Positions 1 to 64,000 of a stretch of 64,000 bases of DNA are shown in pieces. Each line of letters begins with the position of its first letter. Position 1 is the stretch's first letter. The DNA is from an uncultured Planctomycetota bacterium (lineage in GTDB: Bacteria > Planctomycetota > Planctomycetia > Isosphaerales > Isosphaeraceae): NCBI GenBank assembly GCA_963845755.1, contig CAWJTV010000031.1, positions 64,001 to 128,000 of the forward strand, in the 5' to 3' direction. Position numbers and translations under genes: made by a program. The notes under the pieces were generated by a model, which had not been told where the DNA came from, made no database searches, and saw nothing but the letters and a program-made list of their open reading frames with translations.

Positions 1-1411
1 ACCGCTCGGCCTTGACGCCGTACAGCCAGACCACGAAGACCGTGAGCAGCAGGAGGGCCGAGGCGAAGAGGTTCCCGTAGAAGAGGTGACTCCGCAGGCC
101 GCTGTCGATGAGGTGGCCGAATAGCCAGGGGGCCAGCGTTCCACCGATGAGCGTGCCCACGGCGTAGAACAGCGCGATCACCATGCCGCGAAGCTCGATC
201 GGGAAGATTTCGCTGACGGTTAAGTAGGCCGAGCTTGCGGCCGAAGAGGCGAAGAAGAAGACGCAAGCCCAGAGCGCCGTCTGGGTCGTGGGAGTGAGTC
301 AACCTGCCACGAAGAGGTAGCCGGTCAGTGCCAGCAGCACCGCGGAGATCGTGTAGGTTCCGCCGATCATCGGCCTGCGTCCGATCGTGTCGAAGAACCG
401 CCCCAGGAGCAAGGGTCCCAGGAAATTGCTGAGCGTGAACGGGAGCAGGTAGAGGCCGGTGCGATCGGGCAAGACCCCATAGAAGTTGCTGAGCACCAGC
501 GGAAAGGTGAAGTACAGGCCGTTATAAAGGAACGCTTGCGAGACGATCAGCGCCAGGCCCAGTACCGTGCGCGTGGGATAGGTTCGCAGCATGACCGCTG
601 CGAGCTCGCCGAAGCCGACCGGACCGCGGGGACGGATGGTGATCGAACCCTGCGGCGGCGGGAGCTTCTTGGCCCCAGGTGTACTCTCGATGGCTTCCTC
701 GATCTCCGAGACGACCCGCTCGGCCTCTTCGGACTGGCCGTGCGTTAGCAGCCACCGGGGACTCTCCGGGACATAATGGCGAAGGAAGACGATCGTCAGT
801 CCCAGGACCGCTCCGATGCCGAATCCCAGCCGCCAGCCGAGATCCGGCCGGAATATGGACGGATTGAGAAGAAGTACACTCGCGAAGGAACCGGCCGCCG
901 CTCCCACCCAGAAGGTCCCGTTGATCGCTAGGTCAGCTTGACCCCTGAGCCTGCTGGGGATCAGTTCGTCGATGGCCGAGTTGATCGCCGAGTATTCCCC
1001 GCCGATCGCCGCTCCTGTCAAGAAACGGAACAATGCAAAGCTCGCGAAGTTCCACGAGAGGGCGGTCAAGAAGGCCGACACCAGGTACAGAACCAACGTC
1101 ACCGAGAAGAGTTTTTTCCGTCCGAGTCGGTCGGTCAGGTAGCCGAATACCAGCGCCCCAAGCACGGCCCCCGATAGGTAGGCCGAATTCAACAGGCCGA
1201 GCTGTGACCCGCTCAAGTGCAGACTTTGCGGCTCCTGCAGTATCGCACTGAACGAGGCGATCATCGTGACCTCGAGGCCATCGATGATCCAGGTAATCCC
1301 CAACGCGCTGACCACCATGACGTGCCAACGGCTCCACGGCAGGCGATCCAGCCGAGCGGGGACGTTCGATCGAAAGGTCTGCTTCTTCTCGATGCCGACG
1401 GCCGTGCTCAT
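1..1411 (-). CDS. MFS transporter (sugar porter/aromatic acid-like), 3' end beyond window; in-frame TGA at 299-301
   Basis: Motifs RLDRLPWSRWH, GYLTDRLGRK, GGEYSA, PESPRWL and many TM helices. ATG at 1411 has GAGGT upstream. The same frame continues past TGA 299-301 as LTPTTQTALWACVFFFASSAASSAYLTVSEIFP, which is typical MFS C-terminal sequence. Confidence 0.85.
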
Positions 1412-1634
1412 GCTCGACCTCATCTCCGATGACGGGGCGCATCATCTGTGCCCGATTCAACCGGCCCAATGCTCCAGTGCTCGCTCTCGAAAGAATGCAA
1501 AGGCTGTTCCGGCAAGGGATCTCGAGTTGGCGAGCGAACCCGCCGGTGCGTACCCGATCGAGTTCGAGCCATGGACAGGAAACTGGAGCAGTTTGGCACA
1601 CCAGTTGCAATGAATCCGCGTCGGAGGTGAGACC

Positions 1635-1820
1635 ATGAAAACCAAGTCCGAATTCCTGGTGACGCTCTCGGATGAGTTGCTCGAGTGCCTTCGGGCAAGA
1701 GCGCGAGAGTTGCATGTCCCCTTGAAGTATCTCGTGGCCAGCTTGGTCTGCGATACGATCGAGCCAGTAACGATCGGCCTGGACGAACGGAGGTCGCGGC
1801 CAACCTACGATATCGCGTGA
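1635..1820 (+). CDS. small hypothetical protein, possibly ribbon-helix-helix DNA-binding
   Basis: 61 aa with a strong GGAGGT RBS. The pattern FLVTLSDELLECLRARARELHVPLKYLV fits a strand-helix-helix layout. Confidence 0.5.
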   Translation: MKTKSEFLVTLSDELLECLRARARELHVPLKYLVASLVCDTIEPVTIGLDERRSRPTYDIA

Positions 1821-1907
1821 GCAATACGCTGCCTTCGCGGTGAGCCGCGTCGGCAAGGCTTTTTGTCGTTTCTTCATGTGAATCGATTCAACCTAAGAGC
1901 CGGACCC

Positions 1908-2168
1908 ATGAAACAACCCAACGTCTCTGTCTACGGATCTCGCAACTGCCCTGACACGACTCGCGCCCTGAGGCTCCTCGAGAACCAGCAGATTGCGTAC
2001 GAGTTCAAAGATCTCGACGAGTCCCCCGAGCTGAATGGCTATGTCGCCGATTTGAATGGTGGCAAACGCGTGATGCCGACTATTCAGATCGATAACGCGA
2101 TCTTGATCAATCCCGATGATCGCGAGCTGAATTCCGTACTCCAGCAAGCGGCCGCCGAGCGGCCGTAG
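1908..2168 (+). CDS. glutaredoxin/mycoredoxin-like protein (CxxT)
   Basis: VYGSRNCPDT active-site region and cis-Pro motif RVMPTIQI; 86 aa. Confidence 0.8.
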   Translation: MKQPNVSVYGSRNCPDTTRALRLLENQQIAYEFKDLDESPELNGYVADLNGGKRVMPTIQIDNAILINPDDRELNSVLQQAAAERP

Positions 2169-2685
2169 AAGGCGCTTTCCGCGTACTCGACACGCCTTCC
2201 CGCGATCGGTCTCGTCTCGCAGGACTTGGGACAGACCGTCAGGGGAAAGGCGTTTCAGTCCCCATCTCGCCTTGTCTCCTCTCGACGATCATGTTCGTGA
2301 CTCATATCGGGCCTCTCGACGCATCCGTCCCGGTCCTCAGTCAAGAAACCTACCCAAGCATGGGATGATGCACAAAACCCCTTCGCGCCGTTTGATGGCG
2401 TATCCTGCACTTCACGGCTCGTTTCCGATCGGAGAGAATCACCCAAGGTTCTCCTGGCCTGTTCTGACCGCACGACGATTCCGTTGCGCCTTCGGCGACT
2501 CCGAGGACGCTGCGGTTTGAATTGAGCAGGCAAGTGGACATCTGACCGCGACGTCAAAATAAAATCATTGTCACGAGCGAAGATCCCAGCGACTTGCTGA
2601 ATACCGTGCCCGTTCAACAACCGGCGGATCGGGATCCTCGGGTGACCATCGCCCAGCCATTGGACCTGCAACGGGAGCTCTCGTC

Positions 2686-4350
2686 GTGTCTGAAGGTCTC
2701 AAGCGCGTCTACGGGATCGACCTGGGAACCACCTATTCCGCGATTGCGTATGTGGACGAGCACGGGAAGCCCGTCATCATTCCGAACCAGGAGAGCGAGC
2801 GGATCACACCATCCGTCGTCCTCTTTGATGGCGACAACATCATCGTAGGAAACACCGCCAAGGAGTCGGCGAAGGTCGAGCCACACCGCGTTGTGGCGCG
2901 GATCAAGCAGCACATGGGTGATCCCAACTTCGTATTCGAATACGAGGGCCAGGCGTTCAGCCCCGAGGACATCTCATCGTTTATCTTGCGCAAGGTGGTG
3001 GGCGACGCCGAGATCGCCCTGGGAGACAAGATCAGCGATGTCGTGATCACGTGCCCGGCCTACTTCGGCACGCCCGAACGTGAGGCGACCGCCAATTCCG
3101 GCCGCCTGGCTGGCCTGAATGTCCGCGCCATCTTGAACGAACCGACCGCCGCTGCCATCGCCTATGGACTCGAGCAGGGTGAAGATCAGGTCGTGCTGGT
3201 CTACGACCTGGGTGGCGGCACCTTCGACATCACCATGATCGAGATCAAGGACCGCCTGATCCGGGTGATCTGCACCGGGGGAGACCATCGTCTGGGCGGC
3301 GTTTTGTGGGATGAGGCAATCGTGATGTACCTCGCCGAGCAGTTCCGGACGCAGACCGGTGAATCGTCGGACCCGCTGGACGATCCCGAGGTCCTCAACG
3401 ACCTGTTCCTCCAGGCGGAGCGCGGCAAGAAGACGCTCACCCAGCGCGAGAAGGCGCCATTCCGCGTGACGCACGCCGGCAACCAGGCCCGGGTCGAGCT
3501 CGACCGGGACAAGTTCGAGGAGATCACCAAGCACTTGCTCGACCGGACCATCGAGCTGACGCATGAGATGCTGGCCGATGCCCGGGGCAAGGGCTATACC
3601 CAGTACGACAAGATCATCCTGGTCGGCGGGGCAACCCGCATGCCGCAGGTTCGAGATCGACTGGTCGCCGAACTCAACCTTGAGCCGGAGATCTACGACC
3701 CCGATGAGGCCGTTGCCAAGGGCGCGGCGCTTTATGCGCTCAAGGAGTCGCTCCTGGAACAGGTCCAGGACGTCCTCGCGACACGTGCCGAAGCGGATGG
3801 TCAGAAGGCCGGGCCGGTCGATCTGGCGCAAGTCTCCGAGGAACAAGTCGCCGAGGCATTGGATCACCTCGAGAAAGAGCTTGGCTTTACCTTGACCGGT
3901 CCGGTCCGCGAACTGGTCAATACCCAGATCGTGAACGTCCTGAGTAAGAGCCTGGGCGTGGTGGCCCGCGATACCCAGAGCCAGGACGTAGTCGTCTATC
4001 TCCTGCCTCGCAATTCCGAGGTGCCCCTGGAGCGCATGACCGACTTTGGCACGGATGCCGACAATCAAGGGGCCGTCGACATTCGCGTGATGTCGGGAGA
4101 ACGCGACAGCGCCGACCCGCTCGATTGTCAGGAGGTGGGGATCGCCACGCTCAACCTGCCGGAGCGGCTTCCGGCCCGCAGCCCGATCCGGGTCAAGTTC
4201 GCGATCAATCGGGATGGAAGGCTCGGCGTCTCGGCCACCGACTTGACCGGCGGCGGCTCGATCGACGTCGAGTTTGAGACCGAGGCCGTCATGAACGCCG
4301 AGGAAGTCGCCGAACGCTCCACGGCGCTGCGGTTGCTCAATGTATCGTGA
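2686..4350 (+). CDS. Hsp70-family ATPase (DnaK paralogue, no helical lid)
   Basis: Motifs GIDLGTT, TCPAYF, NEPTAAA, YDLGGGTFD and LVGGATRMP, then an SBD-beta sandwich. The protein ends about 25 aa later (554 aa). Confidence 0.95.
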   Translation: MSEGLKRVYGIDLGTTYSAIAYVDEHGKPVIIPNQESERITPSVVLFDGDNIIVGNTAKESAKVEPHRVVARIKQHMGDPNFVFEYEGQAFSPEDISSFILRKVVGDAEIALGDKISDVVITCPAYFGTPEREATANSGRLAGLNVRAILNEPTAAAIAYGLEQGEDQVVLVYDLGGGTFDITMIEIKDRLIRVICTGGDHRLGGVLWDEAIVMYLAEQFRTQTGESSDPLDDPEVLNDLFLQAERGKKTLTQREKAPFRVTHAGNQARVELDRDKFEEITKHLLDRTIELTHEMLADARGKGYTQYDKIILVGGATRMPQVRDRLVAELNLEPEIYDPDEAVAKGAALYALKESLLEQVQDVLATRAEADGQKAGPVDLAQVSEEQVAEALDHLEKELGFTLTGPVRELVNTQIVNVLSKSLGVVARDTQSQDVVVYLLPRNSEVPLERMTDFGTDADNQGAVDIRVMSGERDSADPLDCQEVGIATLNLPERLPARSPIRVKFAINRDGRLGVSATDLTGGGSIDVEFETEAVMNAEEVAERSTALRLLNVS

Positions 4351-4399
4351 ACGTGGCAGAATGTTAGGGTTCTGCCAACCTCGAGATTGGGGCTGTTCC

Positions 4400-4768
4400 A
4401 TGCAAACCACCGCGACCGAGGTCTTGCCCGAGATCGTGCGACGGCTCGTGGCCGAGTTCGACCCGGAGGAGATCATCCTGTTCGGGTCGCGCGCCTGGGG
4501 AAACCCGCGGCTGGATAGCGATGATGACGTCTGGGTGTTCGTCTCGGACGCGCATGAGAAGCCGACGCGGCGCGCGACACGGGGCTAACGTTGCTTGCGA
4601 GGGATTCCCGTGCCCACGGATTTGATCGTGAGTACCCGAGCGGAGTTTGAGCGATTCAGCCGCGTGCCTGCCTCACTTCAAGCGGAGGTTGTCGAGCGAG
4701 GAAGGGTCTTATATGGACGAGGCGAAGCGCGAGTTGGTTCAGGGCTGGCTTCTCAAGGCGTCGGATGA
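4400..4768 (+). pseudogene. MNT (minimal nucleotidyltransferase) antitoxin, internal TAA at 4586-4588
   Basis: ILFGSRAWG...DSDDDV motif. The frame continues past TAA as RCLRGIPVPTDLIVST...ERGRVLYG. Confidence 0.8.
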
Positions 4769-5131
4769 TCTCGGGGCAGCTCGACTGATTACTCAGAACG
4801 ATCGATCCTTCCCTGGAGTGACCATCTATCATTGCCAACAGGCCGCGGAAAAAGCGCTGAAGGGCTTTCTGGTCTAGTGGGACCAGCATTTGCTGAAGAC
4901 CCACAACCTGGTGTCGCTTCTCCAGCAGGTTGCGGAGATTGAACCCGAGTTCCTCATGTGGGAAGAGGCTGCGGCTCGACTGACGCCGTATGCCACGTAG
5001 TATCGCTACCCCGCGGACACGCTCGCCGGACCGGACCCGAGGAAGTGGATGAGGCGCTGGATGATGCCGCCTTCATCCATAACCAGGCGCTTGGCTTTCT
5101 TCCGACGGAAGTACACCCCGATTCCGACTGA
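4713..5131 (+). pseudogene. HEPN-domain protein, two internal TAG (4875-4877, 4998-5000) and a frameshift near 5037
   Basis: Motifs WLLKASDDL, YHCQQAAEKALKGFL, KTHNL and LTPYA.YRYP. It overlaps the MNT gene as in MNT-HEPN pairs. Confidence 0.8.
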
Positions 5132-5238
5132 AGCCGGAGAGAACGAGTCATGACTATAGTCACCGAAATCTCGAGGATGCCGCTCGATGCCGAGCATCGA
5201 TTGAGGATCCGGGAAATCTGCTGAGGGGATTGGATCTG

Positions 5239-7341
5239 ATGGCCACCTTCGTCGGCATCGACCTGGGAACGACGAACTCGGCGGTGGCCTGCCGCAATGC
5301 CTACGGCCGGCCCGAGGTGATCGCCAACCGCGAAGGGCAGAGCATCACGCCGTCGGTCGTCTATTTCGGGACCGATCCACCCGTCGTCGGCCAGGAGGCC
5401 AAGGAGTGGGCTCGTCTGGGCAACGAGGAGATCGCCAGCTTCTTCAAGCCCCACATGGGCAATCCGCTGTTTCAACTCCAGTTCCATGGGAAGTCGTACT
5501 CCGCTACCGCTCTGTCGACGATGGTCCTGAGCCGGCTCAAGGAAGACGCCGAGTCCCGCCTGGGTGAATCAGTCGATCGGGCCGTGATCACGGTTCCGGC
5601 TTACTTCGCCGATCCACAGCGCAAGGCCACCATCGAGGCGGGCACCGCGGCCGGGCTCCAGGTGATGCGGATCATCAATGAGCCGACAGCCGCCGCGCTG
5701 GCCTATGGGCTCCAGCGGAGCGGTGTCGAGGAGACGATACTCATCTACGACCTGGGCGGCGGCACGTTCGACGTGACCGTCGCGCGGATCACACCCGCCG
5801 AGATCCTGATCCTGTCCACGGCCGGGGATCACGATCTAGGCGGCAAGAACTGGGACGATCGGATCGCGACGTCCCTTTCCGAACGGTTCGCGGCCGAGAC
5901 CGGATTCGATCCGCTCGACGATCCCGTCGCTCTCAACGAGGTCCTGGTCCGGAGCGAGCAAGCCAAGTGGTCCTTGTCCGAGCGGATCTCGACGCGCGTC
6001 ACCCTTCAGCTTGGCACGGAGCGACGGACGTTCGAGCTGAGTCGCGTCGATTTCGAGGCGATGACGCTCTCGCTCATGGAACGGACGCGGCGCTTGACCG
6101 AGGAAGCCCTGGGTGAAGCCGGCCTCAGTTGGGAACGGCTCGATGGTGTGCTCTTGGTCGGCGGCTCGACGCGGATGCCGATGGTCCGCACTTACGTGTC
6201 CCAGATGTCCGGGAAGCCGCCGCGCGCCGGAGTGAATGTCGACGAGGTCGTCGCGCTGGGTGCGGCCATCCAGGCGGCGATCGAGGTGGGTCAGAGCATC
6301 GGAGACGCCGTCCCTCGATTCACACTTGGAACGACTGGCCCAAGAACGGTCGAGGCTAACCTCCAGACGGGCGGGCGGCGTGTGACCGATGTCATGTCGC
6401 ACAGCCTCGGGACGATCGCCGTCAGCCCCGATGGCTCAGCCTATGTCAATGACCTCGTGATTCGGCGCAACGTGCCGATCCCGGCCAGCGACACCAAGTC
6501 GTATCTCCACGAGACCCACGGAGGTGCCAATGCTCGGCTCGAGGTCTACCTGACACAAGGCGAAAGCGCCGAGCCGCTCGACTGCACGGTCCTGGGCAAA
6601 TACGTATTCGAGGAAATCCAGCCGACCAGCTCGGAGGTCACGATCGACGTCAGCCTATCCTACGACTCCAACGGCGTCGTGCAGGTCCAGGCCGTTCAAC
6701 GAGATACGGCACGCCGGCTGCCGATGAACGTGGAGCCGGTGCCCGACGATTTGTCTTGGCTCGGCCGACCGCCCGAACGGACGGTGAAAGCCGCGGAGCC
6801 AGAGCTGATCCGGGTCTTTCTCCTCATCGACGGCTCGTCGAGCATGACCGGCCAGCCGCTGGCCGAGGCGCAGACGGCCGCGCGTGAGTTCTTGTCGAGG
6901 TGCGACTTCACCACCATGGAAGTGGGACTGATCTCCTTCTCGACCCTGGTCGCGCTTCAGGCCGCGGCGACCAGCAACGTGAGGCGGCTTCATGCCGCTG
7001 TCCATCGACTCGAGGCCGAGGGGAGCACGAACCTGACCGATGCCCTGGAGATGGTGCGGGGCCAGCTCGTGAGCAACGATCGCAAGCGCTACATCATCAT
7101 CTTGACCGACGGGTATCCCGACGCGCCGGAAAGCGCGATCGAACAGGCCATCGCCGCGCGTCGCGATGGGATCGAGATCGTGGCGATCGGCACCGGCGAC
7201 GCTGATCGCGATTACCTGCGGCGCCTGGCCAGCAGCGAGCAGGCCTCGATCTTCGCCCGGAGCGGGGAGCTAGTCCAGACGTTCGGACATATCGCCCGGG
7301 TCATCGCCGAGGGAGGCCGCGGCTTGCGGGTCTTGTCATGA
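5239..7341 (+). CDS. Hsp70-family ATPase fused to a C-terminal VWA domain
   Basis: Complete NBD motifs (GIDLGTT, TVPAYF, NEPTAAA, DLGGGTFD, LVGGSTRMP), then SBD-beta, then a VWA with intact MIDAS (IDGSSSM, GSTNL, LTDG). Confidence 0.93.
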   Translation: MATFVGIDLGTTNSAVACRNAYGRPEVIANREGQSITPSVVYFGTDPPVVGQEAKEWARLGNEEIASFFKPHMGNPLFQLQFHGKSYSATALSTMVLSRLKEDAESRLGESVDRAVITVPAYFADPQRKATIEAGTAAGLQVMRIINEPTAAALAYGLQRSGVEETILIYDLGGGTFDVTVARITPAEILILSTAGDHDLGGKNWDDRIATSLSERFAAETGFDPLDDPVALNEVLVRSEQAKWSLSERISTRVTLQLGTERRTFELSRVDFEAMTLSLMERTRRLTEEALGEAGLSWERLDGVLLVGGSTRMPMVRTYVSQMSGKPPRAGVNVDEVVALGAAIQAAIEVGQSIGDAVPRFTLGTTGPRTVEANLQTGGRRVTDVMSHSLGTIAVSPDGSAYVNDLVIRRNVPIPASDTKSYLHETHGGANARLEVYLTQGESAEPLDCTVLGKYVFEEIQPTSSEVTIDVSLSYDSNGVVQVQAVQRDTARRLPMNVEPVPDDLSWLGRPPERTVKAAEPELIRVFLLIDGSSSMTGQPLAEAQTAAREFLSRCDFTTMEVGLISFSTLVALQAAATSNVRRLHAAVHRLEAEGSTNLTDALEMVRGQLVSNDRKRYIIILTDGYPDAPESAIEQAIAARRDGIEIVAIGTGDADRDYLRRLASSEQASIFARSGELVQTFGHIARVIAEGGRGLRVLS

Positions 7342-8264
7342 ATTCGGTCAGCACGTCCGGTCCAGGGGCGACCACATTGTCCTCCCGGGTTCGCTCAGTG
7401 CGGGCGAACCTTCGGCAAGCCTATGATCTGGCGGTGACCGGCGGCCTGGGGGCGCTGTTCGGACTGTACCTCTACGTCGAACTGGTCCAGGCCGAATCCG
7501 TCTATGTGCGCGACGCCTTGGCGGGGCTCTTGATCGGGGGCTCGCTAGGTTTCTTCCTGAATGCTTACGGTCCGCTTCGCGACGGGGCCTGGAAAAAGCT
7601 AGCCCATGCCGTTGCCTGGGGTGCACCGGCCGCGGCCCTGGGTGGTGCGATCGGATTGGTCGCCGGGGAGTTGATCATTGGTCTACTGCGAGGCGGCCTG
7701 CTGGGGCGAGCTCTCTCATGGGCCGTGCTGGGCCTGGGGATCGGGTTGGGTCAGGGCCTGGCCGACCGGTCACGCGACAGGCTGATCTACGGGCTGGTCG
7801 GTGGCGGCCTCGGGGGCGTCCTGGGCGGATTCTTCTTCGAGTTGCTCGGCTCCGCGGTGCGGAATCGACCCGATGCGAGTGGCGCTGTGGGCGTCATCCA
7901 GGCGATCGGGATTGTCATCCTGGGCGCCGGCCTGGGCCTCTGTCTGGCCCTGGTCGAGCAGGTCCTGCGTCGCGCGTGGATTCAGGTCACGAACGGCCGC
8001 CAGGAAGGGCGGATCTATCTCCTGGCCCATCCGCGATGCCGTCTGGGCCTGGATGAACGCGCCGAGATCGGGATCTTCGGTGATGCTTCAGTCGCACGCC
8101 GTCATGCCGAGATCGAAGCAACCTCGCGCGGCTATCTCCTCCACCACCTCGCGGCGCCGGGGGCGACTCGGGTCAACGGAACACCAGTCGCGAGTCCGCA
8201 GGTCTTGAATGACGGCGATCGGATCGAACTGGGACGCATCCTCCTGATCTTCCGGCAGCGTTAG
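7338..8264 (+). CDS. multi-TM Gly-rich membrane protein with C-terminal FHA domain
   Basis: ATGA overlap with the upstream gene; about 6-7 hydrophobic helices; FHA-like C-terminus (RRHAEI, TRVNG, LNDGDRIELG). Confidence 0.85.
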   Translation: MNSVSTSGPGATTLSSRVRSVRANLRQAYDLAVTGGLGALFGLYLYVELVQAESVYVRDALAGLLIGGSLGFFLNAYGPLRDGAWKKLAHAVAWGAPAAALGGAIGLVAGELIIGLLRGGLLGRALSWAVLGLGIGLGQGLADRSRDRLIYGLVGGGLGGVLGGFFFELLGSAVRNRPDASGAVGVIQAIGIVILGAGLGLCLALVEQVLRRAWIQVTNGRQEGRIYLLAHPRCRLGLDERAEIGIFGDASVARRHAEIEATSRGYLLHHLAAPGATRVNGTPVASPQVLNDGDRIELGRILLIFRQR

Positions 8265-8301
8265 CCCGGCTTGATCCCCTATCTCCTGTGAGCATTCGTC
8301 C

Positions 8302-9853
8302 ATGACCCAGCACCAGAGAACAACACAACAGAAACCCTGGTCTCTTGAAGTGGTCCGAGGGCGCGACGTGGGTCGTATCTTCAGCCTGGCAGCGGACGAG
8401 ACGGTCCTGGGCAACGGCCTCAACGGCGAACCGGGCCTCGATCTTCAGGGATCAGGAAGGGTCTTCTCCGCGGCGGATGTCGGCGCGTCAGGCGGCGATC
8501 GTGGCATCGGGACCGGAACTTGTGATTCGCGATCTGGATTCGCCCGGCGGCACGTTCGTGAACCATCAACGGCTGCTCCCGGGCCAGGCGCGGAGGTTAC
8601 AGCCTGGCGACGTCATTCAACTGGCGGGTGTCATGCTGCGCGTGGGAGGGCTGCCAACGCCCGCCGCGACGGCTCCGGCGGCTCCCGGGCTCCAGCCGCG
8701 TGTCGCGCCGCCACTGCCGGCATCCCCGTTGAAACCTCCGGTCCATGTGACCCCACCGGCGCCGTCGGCCGCGACGGTTCCTGGCCGACTCCCCGCGCCG
8801 TTCGTGATGGCTGGCGGGGCCTCCTGTCGGGCCTGGGACGATTTCCTTGTTTTGGCCGCCCAACGCTGGAAGGAGCTTCGCGACGAACTTGCCACCGGGC
8901 GACTGACCAACTACCTTCGTCAGATCCATCGGGAGGATCTGATCCCGCACACGGATAATAACCGGTCGCTCGACGAACGGCTCGACCAGTGGCTTGCCCG
9001 CCTGCCTTCGATCCGCGACAGCGATCCCGAGCTGAGCGTCCACCCCGAGAATCTGAATCTTCGGGCCATGGCGGGTGGGGGAATCGTTCGCCAGGTCCTG
9101 CGGGTGACGAATGTCGGCTACCGGCTGTTGCGATGCATCGCCCGAGTCGAGCCGGCGGGCACGGGCTGGATCCGCCTGCGACCCGATCATGACGGACGCT
9201 CATTCGATACCATCGAACAAACGGACCTACCCATCGACCTGGTGATCCCCGAAGGACTGGATCGTCCGCTCGTGGCCGCGATCGTCCTCGACAGCAATGG
9301 CGGCACGCGCCGGGTTGGAGTGCGGATTGATTTGCCGGGGGGACCACCTTCCTCGCCGGAACGTGTCGCGGAACCTCCGGTCTCACCGCTCCCTAGCCTG
9401 AGCCGATTCTTCATCGAGAAGACGGCTCATTTGCGATTCGGAGTCCGAATCGCCGCGGGTGTCTTGGGGACAGTCTGCTTGCGAACGCTTGTGATGCTTT
9501 CAGGTCTGCTACCACCTGGGGGCCGAGGAGCCCTGATCTCGGAGCCGCGCTTGCCGGCGCTGGCGATCGTCATGGCCGTGGTCGGAGGCCTGATCGGCGT
9601 CGGGATGGCACACCGGTTCCGCGAAGGCAACTGGGGCGATCTGCCGGCTTCGGCATTCACGGGAGGTTTGTTTGGGCTGCTGGCCGCCGCGGTCATCTAC
9701 GCCGCGATCCGGAGCGTCGAGCTTCCGCTCGGAAGCTGGACGTCTTCACTCTGGGTGGTCGAACTACTCTGGGCCCTGATCGGCGCCGGTCTCGCGTGTT
9801 TGAGCCACCTGTTCATCCCTTATCATGCGAAATCGCCGGAGGCCGTCTCATGA
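8302..9853 (+). CDS. FHA + Pro-rich linker + helical domain + Ig/BACON-like domain + ~4 C-terminal TM (frameshift ~8446)
   Basis: Joined ORFs 8302.. and 8345..9853. FHA motifs are LEVVRGRDVG, IRDLDSPGGTFVN and LQPGDVIQL. The Ig-like part is LRVTNVGYRLL...IVLDSNGG. Confidence 0.75.
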
Positions 9854-12059
9854 TTACTCGAATTCGCATCCGGACGGCCGCTGACGCTCTCTGTCCGCCT
9901 ATCATCCCGGCTATTGCCTCCGTACTCCTAATCTTCCTCTCGATCGCAACGTGTGCGATCGCCGATGGGGGAGCGCCGACCGATCCGGAGATCGCTCAGG
10001 CGATCGCCCGAGGGGTGCGATTCCTCCGTTCCAGTCAAAGTGGAAATGGGTCCTGGAATGAACCGTCGCAGGGTAACCATCGACTGGGAATGACGGCGCT
10101 GGCTGGCCTGGCACTGATGGAAAACGGCGTCGCCGCCTCTGATGCGTCGATCGAGCGAGCGCGTGAGGTCGTGGTGGATCTGGCTCGGAATTCGAATCAG
10201 ACCTATGACATCACGCTGGCGATCCTGTTTCTGGCTCGACAACAGAAAGGACATAAGGGCGATTCCGACGCGTTGATCCGCGAACTGGCGGGGCGGCTGT
10301 CGGCCGGGAGTCATGGCGGGATCTGGGATTACCTCGTCCCATTGCAGGGTCGCGAAAACGTCTCCACCGGCGGCCGAGCGCGCGCGGCGCCGAACGACCG
10401 AAGGGCCGCCGAGTGACACGCGCTCAGGAGCCGGCGATCATTCGAACACTCAATTCGCCCTCCTGGGTGTGTGGGCAGCCGGGCGACACGGGTTCGACCC
10501 TGACGAGGCGCTGGAATCGCTCAATGACCATTTTCGTGCCACTCAACTCGACGACGGCCGCTGGGGTTATCGGGTGGGGATGGGAGGTAGTAATGCGATG
10601 ACCTGCGCCGGACTGCTGGCCATGGCAATCACCGCGGCGCGGCCCGGCCTGGCGGAGCACCAGACGGCCCGGGCACGAGGCGCGGCACTCTCCAAGGATC
10701 CGGCGTTCGTCGCCGGCCTGAAGGCCGTGGCCGCAGACGCGAGGCAATCCAATAATCAATCGGACATCTACTATCTCTGGTCGCTCGAGCGGGTCTGTGT
10801 CGCCCTGGGCCTCCGCACGATCGAGGACTTCGATTGGTATGGGCACGGCGCACGCATTCTGCTCGATCGCCAGGAAGACGATGGAGGCTGGCCTCCGCAT
10901 CAATGGGGACGCCTGCCCAATACGTGCCTGGCCCTCCTGTTCCTCCGCAAGGCGAACCTCGCTTTCGAGCTCGACCGGGTGTTGCGGCTGGCCGTGAGAG
11001 AGGGCGAGTCCGCTCCGGGTGGGGATGCGGCGGGGCCAAAAGCTGACGAGAGTAGTTCCATCGATCCCACGTCTTCCGCACCGCCTTCGACCGGGCCGGT
11101 CGCCGAGCGTGGAGCGGATGATGTAAGCGTCATCGTGACGGGGGCCAGCGAACAGGGGTTCCCTCGGATCAGCGTTCAATTCGAGGTCAAGAAACCGGAT
11201 GGAACGCATCTTCGCGACGCCCATCGCGACGATTTCCGCGTCACGGAAGAGGGGCGCGACGTGGAGGTCGTGCAGTTCCAGGCACCCGTGATGTCCGAGA
11301 CGATCCCGACCACGATCGTCCTGGTGGTCGACCGCAGTGGCAGCATGGAAAACGAGGATCGGATCGGCGGCTTGAAGCGCGCGGTAGCCTCTTTCTTGGA
11401 GAAGCTGCCAGACGGCTCGCGCGTCGCCGTGGTCGCGTTCAGCTCCGAGGTCGAACCGCTCTGCCCATTCACGACCGATCGCAGTCGCGTCCGTACGGCC
11501 GTAGACGGCCTCGAGCCCGAAGGCTCGACTCGATTCTACGACGCCGTCGCCGAGTCGCTCCACCTCTTGAACACGGAGTCAGGACGCCGTGCCGTCCTGG
11601 CCCTCACCGACGGTGAGGACACGTCGAGCCAGTCGGCAACTCTTACCTCGGTCATCGCCGACGCGCGCCGGCTCGGCCTGCCGGTCTACACGCTGGGACT
11701 CGGCTCCGAAGATGAAATCGAGAGCGCGGACCTCCGCAAGCTGGCCGCGTCGACCCGTGGCCAGTATTACCCCGCGCAACGCCAACCAGCTCCGCGCGAT
11801 ATACGAGCAGCTCGCCGAACGGATCGGATCGAGTTACATGCTGACCTATCAGTCCGACCGCAAGCTCCCGGACGGGACGCTCCGGCCCGTGCGGATCTCC
11901 TATCGCGGCAGTCAGGCGGTGGGTGAGACGGCCGTCTTCATCCCGGGCATGGTCGTACCGGCCGGGGGTTGGTCGCCGTTGTTCCTTGGGCTACTGTTCG
12001 TCCTGGGCATGCTGTTTGTCTTGCCTCAGGTCTTGACTCGGCGCGGGGCTGCTCGATGA
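9850..12059 (+). CDS. exported prenyltransferase/squalene-oxidase-repeat (alpha/alpha barrel) + VWA protein with C-terminal TM (frameshifts ~10370-10415 and ~11775)
   Basis: ATGA overlap and N-terminal signal-like segment. QW-like repeats SQSGNGSW, TQLDDGRW, RQEDDGGW and motif GDHSNTQFALL. VWA MIDAS VDRSGSM/GSTRFYDA/LTDGED. C-terminal TM followed by RR. Confidence 0.8.
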
Positions 12060-12351
12060 GCCCGAAGGCCGGTGTCTGATCAACCTGATGTTGAGGCCCG
12101 ATCCCTTAGCACGATGGGATCGGAGTCGGGAGGCAACGCAACGTCGATCCAACCAGGCCAAAATGAACGCGCGTACCCGGAATGTGCCGCATCGGTTTCC
12201 TCGCCATCCCGCCTCCCAGGCGGCACCGATCTCTATGGCCGCTGGAAAGTCCAGCAGATGCATCGTCGGATCCGGCTGGACGAGCCACGATCTGTGGGTT
12301 CTCGCGGACGATCAAGGTGGTCGTCGATGGAGCTGTTGTCCTCGTGAAGGG

Positions 12352-14701
12352 TCAATGAACTCGCCCTTCCGTGGTATCGGAAATAGCAGGCTTTGCTGAG
12401 TAGCCTGGGACCGAGGAGCGGCGGCGTCCGGGCGAGAGCACCCGGGGGGGTTCCGCCGGTTTCGGGATGTGGTAGTGGATCTCATGCAGCCGCCGATACA
12501 GCGCGGACGTGCTCTTGAGCTCGTGATCGGTTCCGACGGCTTCGATTCGCCCCGCGTTGAGCAAGACGATGCGGTCGGCGACCTGGATTGACGCCAGGTT
12601 GTGGGAAATCACGAAGGTTGTGCGGCCTCGCGAGAATTCCTCGATGGCCTTGCGAATCAGCACCTCGTCCTGGATGTCTACGGCGCTGGTGGCTTCGTCG
12701 AGGATCAAGATGGCCGGATCTCGGAGCATCGCCCGGGCCAGGGCAATGCGCTGTCGCTGGCCGCCCGAAAGTCCGTAACCGCGCTCCCCGACCACCGTGT
12801 CGTACCCCTGCGGCAAGGCCATGATGAATTGATGCGCATACGCCGCGCTCGGCCGCCTTGACGATCGCGTCGCGGCTGGCGCGCGGGTCGCCGTAGGCGA
12901 TGTTACTGGCGATCGTGTCCTGAAAGAGGATCGTCTCCTGGAGGACGATGCCGATCTGACGGCGCAGGCTCCGGATGGGGACGTCGCGGACGTCGTGTCC
13001 GTCGATGCGGACCGCCCCAGAATCGACGTCCCAGAAACGAGGGATCAAGTTCATCAGCGTGGACTTCCCGCAGCCATTGGGGCCCACAAGCGCAATCGTT
13101 TCGCCGTGGCGAACACTGAGGCTGACCCCGTCGAGAACGGGGGTGGTCCCGTTGTAGCTGAAGGTGACCTGGTCCACCTCGACCGCCTGGCGATGCCGCG
13201 GCAGGGCGGGCGCGTGCTTGAGGTCGATGACGCGCGGGGTCCGGTCCATCAGGGCGCAGATCCGATCGGCCGCGGCCGAGGCCCGCTGGATCTTCGAGTG
13301 CACGTTGGCCAGCTTCCGGATCGGGTCGGAGACCCCCGCGAGCATGGCGTAGAGTGCGAAGAGGTCCTGCATCACCATGGGCTGGGCCGCCAGTTGCAGC
13401 CGGAAGAACCCCAGTTCCAGGTAGATCGTCCGGTTCAGGACGAGGTAGGAGCCGGCCAGCAACGCGATCGCGACCGTAGTCAGTGTCAACATCTCGAGGA
13501 CCGGATCGGACATGGCGTCGATCATGGCAACGCGCACGCTCTTGCGGTACAGGTTCTTGGTCTCGTCGAAGAACCGGCGCCTCTCGACTCGCTCCATGGC
13601 GAACGCTTTGACGATCTTGATCCCCTGGAAGCTCTCTTGAAGGATCTTGTAGATCGTAGACATGCTCTCCAGCGAGCGCCGGACAGCACGCTTCATGATC
13701 TTGCCGACCCGGTACGTCGTCGCCGCCGAGATCGGCACCAGCACCAGGGTCAAGAGGGTCAGCCGCCAGTTGAACGCGAGTGCCCCGCCCAGGCAGGACG
13801 CGATCCGCAGCGGCTCGCGGATCATCTTGCTCATGAGCGTATTGAGGCCCTGCCCGAAGGAATCCATGTCGTTGGTGAACCGGGCCATCAGTTCCGAGGA
13901 GCCCTGGTCGGAGAAGCTCGCCAGGTCCAGATTGACCGTGCTCCGGAAGAAGGTATTGCGGATGCGAAACAGCGTCAATTGCATCACATCCGCCACGAGC
14001 ACTTCCTGGAGGAAGAGGAACACCCCCTTGAACGCAACGCTCAGCATCACCATCCCGATGAGCAGGACCAGGCTCTTGAAGCTGTCCTTGGGGAGATAGC
14101 GATTGATGGACGGCTGGACGAACTGACAGCGCCACAGCCACTTACCTTGGTTCTTCATCTCATCATCGAGGTCGGCCACGCGTCGGTTCAGGTAGGCCGT
14201 CTCATCCTTGGTGAGCAACGAACTACAATCTGCGAGTTCTTTCCATCGAGCATACGCGAGGCGCTGATCTTTTCGTAACGTTTCGAGCCGGGCGGCCTGC
14301 TCCGGGGCGGAGGGATCGGCGGCCTCTCGCCAGGCGTTGTTGCCGAGTTGGCCCTCCTGCTCGCGGAGCACGCTCTCCTTGCGAATATGGTCTGCGTGGA
14401 GGTTGCGAATGCGTTTCTTGAGATCCTCGAAATCGCGCTGTCCCGACTCGGCGACAGCCTGTACGCGCTCGGCCTCCCCTTTTCGTGCCTCCAGGATGTG
14501 GATCTCATCCTCGATCGCCTCGATCTTCTCCGCAATCCAGCGCTGCGGATTCTGGCTGTCGAACAGGATATGCAGCAGGGGATAGACCGCGCCGAGTTCG
14601 GCGAAGAATAGCAGGGCCACCATTGCCGCACAGCAGATGGACAGGCCGAATCGGACCTTGTAGGGCAGAGCGTACCGGACCAGCCGTGCGAAGTTTTTCA
14701 T
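12352..14701 (-). CDS. ABC exporter, fused permease/ATPase (MsbA-like), frameshift ~12845
   Basis: ABC membrane domain and Walker A GPNGCGKS; signature LSGGQRQR and ILDEATSA lie in the downstream fragment. Confidence 0.9.
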
Positions 14702-14998
14702 AGGTCGGAATTGTCGCGGACGGGAGAACCCAAAAAGCATCCATGCATCATCGGGATCCTCAAAGGTCCCGACGTTCGGGCGGCGGTTTCTTTACCAAGA
14801 TCGAGCGAAAGAGACAAGCCGACTTCGATTTCGATCGGCGGGCCATCGCGTGCGCGGCCACTCGGTCTTGGAAAACTCGGGACGGGTGGTTATGATCGTG
14901 CCGACTCATATGGCGATCGCCGCGCGATGAGCGAGTCTCTGAGTCCTCAAAGAACTCAGGGATCAGGAGGAAGGCCGCCAGCCGTCAGGGAGGACGGG

Positions 14999-16120
14999 AT
15001 GAATCTACTTGCCCTGGTCGAGACTCCCGACCACGTCTGCTGCCGATACCGCATCCGTGCCTTCGCCCCTTCCCTCCAGGAAGCGGGTTGGTCCCTCACG
15101 TGTGAAGCCCTCGAGCGAAGTCCCTTGGCACGGACCTTCCAGCTTCGCCGCGCGGCTCGGTACGACGCGGTGGTCTTGCAGCGTAAACTCCTGCCGGCGT
15201 GGCAGCTTCAGATTCTGCGCCGGGCCGCGCGTCATCTCGTTTTCGATTTCGACGACGCCATCCTGTACCGGGATTCGAACGACCCTCGTGGGCCGGAAAG
15301 CGGGAGGCGGCTCCGTCGGTTCACCGACACGGTCCAACGGATGGACACGGTCGTTGCCGGCAATGACTTTCTTGCCGATTGTGCCCTTCGTGCGGGAGCG
15401 AGGGTCGATCGCGTCCACGTGATTCCCACCTGCGTGGATCCGCAGCACTACCCGGTCGCGAGCCAGGTCGCGGCCGGAGGACATCTGGACCTGGTGTGGA
15501 TCGGAACCTCGAGCACCCTTCGAGGATTGGTGCAAGCCCGCGAAATCTGGTCGCCCCTGGCGAAAGCGCTCCCCTGGATGAGGCTTCGGATCATCTGCGA
15601 CCGGTTCCCCAACGATTTCCCGATGCCGGTTGTCGCGATGCGCTGGGAGGAGGCGCGTGAAGCCTCTCAGCTTGCCTCCGGCCAGATCGGCGTGAGTTGG
15701 CTACCTGAGGACCTCTGGAGTCGCGGCAAGTGCGGGCTCAAGGTGCTTCAGTACCAGTCGGCCGGCCTGCCCGTTCTGGCCAATCCCGTCGGCTGCCAGT
15801 GCGAGATGATCCACTCGGGCGAGAATGGCATCCTCGCCACGACGCCCGCAGAGTGGATCGCAGCCGCTACGCTCCTGGCCGACGATCCGATGCTTCGCCG
15901 CCGGATGGGTGCCGCCGGCCGCCTGCGCGTCGAGACGGACTATTCCCTCTCGGCCTGGGCCGAGACCTTTGTCGGCTCGATGACCGGAAGTTCGCGCCGC
16001 GTTTCCGCCTCGGCCCGCCGAGTGGATCGTCCGGACGGGCCCGACGGACGATCGGGGTTCGACGCCCACGCCGCCCGACTCAAATCCATCCCAAGCCTCA
16101 ACCCCGTTGGCGAGCGATGA
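14999..16120 (+). CDS. glycosyltransferase family 4
   Basis: Motifs RYRI, FDFDDAI, VWIG and GKCGLKVLQYQSAGLPVLANPVG; GGAGG RBS before ATG 14999 (alternative start 14927). Confidence 0.88.
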   Translation: MNLLALVETPDHVCCRYRIRAFAPSLQEAGWSLTCEALERSPLARTFQLRRAARYDAVVLQRKLLPAWQLQILRRAARHLVFDFDDAILYRDSNDPRGPESGRRLRRFTDTVQRMDTVVAGNDFLADCALRAGARVDRVHVIPTCVDPQHYPVASQVAAGGHLDLVWIGTSSTLRGLVQAREIWSPLAKALPWMRLRIICDRFPNDFPMPVVAMRWEEAREASQLASGQIGVSWLPEDLWSRGKCGLKVLQYQSAGLPVLANPVGCQCEMIHSGENGILATTPAEWIAAATLLADDPMLRRRMGAAGRLRVETDYSLSAWAETFVGSMTGSSRRVSASARRVDRPDGPDGRSGFDAHAARLKSIPSLNPVGER

Positions 16121-17944
16121 GTATTTGCACTCCGCAGGAACAATCCACCCGGGGGAACGCGGCGTCCACAACGCTCCGCGGCGCAACGGACCCCGATCTC
16201 GTCCCACGGATGTTCAAGCCGCCGGAATGGGAGTGGTTCTCCTTCGGCGACATCGGCTGGTGGGTCCGGACTGGCTCGTCCTGGAGCGAGATCCTCCTCG
16301 GCCCGGACGGGCTCCGGCTGGACGAATGGCGCAAAGACGGGCGGATCACGACGATCAAGTCGGGGCCGCATCGGGTCGTCTACCGCGCGGAACTTCCCGA
16401 AGGCGTCATCTACATCAAGCACTTCCTGGTCCCTAACCGCCGGGCGATCCTGCGCCAGTGGTTCCGGCGCGGAAAGGGTCGGAACGAGGGGAAACGATCG
16501 CGGCAACTGGCCACGATCGGGGTGCCGACGATCTGGCCGATCGCGCTGGGCGAGCTGCGGAAGCGGAAGTTCCTGTTCGAGAACTACCTCGTGACCCCGG
16601 AGATCGCCGAGGCGGTCCCGCTCGACGAGTTCGCGATGGTGCAGCTTCCGAGGTGCCCCGAGCCGCGGCGCGCGCGGGTCCGCCAGAGGCTGGCCTCGGC
16701 CCTGGGCGTGATGACGGCCAGGCTCCACGACGCCGGCTTCCTCCACGAGGACTTCCACCCAGGTAACATCCTCGTCCGATTCCCGATCGCGGACGAGCCG
16801 GAACTGGTGATGATCGACCTGGACGCGCTTCGCAGGCGGAAGCAGGTCGAACTGGAAGGCCGCCAGGCAGAACCTTGCCCTGCTCGATCATTTCTTCTGG
16901 CTACGGAGCAGCCGGACCGATCGGTATCGCTTCCTGGAATCCTACCTGGAGAATCGGTCGGGGGCTCCGCCCGCGATCCGCGGCTTCGCCGCGCGGATCG
17001 AGGAGTTGACGCGCGCCTGGGCCGAGCGCCTCTGGAGGCGTTGGGGCCGGCGGTGCCGGTCGACAAACAAGTATTTCCAGATCATTTCTGAGAAAATGTG
17101 CTGGTGTGTAACATCCCGCGACCTGGATCCCGGCGAGATCGCCGGGCTGATCGCCGATCCCGATGCCCCGTTCCGGGACCCCGGCGCGACTCTGATCAAG
17201 AACTCGCGGACGACGACGGTCGCCGAGACGACCATGATGGTGCGGGGGCGTCCGACACCGGTGATCTACAAGCGATTCAACCGCAAGAAGTGGCTGGACC
17301 CTCTCCTCAACCTGTTTCGTCCGTCGCGGGCCTGGCGTTCGTGGCAGGCCGGTCAGGACCTCGCCAGCCGCGGAATCCCGACGCCTCAGAATCTCGCGTT
17401 CCTCTCCCAACGGCGACCGTTCCGGCGCGACCCGATCTTCTGGTTCCTCCCCCACGAGACGTACCTGATCACCGTCAAGGAAGAGCCGGCTGTCAACCTG
17501 GCGACCTACGTCAGCAAGTTCCTGCCGGGACTGCCGCCCGAACTTCGGCGAACGCGCATTCGCCGACTCACGGCCTCGTTGGCCCGGTTGGTCCGCTCCC
17601 TTCACGAGCGGTCGCTCTCGCATCGGGACCTGAAAGCCGCCAATATTCTTATCCGCACGGATACCCTCGACCACGAGGATCGACTGAGCCTGATCGACCT
17701 CGTCGGGGTCCACCTCCGGCACCCGATCCCGCGGAGGCGACGCACCCAGAACCTGGCACGTCTGGGCCTCAGCCTGGAGAATGTCCCGGGCCGAACCCGG
17801 ACCGATGCCCTCCAGTTTCTTCGCCGGTATCTCCCGTGGGGACTGTCGCCCTTGAACGACTGGAAATCCTTCTGGCGATCGATCGAGCGGGCCAAGAGGA
17901 CCAAGCGGACCCGCAACCTGCGGCGCGGCCGGCCGCTCTCTTAA
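16117..17944 (+). CDS. lipopolysaccharide kinase (Kdo/WaaP/InaA family) with two tandem kinase domains, frameshift ~16850
   Basis: First domain: YIKH, HEDFHPGNIL, MIDL. Second domain: IYKRF, HRDLKAANIL, LIDL. ATGA overlap with the GT4 gene. Confidence 0.85.
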
Positions 17945-17972
17945 TTGTGATATGAAAATTTAAATCAATATT

Positions 17973-18098
17973 AGAATTCGAGATTCCAGATTCAAGATCT
18001 TATAGAGTAGTCATCGAGGAGCCGGAGGCTCGAATCTGGAATTCGGGATCGCCCGGAATCTTGAAGCCTGAATGCGGAATCGAGAATCCTGATTCCGG
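17973..18098. repeat. heptamer (GATTCCA-like) direct repeats followed by their inverted copies
   Basis: AGAATTCG-AGATTCC-AGATTCA-AGATCTT ... TCGAATC-TGGAATT ... GGAATCT-TGAAGCC-TGAATGC-GGAATCG-AGAATCC. Confidence 0.6.
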
Positions 18099-18155
18099 AC
18101 CGATCCTGCGTCACCGCGGCAACGCCGCATGAGGAGGGGAACCGTGAGAGTCGCG

Positions 18156-19091
18156 ATGGACGATCGACCAATTCGCCGGCTCTCCCGTGCGCTGGCGCTG
18201 CCGCTGGTCCTCGGCTGGATCGGCTGTGCGGCGTTCGATCGTGGCCAGGCGCTGGTTCCGACGCGTTACAAGATCCGGACCGGGCAGTTCCTCCTGCTCT
18301 CGAACTTTCCGATGACCGACGACTCACCCGCGGTCCGCTGTCTCCATGACCTGGAGCGCGATCTGGGCCAGCACATGGGATTCCGGCCGCCGGTCGCCGA
18401 CGACCCAGTCGAGATCTACGTACTCGACGATCGAGAGGCGTTCGAGCATTTTCTCAGGTTCTACTTTCCCGAGCTGCCGCCCCGGCGGGCATTCTTCCTG
18501 GCGCAGGGATCGGAGCGGGTCGTTTACACCTACTCCAGCCCTCGTCTCGAGGAAGACTTGCGCCACGAGGCGACCCACGCCGACCTCCGCGGTGCGTTCG
18601 GCGACCTGCCCCTATGGCTGGATGAGGGACTCGCCGAGTACTTCGAGACCGACCTGTCCTTGTCCGACGCCGAGCGCCCGCGCCTGGAACAGATCGCGGC
18701 GGACCTCCGCGGGGGCTGGTCCCCGAACCTCGAGCGGCTCGAATCGATGACCGAGATCCGTCAGATGACCCAGCGCGATTATCGGGAAGCCTGGGGATGG
18801 GTCCACCTCTTCCTCAACGGACCGGAACCGGGCAAGACGCTCTTGATCGGCTACCTCAAGGAAACGGACCGGACCGGAGACAAGGCGCGTCTCGCACCAC
18901 GCCTCGCCCAGGCCAAGATCACGAACGAGCGACTGCTCGCACATCTTAAAGCCCTACCGACTGGTACCGTTGTCACCAAATCCGGCCAAGAAAAGGGAAC
19001 TCCACGACTGCAAGACGGGCCGTTGGAACCTCTCGCCACAGCCGCATCGCGGGGAATCTGGCAGCGAGTCCGGACGTGGATCGGGCTCTGA
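18156..19091 (+). CDS. DUF1570-like zincin metallopeptidase, probable lipoprotein
   Basis: LRHEATH and PLWLDEGLAEYF motifs; signal peptide ending WIGC. Confidence 0.8.
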   Translation: MDDRPIRRLSRALALPLVLGWIGCAAFDRGQALVPTRYKIRTGQFLLLSNFPMTDDSPAVRCLHDLERDLGQHMGFRPPVADDPVEIYVLDDREAFEHFLRFYFPELPPRRAFFLAQGSERVVYTYSSPRLEEDLRHEATHADLRGAFGDLPLWLDEGLAEYFETDLSLSDAERPRLEQIAADLRGGWSPNLERLESMTEIRQMTQRDYREAWGWVHLFLNGPEPGKTLLIGYLKETDRTGDKARLAPRLAQAKITNERLLAHLKALPTGTVVTKSGQEKGTPRLQDGPLEPLATAASRGIWQRVRTWIGL

Positions 19092-19152
19092 ACGCATGGT
19101 CAACGAGAAGCCGGATCGATGTAACCGAACCGTTCGAGCGTCGAGGCCCATG

Positions 19153-20557
19153 TTACGAAGGAGCTCCGCTCCATCGGTTCAAATAGAGCAGACTGCGGCG
19201 GTAGGGTCCGAGCGCGAGCCAGAGCAGTGCGGCCCCGCCGAGATGTGCGGAAACGCCGACGATCAGCAACGAGTAACCGACCGCCGCTTTGTCGCGAAAG
19301 ACGTCCTCTGTCAGGGCGGCCACCACGGTCGGGCCCAGACCCATCCCGATGAGGTTGATCACGAACAGGTAGATCGCGGTTGCCTGGGCACGCATGGTGT
19401 TCGGCATCATCTGCTGGATCGCGGCGGGAGCGACGCCGAACGGCATGCTCATGAAGAAGACCGCCGGTGCCAGGAGCGTTGCCGCCCAGGCCGCCGAAGC
19501 GACGATCGGGAAGAGCATGCCGAACGGGAGCCAAGCGACTGCCCCCAGCAAAGCGATGCGCAGGTTCGCATCGCCATGGCCGCGCAGGCGTAGGAGGTCG
19601 GCCAGTCGGCCGCCGGTCACGATGCCCAGCGTGCCGCAGACCGCCACGATCGACCCGAACACCAGCCCTGTGTAACCCTGAGTCCAGCCGTGTCGCCGGA
19701 TGAACATGCTGGGAATCCAGTTGAAACCGCCGTATCCTTCCAGCGTCAGCAACGCGATTCCGAGGTTGAGGAAGAGGAAGGTTGCGCGGTTGTCGCGGAC
19801 GTAATTGCCGAGTTCGCGCAGCGATTCCCTCGGTACGGTCGTTGATCCGCCGTCGGACCGGCGCATGCCCTTGCGCTCGGGTTCGCGGATCGTCAACAAC
19901 AGCAGAGCCACCAGCAGTCCCGGCAATCCCACGAGCAGGAACACCTGTTGCCAGGGTCGAACCGTCCCGACCCACGGCAGCACTGCATGCTCCTGCCCGG
20001 CTGTGTATCCGATCACAAACCCGCCCAGGATGAGGGCCAGACCCGATCCCAGATAGATACCCATCGAGTAGACGCTCATCGCCGTGGATCGCAGCGCAGG
20101 ACGGAAATAATCCGAGATCAGCGAGTAGGCCGCCGGTGAAAGGCTCGCCTCGCCAACACCTACTCCCATGCGCATCAGGGCCAACTGCCAGAACCTCTTG
20201 GTGAGCCCGCAGCCGGCGGTCATCAGACTCCAAAGCGCGATGCCCGCCGAGATGAGACCGCGACGGCTCCGCCTGTCCGCCAGACGACCCAGCGGGATGC
20301 CGAAGAAGGTGTAGAACACGGCAAAGGTCGCCCCCATGAGCAGACTCATCTGTTTCTCGCCAATGCCCAGGTCATTCCGGATCGGGTCAACCATCAGGCT
20401 GAGGATCTGCCGGTCGATGAACGAGACGATGTAGGCCAGCGTGAGGACCGCCACGACGTACCAGGCATATCCGACCGATGGATAATTATCCAACTCGGGC
20501 GGTTGAGCCTGAGATTCGACGCTCGGCGTCGGGGTCGGGTTAGACGTTCAACTTCAT
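19153..20557 (-). CDS. MFS transporter (spinster-like); probable N-terminal frameshift, ORF track start 20493
   Basis: Motifs SFIDRQILSL, GRLADRRSRR, RMGVGVGEASLSP; 12 TM. Confidence 0.88.
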
Positions 20558-20653
20558 GGGAATCTCGTCTCTGCGGCGCCGTCGCCGAACGCCGGGTGAA
20601 GACTGCCTGCTGACATAAATCCGAATATTTACATGTTAAAAATTTACAAACTC

Positions 20654-21696
20654 TTATTTTGATTCGGAAAGAGACATGGGCCCGGACCGGCGCACGATCG
20701 TTTCCGCGAGGATTGCGATGGACGACGCTTCACCGGTCGGCTCCTGGCCAGGGGTCGGCTCACCGTCTCGCCCCACATCAACGAAGTGGGCGAGTCCTCC
20801 GCTTTCTGCCTGAGCACTCCACAAACGTTGTGTCATTTTGACCAATGGGGCGCCTACGTCCTCCTCCATGCCGAGTGGGCGGATCGCGTACAGGAGCACG
20901 CCCAGCTTGAAAGTATCGTGTTGACAGGCGGCCTTTTCTTCTCTGCGGAAGGCGAGCCAATCCTCAAACGTGACGTGATCGATCAAGGCCCCGGCCCGGT
21001 CATCCCAGAGGATCTGATCCCTCGGATCCGTGGCGCCACGAGCCTTGATGATCTCGCGGATTCGATGACGTGCCAGCTCCTTTCGACCCTGCCAATTGTC
21101 GTAGAGAGCGTGGTAGACAGCATGCTCCGCGAAGAGAAACGGATTCCCACGTCAAACTTCGGGTCCCATTTCTGGCGGAATACTCTCAAGTCCACGGTCC
21201 GTCCTCCGTTCGCGGGAAAGCGACCCAGAGAGTGGCCATGCACGTAATCTTCATCCGCCGGACAATGCATGATTTGGTCAAGCGGGTGAAAAGGCACGTC
21301 TTGCAGCCCATTCCCGGCCCAGCCCAGTCGGCGGATTCCGCTCTCCATCTCTCGAGCCGCCTCCCAGTCGATCGGCTTCAACGCCTTGGCCGCCCAGAGC
21401 ATGTCCGTGATGACATAACCCGCCAGCAGCTTGAGATCCTTGGGCTCGAGCGTCGGGTCCTTCCAGGCGATGATGCGGACCGGGAGTTCATCGCCCGGTC
21501 GGGTGATGGACAAGGTGTGTCGCTCGAGCCACTCCGCCGCCCGCATCACTCGCATCCGAGTGGAGCCATCATCGGGAAGGCGATAAGAGACGGCATCACG
21601 CCGCTCCGCTTCCACACGCTGAGCCCATGTAACTCCCCCGACCGAATTGAAAGACAGAAGCACGGACAGACCGGCTGCGACAGGTCTGGAAAACAA
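20654..21696 (-). CDS. secreted hypothetical protein (frameshifted, probably helical)
   Basis: Signal-like N-terminus. Coding-like fragments 20983..21696 and 20654..20986 join via two frameshifts. Confidence 0.5.
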
Positions 21697-21882
21697 GCTA
21701 CACCTCTAATTGACATTGCGTGCGGTGCAGTAATTCGGAAAAACGCTTGGGCGAACGCCAGAAAGACCGACTGCGCCTGCCTATCGGACCGTTGAAGGCT
21801 CAAGGCCGGTCCCACCCGGCTGCCAGGCATCGCGGCGGACCGGCCCTTGCGTGGCGCGTAGGTGATGGACCCGCGTTTCGGG

Positions 21883-23115
21883 TCAGCCGAGGATCTCCTT
21901 GGTACGCGGGAGGAGCTTGGCGAAGTTGAGCTGGTTAGGACACGCCTGGCGCGCGGCCTCGAGGTCGGCGCCGTGCCAGTCGCGTGCTACGTCGCCGAGC
22001 TCGGCGTAGAGCCTCCGGGCCTCGGCGCGATACCCGTGATGGTCGTGGTAAGTGAGGAATCGGGTCAGGTTGCCCAGCTCCGCCAACGTGCCGGCCGCCC
22101 GGCTGCACCGCCCGTCGCAGGAGGCGCACATCGTTGAACCGGCGGCGATACAGGCGTCGCGCAGCCGGTCGATCTCGGCCTTTTTCATCGGCTGGAAGAT
22201 CCGCGCCGCCGCGACATTCTCGCGGATCTGGTCGGTATTGCGCATCGAGACGCAGACCGAGGAGAACCGTTCGTCGCTCCAGATCGCATGCAGGAGGGCC
22301 TGATACGGCGTCAGGCCCTTTCCGGTCAGTTCCGGAAGCTGCATGCCGATCTCTTGAAGATTCATGTTGCCGGCGACCTGCTTCATCGAGATCAGCCCGA
22401 TTCCCGCCCTGTGGGCTGCGTCGAGGGCACGATTCATCTCGTCGTTATGGGCAATCCACGGGTTGTTCTGAAGCATGATTGCGTCGACGAACCCTCCTTG
22501 CACGGCGGCCTGGATCAAAAGGTGCCGCGACGGATGATGGGTCGAGAACCCGACGAACCTGGCCTTCCCCGACTTGCGGATCGCATCGGCCGTTGCCTGG
22601 AATTCCGGGCTCATGACCCATCGCCATTCCAGATCGAAGTTCCTGTCACCCAGTGCGTGAAGGAAGATCAGGTCCACATAGTCGGTCTGGAGCGCCTCCA
22701 ATCGCTCATTCAGTTGCCAGATGAGCTGTTGGGGCGTGTTCGGCTGGTCTTTGGTGACCAGGAACAGGTCCTTGCGGGGCACTGGCATCGCGTTGAGCCA
22801 GTTGCCGATCATCGGCTCGGAGCCGTAGCTCTTGGCCGTGTCGACGTATCGCACGCCGTTGGCCCAGGCGACGCGAAGCAATCGTCCGCCTCCCGGGCTC
22901 ATCCAGGTCCCGAGGCTGAGGATGCTCACCGAGGCACCGGTTTTGCCCAGGGGCCTTTTGGGGAGCTCGGCAGCTCGCTTGCTCTTGAGCGAGGGCTGCG
23001 CGGCGGCGGGCTGTCCGTCGCCGAGGGACGCGGCGGCGGCCAGCGCCCCGGCCCCCGTCGCGAGGAACCCGCGCCGGTCGATCTCGCCGGTCTCGATTGC
23101 ACGGTTTTCACTCAT
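21883..23115 (-). CDS. Tat-exported aldo/keto reductase with Cys-rich C-terminus
   Basis: Twin-arginine motif IDRRGFL. AKR motifs RPLGKTG, YVDTAKSYG, LQTDYVDL, GFSTH. C-terminal CASCDGRC...CPN. Confidence 0.88.
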   Translation of the reverse strand: MSENRAIETGEIDRRGFLATGAGALAAAASLGDGQPAAAQPSLKSKRAAELPKRPLGKTGASVSILSLGTWMSPGGGRLLRVAWANGVRYVDTAKSYGSEPMIGNWLNAMPVPRKDLFLVTKDQPNTPQQLIWQLNERLEALQTDYVDLIFLHALGDRNFDLEWRWVMSPEFQATADAIRKSGKARFVGFSTHHPSRHLLIQAAVQGGFVDAIMLQNNPWIAHNDEMNRALDAAHRAGIGLISMKQVAGNMNLQEIGMQLPELTGKGLTPYQALLHAIWSDERFSSVCVSMRNTDQIRENVAAARIFQPMKKAEIDRLRDACIAAGSTMCASCDGRCSRAAGTLAELGNLTRFLTYHDHHGYRAEARRLYAELGDVARDWHGADLEAARQACPNQLNFAKLLPRTKEILG

Positions 23116-23483
23116 GAGTCGTCTCCTCGCTGTCTTGCGACAGGGTGATGCGACGTTCCCGGTGCGTTGTCGCGGTACAGACCAAACTGTCATGGCAAGG
23201 TAATCACCGCCAACCGGATTGTCGAGAAGGCGCCGTTGGCGAGGTGCACAATCCTGTTGCAAGTCAACGCCAGCCCGCAATGCATCCGAGAGGAGCCGGC
23301 ATGGATGGAGCCTCGCCCGCCAGAGAAAGGGATCGATTTCGGTGGAGCGATGTTGAAAACCGGGAACAAAAGTCGGAAGGTGATCCAACAAGCGGAGGAC
23401 ACGATCGAGATCGGACAATTCGGGAACAAGTTAGGTCCATAGAGACTTCCTCCGTAGGCTCGCTGCGCCGTGCGCGCATCTGG

Positions 23484-23568
23484 GGATTCCGAATTCCGGA
23501 TTCGCGATTCCGGATTCCCGGATCATTCCCCTGCGGGAATCCGGAATCTCGAATCGGGAATCCCGATT
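23484..23568. repeat. palindrome built from heptamer units
   Basis: GGATTCC-GAATTCC-GGATTCG-CGATTCC-GGATTCC ... ATTCCC-ctgc-GGGAAT ... GGAATCT-CGAATCG-GGAATCC. Confidence 0.7.
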
Positions 23569-23624
23569 GGGTTGCGGCCGAAGGCCGCGTTAGGAATTCG
23601 ACTAAACTGGGAGGAACCACCGAA

Positions 23625-24774
23625 ATGGAGCCGAACATGATAGGGGCCTATGGTCCATGGGCAGCGGGTCTTGTTGGCGACGGGCCGGCCAGGCTCTCCT
23701 TCCGGCGAGACCAGGTTCCGGCCGCGTCGATTGAGGTCTGGCGCAATCACGCGCGACAGCGGCTTCGAGACTGTCTGATGCAACCCGAGACCGGCCGGAT
23801 CCCCCAAGCCACGATCCAGCACCAGCTCGTCTACGATGATCTGCACGTCGAACATCTGAGCTGGCAACTCCCGTACGGGCCGCCGACCGAAGCCGTCTTC
23901 CTCAAGCCGGCCCGAGCGCAAGGCCGACTCCCTGCAGTACTTGGGCTACACGACCATGGTGGCAACAAGTACTTCGGCTGGCCGAAGATCGCCCAGATGA
24001 GCGACCGGATCCACCCGATGATGACGACGCACCACCAGGACTATTACGGCGGAGTGAGCTGGGCCAACGAACTGGCCAAACGTGGATTCGCAGTCCTGGT
24101 CCACGATACCTTTGCCTTTGCCAGCCGGCGCGTACGCGTCGCCGACGTGTCACCCGTGGTAAGGAAGAATCTCAAGGAGGTCAGCCCCGACTCGGAAGAG
24201 GAGATCAAGGCGTACAATGCGTTTGCTGCCGACCATGAGGATCTGATGGCCAAGAGCCTCTTCTGCGCCGGGACGACCTGGCCGGGTGTCTTCACGGCCG
24301 AGGACCAGCGTGCGCTCGACTACCTGTGCGCCCGTGACGATGTCGACCCATCCCACGTCGGCTGCGCCGGCCTTTCCGGCGGTGGACTGCGCACTTGTTA
24401 CCTCGCCGGACTGGATGAACGCATCCGGTGCGCCTGCTGCGTCGGCATGATGACCACCTGGCGCGATTATCTCTTGAATAAGTGTCATACTCACACCTGG
24501 ATGATCTACATCCCGGGACTGCCGACCGACCTGGACTATCCCGAGATTCTCGGCCTGCGCAGTCCCCCTGCCGACGTTGGTCCTTAACGACATTGCCGAT
24601 CAGCTCTTCACGCCGCCGGAGATGCAACGAGCCGACCGCATCCTGTCCGAAGTCTATGCCAAGGCGGGCGCGAGCGACCGATATCGATGTTCCTTCTATC
24701 CCGGGCCCCACAAGTTCGATCGTCCGATGCAGGCCGAGGCGTTCGCATGGTTCGAGCGCTGGCTGAAGTCGTGA
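23625..24774 (+). CDS. alpha/beta hydrolase (dienelactone hydrolase/acetylxylan esterase-like), frameshift ~24570
   Basis: Motifs PAVLGLHDHGG, nucleophile elbow GLSGGG, and FYPGPH in the distal fragment; GGAGG RBS. Confidence 0.85.
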
Positions 24775-24788
24775 TGCTCCATCACTCG

Positions 24789-25199
24789 TCAAACGTCGGC
24801 GGAGGTCGGAGGCAGTCCGCTAGAGTGGTGGGTTGATCGATGTTGGACGAGTGCCGCCAGGCACGCAGCGATGCCGCCGAACACTGCAATGCCGCCAAAC
24901 TCCACGAACGAGAGGATCACACCGACCGCCAGCAGTTGATCGTGATAGCCATAAATAATATAATAGTGTGTGAAACCGACTAATTCACCCATGAAGCCGC
25001 CGATGACGAACGCCGAGGCGAGCGTCAGAAATCGCGGCTTCTCGTTCCTTCTGGACAGGAACGTCGCAACCATTCCACCGAGGGCCCCGATGACGACCAC
25101 GTAGATGAGTGAGATTGCCATACTTCCCGTACGTGTCTGCCAGTACGTGGCGGGAAGGCAAAGCGCCCCGGCTATCGCGGGTGGTAGGAACGATTTCAC
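24789..25199 (-). CDS. hypothetical 4-TM membrane protein
   Basis: 136 aa, hydrophobic; GGAG RBS before GTG. Confidence 0.6.
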   Translation of the reverse strand: MKSFLPPAIAGALCLPATYWQTRTGSMAISLIYVVVIGALGGMVATFLSRRNEKPRFLTLASAFVIGGFMGELVGFTHYYIIYGYHDQLLAVGVILSFVEFGGIAVFGGIAACLAALVQHRSTHHSSGLPPTSADV

Positions 25200-25310
25200 G
25201 CCCGATTACTCCGTTTCTGATAGTTCCGACCGGCAAACCAGTATCGGATTACCGACGTCAGTCGATCGTTCCGGACGCTCACCGAAAGGAGCCGGCGTGA
25301 GGAGGGTCGA

Positions 25311-26762
25311 TCAAGTCGCGACAGCCAGGTTCTCCGCCGGCGCGACTCGCATCGGCTGGAGCCGCCAGTAGGTCAGCGACCGCCAGAGCCACTCGGCCGG
25401 CCCGAATCGAAAGTATCTCAGCCAGATCGGGCTGACGATCAGTTGCGCGATCCAGATCGTCAAGACGATCGCGGCCAGCCCCGTGCGGTTGATCGTTCCG
25501 AATAGGCCGAAGCCATAACCGTAGAAGAGCGTGGTGCAGACGATCGAGTGGGTCAGATAGTTACTCAGGGCCATGCGTCCCACTGCGGCCAGATGTTGGG
25601 TGAGCCAGGTCAGCGCGCCGGACTGAACGATCAGCATGAGCAGTCCCACATGCCCCAGCGCCACGATCAAGCTGCCATATACGTTGTAGAACATACCCCC
25701 GTGAAGTGAGTAGTCGATCGAGAAGCGATGGTCGATCAACTGCGTCGCGTCGAAGACCATGAGCGGCAGGCCGATTCCGTAGCCAAGTCCGACCATGAGC
25801 AGGTAAAACCGCCGCGACCGCGCAGCGGAAAAGACCCCCAGCTTCATCAGGCCCATACCCAGGAGCATCCGGCCGCCCGCGAAAAGCGCACCACCCAGGA
25901 GGAAGCCAATCGTATGCTCGATCATGAGCTGAAAGGCCCGGCGCTTGACGATCCCGACATACCCGCCGCGATGGATCGTCATGTCTTTGTCCCATTCCTT
26001 GGCCTCCTGCTCGGGGTTGGGCATTAGGTTCTTCTGGACACCATTGGTCCACCAGCCGTGGAGTCGTCGATCCCACCCACTGGGTGTTTCGCCGGCCCTG
26101 GTCTGGGCTTCAACGCGGGCCGTCGCCGCCTTCATCAGATTCATACCCCAAACGAAACCCAGGACGATCGGCACGAGCAGCATCAAGGCCGAGACGCCTA
26201 GGATGATGAGCGTCTTGGGCCGCATGTTCCGGAAGAGGTAAAGGAACAGGCCGCATTCGGCATAGAGCACCAGGATGTCGCCACTCCAGATCAGATAAGC
26301 ATGAATCACACCGATCAAGAGCAGCCACACGACCCGGCGAAAGTATACCCCGCGTATGGAGGCACCTCGCGACGCGGCCCGCTGGTCCATCAGCACCAGT
26401 CCGCCGCCGAAGAGCATCGAGAAGATCGTCATCATCTTGCCTTCGAAGACCAGATGATTAAAGAACCAGACGGCGCGATCGGTCCCCTCGAAGCCGCCGC
26501 CGCGGAAGGGATTACCGTAAGCTGCAAATGGCCATCCGAATCCGACAATATTCATCGCCAGGATGCCCAAGAGGGCGAAGCCACGGAGCGTGTCCACGGC
26601 AAAGAGCCGCTCTGTAGCCGACACCGGCGCGACTCTGGGCTGTACCGTCGCTGTCTCGGCATCATCGACACACAGCTTGGCGTTCGCCTCGTCGGAGGCC
26701 GGCTCGGTATCCAGCAGGGTCGGTTCGAGCGCCGGCTGGCCGGCTTGCACGTCGAGCGACAT
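25311..26762 (-). CDS. DUF418 (YeiB-like) membrane protein
   Basis: Motifs DTLRGFALLGILAMNI, FSMLFG, WSGDIL, GRMALSNY, FRFGPAEWLWRSLTY. Confidence 0.92.
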   Translation of the reverse strand: MSLDVQAGQPALEPTLLDTEPASDEANAKLCVDDAETATVQPRVAPVSATERLFAVDTLRGFALLGILAMNIVGFGWPFAAYGNPFRGGGFEGTDRAVWFFNHLVFEGKMMTIFSMLFGGGLVLMDQRAASRGASIRGVYFRRVVWLLLIGVIHAYLIWSGDILVLYAECGLFLYLFRNMRPKTLIILGVSALMLLVPIVLGFVWGMNLMKAATARVEAQTRAGETPSGWDRRLHGWWTNGVQKNLMPNPEQEAKEWDKDMTIHRGGYVGIVKRRAFQLMIEHTIGFLLGGALFAGGRMLLGMGLMKLGVFSAARSRRFYLLMVGLGYGIGLPLMVFDATQLIDHRFSIDYSLHGGMFYNVYGSLIVALGHVGLLMLIVQSGALTWLTQHLAAVGRMALSNYLTHSIVCTTLFYGYGFGLFGTINRTGLAAIVLTIWIAQLIVSPIWLRYFRFGPAEWLWRSLTYWRLQPMRVAPAENLAVAT

Positions 26763-26919
26763 CGCACATCCTCGTGAAATAGGAGTCGGACGGATCGATC
26801 CTTCTTCCGCCTCGCTCGATCGTACGAGCAAAGGGGCGGTGAGTTTATCATGGTTTTCGGCATCAGCCTAGAATTATTGAAAACCGCCCCAGAGACCTCG
26901 CCCTCCCCAGGAATCCGCC

Positions 26920-26956
26920 TTGACGGAGGACTCACCATGGTTTAGAAGTGAACCAT
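26920..26956 (+). promoter_or_regulatory. sigma70-like promoter overlapped by an inverted repeat (candidate MarR operator)
   Basis: TTGACG (26920)-17 nt-TAGAAG (26943). The palindrome ATGGTT-N8-AACCAT (26937-26956) covers the -10 box. Confidence 0.55.
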
Positions 26957-26957
26957 C

Positions 26958-27449
26958 ATGGGTGATGTGTTACGGAAAGATCCGAGTTCGTGGAAGCTCC
27001 CGATCCTGACTGACCCGAGGGAGTTGCCGCTCCAGACATGGGTGAGGCTGATCCGTGGCCGCGAGCGGATCGGCCGCCGGCTGGAGCAATTGTTCGCCCG
27101 GCACGGGCTGACACCGGCGCAATTCGATGTGCTTGCGACGCTGCAACGGGGAGAAGGTATCACACAACAGGAGCTTTCCGAACGGCTGCTGGTCACAAAG
27201 GGGAACGTCTGCGGACTGATTGACCGCGCCGAGGCGGCCGGCTGGGTCGAACGGAGACCCGACCCTGAGGACCGGAGGGCCAACCGGCTTTACCTGACGG
27301 AATCCGGGTGCCAGCGGCTGGCCGAGACGCTCCCCGCTCATCATGCTGTAATCGAACGGATCCTCGGGCAGCTTGGACCAGGAAAACTCGAGGAGTTACA
27401 CAATCTTCTGGACGATCTCATCCAGGCCGCCGAACATGACCCGTATTGA
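26958..27449 (+). CDS. MarR-family transcriptional regulator
   Basis: Motifs GLTPAQFDVL, TQQELSERL and GWVERRPDPEDRRA; divergent from the DUF418 gene. Confidence 0.93.
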   Translation: MGDVLRKDPSSWKLPILTDPRELPLQTWVRLIRGRERIGRRLEQLFARHGLTPAQFDVLATLQRGEGITQQELSERLLVTKGNVCGLIDRAEAAGWVERRPDPEDRRANRLYLTESGCQRLAETLPAHHAVIERILGQLGPGKLEELHNLLDDLIQAAEHDPY

Positions 27450-27476
27450 GCGTTCCGCTCTCATGACCGAGTGCAT

Positions 27477-28165
27477 CACGACATCGGTCTCAGCGCGCGC
27501 TTGACGACCAGGACGCACGTCGTGATCGCGATGGGGTTCAGCGTGAAGAAGTTGAGGAATCCGCCAAGGCCCCGACCCTAGCGGCGTGGCGACGGGCCTC
27601 GAAGGGCATTGTGATATCGATGGTTGACAGGCGACGCGCAGTCGCGGACGACCAGGGTGACGAGGATCGTCAGGACGGACGCGGCGGACGGGATCGCGAG
27701 CCGGCGCGTGCCCAGGTCCGAGCCAGATCGGACCGTCAACCAGTCGGCTCCCTGACTGCCCATCCCAATCAGGACGAGAAGTCCATAGGGGAGTGCCAGG
27801 GTGCCTAGGACCGCGCTACGTGCCGCCGGTTCGAGCCAAAGCAGCCAGAGCCATGCCTCGGCAGCCCCGGTCGCCAGCCCCAGGATCGCCAGCACGCACA
27901 GCCGGCGGGCGGCCAGGTCCAGGTCGGCTGCTTCATGGAGCCGGCGGCCCCAGTGAACCCGCCAGGCCAGCCCTGTCGCCAAAGTGGGGAATGACACAGT
28001 CATCCAGTAACCCAGTCGCGGCCAGATCTCCGAGTCGCGGAAGTACCATCGGCCCGATGCGTAGAACTTGGTCCAGGTTTCCGGATGGACGCTCAAGAGA
28101 TGGTTCTCCGTCCACGTCCAGGCCGCGTAGAAGAAACACGCCTGCGTCAGAAAAGTCACGGCTGC
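27477..28165 (-). pseudogene. 5'-truncated, frameshifted membrane protein remnant
   Basis: Multi-TM coding fragment (AWTWTENHLLS...WPRLGYW) with no plausible N-terminus and a broken C-terminus. Confidence 0.5.
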
Positions 28166-28347
28166 CCATGGTTGGCGGCGAGGTCCATCGACCTCGCAGC
28201 CCCGAGCGGCCTGGCATGGACAGCTTCATCCTATATCGAAACCGTAGTACAATGAACGGCGGCTGTGATTGGTAATGACAGCAGATTCCAGCGAGTCCAG
28301 GCCGCCCACCTTATGCTCGGCGGCCCTGACGGAGAAGGCGGATAGAC

Positions 28348-28827
28348 ATGAACGGAAGACCGATGCAAAGCCGGAAGTTCGGAGGATGGGCCTCCTGGGG
28401 ACTCCTGATCATCGGACTGGCGGGCATGCTCACGAACGAGCCGGCACGGGGCGTCGGGAAGACCGAGCCAGACGGGCCGCTAAAGGCCGTCGTCCATGTG
28501 AACTTCGCTCAGACGACCCACCAAAGACTGGGCCTGAAGAATGTTGAGAACATCATGAGGACCGCGGCTGCGGAAGGACTCAAGACTGAGATTGAGATCG
28601 TCTGCCACGGCGATGGCATCCGCCTCGTCGAGAAGGCCCGGACCGAGTTGGCCGACGAGGTTGCTGCCATGGCGAATCAGGGGCATCGATTCGTCGCCTG
28701 CGAGAATACGATGCGCGAGCGGTCGCTAGGACGGGACGATCTGCTGCCGGGCGTCGGTCTGGTCCCATCCGGCGCTTTCGAGATCGTGCGCCGACAGCAG
28801 GACGGCTTTTCGTATTTCAAGCCCTGA
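28348..28827 (+). CDS. DsrE-family protein with signal peptide
   Basis: Motifs KAVVHVN, NVENI, IEIVCHGDGI, FVACENTM, VPSG...QQDGFSYFKP. Confidence 0.85.
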   Translation: MNGRPMQSRKFGGWASWGLLIIGLAGMLTNEPARGVGKTEPDGPLKAVVHVNFAQTTHQRLGLKNVENIMRTAAAEGLKTEIEIVCHGDGIRLVEKARTELADEVAAMANQGHRFVACENTMRERSLGRDDLLPGVGLVPSGAFEIVRRQQDGFSYFKP

Positions 28828-28923
28828 CTGCATTCGTATTCTCAATGTGGCATTGATTCTAGATACACGCCGAATCACGATGAGGCCATGTTGAAAGTGT
28901 GCCGTAGAGCACGGGTCAAAGCC

Positions 28924-30411
28924 CAATACCGTTGAAATAGGCGCAAGCCACAGCCTCCTGTTACTTTGGGTTTACTCACGACCCAAGCAACACGGAGGCC
29001 ATGACTCGCATGCCGCACGGACATTGCACGCTGCCGCCCGATGCGTCGGGCCGGATCTTGGATCGCTTGGCGGGACTGGAACAGATTATCTCGCCCGAGG
29101 CCGTTCGCCAAGTCCTCGCGGCCACCGGTAAAACCAATCAACGACGTTGCACACTGACCCACGAGATTGTTTGCTGGGTGGTCCTGGCCATGGGGCTGTT
29201 GACCGACTTGCCGATCCGCCAAGTCTTCAAGCATGCACGCCGGCTCCGAGTCGGCGAGGAGAGTCCCCATCGATCCAGCCTGTGTGTGGCCCGGCAACGC
29301 CTGGGCATCGCGCCGGTCCGCCACCTGTTCGAGCACGTCGTTCATCCTCTGGCCCGGCCCGATACGCCCGGAGCCTTCTACCGCGGGTTCCGCCTGGTCG
29401 GCATCGATGGGACCGTCTACGATGTCCCCGACTCGGAGGCCAACGCCGCGGCCTTCGCGCGCCCTCGGCCGGGCCGCGCGGCGACGGCGCGTTCCCCCAA
29501 GTCCGCAAGCTGAGCCTGGTCGAATTGGGGACCCACATCGAACTGGCCTTCGTGGTCCGGTCGATCGCCCACGGCGAACCGTCGATGGTCGGCGGCTTGC
29601 TCCGCCATCTGACTCCGGAGATGCTCCTGTTGGAGGATCGCGGGTTTTTCAGCTATGACCACTGGAAAACGGCGATGTTGCGGGGCGTCCAGCTGTTGGC
29701 ACGCGTGAAAAGCGGCTTGATCCTCAAGTCGATCCAAAACCTGGCGGATGGCTCGTACCTGGCCAAGATTTATCGGGGTTGCTACGACCGTCAGATCGAT
29801 CGGGATGGGATCGTCGTCCGGGTGATCCGCTATACACTGGACGACCCGCAACGAGTCGGACACGGTGAAACTCATGTGCTGATCACGAATCTCCTTGACG
29901 CGGAGCTTTATCCTGCTGAAGAATTGATTATTCTTTATCACGAGAGATGGGAACAGGAGTTGGTCTATGATGAGCAAAAGACCCATCATGATCCGCGGCG
30001 GGCGACCAAGCCGGCACAGATGCGAAGCGAGACCCCGGCGGGGGTGATCCAGGAGATCTATGCGCTGTCGCTGGGTCATTTCGTGATCCGAGCCTTGATG
30101 GTTGCGGCCGCCGGGACCGTGGGGCTGGACCCGGATCGGCTGTCGTTTCTGGGGTGCTTCCAGATCCTCAAGTGCCGGTTGCCAGAATGCAACAGCTCGA
30201 CCCCCGAGGCGTTCGAGGAGTGGTACCAGGGATTGTTGTGGGAGATGCAGGGGAGCGCACCGATGACGAAATGCGGAGGAACCGGATCAATCCGCGAGTG
30301 ATCAAGCGTAAAATGTCCAAGTGGAAAAAGAAACGATCCAAACATCGACACATTCCGCCCTTGAAGAAAACCTTTGCAGAGACAGTGGTTATGCTTCCTT
30401 AAACGGTATTG
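28924..30411 (+). mobile_element. IS4-family insertion sequence (1,488 bp) with 10-bp target duplication GGTCAAAGCC
   Basis: Terminal inverted repeats CAATACCGTT...AACGGTATTG. GGTCAAAGCC occurs at 28914-28923 and 30412-30421. Confidence 0.9.
29001..30402 (+). CDS. IS4-family DDE transposase (frameshifts ~29465 and ~30250)
   Basis: IS4 N-terminal domain, GIDGT, EDRGF and LYHERWEQELVYDEQK (YREK-like). The stop codon lies within the right IR. Confidence 0.9.
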
Positions 30412-30486
30412 GGTCAAAGCCGGCTTCCTACACGAGTCCAGGAACAAATGAGTCTTCGAGTCAATCCGACATTGGAAGAGAACTTC

Positions 30487-31140
30487 ATGAAGCGACAACC
30501 CATGGAAGAACCGCGATTTCGTCCTTCGATCTCCATCGTGCTGGCTTGCGCAGTGAGCGCCGGTGCCGGTATCTTCTTGGGGGTCGTAGCGATGAGGCCG
30601 GCCGCAGCCCGTGCCGACGGCCATGCAGGAGCTGCGTCAACCGGCCCGAAGGCCCCGATCCAGGAGGTCCTGCATTGTCCGCTGGTCTTCGCGGGGGTGC
30701 ATCTGCTGAAAGACCTGCCTGAGCGGTCCCAGGTCGCCTACCATTTCTGCAAGCCCGTAAACGAGGATCTGAATCAATGTGTCCTCTATGACGGGATCGG
30801 CCCCGACGCCAGGTTGATCGGCATCGAGTACTTGGTCAGCGACGCCGTCTACCAGAAGATGCCCACCGAGGAAAAGGCGTACTGGCACGACCACAAATAC
30901 GAGGTCGACAACGGTCTCTTGAAGAGTATGATCCAGAGCGGCGATGAAGAGAAGCAGACCCTCGCCAAGGTTCGCACCCTCTGGGGCAAGGTCTATCACA
31001 CCTGGGCCTCGGGCACGAGCTATCCGCGCGGGCCCGCGCGACTGTACTGGTCCGTGACCGGTGAAGAGCCGTTCATCCTCTCGCACGATGCCAAGCTCCC
31101 GCCGGAATTGGCGAAGGCGACCCGGACCGGAACGAAGTAA
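30487..31140 (+). CDS. DUF1264 (OBAP-like) protein with N-terminal TM/signal
   Basis: Motifs AYHFC...QCVLYDG...ARLIGIEY...EEKAYWHDHKYEV...WGKVYHTW. Confidence 0.85.
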   Translation: MKRQPMEEPRFRPSISIVLACAVSAGAGIFLGVVAMRPAAARADGHAGAASTGPKAPIQEVLHCPLVFAGVHLLKDLPERSQVAYHFCKPVNEDLNQCVLYDGIGPDARLIGIEYLVSDAVYQKMPTEEKAYWHDHKYEVDNGLLKSMIQSGDEEKQTLAKVRTLWGKVYHTWASGTSYPRGPARLYWSVTGEEPFILSHDAKLPPELAKATRTGTK

Positions 31141-31222
31141 ATCCAGAGGCAGGATCTCGGTCGTGGTGCAACCGAAGGGTCGAAGCTGTTGTGCATGATT
31201 CTTCGAGCCGATCGCACGTAAA

Positions 31223-31513
31223 TTGGGCCGATGGGCCGAGATTAATCAGTATCATATGATTTTCAAGAGACGCTTCATGACCTGCTGGGATGGCGTTTCT
31301 CCCCCCTTCTGGTGCTGGGGCTGGAATATCTTCCGGCTCGCCGTTCAAGATCGAGAGGGGAGGACCCAGTACGGCTGGGTGCGTTGCGATGATCGGGAAG
31401 TCCTAGCGGTCTGGGACACGGGAAGAATCGAAAAGACTGTCTGGAGCGAGGTCGCGGAGAAGCCTGAGATCGCCCAGCCTGCCCTCATCTGGCACCGAGG
31501 TTTGGACAGATGA
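31223..31513 (+). CDS. small hypothetical protein or gene remnant
   Basis: Protein-like Trp-rich sequence (FRLAVQDREGRTQYGWVRC); start uncertain. Confidence 0.35.
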   Translation: MGRWAEINQYHMIFKRRFMTCWDGVSPPFWCWGWNIFRLAVQDREGRTQYGWVRCDDREVLAVWDTGRIEKTVWSEVAEKPEIAQPALIWHRGLDR

Positions 31514-31614
31514 GTCGATTCCCCCGTAGATCGGCACTGGAATCTCGACTCGCCGAAACTCTGGCGATCGATGGTGCGGCGAGCCAGAGATCGCCGGGTT
31601 TCCACCGATACCAA

Positions 31615-32298
31615 TCAATGCGTCCCGGCGAGCCCAGCCCTAAGCCGGGCGATGCCGGCGGCCGGTCCGCCTGTCGCTTTGTAGATCGCCGAGCCGGCGA
31701 CGAGGACGGTCGCACCTGCCTCGACTACGCGGGCCGCCGTGTGCGGCTCGATCCCACCGTCGACCTCCAGCTCGCAGTCGGGCCGGACCTGCTCGATCAT
31801 CCTTCGGACCCGACCGATTTTCGACAGCGTGCCCGCCAGGAATTCCTGTCCCCCGAAACCCGGATTGACGGTCATCACCAAGACCAGCTCGAGATCCGGT
31901 AGGACCTCCTCGAGCGTGGTGGCAGGCGTCGCCGGGTTGATCGCCACGCCGGCGCGCTTACCCAGCGAATGGATCGCCTGAATCGTCCGGTTCAGGTGGA
32001 TCGCACCCTCCTGGTGGACGATGAGAGTGTCGGCGCCGGCTTCGGCGAATGCCTCGAGGAACCGCTCCGGCTTTTCAATCATCAAGTGCACTTCAAGGGG
32101 AATCGGCGAGACCGGTCGGAGCCACCGCACTACCACGGGCCCGAAGGTGATATTCGGCACGAAGTGCCCGTCCATCACGTCGACATGGATCCGATCCGCG
32201 CCGGCTGCCACCACCTGGGTTACTGCCTCGGCCAGATATGCCGCGTCCGCCGCCAGGATCGACGGAGCCAGCTTGATCGCCTCGGGCTGCTTGTTCAT
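31615..32298 (-). CDS. rpe: ribulose-phosphate 3-epimerase
   Basis: Motifs LAPSIL, HVDVMDGHFVPNITFG, VHLMI, MTVNPGFGGQ, EVDGG, VAGSA. Confidence 0.97.
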   Translation of the reverse strand: MNKQPEAIKLAPSILAADAAYLAEAVTQVVAAGADRIHVDVMDGHFVPNITFGPVVVRWLRPVSPIPLEVHLMIEKPERFLEAFAEAGADTLIVHQEGAIHLNRTIQAIHSLGKRAGVAINPATPATTLEEVLPDLELVLVMTVNPGFGGQEFLAGTLSKIGRVRRMIEQVRPDCELEVDGGIEPHTAARVVEAGATVLVAGSAIYKATGGPAAGIARLRAGLAGTH

Positions 32299-32457
32299 GG
32301 ATGGAAAAACTCCGGTGGTTGTACACACAGCCTGTGAAAGAATCGGATTCGAGATCCAGAATTCATGATTCAAGCAGATCAAGTCTCTGATCCATTGGCC
32401 TTAACACCCATTCGAACTCCGGAATTTGTAAATGGGAATCGATCCTGTCACGCCCTG

Positions 32458-33787
32458 TCACCCGATCTGGGCGACGAGCAGGGTGCGGTCGTCCTCGGGA
32501 GGACGGCCGCCGGTGAACTGGTCGACGGCCTCGATGATGGCCCGGACGATCCCCGGCGCGTCGAGGTCGCATCGACCCAGGATCGCGTCGAGCCGTTCGA
32601 CGCCGAACTGAATGTCGCGGTCGTTCATGGCTTCGGTGATGCCATCCGTGTAGAAGGCCAGCGTGTCGTCGGGCTGAAGAGTGAGGGTTGCTTGATCGTA
32701 CTCGAGGTTGTCAACCAGGCCCAGGGGTGGCCCGCCGATCTCGTCGAGAGCATGGACGAAGTCCTCGCCGCATCGTTTCAGCCGAGGTGGGTTGTGGCCG
32801 GCGCATGCGTAGGTGATCGCGCGTCGCGATGCGTCGAAAACCCCGTAGAACGCCGTGACGAAACCCTCGTTGCTAGCGTTGTAACGTCGGCAAAGATGCC
32901 GGTTGACGTGCCCCAGCAGCACCGCCGGTGGCTCGGGATTGCCTGGTAGGCCGTGGGCCAGGCTGTGCGTGATCGCCATCATCACGGCCGCTGGTGTGCC
33001 ATGGCCACTGACGTCCGCGATCAGGATGCCCCAGCGATCATCGGGAAGCGGGAAGAAGTCGTAATAATCACCCCCCGCCCACTGCGATGTCTGATAGTGA
33101 GCACCCAGCTCCAGCCCGGGAATCGCCGGGAGCACCTGGGGCAGGAGAGATCGCTGGATGTCGGCCACCACCTTAAGCTCTCGCTCGACGATCTCATAGG
33201 CGCGCTTTAATTCCTCGCGCAGGCGGAGGTTGTACGTGAGCCGGCCGAATAAGCTGCTTACCCAAAGCCATTCCGGGAACTTCTCGGGATCGAATGCCGC
33301 GGGCTCTGCCTCCAGGAGGATGACCATGTTTCAGCGCCGTTCCGTGATCGTAATGCGGTATCGCCATTAGCGAGCGGAAGCCTTCCAGGTACTTGATCGC
33401 CGGGTCGTTCTCGGCCAGCAGCGGCGCGATGTCGTCAACGAGCCGGGGCTCGTTGGCGTAGATCAACTCGCTCAGCAGCCCCCCCTCCAGCAGCGGCAGC
33501 CGCGCCTTGTCCTTCCAGGGATCGATTTCCTCAGTCCAGGTGCTCGATCGCGTGATCCGGTACTTCGGGGCGTCGAGCCCCCGACGGCTCAACGAGATCC
33601 ATCGGCCCGCCGGCATCAACTTGCGCACCCGGCTGCCGTAGGACCGCACCATCGTCTGCGGGTCTTCCTCCAGGCTCATGTCGCGCATCATTTGATCGAT
33701 GAAGGCCAGTCGCTCCTGCCAGTCCCCTTCCAAGAAGCCTAGACTGCCATGCCCTGGCTTCGGCGCTGCTGTGAGGGAGCAGCTCAT
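32458..33787 (-). CDS. GAF-like + SpoIIE/PP2C (RsbU-like) serine phosphatase, frameshift ~33330
   Basis: Motifs IQRSLLP, AGGDYYDF, ADVSGHG, AGHNPP, YTDGITEA, EDDRT. The N-terminal fragment is in another frame. Confidence 0.88.
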
Positions 33788-34113
33788 TCGTTCTGCGGAA
33801 ATGAGTGAACTCATGATCCCAATCGCCCTTGTCTGCACTTCAAACGGTAACCACTGGGGTATTCTACCCGAGGCGTCGAGACCCAAGTCGAGTCTTTCAC
33901 GACGTCAGTCCAATTGGTGCCTACGAGCTGGCACGAGATTCGTTATCGAGAGGTAGGTCGAAAACGTCTCGCCATTCTTCGATTCAGTCCATTGATACAA
34001 GTTGTTTTCTCACAAGATATTAGGCGAAGGAATACCCGCACGGCCGTGGAGTGTTCGTCGTCTACTGGCATCGCTCGTACGTGATCGTGCCTTCAGAAAA
34101 AGCAGGCCTGCTA

Positions 34114-35493
34114 ATGAAACGCGCAACGCCGATTCCCTTTATTCTACTGGTCATCCTGGCATTTACAGCCTTGTTCGCTCCAAGTTCGAAGAACACGATT
34201 CCGGCGGGGGGACCGATCAATCCGGGCGACGTCGCCTGGATGTTGACGGCTTCGGCGCTGGTTCTGCTCATGACACCTGGCTTGTCTTTCTTCTACGGGG
34301 GAATGGTCAGTCTGAAGAATGTGGTTTCGACGATGCTCCAGAGCGTCGTGGCTCTGGGTGTGATCAGCCTGGTATGGTTGGCAGTGGGATTCAGTTTGGC
34401 GTTCGGGGACAGCCTGGGTGGTTTCGTAGGCAATCCCCTGACGTTCCTGATGTTCGACGGCGTGGGAGAAGTGACCCACCCCACGCTGTCGCAGACGATT
34501 CCCCTGGTCCTGTTCGCGTTCTTCCAGCTCAAGTTCGCCATTATCACGCCAGCGTTGATCACAGGCTCGTTCGCGGAACGGGTTCGGTTCTCGTCCTACT
34601 TGCTGTTCATCGTGTTGTTCAGCCTATTCATCTACGCGCCGCTGGCACATTGGACCTGGCATCCCGACGGCTTCCTGCGAAAGTGGGGGGTGCTCGATTT
34701 CGCGGGGGGGACGGTGGTGCACATGTCGGCGGGCTGGGCGGCGCTCGCCGGGGCGCTGATGCTGGGTCGACGGAAAAGCCATCTTTCCAACGAAACGTCC
34801 TCGCCGGCCAACGTCCCGTTCGTGTTGCTGGGCACGGGTATGCTCTGGTTCGGCTGGTTCGGTTTCAACGCCGGCTCGGCGCTCGGCGCCAACGGTTCGG
34901 CGGCGATGGCCTTCGCGACCACGAACACGGCCTCGGCAGCGGCGATGCTCGGCTGGATGTTCTTCGACTGGATGCGCGGGCGAAAACCCTCGGCGCTCGG
35001 CGCCTGTATTGGAGCGGTGGTCGGCCTTGTGGCCATCACGCCGGCAGCTGGTTACGTCACCCTCCGTGAGAGTATCTTTATCGGCGTGTGCGCCAGCGTC
35101 GTCAGCAACCTGGCCGCCCACTGGAAAAGCAGATCGACTCTCGACGACACTCTCGACGTTTTTCCCTGTCACGGTGTCGGCGGTATGGTCGGCATGCTCA
35201 TGACCGGGATCTTCGCAAAGGACGTCGGATTAACTAGCGGCCAGACGGCCACATTCCTCGCCCACCTGGGGGCCCTGTTGATCGTGTCCGCCTACAGTTT
35301 CATCGGCTCCTGGATCCTCTACAAGGCGACCGACATGATCATCCCCATGCGTGTACCCGAAGAGCAGGAGATCGAGGGACTTGACCTCAGCCAGCACGGC
35401 GAGACCGCGATCGCCCCCGAGCTGCTCCTGGCCCCATCGACCAACGGCAACGGCGTCCATGCGCCCCTGTCCAAGGAGTTGGTCATGAGCTGA
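34114..35493 (+). CDS. amtB: ammonium transporter
   Basis: Motifs MTPGLSFFYGG, FFQLKFA, DFAGGTVVH, WFGWFGFNAGS, ITPAAG, DDTLDVFPCHG, GLDLSQHGE. Confidence 0.97.
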   Translation: MKRATPIPFILLVILAFTALFAPSSKNTIPAGGPINPGDVAWMLTASALVLLMTPGLSFFYGGMVSLKNVVSTMLQSVVALGVISLVWLAVGFSLAFGDSLGGFVGNPLTFLMFDGVGEVTHPTLSQTIPLVLFAFFQLKFAIITPALITGSFAERVRFSSYLLFIVLFSLFIYAPLAHWTWHPDGFLRKWGVLDFAGGTVVHMSAGWAALAGALMLGRRKSHLSNETSSPANVPFVLLGTGMLWFGWFGFNAGSALGANGSAAMAFATTNTASAAAMLGWMFFDWMRGRKPSALGACIGAVVGLVAITPAAGYVTLRESIFIGVCASVVSNLAAHWKSRSTLDDTLDVFPCHGVGGMVGMLMTGIFAKDVGLTSGQTATFLAHLGALLIVSAYSFIGSWILYKATDMIIPMRVPEEQEIEGLDLSQHGETAIAPELLLAPSTNGNGVHAPLSKELVMS

Positions 35494-35610
35494 CGCCCTC
35501 GTCGATCGGCTCCCGATCGCGAGCAGCGATTGCAGCGGGCTTCGCGCCTTGCCACAATCGGACCGTGGAGTGGACTTGCCACAGACTCGCGCACCCGGAG
35601 CTTCCTGACC

Positions 35611-37389
35611 ATGCGACGCTCGTGCACGCTCAGGACCGCGATCGCCGCCCTTCTCATCGCCAACTCGGGAATCGTCGCGCGAGCCCATGTCCCGCCGACC
35701 CCGATCCGGCTGGTCGATGTCCAGGGCCAGCCGGTCGCCGGGGCGATCGTGGGGACCGATTTCCTCGAGTTTGGCGGTCGAACTTTGCCCTTCCCGACCT
35801 GGACAGGGACCGAATCCCGGACGACTGACGAGCGGGGCGAGACGTCGTTGACGATGAGGGGTGAGACTGGCGTCTACGCGATCCGAGAGGACAAGGATCG
35901 ACCGCTGGTCGGCGCGATCCGCGTCACGCGTGCCGAGCTCGGCAGGCCCGCGAGGATCGTGATGCATCCGGCCTGTCGGGTTCGCCTGCGGGTCGAATGC
36001 CCTGGCTTCCGGGAGCTGGAGGAGAAGTATCATGCCGAGTTGAGGGATCCGAACTGGAGATCCGAAGCGACCGTTTTGCTCGGCGAGGGTGGCAAGTTGA
36101 CGCACTTACTCTCGATCAGCTCGGCGACCAACGAGCTGGAGGTCCTCTTACCACCTGGCCGGTATACGATCCAGGCCAGGGCAGATGACACCCAGCCGGA
36201 ATCGCGAGCGATCGAGGTCCGGTCGGGACATCGATTGCGGAGCCTGGGAATCCTCGAGCTGAGCCTCACACCTACCGTGAAGGCCGGGATCTTCCGAGAT
36301 TGCTGGCGCGTGTTCCGCTCGGATCCCCGGTCCTCGCTGGATGGAGGCAGGTCCGACGTAAATAGCCGCGCATGGTACCGCCGTTCCGAGTGGGGCCCCA
36401 CGCCAAATGGCGATGCATCCTTTATCAAGGATCTGGCCTTCTCGCCCGACGGCAAAGTGCTGGCGACGACGCACACCTATAACGAAGGTTCCGGCGTGGT
36501 CAAACTCTGGGACGTCCGGACGGGCACGCTGGCCGCGACCCTGACCGGCCCGGATGGCGAGAATGCCGTCCATGAGTTGGCCTTCGCACCCAATGGTGCA
36601 ATCCTTGCCGGATCGGTCGCATCGAAGCATAACTTTGAGCTGTCGTCGTCGGTCATGCTCTGGGATACCGCGGGGCGTCAGGTGAAACGGACGCTCCGCG
36701 GCCACACAATGGCGATCACTGCGCTGGCATTCTCGCCGGACGGCCACGCGCTGGCAACCGCCAGTGGGGATGCGACGGTCCGGTTCTGGGACGTGGCGAG
36801 TGGTCGTGAGATCGGCCGGTCCGAGTTCAAACTTGAACACGATGGGCCTCGGCGAATCGCTTATGCACCCGATGGCCGGACACTGGCAGTCTCCCACGAC
36901 GATTCGTTGACACTCTGGGAGATCCCGGGCTACCAGCGTCGCTCGACGCTCGAACCCGGTCGTTTCTATATTCAGTCATTGGCTTTCGCGCCCGATGGCC
37001 GGACGCTCGCCGCTTCTGGTTCGATGATCGGTCGCGACGGCGAAGTCCTGGACGGTCAGGTGCGGCTATACGACATGACCTCCAGACCCCCTCTCCGCCG
37101 CGCCACGCTGACTCTCGACCCGGCGGCGCCCGCCAGAATGAATGTTGGCGCGGATTACTTCGGTGACGTCGTCTTCACGCCCGACGGCCGCCGGATCATC
37201 TCGGTCGCCGGGTCAACAATCGGGATCTGGGACGCGTCAACCGGGGTCGAGTTCGCCTCGCTCGTGGTCAGCACGGGCAACGCGGGCCATCAACTCGCAG
37301 TCTCACCCGACGGCCGATGGCTGGCCATCACAGACCATCATCGGCCTTATGTCCGCCTAATCGGGATCCCCCAGCCTCCATCGCCTTGA
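35611..37389 (+). CDS. secreted protein: carboxypeptidase-regulatory-like domains + WD40 beta-propeller
   Basis: Signal peptide; LVDVQGQPVAGA; repeated LAFSPDG...LWD units. Confidence 0.85.
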   Translation: MRRSCTLRTAIAALLIANSGIVARAHVPPTPIRLVDVQGQPVAGAIVGTDFLEFGGRTLPFPTWTGTESRTTDERGETSLTMRGETGVYAIREDKDRPLVGAIRVTRAELGRPARIVMHPACRVRLRVECPGFRELEEKYHAELRDPNWRSEATVLLGEGGKLTHLLSISSATNELEVLLPPGRYTIQARADDTQPESRAIEVRSGHRLRSLGILELSLTPTVKAGIFRDCWRVFRSDPRSSLDGGRSDVNSRAWYRRSEWGPTPNGDASFIKDLAFSPDGKVLATTHTYNEGSGVVKLWDVRTGTLAATLTGPDGENAVHELAFAPNGAILAGSVASKHNFELSSSVMLWDTAGRQVKRTLRGHTMAITALAFSPDGHALATASGDATVRFWDVASGREIGRSEFKLEHDGPRRIAYAPDGRTLAVSHDDSLTLWEIPGYQRRSTLEPGRFYIQSLAFAPDGRTLAASGSMIGRDGEVLDGQVRLYDMTSRPPLRRATLTLDPAAPARMNVGADYFGDVVFTPDGRRIISVAGSTIGIWDASTGVEFASLVVSTGNAGHQLAVSPDGRWLAITDHHRPYVRLIGIPQPPSP

Positions 37390-37405
37390 TTCGCTCGCGC
37401 GGTCC

Positions 37406-38392
37406 TCACGAGAACCCGAGGACCGGGTGTGGGACATACGGCTCCTCGAGCCCTGCCATCTCCTCGGGAGTGAGTTGGATCGAAAGGGCGGCCATGGCGT
37501 CCTCGAGGTGGTGCGGCTTGGTCGCGCCGATGATCGGCGCGGTGACGGCGGACTTGTGGAGCATCCAGGCCAGCGCGATCTCGGCGCGGGTCACGCCTCT
37601 TGCTGTGGCCACCTCGCCCACGCGGTCCACGACGATCCGGTCGGACTCTTCGGTCCGGGCGTAAAGGGTCTTGCCAAACTCGTCCGTCCCGGCCCGCTCC
37701 GTGCTGCTTCGCTGGTCCCACGGCCGGGCCAGCCGGCCGCGCGCGAGCGGGCTCCAGGGAATAACGCCGATCCCCTCGGCCGCGCAGAGAACAAGCATCT
37801 CCCGCTCTTCCTCGCGATAGAGCAAATTGTAGTGGTTCTGCATCGAGACGAACCGCGACCAGCCATGGAGGTCGGCCAGGTGGAGGGCCTTACAAAACTG
37901 CCAGGCGAACATCGACGAGGCGCCGAGATACCGGGCCTTGCCGGCCTTCACGATGTCGTGAAGCGCCTCAAGCGTCTCCTCGATCGGCGTCTGGTAGTCC
38001 CAGCGGTGGATCTGGTAGAGGTCGACGTACTCGGTGCCAAGCCGTCGCAGACTCGCGTCGATTTCGGTCAGGATTGCCTTGCGCGAAAGGCCGCGACCGT
38101 TCGGGTCTTTCCGCGTCGGATAGAACACCTTGGTCGCGATCACGACCTCGTCCCGCCGGGTGAGATCGCGAATCGCCCGACCAAGGATCTCCTCGCTCGT
38201 ACCGTCGGAATACGAGTTGGAGGTGTCGAAGAAGTTGATACCGAGCTCCAGGGCACGGGCGAGGAAGGGCCGCGCCTGCGCTTCATCGAGCGTCCATAGG
38301 TCGGCGCCCCGCTCCGGTACCCCATAGCTCATGCATCCCAGGCAAAGACGAGAGATCTTCAGACCGGTCCTTCCCAGATTCACGTAATCCAT
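37406..38392 (-). CDS. aldo/keto reductase (YajO-like)
   Basis: Motifs LGCMSYG, FFDTSNSY, IATKV, DLYQIHRWD, MQNHYNL, PWSPLARG. Confidence 0.95.
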   Translation of the reverse strand: MDYVNLGRTGLKISRLCLGCMSYGVPERGADLWTLDEAQARPFLARALELGINFFDTSNSYSDGTSEEILGRAIRDLTRRDEVVIATKVFYPTRKDPNGRGLSRKAILTEIDASLRRLGTEYVDLYQIHRWDYQTPIEETLEALHDIVKAGKARYLGASSMFAWQFCKALHLADLHGWSRFVSMQNHYNLLYREEEREMLVLCAAEGIGVIPWSPLARGRLARPWDQRSSTERAGTDEFGKTLYARTEESDRIVVDRVGEVATARGVTRAEIALAWMLHKSAVTAPIIGATKPHHLEDAMAALSIQLTPEEMAGLEEPYVPHPVLGFS

Positions 38393-38451
38393 GATGCTTC
38401 TCCCGTGCAACAAATAGATATTCTTAAATTATCAATTGTTGTGATACTCCG

Positions 38452-38805
38452 TCATCTCATCCGGTGATGCCCAGAAGGTTTCCCTCGGTGGGGCATCAGG
38501 GCGATCATCAGCACGCCGCAAGGTCCGAAGACGAGGCCCCAGCAGAAGCCCTCGAATCGCGATTTCCCTCGCCGCCGTGCCACCCAGGCCCCATAGCCGC
38601 CGAAACTCAAGAAGATCGCGAAGGGAGTAATGATGGCCTGGATCGGTTCGAACGTGGCCGTGGTCGTGCACGCCCGGAGCGAGGCGAACAGACACGCCGA
38701 GGATCCTACCAGGAGGATGATATCCGCCAAGGTGTAGATTCGGCGCGGCGGGTCGGGCGGCACGGCGCAAGGCTCCGTCTTGGCTCGGCCCGGGGGATTC
38801 ACCAC
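38452..38805 (-). CDS. hypothetical small membrane protein
   Basis: 117 aa with three hydrophobic segments (EGFCWGLVFGPCGVL). Confidence 0.55.
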   Translation of the reverse strand: MVNPPGRAKTEPCAVPPDPPRRIYTLADIILLVGSSACLFASLRACTTTATFEPIQAIITPFAIFLSFGGYGAWVARRRGKSRFEGFCWGLVFGPCGVLMIALMPHRGKPSGHHRMR

Positions 38806-38964
38806 GAAATACGCGAAAGAAGCGGGGACAAACCGGGATTCAGGATGCGCCGACCCCTCACACGATGCGTTCCAAGGCTCGCCTTTCCTTTCCTCTTTCG
38901 TGTAATTCGCGATAAAATCTCTTAGTTTATTAGTTCTAAGATTCGTGGATGATGCAGAGGCCGA

Positions 38965-40293
38965 TCAGAGCCCTTCAACCTCCCAGCCCTTACGATAGTG
39001 GCGCCGGACGTATTGGTTGGCCTCGGAGACGTTCGTGACCTTCAGGGCCGCCGAGTCCCAATCCAGGGTGGTCTTGGGGAACCGGGTGGCAAGACAGCCC
39101 AGCAGGACCGATTCGGTGAGCGGGCCAGCGTAGTCGAACGGTGCCGAGGTCTTGCCGTTGCCGCGGCAGGCTTCGACGAACTGAAGGTAATGGTCATTCC
39201 CACCCGGATCTGGCAGCTTGGTACCCTTGAACTTCTCCGCAGGCAGGAGGATGGGGTTGTCGATGTAGGGGGCGTAGAGGATCCCTTCGGTACCGATGTA
39301 GATCGAACCCTGGTCCTGGAGGGATCGTCTGCCGATGAGCGACTGCACCTCGGCGGGCGGGCGGGCGTTGCCGTCGTACCAGTAAAGGGTGAAGGTGTCG
39401 GCCGTATACTTCGTGCCCGGGAAGACGTATCGCACCTTGGAGTCCAGTCCCCAATTGTGGGCGTTTGGGGCACCGCCCTCGGATCGCAGCGACTTTGGGG
39501 CGGTCAGCGCGAGCGCGGTGAATACGGGGTCGAGGATGTGGCAGCCCATGTCGCCGAAGGTCCCAGTGCCGAAGTCGAGGCGCTTTCGCCATTCGCCTGG
39601 GTGATAATAATGGGCGAGGAAAGGCCGATCCGCCGCCACGCCGAGCCAGGCGTCCCAGTTCAGGCCAGCCGGGATCGTGTCCTTCCGGTCCGGCCTGGGG
39701 TTCCGATCGCCCCAGTGCTTGCCGCTCCAGCTCAGAACCTCCATCACCTTGCCGATCAACCCGGCCTGGACCGTCGCGACAATTCGCCGGTGGACCGGGT
39801 GGGAGTGGATCTGAATCCCCATCTGGGTGACGAGCTTCTTCTCGCCTGCGACTCTGGCGACCTGCCTGGCTTCGTAGATCGTCTGGGTCATCGGCTTCTG
39901 ACAGTAGACATTGAGCCCGCGGTGCAGGGCGCTCATGGTGATCGGGGCGTGCATGTGGTCGGGTGTGGAAACATTGACCGAATTGAGGTTCTTCTCCTTA
40001 TCGAGCAGCTCGCGCCAGTCCTGATAGACCTTCACGCCCGGGAACTGGCTGGTGATCCGCGCCGTATGCCGCAAATCCACATCGGCCACGGCGACGAGCT
40101 TGATGTGGGGGCTGGCCGTGATCGAGCCGATGTCGGATCCGGCCATGCCCGAGGCGCCGAAACTGGCATGGTAGACGGTCTCGCTCGGCGCAGCCGTGGC
40201 GTGCGCCCTCATGATGAAGGGAAATGCGATACTGGTTGCGGCGACATTGCGAAGAGCGGCCCGGCGGGTCACTCGGGAGGTAGGCGATGACAT
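38965..40293 (-). CDS. Gfo/Idh/MocA oxidoreductase, Tat-type N-terminus
   Basis: Motifs TRRAAL, STPDHMHA, YCQKP, QMGIQ, GDMGCH. Confidence 0.93.
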   Translation of the reverse strand: MSSPTSRVTRRAALRNVAATSIAFPFIMRAHATAAPSETVYHASFGASGMAGSDIGSITASPHIKLVAVADVDLRHTARITSQFPGVKVYQDWRELLDKEKNLNSVNVSTPDHMHAPITMSALHRGLNVYCQKPMTQTIYEARQVARVAGEKKLVTQMGIQIHSHPVHRRIVATVQAGLIGKVMEVLSWSGKHWGDRNPRPDRKDTIPAGLNWDAWLGVAADRPFLAHYYHPGEWRKRLDFGTGTFGDMGCHILDPVFTALALTAPKSLRSEGGAPNAHNWGLDSKVRYVFPGTKYTADTFTLYWYDGNARPPAEVQSLIGRRSLQDQGSIYIGTEGILYAPYIDNPILLPAEKFKGTKLPDPGGNDHYLQFVEACRGNGKTSAPFDYAGPLTESVLLGCLATRFPKTTLDWDSAALKVTNVSEANQYVRRHYRKGWEVEGL

Positions 40294-41276
40294 TCGTGGA
40301 TCCTTTACGACCATGGTTCGCATGGTGGTGTGGAAGAAGGAGCGTCGTGCTATCAGATTATGACAGGGACGCGCCATCCACAACGACTGTCCGCTCATCG
40401 AGGTAGGGTTTTCTCGAGAGTTGTCAATGATCACCGCCCGCAATACGGGGCAGGAACCTGATCCACTCCGGAAACCCGCTCAGCCCATGAGCAACGATCG
40501 GCGAGGGCTTGAACTCGAAGCGTCTACGACTCCGAGGAGAGTATCGTCCGTCGCGAACCGTCACGCTGGTTGGCACAAAAAGGCATCTTTTTGGCAGGTC
40601 GCCATCGCCGATCTCCATGGCCGGAAGGGAGTTAGTGGCGATCTCCCGAAGGAGTGGGACGGATCCGGTCGTCGCAGCCCGTTCCCGAGGAGGACCTGAC
40701 CGGTCCGATCGGTTTCCGCACGCATGGCCTGTCGGTGGCTCCGACTCTCTGGTAGAATTGGTCACTTACATCGTCTAATATTAGTATGCCGCAACTTTGA
40801 GATTTCGTTAATGCACCTAGCGCGAAATCTGGACCACGGACCGCCCGAAGTCTCGACTGGGACTGCGGATGCGAAATCCCAAAAAAATTTCCGACCGGGT
40901 GATTAGTCCGTCTTCATCCGGGCCTTTCGGCTGCCGCCAGTTGTCCACGTACATGGTCGATCTTGTCGGTCGGCCGCTCTCTCACGAGTCCGAAGGATGA
41001 AGGCATCAAGCGACGGCCAGATGTCGCGGGCGCGATCGACCTGGCGTCGGCGCAGCGGACCGCCCGCGCACCGCCGGGTCGGCTCCGGATCCGTCGGGAC
41101 CGACTTGATCTCATCCCAGCCGCCCGGGACGGCAGGAACCCAGGCAAGGCTGTCGAAGAGGGGCCTTGTGGCGTCCGGAGCGGAACGGCTAAACGAGCGA
41201 GTAAGGAGGATGATCCAACGTCGCCGCCGCGGCGCACCAGTCTGCTCGTCCCCGGATTACCCCGGCTCGATGCTTC

Positions 41277-41937
41277 TTACTCACCTGGAGATCGTGAAGG
41301 TCGTGGATCCTCCGAGTGGGCTGCCCGAAACGCCGCCCAAGAGCGTAATCTGTCCCCCGGTCGCGTCTCTCGGGGCTCCCCAACACAATCGTCACGGCGT
41401 CGCCCGACGCGCTGAACGTGACGGTAATGTTTTGATCGTGTGCGGGACATACTCCACCTTCTTCCTGACCTTCTTGGTAATGTCGGTATCCATCTGATAG
41501 TTTTGGAATTCGCCGCCGCCGATGGATCGAGCGCCCTGCTGAAGTTGAAGATGAAGCCGGACAGCAGGGGCTTGCCGACGGACTTTTTCTTCTTGTTGGT
41601 CTTGCCCCGCAAGACGGGCTGCTGACTGACGACCACCGTAGACGTGGGCGTCGGAGTCGGAGTTGGGGTGGGCGGCGTGTGGGCGGGTAGACCGCGATAC
41701 GTCGGCTCCGATGTTCGACCCATCCTTCCCGGCGCCAATGGCGGGGCTGCCGGGCAGCGGGGTAACAGTCTCGGTGGGACCGCCGTTATCGGCTAGCGGT
41801 CCAAGTTTGGCGTCGATGACCTTGCCCGCCTTGGCTGAGCCGATCATATCGACCTGGACGCCGTTCTTGATTCCGGTGAGTGAGTCGCCATCGCCGATCA
41901 GATTGTAGCTGCTCTTCGGATCGACCGAACCGCTCAC
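41277..41937 (-). pseudogene. remnant of a large surface protein (choice-of-anchor-Q-like motif + PT linker + Lys-rich beta C-terminal domain)
   Basis: YNLIGDG...LGPLADNGGPTET...PGSPAIGAG, then a PTPTPTPT linker and KKKKSVGKPLLSGFIFNFS, spread over several frames; no N-terminus. Confidence 0.65.
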
Positions 41938-42097
41938 ATCGCCCGGCTGTTGTCATGGGCTCTGACAAAGGGACGCGCCGAGTGCAATCATCCTCGGATT
42001 CGATTACGCTGGACTCATGGGACAAACGATTCCGATTCTTTGGTCATCCTGTCCCCAACCCGGTCGGAATCGCAGTTGAGTGGGTATGGTGACTTCG

Positions 42098-42760
42098 ATG
42101 GCCGAACCATCCAGACCGAATTCCGGCTCAAGCGAGGCGGAGACGCAGAGCCTGATCGACCGCGCTGTCCAGGGGGACCAGGCCGCATGGGGCGAGTTGC
42201 TGGCCCGGCATCGCGATCGACTGCGGCGCATGGTCGCGCTCCGCCTCGACCGTCGGCTCCAGGGGCGGATCGATGCGTCCGACATCATCCAGGAGGCGAT
42301 GCTCGAGGCCAGCCACCGGTTGGCGGATTATCGGCAGAACCCGGCGATGCCCTTCTTTCTCTGGCTGAGGTACCTGACCGGTCAGCGGTTGCTGGAGCAG
42401 CATCGCCGCCACCTGGGGGCTCAGGGCCGCGATGCGGGGCGAGAGATCTCGCTGTATCGCGGCGCCATGCCCGAGACGTCCACCGCCGCGCTGGCGGCCC
42501 AGCTCCTGGGCCGGCATACCTCGCCCAGCCAGGCGGCGCAGCGGGCGGAACGGAAGATCCGGCTGCAAGAAGCACTCAATAGTCTGGATTCGGTTGACCG
42601 CGAGATCCTCGCGCTACGTCACTTCGAACATCTTTCTAACGGTGAGGCCGCGCAGGTGCTGGGGCTCGACAAGTCGGCCGCCAGCAAGCGCTACGCCCGG
42701 GCCCTCATCCGGCTCAAGGACATCCTGGCGAACATGCCCGGAGGACTTGGGGAACTCTGA
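42098..42760 (+). CDS. ECF sigma factor (planctomycete kinase-associated type)
   Basis: Motifs RDRLRRMVALRLD, DASDIIQE, FFLWLR, REILALRHFEHLSN.EAA. Confidence 0.95.
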   Translation: MAEPSRPNSGSSEAETQSLIDRAVQGDQAAWGELLARHRDRLRRMVALRLDRRLQGRIDASDIIQEAMLEASHRLADYRQNPAMPFFLWLRYLTGQRLLEQHRRHLGAQGRDAGREISLYRGAMPETSTAALAAQLLGRHTSPSQAAQRAERKIRLQEALNSLDSVDREILALRHFEHLSNGEAAQVLGLDKSAASKRYARALIRLKDILANMPGGLGEL

Positions 42761-42789
42761 TCGACCCGAACATTGAGGGAGCATCGACC

Positions 42790-45700
42790 ATGGCGGACGA
42801 AGTGTCTGTGTCGTCCTCGTCCTTCGACCGCGACCCGATCGAACAACTGGCGGACTCGTTCATCGGCCGGTTCCGCGCCGGCGAACGGCCGAGCATCGAG
42901 GAGTACGCCGTCAAGTACCCTGACCTGGCCGAAGAGATCCGCGAACTACTCCCAGCCCTGGTCGAGCTGGAGCTGAACCAGTCGCCGGACGGCACGGCAA
43001 CGGGAAGCATCGTGGAGAGTCTGCCCGGTTCCGGCGACGGTGCCGTTCCGGTCCCCGATCAACTGGGCGACTATCTCATCCTCCGCGAGATCGGCCGGGG
43101 CGGGATGGGGGTCGTCTATGAGGCCGTGCAACAGTCGTTGGGCCGGCACGTGGCACTCAAGGTCTTGCCCCAGCACAGCCTGGCAGGATCATCACATCTG
43201 GAACGGTTCAGACTGGAGGCGCGCGCCGCGGCTCGGCTGCACCACACGAATATCGTGCCGGTTTTTGGCGTCGGCGAGCAGCAGGGCGTGCACTTCTACG
43301 CGATGCAGTTCATCCAGGGACAAGGGCTGGATGAGGTGTTCGAGGAGTTGCGGCGGTTGAGGGGTGGCCAATCTCCGGCCGTGAAGCCCGTTGAACCTCC
43401 GCGCACCGGGATGGATCGGGCGTTGGCGCTGGCGGCGACCCAAGGGTTGCTGACGGGACAGTTTCCGGCGGCAGAGGTCGTCGCACGTCCTGAAACGGGT
43501 TCGGATTCGTCCGCCGCGTTGACCCAGGGCTCTGCGACCGATGCCGGGGTCGGCGAGTTCGAGCCGACCTCCGCCCGATCGGGGCTCTCCGGCGATTCGG
43601 GGATGTCGACCCATTCCGAGCTGTCAGGGACGCAGGCCGAGACGCAGTATTATCGATCGGTGGCGCGGGTGGGGTTGCAGGTGGCCGAGGGACTGGCGTA
43701 CGCGCATTCCCAGGGGATCGTGCATCGGGATATCAAGCCGTCGAACCTGCTCCTGGACGCTAAAGGCACGATCTGGGTGACGGACTTCGGCCTGGCCAAG
43801 TCGGAGGGGACCGATGCGCTGACCCACACCGGAGACATCATCGGTACGCTACGGTACATGGCGCCGGAACGGTTCGACGGCTGGTCCGACCCCCGGAGCG
43901 ATGTCTATTCGCTGGGCGTGACGCTCTACGAGCTCTTGACCCTCCAGTATCTTTTCCAGGAGCCGAATCGGGCGAAGCTGATCGATCGGGTGATGCATGA
44001 TGTTCCGCCCTCGCCTCGAAAGCTGGACAGGAAGGTCCCGCGCGATCTGGAGACGATCGTCTTGAAGGCGATCGCCAAGGAGCCGGGTCAGCGCTATGCC
44101 TCGTCCGAGCAGATGGCCGAAGACTTGCGCCGTTTCCTGGCGGACAAGCCGGTGCTGGCCCGGCGCACGAGCCCGGCGGAGCAAGCCTGGCGATGGTGCC
44201 GGCGCAACAAGGGGCTGGCCGCTGCCAGCGCGTTGGCGATCGTCGGCCTGGTGGCGGCGGTCGTCGTCCTGGCGATCAGCAACGCGCGGATCGCGCGGAC
44301 CAGCCGGGATCTGGCCACGGCCTTGGACGACAAGGACGGCGCCTTGAAAGCGGCCCGAGAGAGCGAGACCCAGACGAAGTCCAGCGCGGCCGAGAGGGAC
44401 CGTCAGCGGCTACGGGCCGAGGCTGGCGAGGCCCAGGCCCGCGCCGCGGTCGACCAGTTCCTGACCCGCGTCACCGAGGAGGCGCTCTTGAAGGCTCCCG
44501 GTCTTCAGCCCCTCCGCCGAGACCTGCTCCGATCGGCGCTGACGTTCTACGATGAATTCCTCAAGCAGCGGGGCGACGAACCGGGCCTCCGCGCCGCGAT
44601 GGCGGACGTGCATCGCCGCGTGGGCAATATCCAGCGCGACCTCGGCGACGATAATGGTCGGCGCAAGTCGTTCCTGACCGCACGGTCGATCTACGAGGTG
44701 CTGGTCCAGGAGAAGCCCGGTGACCGCGACGCCCAGGCTGGGCTAGCCGACTCCCAGTTCCGCCTCGGTGCCAACTCCGAGGCGGCTAAGCTCTATGAAA
44801 GCCTGGTCAAACTCGATCCAAAGAACCCTCGGTACCGCCACGAGCTGGCCTCAGCCTACAACTCCCAGGCCAACAGCCAGAACGATCCTCAGAAGGTCGC
44901 CGAGGTCCTGGAGCGCATCGCAAGGCATTGGCCCTGCGTGAGGGCCTCGCCCGGGAGTTTCCCGACGACCCCGAGGCCCGGGCCAACCTGGGTGCGACGC
45001 TCAACAACCTCGGCGTCGTGCTCGCGAGGCAGGGCCACTCGCAGGATGCACTCGCGATGTATCTCCGTTCGGTCGAACACGATGAAGCCGCCGTTGCCAA
45101 GGCCCCCCAGGTCATCCAGTACGCCCGGTTCCTGGGGACGAGTTATGGCAATGTGGCGCGGACGCTCCAGAGTCTGGGGCGGCAAGTCGAGGCGTTCCGG
45201 GCGTTTCAGAAGACCATCGAGCACTGGCGGCGCATGGTCGCGCGAGAACCCCGAGGTGCCGGTCTTCCGGGCGCGGCTCTATTCGGATTCCCTTGGCTTC
45301 GCTCGTTCCCTCGTCGACGTGGGCCGGAAGGCCGAAGCGGCCGAGTGGTTCAGCCTGGCGGCCCGGACGATGGAGGATATGCCGCGCAAGATCGGGGGCG
45401 ATCTTTATAACCTGGCCTGCGCTCAGGCCCTTGCCGCCACCGCAGTCGGCGAGGGCCCAGGCGGCTTGACGGCCGAGGACAGCCAGGAGCGCGAACGGTT
45501 GATTGCCGCCGCGATGGACTCGCTGCGCCGGTCGATCGAGATGGGCGCCGAGAACGCCGAGAAGATGCGGACCCACGAGGACCTGGCGATCCTTCGCGGC
45601 CGCGCCGACTTCCAGTCCCTCGTCGCCCGAAAGCAAGCGGCTGAGGAGGCCGCCGCCCTGGCCAAGCGCGGGGAATCGGGGACGGGCGCAGAGAAGCTCA

Positions 45701-48700
45701 AGGCCGGGCAAGAGGCCCTGGCGGCGCGAGCCAAGCTCGCCCTGGAAGACCCACGAAGCCGCCGCCACCGCGCCGACATGGCGGCCAGTCAGCACGCCAT
45801 CGGCCAGGTCCTCACCGACCTTGGCCGGCTGGATGAGGCCGTGAAGACCTTGAAGGAGGCCCTGGCCTCCCGCGAGGCACTGGTCAAGGACGAGTCCAAG
45901 GACGTCCGTTACCAGCTCGACGTGGGCTGGACGAGATTGGCCCTGGGGAAGGTCCACTGGAAGGCCCTCCGATTCGATCAGGCCCACCGCGAGTGGATGA
46001 GCGGGCTGCGCGCGATGGAGGCCGCCCTCCGCGACGAGCTTGATGATAGCCCCGCACGGAACGAGCTGGACGCCGCGTGGATCGACGTCGCCGACAAGCT
46101 CCTCCGGCTCGAACTCTGGGAGGAAGCCGGCGCGCTCCTGGATCGCGCCTTCCGGCGGAATCCCGCAAGCCTGACTCCATTCGACGGCCACTCCTGGCAT
46201 ATTCAGGCCATGCTTCGGCACCAGGCCGGCGACTCGGCGGGATACCGCGCCAGTTGCACCGAGTTCTTCAAGCAGTTCAAGAATGCCGAGAACAAATTCA
46301 ATCTCTACAGGGCCTGCTGGTCGGGCCCGAACGCGCTGGACGACCTCAAGGTCCTCGTCCCGATGGTGGACGCGGACTTCGCGCGCCACCGCACCGACCC
46401 CTGGTACATTCTCCACGCCGTGATGGTGCACGCGCGGGCCGGTGACTATGCCAAGGCGCTGGAGATCTTCCAGGGCGGCCCGCCGAGTTTCCGAGAATCG
46501 CCGTCGTACGCGGCGCATCTGGCACTGATCTTGCACCACCTGGGACGCGACGACGAGGCCCGCCGATCCCTATCGAAGTCCGATCAGAAGTTCGAGCGGG
46601 CTTTCCGTGGCATGGCGTCTGAGCCCCTGCGGTCCTCACTTGAGGATTCCATCGCTGTCGTCGTCCTGGAAGAATCCATCCGTCGCGAGGTGCACGCGGA
46701 ACTCGACGGCAAGCCGTTAGCAGACGACCCTTATTTCCTACTCTCCCGCGCCCGCGTGCTCGGGCGAATGGGCCGCGAACAGGAGGCCGAGAAGGCGTTT
46801 GCCGCCGCCTTGGCCATCAAGCCCGGCGACCCTCAGATTGTCGCCGCATCGGCTCGGGTTCTCGCCGAACTGGGCCGCGACTCGGGGAGCCAGGAGGCCA
46901 GGTCGCGCGCCTTGTCTCTGTTCGACCAGGCCCTCGCCGCGCGGCCTGACGACGTCGAGCTGCTCCGGGCCCGGGCCGAACTCCGCGCCCAGCGGGGGGA
47001 TTGGGACAAGGCCACGGCGGATCTCGGCCGCCTGTTCGCATCGAAGGAGTCGCAATCCCGCTGGTTCGTGGCCGGGACCTGGGTCGTCGGTCCCTATCCT
47101 TTCGATGAGGCCAAGCTCGATTCCGAGCTCGCCCGGTCGCTGCCGCCGGAGTCGAATCCGGACCCGCGCGGCCCATCGTCGGCCCCGACGGCAAGGCCGC
47201 CCTCGCGTGGAAATTGGCCACTCTCAACGCCGACGGCTACCTCGACCTGGCGCCCTGGTGCAGCCCAAGGATCGGGTCTCCACCTACGTCCTCGTCCGCG
47301 TCTACGCCCCCGAGGACCGCGACGTGGTCGCGCTGGTCGCCAACGACGACTGGCTCCGCTTCTGGTGCAATGGAGAGCTGATCCTGGCCCAGCCGCTGTT
47401 GCTCGGTGCGCTCGTCCCCGTGCCCGTCCGCCTCCACGCCGGGTGGAATACGCTCCTGGCCAAGGTATCGAACCAGGAATATGCGTACTCCCTGAATCTC
47501 AAGCTCACCACCGACTTCGAAGAGGTCGCCCGCGCCTTCGGAACCTACGTGGACCAACGGGGCTGGAATGACGAGGCGGCGGCGCGGCTCGAGCGACTCT
47601 ACGCCATGATCCCTGACCGCCACGGCGCGTGGGAGAACCCGGATGAACCGCTCGCCGCCCAGGTCGCCCGGCGCGACGTCGTTTTCCGCCGCGTCATCGC
47701 GTCGCGGCCGAAGGACTCACTGCTCTGGGCGGAGCGGGGACGTCACCTCGCCTGGCTTGGCAAGTGGGACGAGGCGCTGGCCGCGTACGATAAGATGATC
47801 CACGATCACCCGGACCCCGAGGACGCCTTCGTGGAGTACGCGAGCATCCTGCTCCTGAAAGGAGACGTTCCAGCCTACCGAAAATGGTGCGTGAAGCTGG
47901 CCGAGCGATTCGGGCAGACCGAGGGACCATTCGCCGGCTCCATGCTGTCCCGTGTTTGCGGATTGACCCCCGATGCGTTGACCGACCCGGCGCGGCTGGT
48001 TCTCTGGGCCGAATGGGCCATTGCGAAAAAACCCTCATCGCCTCGGTATCTTCACGATCTGGGCATGGCCCACCTCCGATCCGGTCATCCCGAGAAAGCC
48101 GTGAAAGCGTTCCGGGCCTCGATCGACGCCGGCGAAGACGGCGTGCGGAACTGGTACGGCCTGGCGCTCGCGCACTGGCGCCTGGATCACTTCGTGGAGG
48201 CTGGTCGCTGGTCGGAGAAGGCGGACGGGCTGGATGGAGGCGAAGGAGTCCGAGTTCGCCGATCGGACGACCCACCCGACGCCGCCCATCTACGCTCCCG
48301 ATTGGCTCGAGGCCCTGCTCCTCCGTCGCGAGGCCGAGTCGCTGCTGGGCAAGCGGCGGCTTGGGGATGTCGTGCTTATGGACCGGACCGCGCCCTCGGG
48401 CCAGGTGCTCCGGTTACCGCTCGGGCTGGTCGAGTTGAGGCACGACTCGCCGCGGAACGGGGCCGCGGGATCGTTCAGGGTGGTGGCTCCATTCCGGACC
48501 AGGTCCCCCGTGGCCGACGGCACGATCAGCCGCGACGAGTATGGCCCGCCGCTGGCGATCGACTTCACCGGCGACGCCAACCCGGGCCGGCTCTTCTCGT
48601 TGAACTCGCCGAAGCTGGTGATTGACCCGAAGGATCTCAGCGCCGAGTTGTTCATGGCCTACACGAAGACTGACCTGTTCATCGCCGTCAAGGTCCGCGA

Positions 48701-49337
48701 CGACGTCCTCATCACCAATCCGGGCCTCGCTTCGTATCTCAACGACTCCGTTGAGCTGTACCTCGACGGCGACCGAGTTAGTGGAGACCTCAAGCCCAAC
48801 GAGGATACGGGGAACCGGGAAGGCTTCCAGATTACCTCGGGCGCCACCGGCCGGAAGTACGCCTGCGGCCTGGGGAGCACCGATCAAGACTATGTCGCGA
48901 GAACCTCCACGTTCGATGGCGGCTACATCGTCGAATTCCGGATTCCGCTCGCCAACATCGACATCGACGACGGGGCAGAGGTCACGGCCCCCGGTCCTGG
49001 CGCGACCCTCCGGTTCAACCTGGGGATCGTCGACAACGACGAGCCGGTCGAGAACCAGCAGCGCTACGGCGTCCTCTGGATCGAGGACCGCACGAAGTCG
49101 CCGTACGGGGAAGGAGAAGGGACCTGGCTGGTCGATCTCCACCTGGCCCGACCGGTGAAGTACGAGCTGGTCGAAGGTCCCAAGGGCGCGGCGATCGACC
49201 CCGAGACCGGCGTGTTGACCTGGAAGACTCCCGAGGAGCCTCAGGTCGCGAAGGTCACCGTTCGCGTAGTCGACGCCGAGAAGCCCGAGCTCACCGCCGA
49301 GGCGAGCTTCACGATTACCACCATAGCCAAGCCTTGA
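42790..49337 (+). CDS. giant membrane Ser/Thr kinase (~2,180 aa): kinase-TM-TPRs-PA14/galactose-binding-like-TPRs-CBM9-like-Ig-like; about five frameshifts (~44915, ~45240, ~47165, ~47255, ~48225)
   Basis: Kinase motifs GRGGMG, VALK, HRDIKPSN, DFG, APE; TM at aa ~475-497; TPR patterns. Fragments 44928.., 46799..48625 and 48234..49337 continue the protein. Confidence 0.85.
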
Positions 49338-49416
49338 GGTCGGGCATTCTCCGAGCCCTAGGCGCATAACAGATGGGTTGCGCGACACTCTGTCAGCCGA
49401 TATTCTGCAGACTGAC

Positions 49417-49596
49417 GGGCCGCGGAACCCAGCCCAGGGTGAAACCCGGGGACTGGTGCACCCTGCGCCTTCCTCGTGCACCCTCAAGGGGTGCAGGAAG
49501 ACGCCTGCGGCCATTCAGGCCGCCGGGGATGGGGGCTGGCTTGCCGCGGACCCCGGGTTTCACCCGGGGCTTTGCTCCTGCGGCCCTGAGGGCCGC
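49417..49596. repeat. REP/MITE-like nested palindromic element
   Basis: Arms GGGCCGCGGAACCCAGCCCAGGGTGAAACCCGGGG and CCCCGGGTTTCACCCGGGGCTTTGCTCCTGCGGCCC. Inner hairpins GCACCCTCAAGGGGTGC and GCGGCCATTCAGGCCGC. Confidence 0.75.
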
Positions 49597-49894
49597 GGCC
49601 GAACATCGTGCTTCCTGGCTGTGGTGGGCTCGATCGCTCGCGCCGGGCGCGTGCGCAATGCAATCGTTACGCGCTCTAACATTCCTCACGGCGTCTTTCA
49701 AACCCGAAGTGTCAACGAGGCAACGGTTTGATGCCCTCGATCACGCTTCGGGTTAGTGTCCCCAGAGGCCACGTGCAGTATAACGCCCATGGGAACCAAC
49801 AACACCCGATCGGCGCTGGACGATGATCGGTAGGAGGGCGATAATGCTGCTCGAGGCTCGTACCGAGAATCTGGATCCAGGGAGCCCAGCAGAC

Positions 49895-50428
49895 ATGGCC
49901 AGAATCCGGCCTTTCCAGAACGACGACTCTGATCCAGTGAGTCGCGCTGCGTTGGACGAGATCCTTTCGGCGCACGGCCGAGCCACGAATATGAAGCGGA
50001 CACTGGCCCGCGCGCCGGTCGCGCTGCACGCGCTGATGACCTGGTATGATCTGCGCGATGAAGTCGTACCTTTCCTCGGCGAGCGGCTGACGACCCTCTT
50101 CGCACACGCCATCTCAGCCGGGACGGATTGCCTCGTCTGTTCGACCTTCTTCCGGCGGATCTTGATCGACTCGGGCGAAGATCCCGAATCGCTGCGGCTG
50201 GACGATTGGGAACAGACGATCGTCGACTACGGCCGGCAACTGGCTAAGGATCCTCACGGGGTTTCTGATGAGCTCTTCGCGCGCCTGGCCGCCCGGCTCC
50301 GGCCCGAGCAGATCGTCGCGCTGACCGCCTTCGGTGGCCTCATGGTCGCGACCAACCTCTTCAACAACGCGCTCCAAGTCGACCTGGATGAGTATTTGCA
50401 CGGCTACCGCAAGGAGGACGGAAGATGA
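49895..50428 (+). CDS. carboxymuconolactone decarboxylase/AhpD-like protein (CxxC)
   Basis: TNMKRTLARAP, AISAGTDCLVCSTFF, ATNLFNNAL; ATGA-coupled to the SDR gene. Confidence 0.75.
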   Translation: MARIRPFQNDDSDPVSRAALDEILSAHGRATNMKRTLARAPVALHALMTWYDLRDEVVPFLGERLTTLFAHAISAGTDCLVCSTFFRRILIDSGEDPESLRLDDWEQTIVDYGRQLAKDPHGVSDELFARLAARLRPEQIVALTAFGGLMVATNLFNNALQVDLDEYLHGYRKEDGR

Positions 50429-51239
50429 CCCAGGCGGCATCGGAGTTGGCCGGTCAGGTCGCCGTCATCACGGGCGCGGCGCACGGGCAAGGGCGAGCGA
50501 CGGCCCTGGCGATGGCCCGTGAGGGGGTTCGGATCGCGGCACTCGACGTCGCGCGGCCGCTGGCTTATCCCGGCTATCCCATGGGATCGTCCGACGATCT
50601 CGAGAGCCTGGCCCACGAGTGCCGCGAGATGGGTGTGGACTGCCTGACGTTCGCCGCCGACGTCCGCGACGATGCCGCCGTCAGCGCGGCGGTGTGTGCC
50701 ACCGTCGATCGGTTCGGTCGCATCGACGTGCTATTCAATAACGCAGGCATTTGCGGTTACGGACTGGCGCACGAGCTGACCGAAGCCGCATGGGACGTCA
50801 TGCTCGACATCAACCTCAAGGGCGCCTGGCTGGTCGCGCGGCGGGTGATTCCAGTCATGATCGAACGAGGCCGCGGCGTGATCATCAACAATTCCTCGGT
50901 GGCCGGCCTCGCGGAATGGCCCGGCTCAGTCATTATGCGGCATCGAAGTGGGGACTCGTCGGGCTGACCAGGTCCTGGGCCATTGAGCTGGCCCCATACA
51001 ACATCCGGGTCGTCGCACTCTGCCCCACGGGTGTGAACACGCCGATGAACGACGGACTCGCGATGCTCGAAGGCAAGACTCCCCGCGAGATCGCCGAACG
51101 TTCCGCCGGCAATCTGCTTCCCATGCCCTGGATCGAGCCGCAGGACGTTGCGGAGGCGGTGGTATTCCTGGCCTCACCGCGGGCGCGGGCGATCACCGGT
51201 TCGGAGTTCATCCTGGATGCGGGATTGCTCGCGCGTTGA
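50425..51239 (+). CDS. SDR oxidoreductase resembling the mycofactocin-associated subfamily (frameshift ~50910)
   Basis: TGAAHGQG, an insertion after the LDV strand (ARPLAYPGYPMGSSDDL), NNAG, YAASK and PTGVNTPM. Confidence 0.85.
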
Positions 51240-51391
51240 GATTCGTCAGGGCGGATGCTCGATGAGCGAGCTGGGAATCGGGCGCGAAGGGGATGGCTGG
51301 GGCCGAGACGACCTGGCTGGCGGATCCGTGGAGTCCGGATCCAGGGATGTCGCCGCGCGGTCGACGACCCCAGCCACCCACTCCTCGCTCG

Positions 51392-51715
51392 TTATCTGAC
51401 AGAGTTCGAATCGAGCGTGGCCTCGACGTAAGGCCGATCGGTCAAGAACGGGCCGGGATCGCGACGATGCCGCTCGGTCATGATTCCCGTCGGCAATTCA
51501 AGGTAGAGGACACGGATGATCTCGCTGTTATCAAGCCCAATACGGATGGCCACGGGAAGGCCTGGCGCGTCTTGGTTCTCGTCGGTTTCTCCGGCGAGCG
51601 TCGTCGGGATGGGTGCCGGCTCTTCGGTCTGGGGCTTGTCGCTGGGAAGGGCGGCTTGAGCCGTCAGCGCGACAAACAGCCGGGTCAACGGAAACACGCG
51701 AGATGCCCGATTCAT
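51392..51715 (-). CDS. hypothetical secreted protein (possibly frameshifted)
   Basis: GGAGG RBS before ATG 51715; signal-like N-terminus. Confidence 0.4.
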   Translation of the reverse strand: MNRASRVFPLTRLFVALTAQAALPSDKPQTEEPAPIPTTLAGETDENQDAPGLPVAIRIGLDNSEIIRVLYLELPTGIMTERHRRDPGPFLTDRPYVEATLDSNSVR

Positions 51716-51894
51716 GGGCTGGCCTCCGTGCCGAGAGAAAAGGGTTCCGTCCGCGCCTCCAAGGAACAAAGGGACGCGCCGGCGGACGTCCTTCGCGCGA
51801 GATTCCGCCTGCCGGCTTCATCTTGTAAGATGGATTCGAGTCGCGAGGCGGCGGGTTCTGGGAGTTCAGGGGCAAGTTGGGATCGAGGTGAGCG

Positions 51895-54800
51895 ATGGGG
51901 CTTGACCGCTACCGGCTCCTGGCGCAACTCGGGGCGGGTTGTGATGGGATCTCGTATCGCGCGGTGGCCGAGGATGGCGCCACGGAGATCGAGGTTCGCG
52001 ATCTGAGCCTGCGCGCGTGCGAATGCCGGGCGCTGGGAGCAATTGGTCCCTCGAATCCGGCTGGCAGCGAGTCTCGAACATCCTTCGGTGATCCGAGTCC
52101 TCGATGCGAGGCTCGATGACGGATCGCCCTGTATCATTTTGGAGTCGGTCGGCACGATCACGATGGCTGCGGCGGTCGGCGCCGATGGACCAAGACCGGG
52201 CGAGGAAGCGATCGAACTGGTCCGGACCGTGGCCGGCGTGCTGGAAGACGCGCATCGACTCGGGCTGGCCCACGGCCGGCTCGGGCCGGGGCAGGTCTTC
52301 CTTGTGGACGGGCGGCCGAGGCTCGACTTCACCGGCATCGACGCGGGATTTCCAGTCGGTTCGACGTCTGCCCGCATGCTCGACCTGGCTTGCCGCGATT
52401 CGCGAGCCAGTGGCGGCCCGGCGTCCGATCGGGCCGCCGATCTCTATGGTCTGGGCGTCCTGATCGTCTGGCTGCTGACGGGCGGGACCAGTCCAGCGGA
52501 CCGCGCTTCGTGCATCGCCGGACGGGTGGCCGACTCGCGACTCGGCGACCTGGTTCGCGAGTTGCTCGCGGATGAGCCGGCCGACCGGCCGTCGGCGCGT
52601 GAGGTTCGGGAGCGGCTCTCTGGGACGGCCTCGGACGCGGGGGCCGCGCCGGTCCCGTTCGACGCCACGGATGACTGGTCCGCGCCGGCGGCGGGGTTGG
52701 TCCCGTCGAGCTGGCCGACTCGTCCCGGGAAGAGCGATTCCCTGATCGTCGGGTTCGGGCTGAAAAGTGACATCCCGGCGCACGGTACCCTCGTTCTGGA
52801 CGCGGGCTGCCCCCGGCTGGGCCGGTATCGTCTGCTGGACAAACTCGGCGAGGGGGGACAGGGAATCGTGTATCGCGCCGAGGACCCGGCCCAGGGGATC
52901 ACGGTCGCCATCAAGGTCCTGCGGAGCGACCGGGCCGACGATGCGACGGTCCTCCGTCGGTTCCGCAAGGAGGCGCGGCTTATGGCCGAGGCCAATAACC
53001 CGCAGGTGGTCAACCTCCTGGAATTCAACGAGGAAGACGGCATCCCGTACCTGGTCCTGGAATTTGTGGCCGGCGATAGCCTCAGCGGCCTGTTGACGGA
53101 CCGAGCGCGGCTCTGACGAGACCCAGGCACTATCGATCATGGCTGAAGTGGTGCGCGGACTGATGGCGGCCCACGACCGCGGGATCGTCCATCGGGACAT
53201 CAAGCCGAGCAATATCCTCCTGCTCCCACCTGGCCCCGAGTCCGGGTCGGGTGCGCCTCGGATCAAGATCACCGACTTCGGGTTGGCCCGGCACGTCGTC
53301 GACACCGAGTCGCTGGCCCTGACCGCCGCGGGCGCCCTGCTGGGGACGCCCCACTACATGGCGCCGGAGCAATGGACCGGGCGTGCGATTGATGCGCGAA
53401 CGGATGTTTACGCGATGGGTGCCACGCTGTACCACCTCCTCTCGGGTCGGCCCCCGTTCGTGGGACATACACGCGACGACCTTGCTGGGCAGCACTGTAA
53501 CGAGCCGCCCCCCTCGCTCTCGACGCACAACTCGGCCCTCAGCGAGGGGATCGTACGGGTCGTCGGACGGGCCCTCGCCAAGCAGCCCGAGGATCGCTAT
53601 CTTGACGCCGGCGCGATGCTCCGCGACCTGGAAGCGCTCCTCCACGGCGAGCCGACCGGCATCCCCATGCACCCCATCCTGCCGGCCTGCGATCCCAGCC
53701 GAGTCCTCCGGTTCGAGTTCCGCTGGGAGCTGGAATCCGCGCCACGGCACCTCTGGCCGCTGGTGACCAACACGGACCGGCTCGACCGCGCGATCGGGTT
53801 CCCGGCCGTGCGTTATACGACCCGTCATGAAGAGGGGCGCGGGGTGCGAACCTTCGCCGAGGGTCGCAAGGCCGGGATGATCGAGATTGGTGAGGAGCAT
53901 CCGTACGAGTGGGTTGAGCCGCGGCGAATGGGCATCCTGCGCGAGTACAGCCAGGGACCGTTCGTCTGGCTAGTGAGCACCGTCGAGCTGATCCCACGAA
54001 GCGGGGGCGGAACGACGCTGGTCCACCGCCTCCACTTCGAGCCGAGGAACTGGAAGATTCGCGTCGGATCCCGTTGGGGGGTTGGAGTGGGCCTTCGCAA
54101 CCGCCTGGAGGGGGTCTATCGCCGCATTGACGCGACTGTGAAAGGTCAAGGTCGTCGCGGCGCGACGGCCGCCTTGGATCCGTTCGAGGAGCCCGCCGCG
54201 TTGCCGGGCCCAAGGCGGGTCCGGCTGGATCGACTGCTGGACCGTTTGTCCGAGCGGGGCATCGACGCGACCGTCGTCGATCGCCTGGGCGAGCACCTGG
54301 TCCAGGGATCGGTCCAGGAGATCGCCCGCCTCCGGCCGATCGCCCTGGCCGAGCGGTTCGGACTCGACCCTGATTCGGTTGTCGCCGCCTGCCTGCACGC
54401 GGCGCGCGACGGACTGCTCGAGCTCCATTGGGACCTGCTCTGCCCGGTTTGTCGCATCTCCTGCCAGGTCACCGACACGCTCCGCGCGATCGCCGAACAT
54501 GCCCACTGTGCGGCCTGCAACCTCGACTTCCAGCTCGACTTCGCCAACTCGATCGAGCTGATCTTCCGGGTGCATCCCGAGATCCGCGAGGCCGATCTGG
54601 GCACTTATTGCATTGGTGGCCCGGCGCATTCGCCGCACGTGCCGGCCCAGGTTCGCGTCGCGCCGCGCGAGCGAATCGAGCTGGACCTGGAACTGTCCGA
54701 AGGCTCGTATCGACTCCGAGGACCGCAATTGCCCTGGATGGTCGAGTTCCCGGTCCGGGGTTCGACCGGACTGCGTCGCTGGGAGATCGATCTCTCGCCA

Positions 54801-55548
54801 GGACGGACGCCCGAGGCCCCCGCCGGTCTGCGCGGGCGGCCAGGTGTTAATCCTGAACAACGGGCATGATCGGGAGCTGGTCATCCGCGTCGAGCGGACG
54901 GCATCGCGGAGCGATGCTTTGACCGCGGCGCGGGCCGCGTCGCTGGCCCTCTTCCGGGAGCTCTTCCCCGGCGAAGTACTGGCGCCTGGACAGCTCGCAA
55001 CCGTTTCGATGGTGACGCTCCTGGTAACGGCCCTCGAGCCCAGCCAGGCCGATGAGCTCTACCAGACCCTGGGCGACGCCCGCGCGTTCGGCGTGATTCA
55101 CGAGCACTTCCAGCGATTGGGCGAAGCAATCCGTCATGGCGGTGGTGCGGTCGTCAAGACGCAAGGAGACGGGATGGTTGCGTCGTTCGGCGATGTCACC
55201 GCGGCGGTCCGAACCGCGCTTGAGCTGCCGACCCGCCTCGCCGAGGGCGAGTCGACGGGCTCCCTGTCCTTGCGAGTCGGAGTCCACCGCGGACCCACCC
55301 TGGCCGCCACGCTCAACGACCAGCTCGACTACTTCGGGACGACGGCGCGTCAGGCCGCTGCAACTTTGCAATACGCCCGCGGCGGCGAGATGATCGTCAC
55401 CCAGGCTGTAGCGGCCGATCCCGAGGTTGCCGCCCTGCTGAACGAGCGGGGGATCGAGACCGCGGTCGTCCCGGCCAGCCTGGGCGGACAGACCCATGTG
55501 ATCCGCGTCCGTCTGGGGAGACGCGATCGATCGGAGGTACCCCAATGA
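51895..55548 (+). CDS. pseudokinase + Ser/Thr kinase + SRPBCC/START-like + Cys4 (DUF5939-like) + degenerate class III nucleotide cyclase (frameshifts ~52010, ~53114, ~54830)
   Basis: Joined fragments 51895.., 52043..53116, 53139..54869 and 54613..55548. Kinase 2: GEGGQG/VAIK/HRDIKPSN/DFG/APE. Also LWPLVTNTDRLDRAIG, CPVC...CAAC and cyclase VKTQGDG, RVGVHRG, DYFG. Confidence 0.85.
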
Positions 55549-56310
55549 GTGAAAGCGTCCAGGCGGTTCTCGCCTTGCTCATGATCATCGGCATGATCGG
55601 GAGTGTCCTGGTCTTCATGAACGACCGGGTCAACTGGGCAGCATTCGGCGGCATGCTCACGCTCATGATCAGCAGCCTCGGACTGCTGATCTGGTCGCTT
55701 CTCCGTCGCGACAAAGTGCCGGATTTGTTGAAGAACCTCCCGGGGCCGTCGATGGAACGAGATGGCTTCTGTTTCAAGGTCCTTACCAACCCCGTGAAGG
55801 GACGTTGTTATCTCGATCTGTACTTTCAGAACCGTTACGAGCGGCCGAGTCGAGCGATCGTCGTCCTCCAGCCTTCCAAAGGGTTCTTCTTGATGCGGCC
55901 CGATTTGGCCAGCATGACCGTGGAGATCGAATGCCCCGCGGGCGGTTATGGGATGACGAGTGTCCCCTGGCCGGTCGCCAAGAAGTTCCAGGGTAAAGCC
56001 CAGTGGTTGGACGTCGGCGCTGATGTGCTCTATCCCGAAGGACGGGGGAAGATGATCCGCTACCGCGGGGGTCTTCAGGTCCGCACCGCGGGTCGCGACA
56101 CCTGGAAGGCCATCATCACCGTAGCCGGAGCGATGGGCGGAGCGATTGTCCTTAGCAAGCCGGCCAGGGTGAAGTTGAGGTTTCCTGTTCGACGTCGAAG
56201 AGTCGGTTGACGATGACCTGCCGATCTTTACGAAGATCATGTGGAAGGTGGGCGATCCTCTGAACCAGGCTGCACCCCGGAAGAGCGTTCTGACCCATCC
56301 CGACCTCTGA
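55545..56310 (+). CDS. 2-TM membrane protein with beta-rich soluble domain (frameshift ~56188)
   Basis: ATGA overlap with the kinase-cyclase gene; two N-terminal TMs; the shifted frame ends at TGA 56308-56310. Confidence 0.65.
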
Positions 56311-56536
56311 CTCGATGGCTTTGAAACTCCACGAACGCCCCCCGCACAGACTCGGCGGACTCGACTACTGATTCCCGTAGTGTCCTCGAGACGGGAGAGC
56401 CCGTATAATCAATCGCGCAGCACGACTGCGATTTCCGTCCTGCGGTCTCAATGGTCGTCGACGGTGTGGGTGTCAAGGCCGTTCTGCGGAGATCTCGGGA
56501 AGGCCGGGATGACTCCGTGAGGGAGGGTTCGGCGCA

Positions 56537-56755
56537 ATGGTGAACGAGGAATTGCTGGCGCTGTTGGTCTGTCCCATGGGGAAGGCCCCGTTGCGCCGAG
56601 AAGGCGACACGCTGATCTGCACGCGGTGCGGGCCGCGGTTCTCGATCAAGGACGATATCCCCGATATGCTGGTCGAGCACTCCGAGTTACCTCCGGGTTG
56701 CACCAGTCTAGCCGATCTCGAATGTGTGAGGTCGGGAGATGTCAAGATCGATTGA
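56537..56755 (+). CDS. Trm112/YcaR-family small protein
   Basis: LLALLVCPMGKAPL...LICTRCG..FSIKDDIPDML; GGAGG RBS. Confidence 0.85.
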   Translation: MVNEELLALLVCPMGKAPLRREGDTLICTRCGPRFSIKDDIPDMLVEHSELPPGCTSLADLECVRSGDVKID

Positions 56756-56885
56756 TCGAACAGCGCTTCCGGATTCGGGGATCCGATCTGTCCGGAAGTC
56801 TCCAACCAGTCAACCTCGCGGGCCTCACTGGGCGAGGGGATCTCGAGCGTCGCAGCAAGGGAGGCTTGCACCGTGATCGACCGCG

Positions 56886-57155
56886 TCACGATCTCTCGCC
56901 GGGCGATTCCCCGTCCTCGCCGCCCCCGGTGAGCTCAATGGTTGGGCCATCTTCGAGTGATATCGTGTCTCCCACGATCATCTGGCGACGCTTGCGCAAC
57001 TCGACCTCACCGTTGACCTTGACCACGCCCCCGGCAATCCATGTCTTGGCCTCGCCGCCGCTCTGAACCAGGCCGGCGAGCTTGAGAACCTGGGTGAGGT
57101 TGATCGGACGATTCCCGATCGAAATGGTCTGCCGTCGATGCCCGTGGCGGCTCAT
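56886..57155 (-). CDS. S4-domain RNA-binding protein (YbcJ/YaaA-like)
   Basis: INLTQVLKLAGLVQSGGEAK...VKVNGEVELRKRRQMIVGD. Confidence 0.9.
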   Translation of the reverse strand: MSRHGHRRQTISIGNRPINLTQVLKLAGLVQSGGEAKTWIAGGVVKVNGEVELRKRRQMIVGDTISLEDGPTIELTGGGEDGESPGERS

Positions 57156-57479
57156 TCTTCCAGGTTTCCATCGCAGGTGGGGATCAGGAATTGCTCGCAA
57201 ACATCTATGAGATCATGCTTGATCGGAATCCGACGAACCAGGCACTCGCCTCCGGCCTCGCTCTCATACGGAAGAAAGCCTACCTCTGGCCGATTACCGC
57301 GTCGTTATTCGCGTCCCATGAGTTCTACTCACGGTTCATCAGCGGCACTTGAGGTTTCCAGGGAGAATCCATGATCCGAGAAAACTGCCCCTGACATTTT
57401 TTCCAGGGGACTATATCGTGCCTGGCCGTGGGGCGCGTCGCTTAAACGCCGCAACGAGTCTCCAGGGAAGGTCGAACTC

Positions 57480-57686
57480 ATGCAACGATCGATTCCCGTG
57501 GGCGAAATTGTCTCGTTCACGCTGAACACAGGTCAAACGGGCCGAGGCCAAGTCGTTCAACGCATCGCCGAGAGACGCCAGCCGGTGATCCTCCTGATCG
57601 AGCAAGCCAACGGCTGGCGATGTTTCCGGTTCGAGGAAGAGGTCAAGCTGATTCAGGCTCCGGTGGCCATGGCATCGAGTTATTGA
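57480..57686 (+). CDS. small hypothetical protein, possibly SH3/KOW-like beta-barrel
   Basis: 68 aa; purine-rich RBS; strand pattern IPVGEIVSF...GRGQVV...ILLIE...FEEEV. Confidence 0.45.
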   Translation: MQRSIPVGEIVSFTLNTGQTGRGQVVQRIAERRQPVILLIEQANGWRCFRFEEEVKLIQAPVAMASSY

Positions 57687-57782
57687 CCGAAACCTCGTAG
57701 CCTCTTCGAGTTGGAGCGAGCACTACTCGTTGGGACCGCCTGGGAGGCGGTGAGACGACTAGCGAGGCGTCGGCGAGCCTTA

Positions 57783-58325
57783 TCAGTGGAATCCTCGCCT
57801 CCGGAGTTGACTATAGCTCTGGAGGGCGATTTCGATGATGGGCAGTGCTTTTTCAGAGGATTGGATCTCCTCGACCTCGACCGACTTGCCTTCCAGCATC
57901 TTGTAGTCCTGGAAGAACCGGCGCAGCATCATCAGGCGATGGGCAGGCAGCTCGGATGCCTCGGTGAAACTATTGAATTCCGGATCATTCACGGCCACGG
58001 CCAGGATTTTGTGGTCGCTCTTCCCGCCGTCGAGCATCGTCATCAAACCGATGGCACGGGCCGCGACGAGGGTGAGCGGAGACAGGGGCTCTTGACAGAG
58101 GACCAGGACATCAAGCGGATCATCATCTTCCGCATATGTCTGAGGTATGAACCCGTAATTCGCCGGATAGTAGACCGCTGAATATAGCACCCGGTCCAGC
58201 CGCAAGAGTCCCGTTCGCTTGTCGAGCTCGTACTTGACGCTCGACCCCATCGGGATCTCCACGAGGGCATTGAATTCCGTAGGAAGGTGCTCACCAGGGG
58301 TTACGTCGTGCCAGGGGTGAATCAT
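57783..58325 (-). CDS. ppa: inorganic pyrophosphatase (family I)
   Basis: Motifs [44 protein letters not shown]. Confidence 0.97.
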
Positions 58326-58570
58326 GATGTCTCTTGCAGGTTGAGTATCGCTCGAACCCCGAGCGATCCATGTCGAACACAAATCCTCGACCGTCCAGGC
58401 GCTTTTATCGAGGGATCCGGGGCCCGGTCACCTCGCATCGCATCACCATTTCGGGGAAGTCGTGGGGATTCCGGCTACTTTCGTCTTGGAGTCGGCGCGG
58501 ATATAAGACAGTATACTCTAGTCAGCCACTCTTCGTTCATCCTGATTCGACAACTTTGGTGAAGTCGCCC

Positions 58571-60618
58571 ATGAGCACCTTGAATTGTTCTCGTAGGGCG
58601 CATCTCAGCGCGCCCTCGATCCCGTCGCCTCGACGGTGCCGTCGATTCGCCCTGACTGGCGAACCTCTGGAAACTCGACAACTGCTTTCGGCGGCGGCCT
58701 TTCAACCGAGCGCTGCGTTGAGCCCGGCCCCAGCTCCGGTTCTCAGCCCGACCAGTGTCGCCTCGATTGGGCCTTTGGCTTCCTCCCCGGGAAGTCCCCC
58801 GGGATTCTCGCCGACACAGATCCAGACAGGGTACGGTCTGAGCGCGATCACCCTCAATAGCGCGAAGGGAAGCGTCGCGGGCAACGGTGCCGGACAAACC
58901 ATCGCGCTGATCGAGGAGTACTACGACCCGAACCTCTGGTCGAATCTCAACACGTTCGATAACCAATTCGGCTTGAGCGCCCCGCCGTCGTTTATCCAGT
59001 ACGTCCAATCGGGCCTGCGATCCGACAACACAGGCTGGGCGCTCGAGACCGCGCTGGACGTCGAGTGGCGCATGCCGTCGCGCCGGACGCAAACATCGTG
59101 GTCGTCGAAGCGGCGCCGGGCCCCTCTTCCAATCCGCTCGAATACCTCCTCAATGCGGTGGATTTCGCGAGCGGATTGTACGGCGTTTCGGTGGTCTCGA
59201 TGAGCTGGGGAAGCGGCGAGTTTTCCGGTGAAACGGCGGACGACAGCGTGTTCCTGACGCCGGCGAATCACAACAATGTCTCGTTCGTGGCCTCTTCGGG
59301 CGACTCGTCGGTGGTGGAATATCCCTCGTCTTCGCCCAATGTCCTGGCCGTCGGCGGCACGAACCTGACTCTGAACAGCAACGGCACATACAGCTCCGAG
59401 ACCGGATGGAATGGCAGTGGCGGTGGGAAGAGTTCCTACGAAGTGGAGCCTTCGTATCAGGACCCGGTCCAGGCGACAGGCCAGCGGACCACTCCCGACG
59501 TCGCGTGGGACGCCAACCCGAACTCGGGTGTCGCTGTGTATGACTCGGTGGGCGGTTACGGCTGGGCCGAAGTCGGAGGCACGAGCGTCGGTGCGCCCTC
59601 CTGGGCGGGCCTGATCGCGATCGCCGATCAAGGTCTCGCGTTGAACAATCAGCCCGCGCTGACCAATGCCCAGTTGAGTGCCAGCCTTTACAGCTCGCCC
59701 GGCTCCGCTTTCCACGAGATCAGCAGTGGCAACAGTGGCCAGAACAATGCCGGCGCGGGATACAATCTCGTCACGGGCCTCGGCAGCCCGGTCGCCAGTT
59801 CCCTGGTCACGGACCTGGTGGCCGCCGCCGGCAAGGGGAGGAGCGCGATTGCCTCCGTCTCTGCGATATCTGTTGCGGGCCAGACGACCTCGGGATCAGG
59901 CGTCGTAAGGACCCACGATGTGAACAACAGCACATCGGACACGCTCGTAACCAGTTCCTCGACCGACGCGAGTTCGATCTCGCCCGTCGAGATCACGCCA
60001 CTGAACCCGACGATTCTGAACCTACCCTCTGCGAACGGTTTGGTGGTCGTGGTGATCGTACCTCAACCGGTCGTCATCCACCTCAACGCGAGCACGGAGC
60101 CGGTGACAACCCAAGCGGTCCTCGCGACGGCCACGAGCCTGGAAGGGCCGACGATCTCAACCCATTTTGGCCAGGGAGGAATCCCCGACCCGATCGGGCT
60201 GGTACCATCGAAGTCGAAACCCGTCCCGACACAAGAGCCCGCGCCAGTCGACGTGGTCGAGCCATTCCAGCCCGGCGAGGCCGAACCCGCACCTCCGGGT
60301 CAGGGCCAACCCGCTCCGGTGCCGGATACCGCATGGGCCCGCTCGTTGCCCGTATCCTCGGCGCCGGTCGTCGAGACCGTTCTCGATCTCTCGGATTGGG
60401 ACCTGTTCTCCACCGCGACCCGGAGTGAATCGTCTGGGCCGGTTGAAGGCCGCCCCTCCTGGGTGCCCTCGACGTCGATGTTCGGTATCGCCGCCGTGGC
60501 CATGGGCGGGTATCACCTCGCGTTGCGGCAGTCCGACCGTTTTCACGGACGCTGGGTCCCCGGACGGTCGAGAGCCAGGCGTTCAGCCGCTGCTCGCCAC
60601 GTTCCCGCCATTCGCTAA
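58571..60618 (+). CDS. S53 (sedolisin-like) serine peptidase with planctomycete export motif, frameshift ~59068
   Basis: EPLETRQLLS motif; catalytic ETALD, SSGD, GGTS.GAP; Ca-site GYNLVTGLGSP; long S/T/P-rich tail. Confidence 0.88.
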
Positions 60619-60842
60619 TGTTGCGTCCACCTCGGATGGATCGGTTGGAGTCCCCGCTCCAGCCGGTCCTTTCCGCTTCAGCGCAGAACTCCAGACCATC
60701 GATAATCCCTGTCGCAAGCGGCGAACAAGGCGCCGATCTTCTCCCTCCCTCACGAAAACGGGGTAGGGAGGGTCCTGCGGTAGACGAATTCGAGCCTGTG
60801 CGGGCCAATCGTGAATCGTTCGAGTTTATCCGCGCACGACCT

Positions 60843-61784
60843 TCATCTCCCCGGTTTCTGGAACAAATCGAGGAATCGGTCCTCGAACTCCTTGTAGAGG
60901 TCGAGTCGATCCAACTCGCGTTTGAGTTCATAGGCCTTGGAGCGGTCTTTACTGGCCTGGCGGAAGAGCGCCTCGATGCGATCTCGATCTTCCGTCGAGG
61001 CACCTTCCCCTTCGTCGAAGCTCGGTTCGAACTCGGTGGACTCGCCCTCCGCCGGCGGCTCCTGCTGTTCGAGGGCCTCCTCGAACTTCTCCAGGACTCC
61101 GCCCAGCCTCTGATCGACTTCCTTGGCCTGCTCGGCCAGCTCGTCGAGGTCGATCTGAATGTTCGCGATGGTGGAGAAGGCCTCGAGCACAGCCAGCGAT
61201 GCCTTGGGAAAGGGCCACGTTCTGAAGAGGTGAGGCATCTCGCCGAGCAGGCAGGCGCCTCGCAGGCCGCTCTCGGCCGCCACGCCCAGCAGCACGCCGT
61301 TGAGCCCGCCGATCTGGCCATCCTCGAGGACCTCCAGCTCCAGTCGCTTCAGCTCGGCGAGGCTCGCATCATCGGTCGCCGCGACGAAGACGCGCGAGGC
61401 ATGTTCCGGATGCATCTGAGTCGCCATCGCAGCGAATGTATACACACGCTCCACGCCAAGTTGCCGGGCGAACTCGATGAGCTGGCGACAGAAGGCATTT
61501 CGTCCCTTCGGTGGCTGGGCCTCCCCGATGAACACGACGATGTCATTCTTGCCGCGCGGGTCCTTCCAGGCGAAGAACCGGCTGCGCGGTAGGCGGCCGG
61601 TACGGATCAGCCCCCCCTTTACCTCAACGTGCTCGACGTCGAAGAGCTCCTGGGCTGAGAATTCGGCCAGGATGTGCATGCCCAGCTTCGTCACAAGGTA
61701 GTACCCGGCGCTGATGGCCACATGCCCCATTCCCGGCCAGACCGCGACCAGCCACGGTTTGTCCAGTTTCAATTCGCCTGCCAT
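60843..61784 (-). CDS. PAC2-family (proteasome assembly chaperone-like) protein
   Basis: VAVWPGMG.VA, IGEAQP, GQIGGLNG, CLLGE, PKASLAVL; acidic C-terminal extension. Confidence 0.85.
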   Translation of the reverse strand: MAGELKLDKPWLVAVWPGMGHVAISAGYYLVTKLGMHILAEFSAQELFDVEHVEVKGGLIRTGRLPRSRFFAWKDPRGKNDIVVFIGEAQPPKGRNAFCRQLIEFARQLGVERVYTFAAMATQMHPEHASRVFVAATDDASLAELKRLELEVLEDGQIGGLNGVLLGVAAESGLRGACLLGEMPHLFRTWPFPKASLAVLEAFSTIANIQIDLDELAEQAKEVDQRLGGVLEKFEEALEQQEPPAEGESTEFEPSFDEGEGASTEDRDRIEALFRQASKDRSKAYELKRELDRLDLYKEFEDRFLDLFQKPGR

Positions 61785-61887
61785 CCTTCCGCTCCCTTAC
61801 TGGCAACATGCCGAACTGATTCGGATTCCCCAGGATCTCGATGAGGCGCACAACCGGAGATCCCCCGAACGAGACCTCATCGGTCGC

Positions 61888-61975
61888 GGATTCTTGGGGA
61901 TTCCGCATTCAAGTTTCAACCTTCAAGATTCTCCATGAGGACGATCCCAGTTTGTGGAATCGGGACTCTGAAACG
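61888..61975. repeat. degenerate heptamer repeat tract
   Basis: GGATTCC-GCATTCA-AGTTTCA-ACCTTCA-AGATTCT ... GGAATCG-GGACTCT. Confidence 0.45.
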
Positions 61976-62596
61976 TCTCCTTGGTTGCGGCCGAATGCGG
62001 CGGGAAGACCATGTCTTCGCGGCCGCAACGCGGCAACACCGATCCCTCGGAGGATTGAACGGCACCGTCGTGCACGGTTTTCGCGACTCACTGGCAGTGT
62101 ACCAGACTTGGCGGCGCCGCGGACCGATGATCCGTTACCGATCTCTCGTTTTCCTCGGACGGTGAGAGTTGCCACGGTTGCAGGAGGTTGGGTCCGCAGT
62201 CCTGGACGATCCAGACGCCGTGTTGCTTCTTTCCCAAGACGGCCATGTCCCACGCGGACAAAGGGCCGGTCCTTGTTTTTCGATGGCAATCTTGAGTAGT
62301 AGAATAGACTGATGTCTTCGAGTAAAACCGAATTTGATGTGTTGATCGTCGGATCAAGATGATAAATGGAATGGTCCGCCATCTCGGTCTCGATTCGCTC
62401 CGCCTACGTTTCGGCCAGGAATGAACCGATTGGACCGCCGAAAAAAAGGCTGATTGAGCCTACTACGCAGTTCCCCATCTTGACCGGGATTGATGATCCT
62501 GGTTGATCCGACCTCCGGCTGATCTTACAATTGTCAGGAAATCGGATAGGTCTCCATGCGGGTCGCCCTCGGATCCGCGCGACGCCTGGAGAGGAC

Positions 62597-64000
62597 ATGC
62601 GCATGGCGAATTCGGATGAAGCGACAGCCGCTCCCCTCATGGCCACGAATCGCGGTTCGCAGAAGATGCTTCAATTGCTGCGAAAGCGTCTCCGGCAACT
62701 CCTGTGGATCACGGCGGGCCTGGCCATTCTCCTGGCTCTGATCTCCGGGATCTTCGGGATCTGGTGGCTGAACAGTCTCAACGGGCTGCCCGACATCGGC
62801 GATCCGTTCGATGTGGCCGAGTTGCATAGATTCCAGATCCCTGACGATCAGAATGCCTTCACGTATCTCCGGCTCGCGGATCAGAAGCTGACTCCCCTGT
62901 CGGACCTTCAAACCGTGCAGGCCACCGCGTCGAAAGTCGGCTGGTCGAAGGCCGATCCGAAGCTCCGCGCCTGGGCGGAGGCAAATCGTTCCGTGCTTGC
63001 CATGTTTCAAAAGGCGGCCGATCAAACTGACGGTCTCGCACATCCCGTCGGTCAAGGTTTCTCGCCTCAGTACGGATACGTGTATCCCCATCGGCTGGCG
63101 TGGCTGGCTTTTCTGGAAGGCGCGCGTCTCGAGGAACTCGGAGATCGGGCCGGTGCCTGGGACTGCTATCGTGCGATCCTCCGCGTCGTGACGCACTTTC
63201 GGCGACGTGGGTCCGCGATCGAACGAACGATCGCCAACGATTTCTTCGGGCAGCTACGAGCGAGGCTCGAAACCTGGTCCGCCAATCCCAGGACCCCAAT
63301 CCCGCTGCTCCGCCAGGCCCTGGAGGAAGCCATTGCGAATCAACCGCGTCCCGAGTGGGATGCGTTCTCGCTCAAGGTGGATTACCTGTTGATCATGAAC
63401 CTCCTGGAACGGCCTATTCATAACCAAGTCGCTGATGTGATCGGTGAAGACCTTGATTATCGCCTAGGGAATTACCAACTCCCCTCCGACCTGGCGGTTT
63501 ATGTTTTCATAGGACAACGCTTCGCATTACGAGAGCCCGAACGAAGCCGGCGAGTGACCCGGCTGGTCTTCGCCAACTGGATTGCGCATTTCGAAGACGC
63601 GGGAATGCGGAAGAGCCCGCCGGCCGTTCTGGCCTACTCGTCGAGGGGGAGAAGCCGATTGCCACTCTACCCCGTCAGTCCCCAGGCGCCTGCCGGCGCC
63701 CGTGCGCTCACGCCTCGAGAAACCGCAAGGTGGGTTGTGACGACCAAGGACGCCGAACGCTTTCTGCACGATTGGTTTTCGCCATCCGCTCGCGGTCGGG
63801 AACGACTGGGGTATCACGACCTGATCATGACGCTGGCTGAAGAGCTCTACCGGCGTGAACACGGGTCAGAACCACCGTCCGATCAAGCCTTGGTGGGGAC
63901 CTATCTTCCAAGCCTGCCCGACGACGGATCGGCCGATCTCGACCAGGGAAAAACTCCGGTCGTGACGGATTCGGGCACATCGGACGAATCGCAACCCAGG
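62597..64000 (+). CDS. hypothetical single-TM helical protein, runs off the window end (absent from the ORF track)
   Basis: GGAGAGG RBS and a 468-codon frame to the end of the window: MRMANSDE...LLWITAGLAILLALISGIFGIWWLNSLNGLPDIGDPFDV...ELYRREHG...LVGTYLPSLPDD. Confidence 0.75.
   Translation, partial: MRMANSDEATAAPLMATNRGSQKMLQLLRKRLRQLLWITAGLAILLALISGIFGIWWLNSLNGLPDIGDPFDVAELHRFQIPDDQNAFTYLRLADQKLTPLSDLQTVQATASKVGWSKADPKLRAWAEANRSVLAMFQKAADQTDGLAHPVGQGFSPQYGYVYPHRLAWLAFLEGARLEELGDRAGAWDCYRAILRVVTHFRRRGSAIERTIANDFFGQLRARLETWSANPRTPIPLLRQALEEAIANQPRPEWDAFSLKVDYLLIMNLLERPIHNQVADVIGEDLDYRLGNYQLPSDLAVYVFIGQRFALREPERSRRVTRLVFANWIAHFEDAGMRKSPPAVLAYSSRGRSRLPLYPVSPQAPAGARALTPRETARWVVTTKDAERFLHDWFSPSARGRERLGYHDLIMTLAEELYRREHGSEPPSDQALVGTYLPSLPDDGSADLDQGKTPVVTDSGTSDESQPR

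Follow-up and report, generated by a model that had tools for sequence, protein, structure and literature searches.

A conserved Isosphaeraceae operon pairs two lid-less Hsp70s, orthologous to the chaperone module of computationally predicted DO-GTPase conflict systems, with three predicted membrane proteins

The closest described relatives of the locus analyzed here are the GAP1-N2 DO-GTPase conflict systems, mobile and carrying highly variable effectors, whose HSP70 theme was predicted computationally by Kaur et al. (2020, eLife; PMC7159879) and for which we found no experimental test in the literature. The text sections of that paper name neither an Hsp70-vWA fusion nor FHA partners. More distant parallels are offered by the MoxR AAA+/vWA systems, in which an ATP-driven chaperone is coupled to a MIDAS-bearing vWA and to exported and membrane partners, by Escherichia coli HscC with its tail-anchored DjlB and DjlC, described in PMC8215388 as a specialized Hsp70 with private cofactors and a proposed action at the membrane, and by the co-encoded ArnA (FHA) and ArnB (vWA) of Sulfolobus, given in PMC6509490 as a precedent for FHA-vWA binding. 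Non-DnaK bacterial Hsp70s are, according to PMC13580251, largely unstudied.

Among the open reading frames of the window (the whole 64-kb stretch of Isosphaeraceae DNA that was analyzed), five genes lie in the same orientation on the plus strand at 2686..12059 (Table 1). The co-orientation claimed by the initial annotation thus stands, as do the ATGA overlaps at 7338 (H2V/G3) and 9850 (G4/G5), the 37-bp gap between G3 and G4 (8265-8301) and the assigned domains, which were found again by domain and fold analysis. What it had overlooked is that the 888 bp separating H1 from H2V hold a broken MNT-HEPN pair; a similar pair occupies the same position in four other loci (L031, L041, L048, L050), and an MNT gene alone does so in L032, which stops at a contig edge. 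CIRCE, reported as absent upstream, had no match in the 64-kb window at 3 mismatches, and a promoter and terminator scan gave matches at chance level only.

Table 1. Features of the locus, in positions of the window
Feature	Position	Strand	Description	Basis or remark
H1	2686..4350	+	lid-less Hsp70, 554 aa	domain search, tree
MNT	4400..4768	+	broken MNT antitoxin-like nucleotidyltransferase gene (PF01909)	in-frame stop at 4586
HEPN	4713..5130, end approximate	+	broken HEPN gene (PF05168)	two in-frame stops, one frame change
H2V	5239..7341	+	Hsp70-vWA fusion, 700 aa	domain search, tree, model pLDDT 92.6
G3	7338..8264	+	glycine-rich multi-TM domain (4-6 helices), C-terminal FHA	
G4	8302..9853	+	degenerate FHA, Pro-rich linker, small helical domain, ASH/PapD-like Ig domain, 4 TM helices	
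G5	9850..12059	+	N-terminal hydrophobic segment, squalene-cyclase-like alpha/alpha barrel, vWA (TIGR03436-like), C-terminal TM	

Also missed were three frameshifts, one in G4 (~8448) and two in G5 (~10410 and ~11771). They are likely assembly errors, since G4 and G5 of relatives read through in a single frame, frame changes were likewise seen in 8 of the 24 other genes checked in this assembly, and a related contig carries 2 extra bases at 11772; three DNA sequencing runs yielded short pieces only, informative at one of the three sites. We rejected the view that G4 and G5 are real pseudogenes.

Both Hsp70s lack the lid, a feature that had been assigned only to the first, and both conserve the ATPase residues D8, K70, E171 and T199. 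H1 carries an insertion of ~55 amino acids ahead of an altered linker, ends ~20 amino acids past the beta-sandwich and retains a DnaK-like peptide pocket (F426, T428, Q433, V436, I438, V440). In H2V the pocket has diverged and the lid's place is taken by a vWA domain whose MIDAS is complete (D531, S533, S535, T597, D624); the predicted structure of H2V resembles ATP-state DnaK. The VLLL linker is altered in both proteins, as are R167 and D393 in H1, and the corresponding residues of DnaK contact the HPD motif of J-proteins (PMC8215388). Neither protein has the helical lid or DVLLLD linker of canonical DnaK, and both fall below every curated DnaK and HscA cut-off.

In an Hsp70 tree of 171 rows (domain trimming failed in 6, and one frameshifted H2V was mislabelled as H1 type), H1 falls into one clade of Hsp70s from DO-GTPase systems with support 0.97 and H2V into a second with 0.93, both separate from DnaK, HscA, HscC and YegD, the four families against which the initial annotation had proposed to place them. 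By this tree, H1 and H2V are orthologues of the Hsp70s that make up the chaperone module in GAP1-N2 DO-GTPase systems. The same tree led us to reject orthology to E. coli YegD, even though yegL is a neighbour of yegD. HscC, besides belonging to another clade, is described in PMC8215388 as having a shortened lid and classic J proteins, and as working with neither GrpE nor vWA or FHA partners. One Hsp70 from a viral contig branches as sister to the H1/H2V pair.

A pattern scan recovered the pair of Hsp70 and Hsp70-vWA in methanogens as well as in many phyla of bacteria; outside Isosphaeraceae its neighbours are GrpE, a J-like/FNIII protein, a DO-GTPase and GAP1-N2. Across 66 non-Isosphaeraceae loci with flanks, many of which end at contig edges, we counted the Hsp70-vWA fusion in 61, the FNIII/J-like protein in 56, the second Hsp70 in 52, GrpE in 49, the DO-GTPase in 46 and GAP1-N2 in 28, and G3-G5 in none. 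With the query used, no fusion was found in 400 other Planctomycetota genomes; the pattern scan did give parent-type Planctomycetota loci (L150, L158, L208), so either that sample or that query missed some. The locus had been put forward as an undescribed system, and this holds for the five-gene form, which we did not find in the published literature, but not for its Hsp70 core, which is orthologous to that of the system of Kaur et al. Compared with that system, the operon shares the orthologous Hsp70 pair and a membrane-proximal design; it differs in having no GTPase, GAP1, GrpE or FNIII gene, in being single-copy and near-core where the parent is mobile, and in carrying three additional genes for membrane proteins, which were seen in no loci but those of Isosphaeraceae.

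The claim that no grpE or dnaJ lies nearby is true locally, but cognates of both are present in the host genome on other contigs, in trans, as further likenesses to the parent system. The J-like gene (contig C38) scores 461 bits against the profile of the parent J-like/FNIII component; this copy has weak Pfam matches to DnaJ and a zinc ribbon and no fn3, which is found on other members, and HPD is missing from the J-like domain in 10 of 10 orthologues inspected. The GrpE-like gene (contig C20) is frameshifted into two frames, and its orthologues match PF01025. In relatives L313 and L314 the order is mnmG-tpx-DUF1080...GTPase-GrpE-[VIT-vWA]-H1, and contig C20 has the same flanks minus the GTPase and the Hsp70 block. 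No DO-GTPase is found in the window, and searches of the host genome (88% complete) gave neither the cognate GTPase, the best other matches having 25-26% identity, nor the cognate GAP1; GAP1-N2 occurs at two further loci, on C11 and C47, but no Hsp70 lies close to either. Cognate GTPase and cognate GAP1 were each found in 41 of 121 Isosphaeraceae genomes, 39 of them shared, often within 10-25 kb upstream, and neither was found in 18 of the 37 good genomes that bear H1.

When the proposed five-gene synteny was scored in 20 fetched Isosphaeraceae loci, chosen for the presence of G3, the order was kept in 17, and the dN/dS of the operon is 0.05-0.26, so the grouping is not a matter of chance. The Hsp70 pair is present, nearly always in single copy, in 92 of 121 Isosphaeraceae genomes and in 37 of the 47 good ones, which makes it near-core; H1 is absent from the other 10 and is thus not essential. 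The J-like gene is co-retained with H1, the GrpE-like gene and G3 although unlinked: all four are held by 33 of the 47 good genomes, 8 hold none and 6 are mixed. These co-loss counts come from kin that are not independent, and a single deletion could remove both G3 and H1. Locus L043 is missing G4 and G5.

FHA modules bind phosphothreonine through G-R, S-x-x-H and N residues. This conserved set is found in neither G3 nor G4: the FHA of G3 is without the canonical Arg, Ser and Asn and has an invariant G-L-D-E in place of G-R (aligned with GarA, it reads G-L and A-R-R-H, with no Asn), and that of G4 has G-N and S-P-G-G-T at the canonical positions. In this they differ from ArnA, which reads phosphorylated motifs according to PMC6509490, as they also do in being membrane-bound and in having no linked kinase. 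Fold searches with G4 matched its FHA and Ig domains and left the small helical domain without a match; atlas feature searches gave leads only, all scoring below 0.9, the middle region of G4 reaching 0.88 against DUF5717_N (PF18984), for which an HMM match was found in 0 of 5 genomes, and a search for longer fused forms of G4 gave one FHA-only match. G5 is predicted from its sequence to be exported and membrane-anchored, and the MIDAS of its vWA is intact. Its alpha/alpha barrel, claimed as part of the protein, is present here and yet optional, being missing in 3 of 11 aligned orthologues; squalene-cyclase activity was rejected for this dispensable domain with weak, partial matches. Paralogues of G3 in the host genome lie in a TerY-like vWA operon and in a ubiquitin-like/JAB operon (motif labels only), contexts that are linked to stress or defence. 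Neither the PP2C nor the kinase of a TerY-P triad is present among the five genes.

We consider that the Hsp70 engine of a conflict system was likely domesticated in Isosphaeraceae, and we see about an even chance that it is now a private chaperone machine, in which two lid-less Hsp70s with intact ATP sites dock on G3-G5 and build or remodel a cell-envelope complex. Near-core, single-copy inheritance under purifying selection favours a fixed cellular role over a typical defence island. Rather unlikely, in our estimate, is that the locus still acts against invaders as Kaur et al. proposed for the parent system, its Hsp70 pair setting a threshold or driving a membrane effector to assemble, with G3-G5 as sensor and effector in place of the GTPase/GAP1 membrane arm. 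Direct descent from a predicted conflict system would fit this, as would the retention of every component, dispersed, by about a third of Isosphaeraceae, the G3 paralogues in TerY-like and ubiquitin-like operons, the listing of Isosphaera, Singulisphaera and Paludisphaera as multicellular in the supplement of PMC7159879, and genome G019, where a caspase-domain gene stands in place of H2V. It is opposed by the single-copy, near-core and selectively constrained state of the genes, by their genome-like GC and by the lack of a variable effector; PADLOC matched 0 of 7 proteins of the locus, and no fusion was seen among 25 listed of 360 plasmid records with Hsp70 matches or in the best 80 viral loci, from a DnaK-dominated scan whose patterns fell on general Hsp70 motifs. 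The parent system is, moreover, itself a computational prediction.

The idea that two neighbouring modules are merely co-transcribed, the Hsp70 pair working only with the dispersed GrpE-like and J-like proteins and G3-G5 forming a separate vWA/FHA membrane module, we regard as improbable. The halves do occur apart, in G019, which keeps G3-G5 although H2V is replaced and neither a J-like nor a GrpE-like gene could be found, in three loci with both Hsp70s and no adjoining G3-G5 (L316, L321, L322) and in two genomes where G3 lies far from H1 (G488, G504); G3-G5 have no profile similarity to components of the parent system, and unrelated genes sit inside the H1-H2V spacer in 12 of 19 loci. Against this, the H2V-G3 stop/start overlap recurs across many loci, G3 without H1 occurs in 0 of 36 good genomes, and the five-gene order spans tens of genera while the other partners are dispersed. 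A general stress or heat-shock pair supporting DnaK is very improbable: the ATPase residues of both proteins and the peptide pocket of H1 would suit that role, but not the lost lids, the altered linker and J-docking residues, the missed DnaK and HscA cut-offs, the separate clades, the canonical DnaK encoded elsewhere in the genome or the lack of CIRCE in the window. The initial annotation had likewise taken the module not to be a heat-shock chaperone, and its outline, a conserved set joining cytoplasmic Hsp70 and vWA to membrane partners, survives, except that the set is not self-contained, with its GrpE-like and J-like proteins encoded in trans.

In such a private chaperone machine, H1 would bind client peptides in its intact pocket and, having no lid, exchange them fast, and the same ATP-driven docking would, in H2V, move a metal-dependent vWA grip instead of a lid. 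The GrpE-like protein may reset both, and the HPD-less J-like/zinc-ribbon/FNIII protein would be a scaffold and not a classic J activator, in keeping with the altered J-docking residues. G3 and G4 would serve as phosphorylation-independent membrane anchors, and G5 would present a second vWA outside the membrane. The prediction of a complex between H2V with Mg and the FHA domain of G3 scored 0.00 and counts neither for nor against docking of H2V on G3. Fixation as a single-copy gene set of Isosphaeraceae would suggest housekeeping at the envelope or cell surface over a fast-evolving defence role. More tentatively, and with less confidence than in the machine as such, we suggest a core machine, free of the GTPase, that would span the inner membrane and build a surface structure: its Hsp70-moved vWA grip would dock on phosphorylation-blind FHA anchors, perhaps with the invariant acidic loop of these anchors filling in the MIDAS site, and would be coupled to an exported vWA protein.

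If this is true, the domesticated machine would be an Hsp70 counterpart of MoxR-vWA machines, differing from them in that the operon has no MoxR gene and that an Hsp70, in direct fusion with the vWA, serves as the NTPase. Isosphaeraceae make testable how an Hsp70 behaves with a vWA in the lid's place, and whether a conflict-type system can become fixed, ordinary cell machinery. They provide a natural dissection, with complete but dispersed, GTPase/GAP1-less, barrel-less and fully lost versions, and include cultured members: Tundrisphaera lichenicola P12 carries all five genes, and H2V is present in Aquisphaera and Paludisphaera.

Inspection of the sequence bore out the five genes of the initial annotation, all on the + strand, together with the overlaps and the 37-bp gap that it had described between them; it had overlooked three frameshifts and an 888-bp insert in the operon that carries a broken MNT-HEPN pair. 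Since the relatives' genes continue in frame at the frameshift sites and 8 of 24 other genes tested in the G000 assembly (the source genome) likewise change frame, sequence comparison suggests that the operon's three frameshifts are likely assembly errors. The adjoining MFS, ABC-transporter and kinase-like genes (window positions 3-1423, 12352-14740 and 15730-17944) also look frameshifted, which fits an indel-rich assembly.

Genes of the operon in the order in which they lie
Gene	Position	Strand	Features
H1	2686-4350	+	Hsp70; terminates ~20 residues beyond the beta-sandwich
H2V	5239-7341	+	Hsp70; vWA domain occupies the lid position
G3		+	Multi-TM, glycine-rich; FHA at C-terminus
G4		+	FHA, linker, helical domain, ASH/PapD-like Ig domain, four TM helices
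G5		+	N-terminal hydrophobic segment, squalene-cyclase-like barrel, vWA, C-terminal TM

The named homologues of the operon genes belong to Isosphaeraceae, and the proposed five-gene synteny held in that family, with the complete order found in 17 of 20 loci chosen for G3; one of the others stops at a contig edge, one is without G4-G5 and in one the H2V position is taken by a caspase-domain gene. H1 was present in 92 of 121 family genomes (37 of the 47 better-quality ones) and G3 in 90 (36 of the 47), while no G3 orthologue was found in 24 genomes from other families of the same class. Operon GC is in line with genome GC, and dN/dS was 0.05-0.25 for six window ORFs or pieces. The H1-H2V spacer (loci L031-L050) is an insertion hot spot, measuring at most 141 bp in 7 of 19 loci and holding inserted genes, MNT-HEPN pairs among them, in the remaining 12; other inserts, labelled by motif, we take to be Uma2-like genes, an AAA ATPase-like gene and small TM genes. 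The caspase-domain (PF00656) gene, at L044:7684-9525 (genome G019), substitutes for H2V behind a divergent H1, and neither the J-like nor the GrpE-like gene was found in that genome. An eroded variant (L320:6992-10467, genome G018) has a G3 without FHA and a single open frame, which could reflect a genuine fusion or an error of assembly, joining the helical/Ig part of G4 to the G5 barrel, with no vWA.

The Hsp70 core is far more widespread. Of the best 150 matches in a profile search across 1.84 billion representatives, 88 were full-length Hsp70-vWA-like proteins (~32-48% identity). A DNA pattern built from their linker region matched at least 120 genome stretches, spanning Bacillota, Bacteroidota, Chloroflexota, Actinomycetota, Acidobacteriota, Lentisphaerae, proteobacteria and Methanomassiliicoccales archaea. 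Eighty matched loci were taken with their flanks, 14 of Isosphaeraceae type and 66 others; the latter contained H2V (61), an FNIII/zinc-ribbon protein (56), a second Hsp70 (52), GrpE (49), DO-GTPase (46) and GAP1-N2 (28), and G3-G5 in none of the 66. PMC7159879 sets out this gene set as the HSP70 theme of its GAP1-N2 systems. In a 171-row ATPase-domain tree, the phylogeny that the initial annotation had proposed, H1 and H2V fell in the two clades of this parent system, apart from DnaK, HscA, HscC and YegD. Five Methanomassiliicoccales loci (L151, L152, L184, L196, L202) show the order H2V-FNIII-GTPase-GrpE-Hsp70, with no GAP1 detected in them.

Two further partners lie elsewhere in G000, a J-like/FNIII gene on contig C38 and a GrpE-like gene on contig C20 (found in 101 and 89 of 121 family genomes, respectively). 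Among the 47 better-quality genomes, H1, both partners and G3 were all present in 33, all absent in 8 and mixed in 6, a tally in which unlisted genomes were assigned from totals, kin are not independent and five of the eight all-absent genomes form one genus. The cognate GTPase and the cognate GAP1 each occur in 41 of the 121 genomes, 39 of them shared, and that search turned up neither of the two in G000, elsewhere in its genus or across several entire genera. In relatives, GTPase-GrpE-[VIT-vWA] lies directly upstream of H1, and G000 contig C20 has the same flanking genes minus the GTPase and Hsp70 block. Because the partners are encoded in trans, the GTPase and GAP1 are so distributed and the C20 flanks lack that block, we infer from sequence that the parent system was dispersed, acquired G3-G5 and lost its GTPase switch in part of Isosphaeraceae. 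A gene for an exported VIT-vWA protein, which may be a sixth partner, separates the GrpE-like gene from H1 in many relatives (L313, L314, L316, L317, L321; compare G000:C20:160433).

Catalytic residues are intact in both Hsp70s; the peptide pocket is kept in H1 and diverged in H2V, whose MIDAS is intact and whose structure model (pLDDT 92.6, pTM 0.83) best matched ATP-state Hsp70s. The canonical FHA residues that bind phosphothreonine are absent from both FHA domains, and no linked kinase was found at the operon. The hydrophobic linker is altered in both Hsp70s, as are R167 and D393 in H1; in DnaK the linker and these two residues contact the HPD motif (PMC8215388, available portion), which the J-like partner lacks. 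We give an even chance to a mechanism in which H1 and H2V would run a private Hsp70 cycle, G3 and G4 would anchor it, G5 would supply an outward-facing vWA partner and the target would be a membrane or envelope complex. That an anti-invader role persists seems rather unlikely. It is quite unlikely that the operon comprises two modules that are linked and nothing more; the parting of the halves in G019, L316, L321, L322, G488 and G504 counts against a single module.

In its proposed role, the private Hsp70 cycle would make the operon resemble a specialised NTPase-vWA remodelling machine. The system had initially been called undescribed, which stands for the five-gene form, not found in the literature searched, and fails for the core, which by the tree and the 66 loci descends from the GAP1-N2 DO-GTPase system, itself described as a prediction in PMC7159879. 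As the GTPase and GAP1 that define such systems were looked for and not found, we do not class the window locus as a member. For the five-gene form or the Hsp70-vWA fusion, only Kaur et al. (PMC7159879) proved relevant in a search that covered few subscription papers; term searches of the available text of two Hsp70 reviews (including PMC13580251), PMC8195603, PMC11090510 and a 2026 preprint returned no such operon.

G000 also encodes two G3 paralogues. One has a C-terminal zinc ribbon (G000:C11:1387000-1399600, L051/L052); its operon also encodes TerY-like vWA proteins and a PP2C-like protein, and a GYF-type DO-GTPase/GAP1-N2 locus is situated about 30 kb away, all these labels coming partly from motifs. 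The other (G000:C36:264699-269689, L053) shares an operon with genes labelled by motif as a ubiquitin-like/E1-like fusion, a JAB-like peptidase and a zinc-ribbon TM protein.
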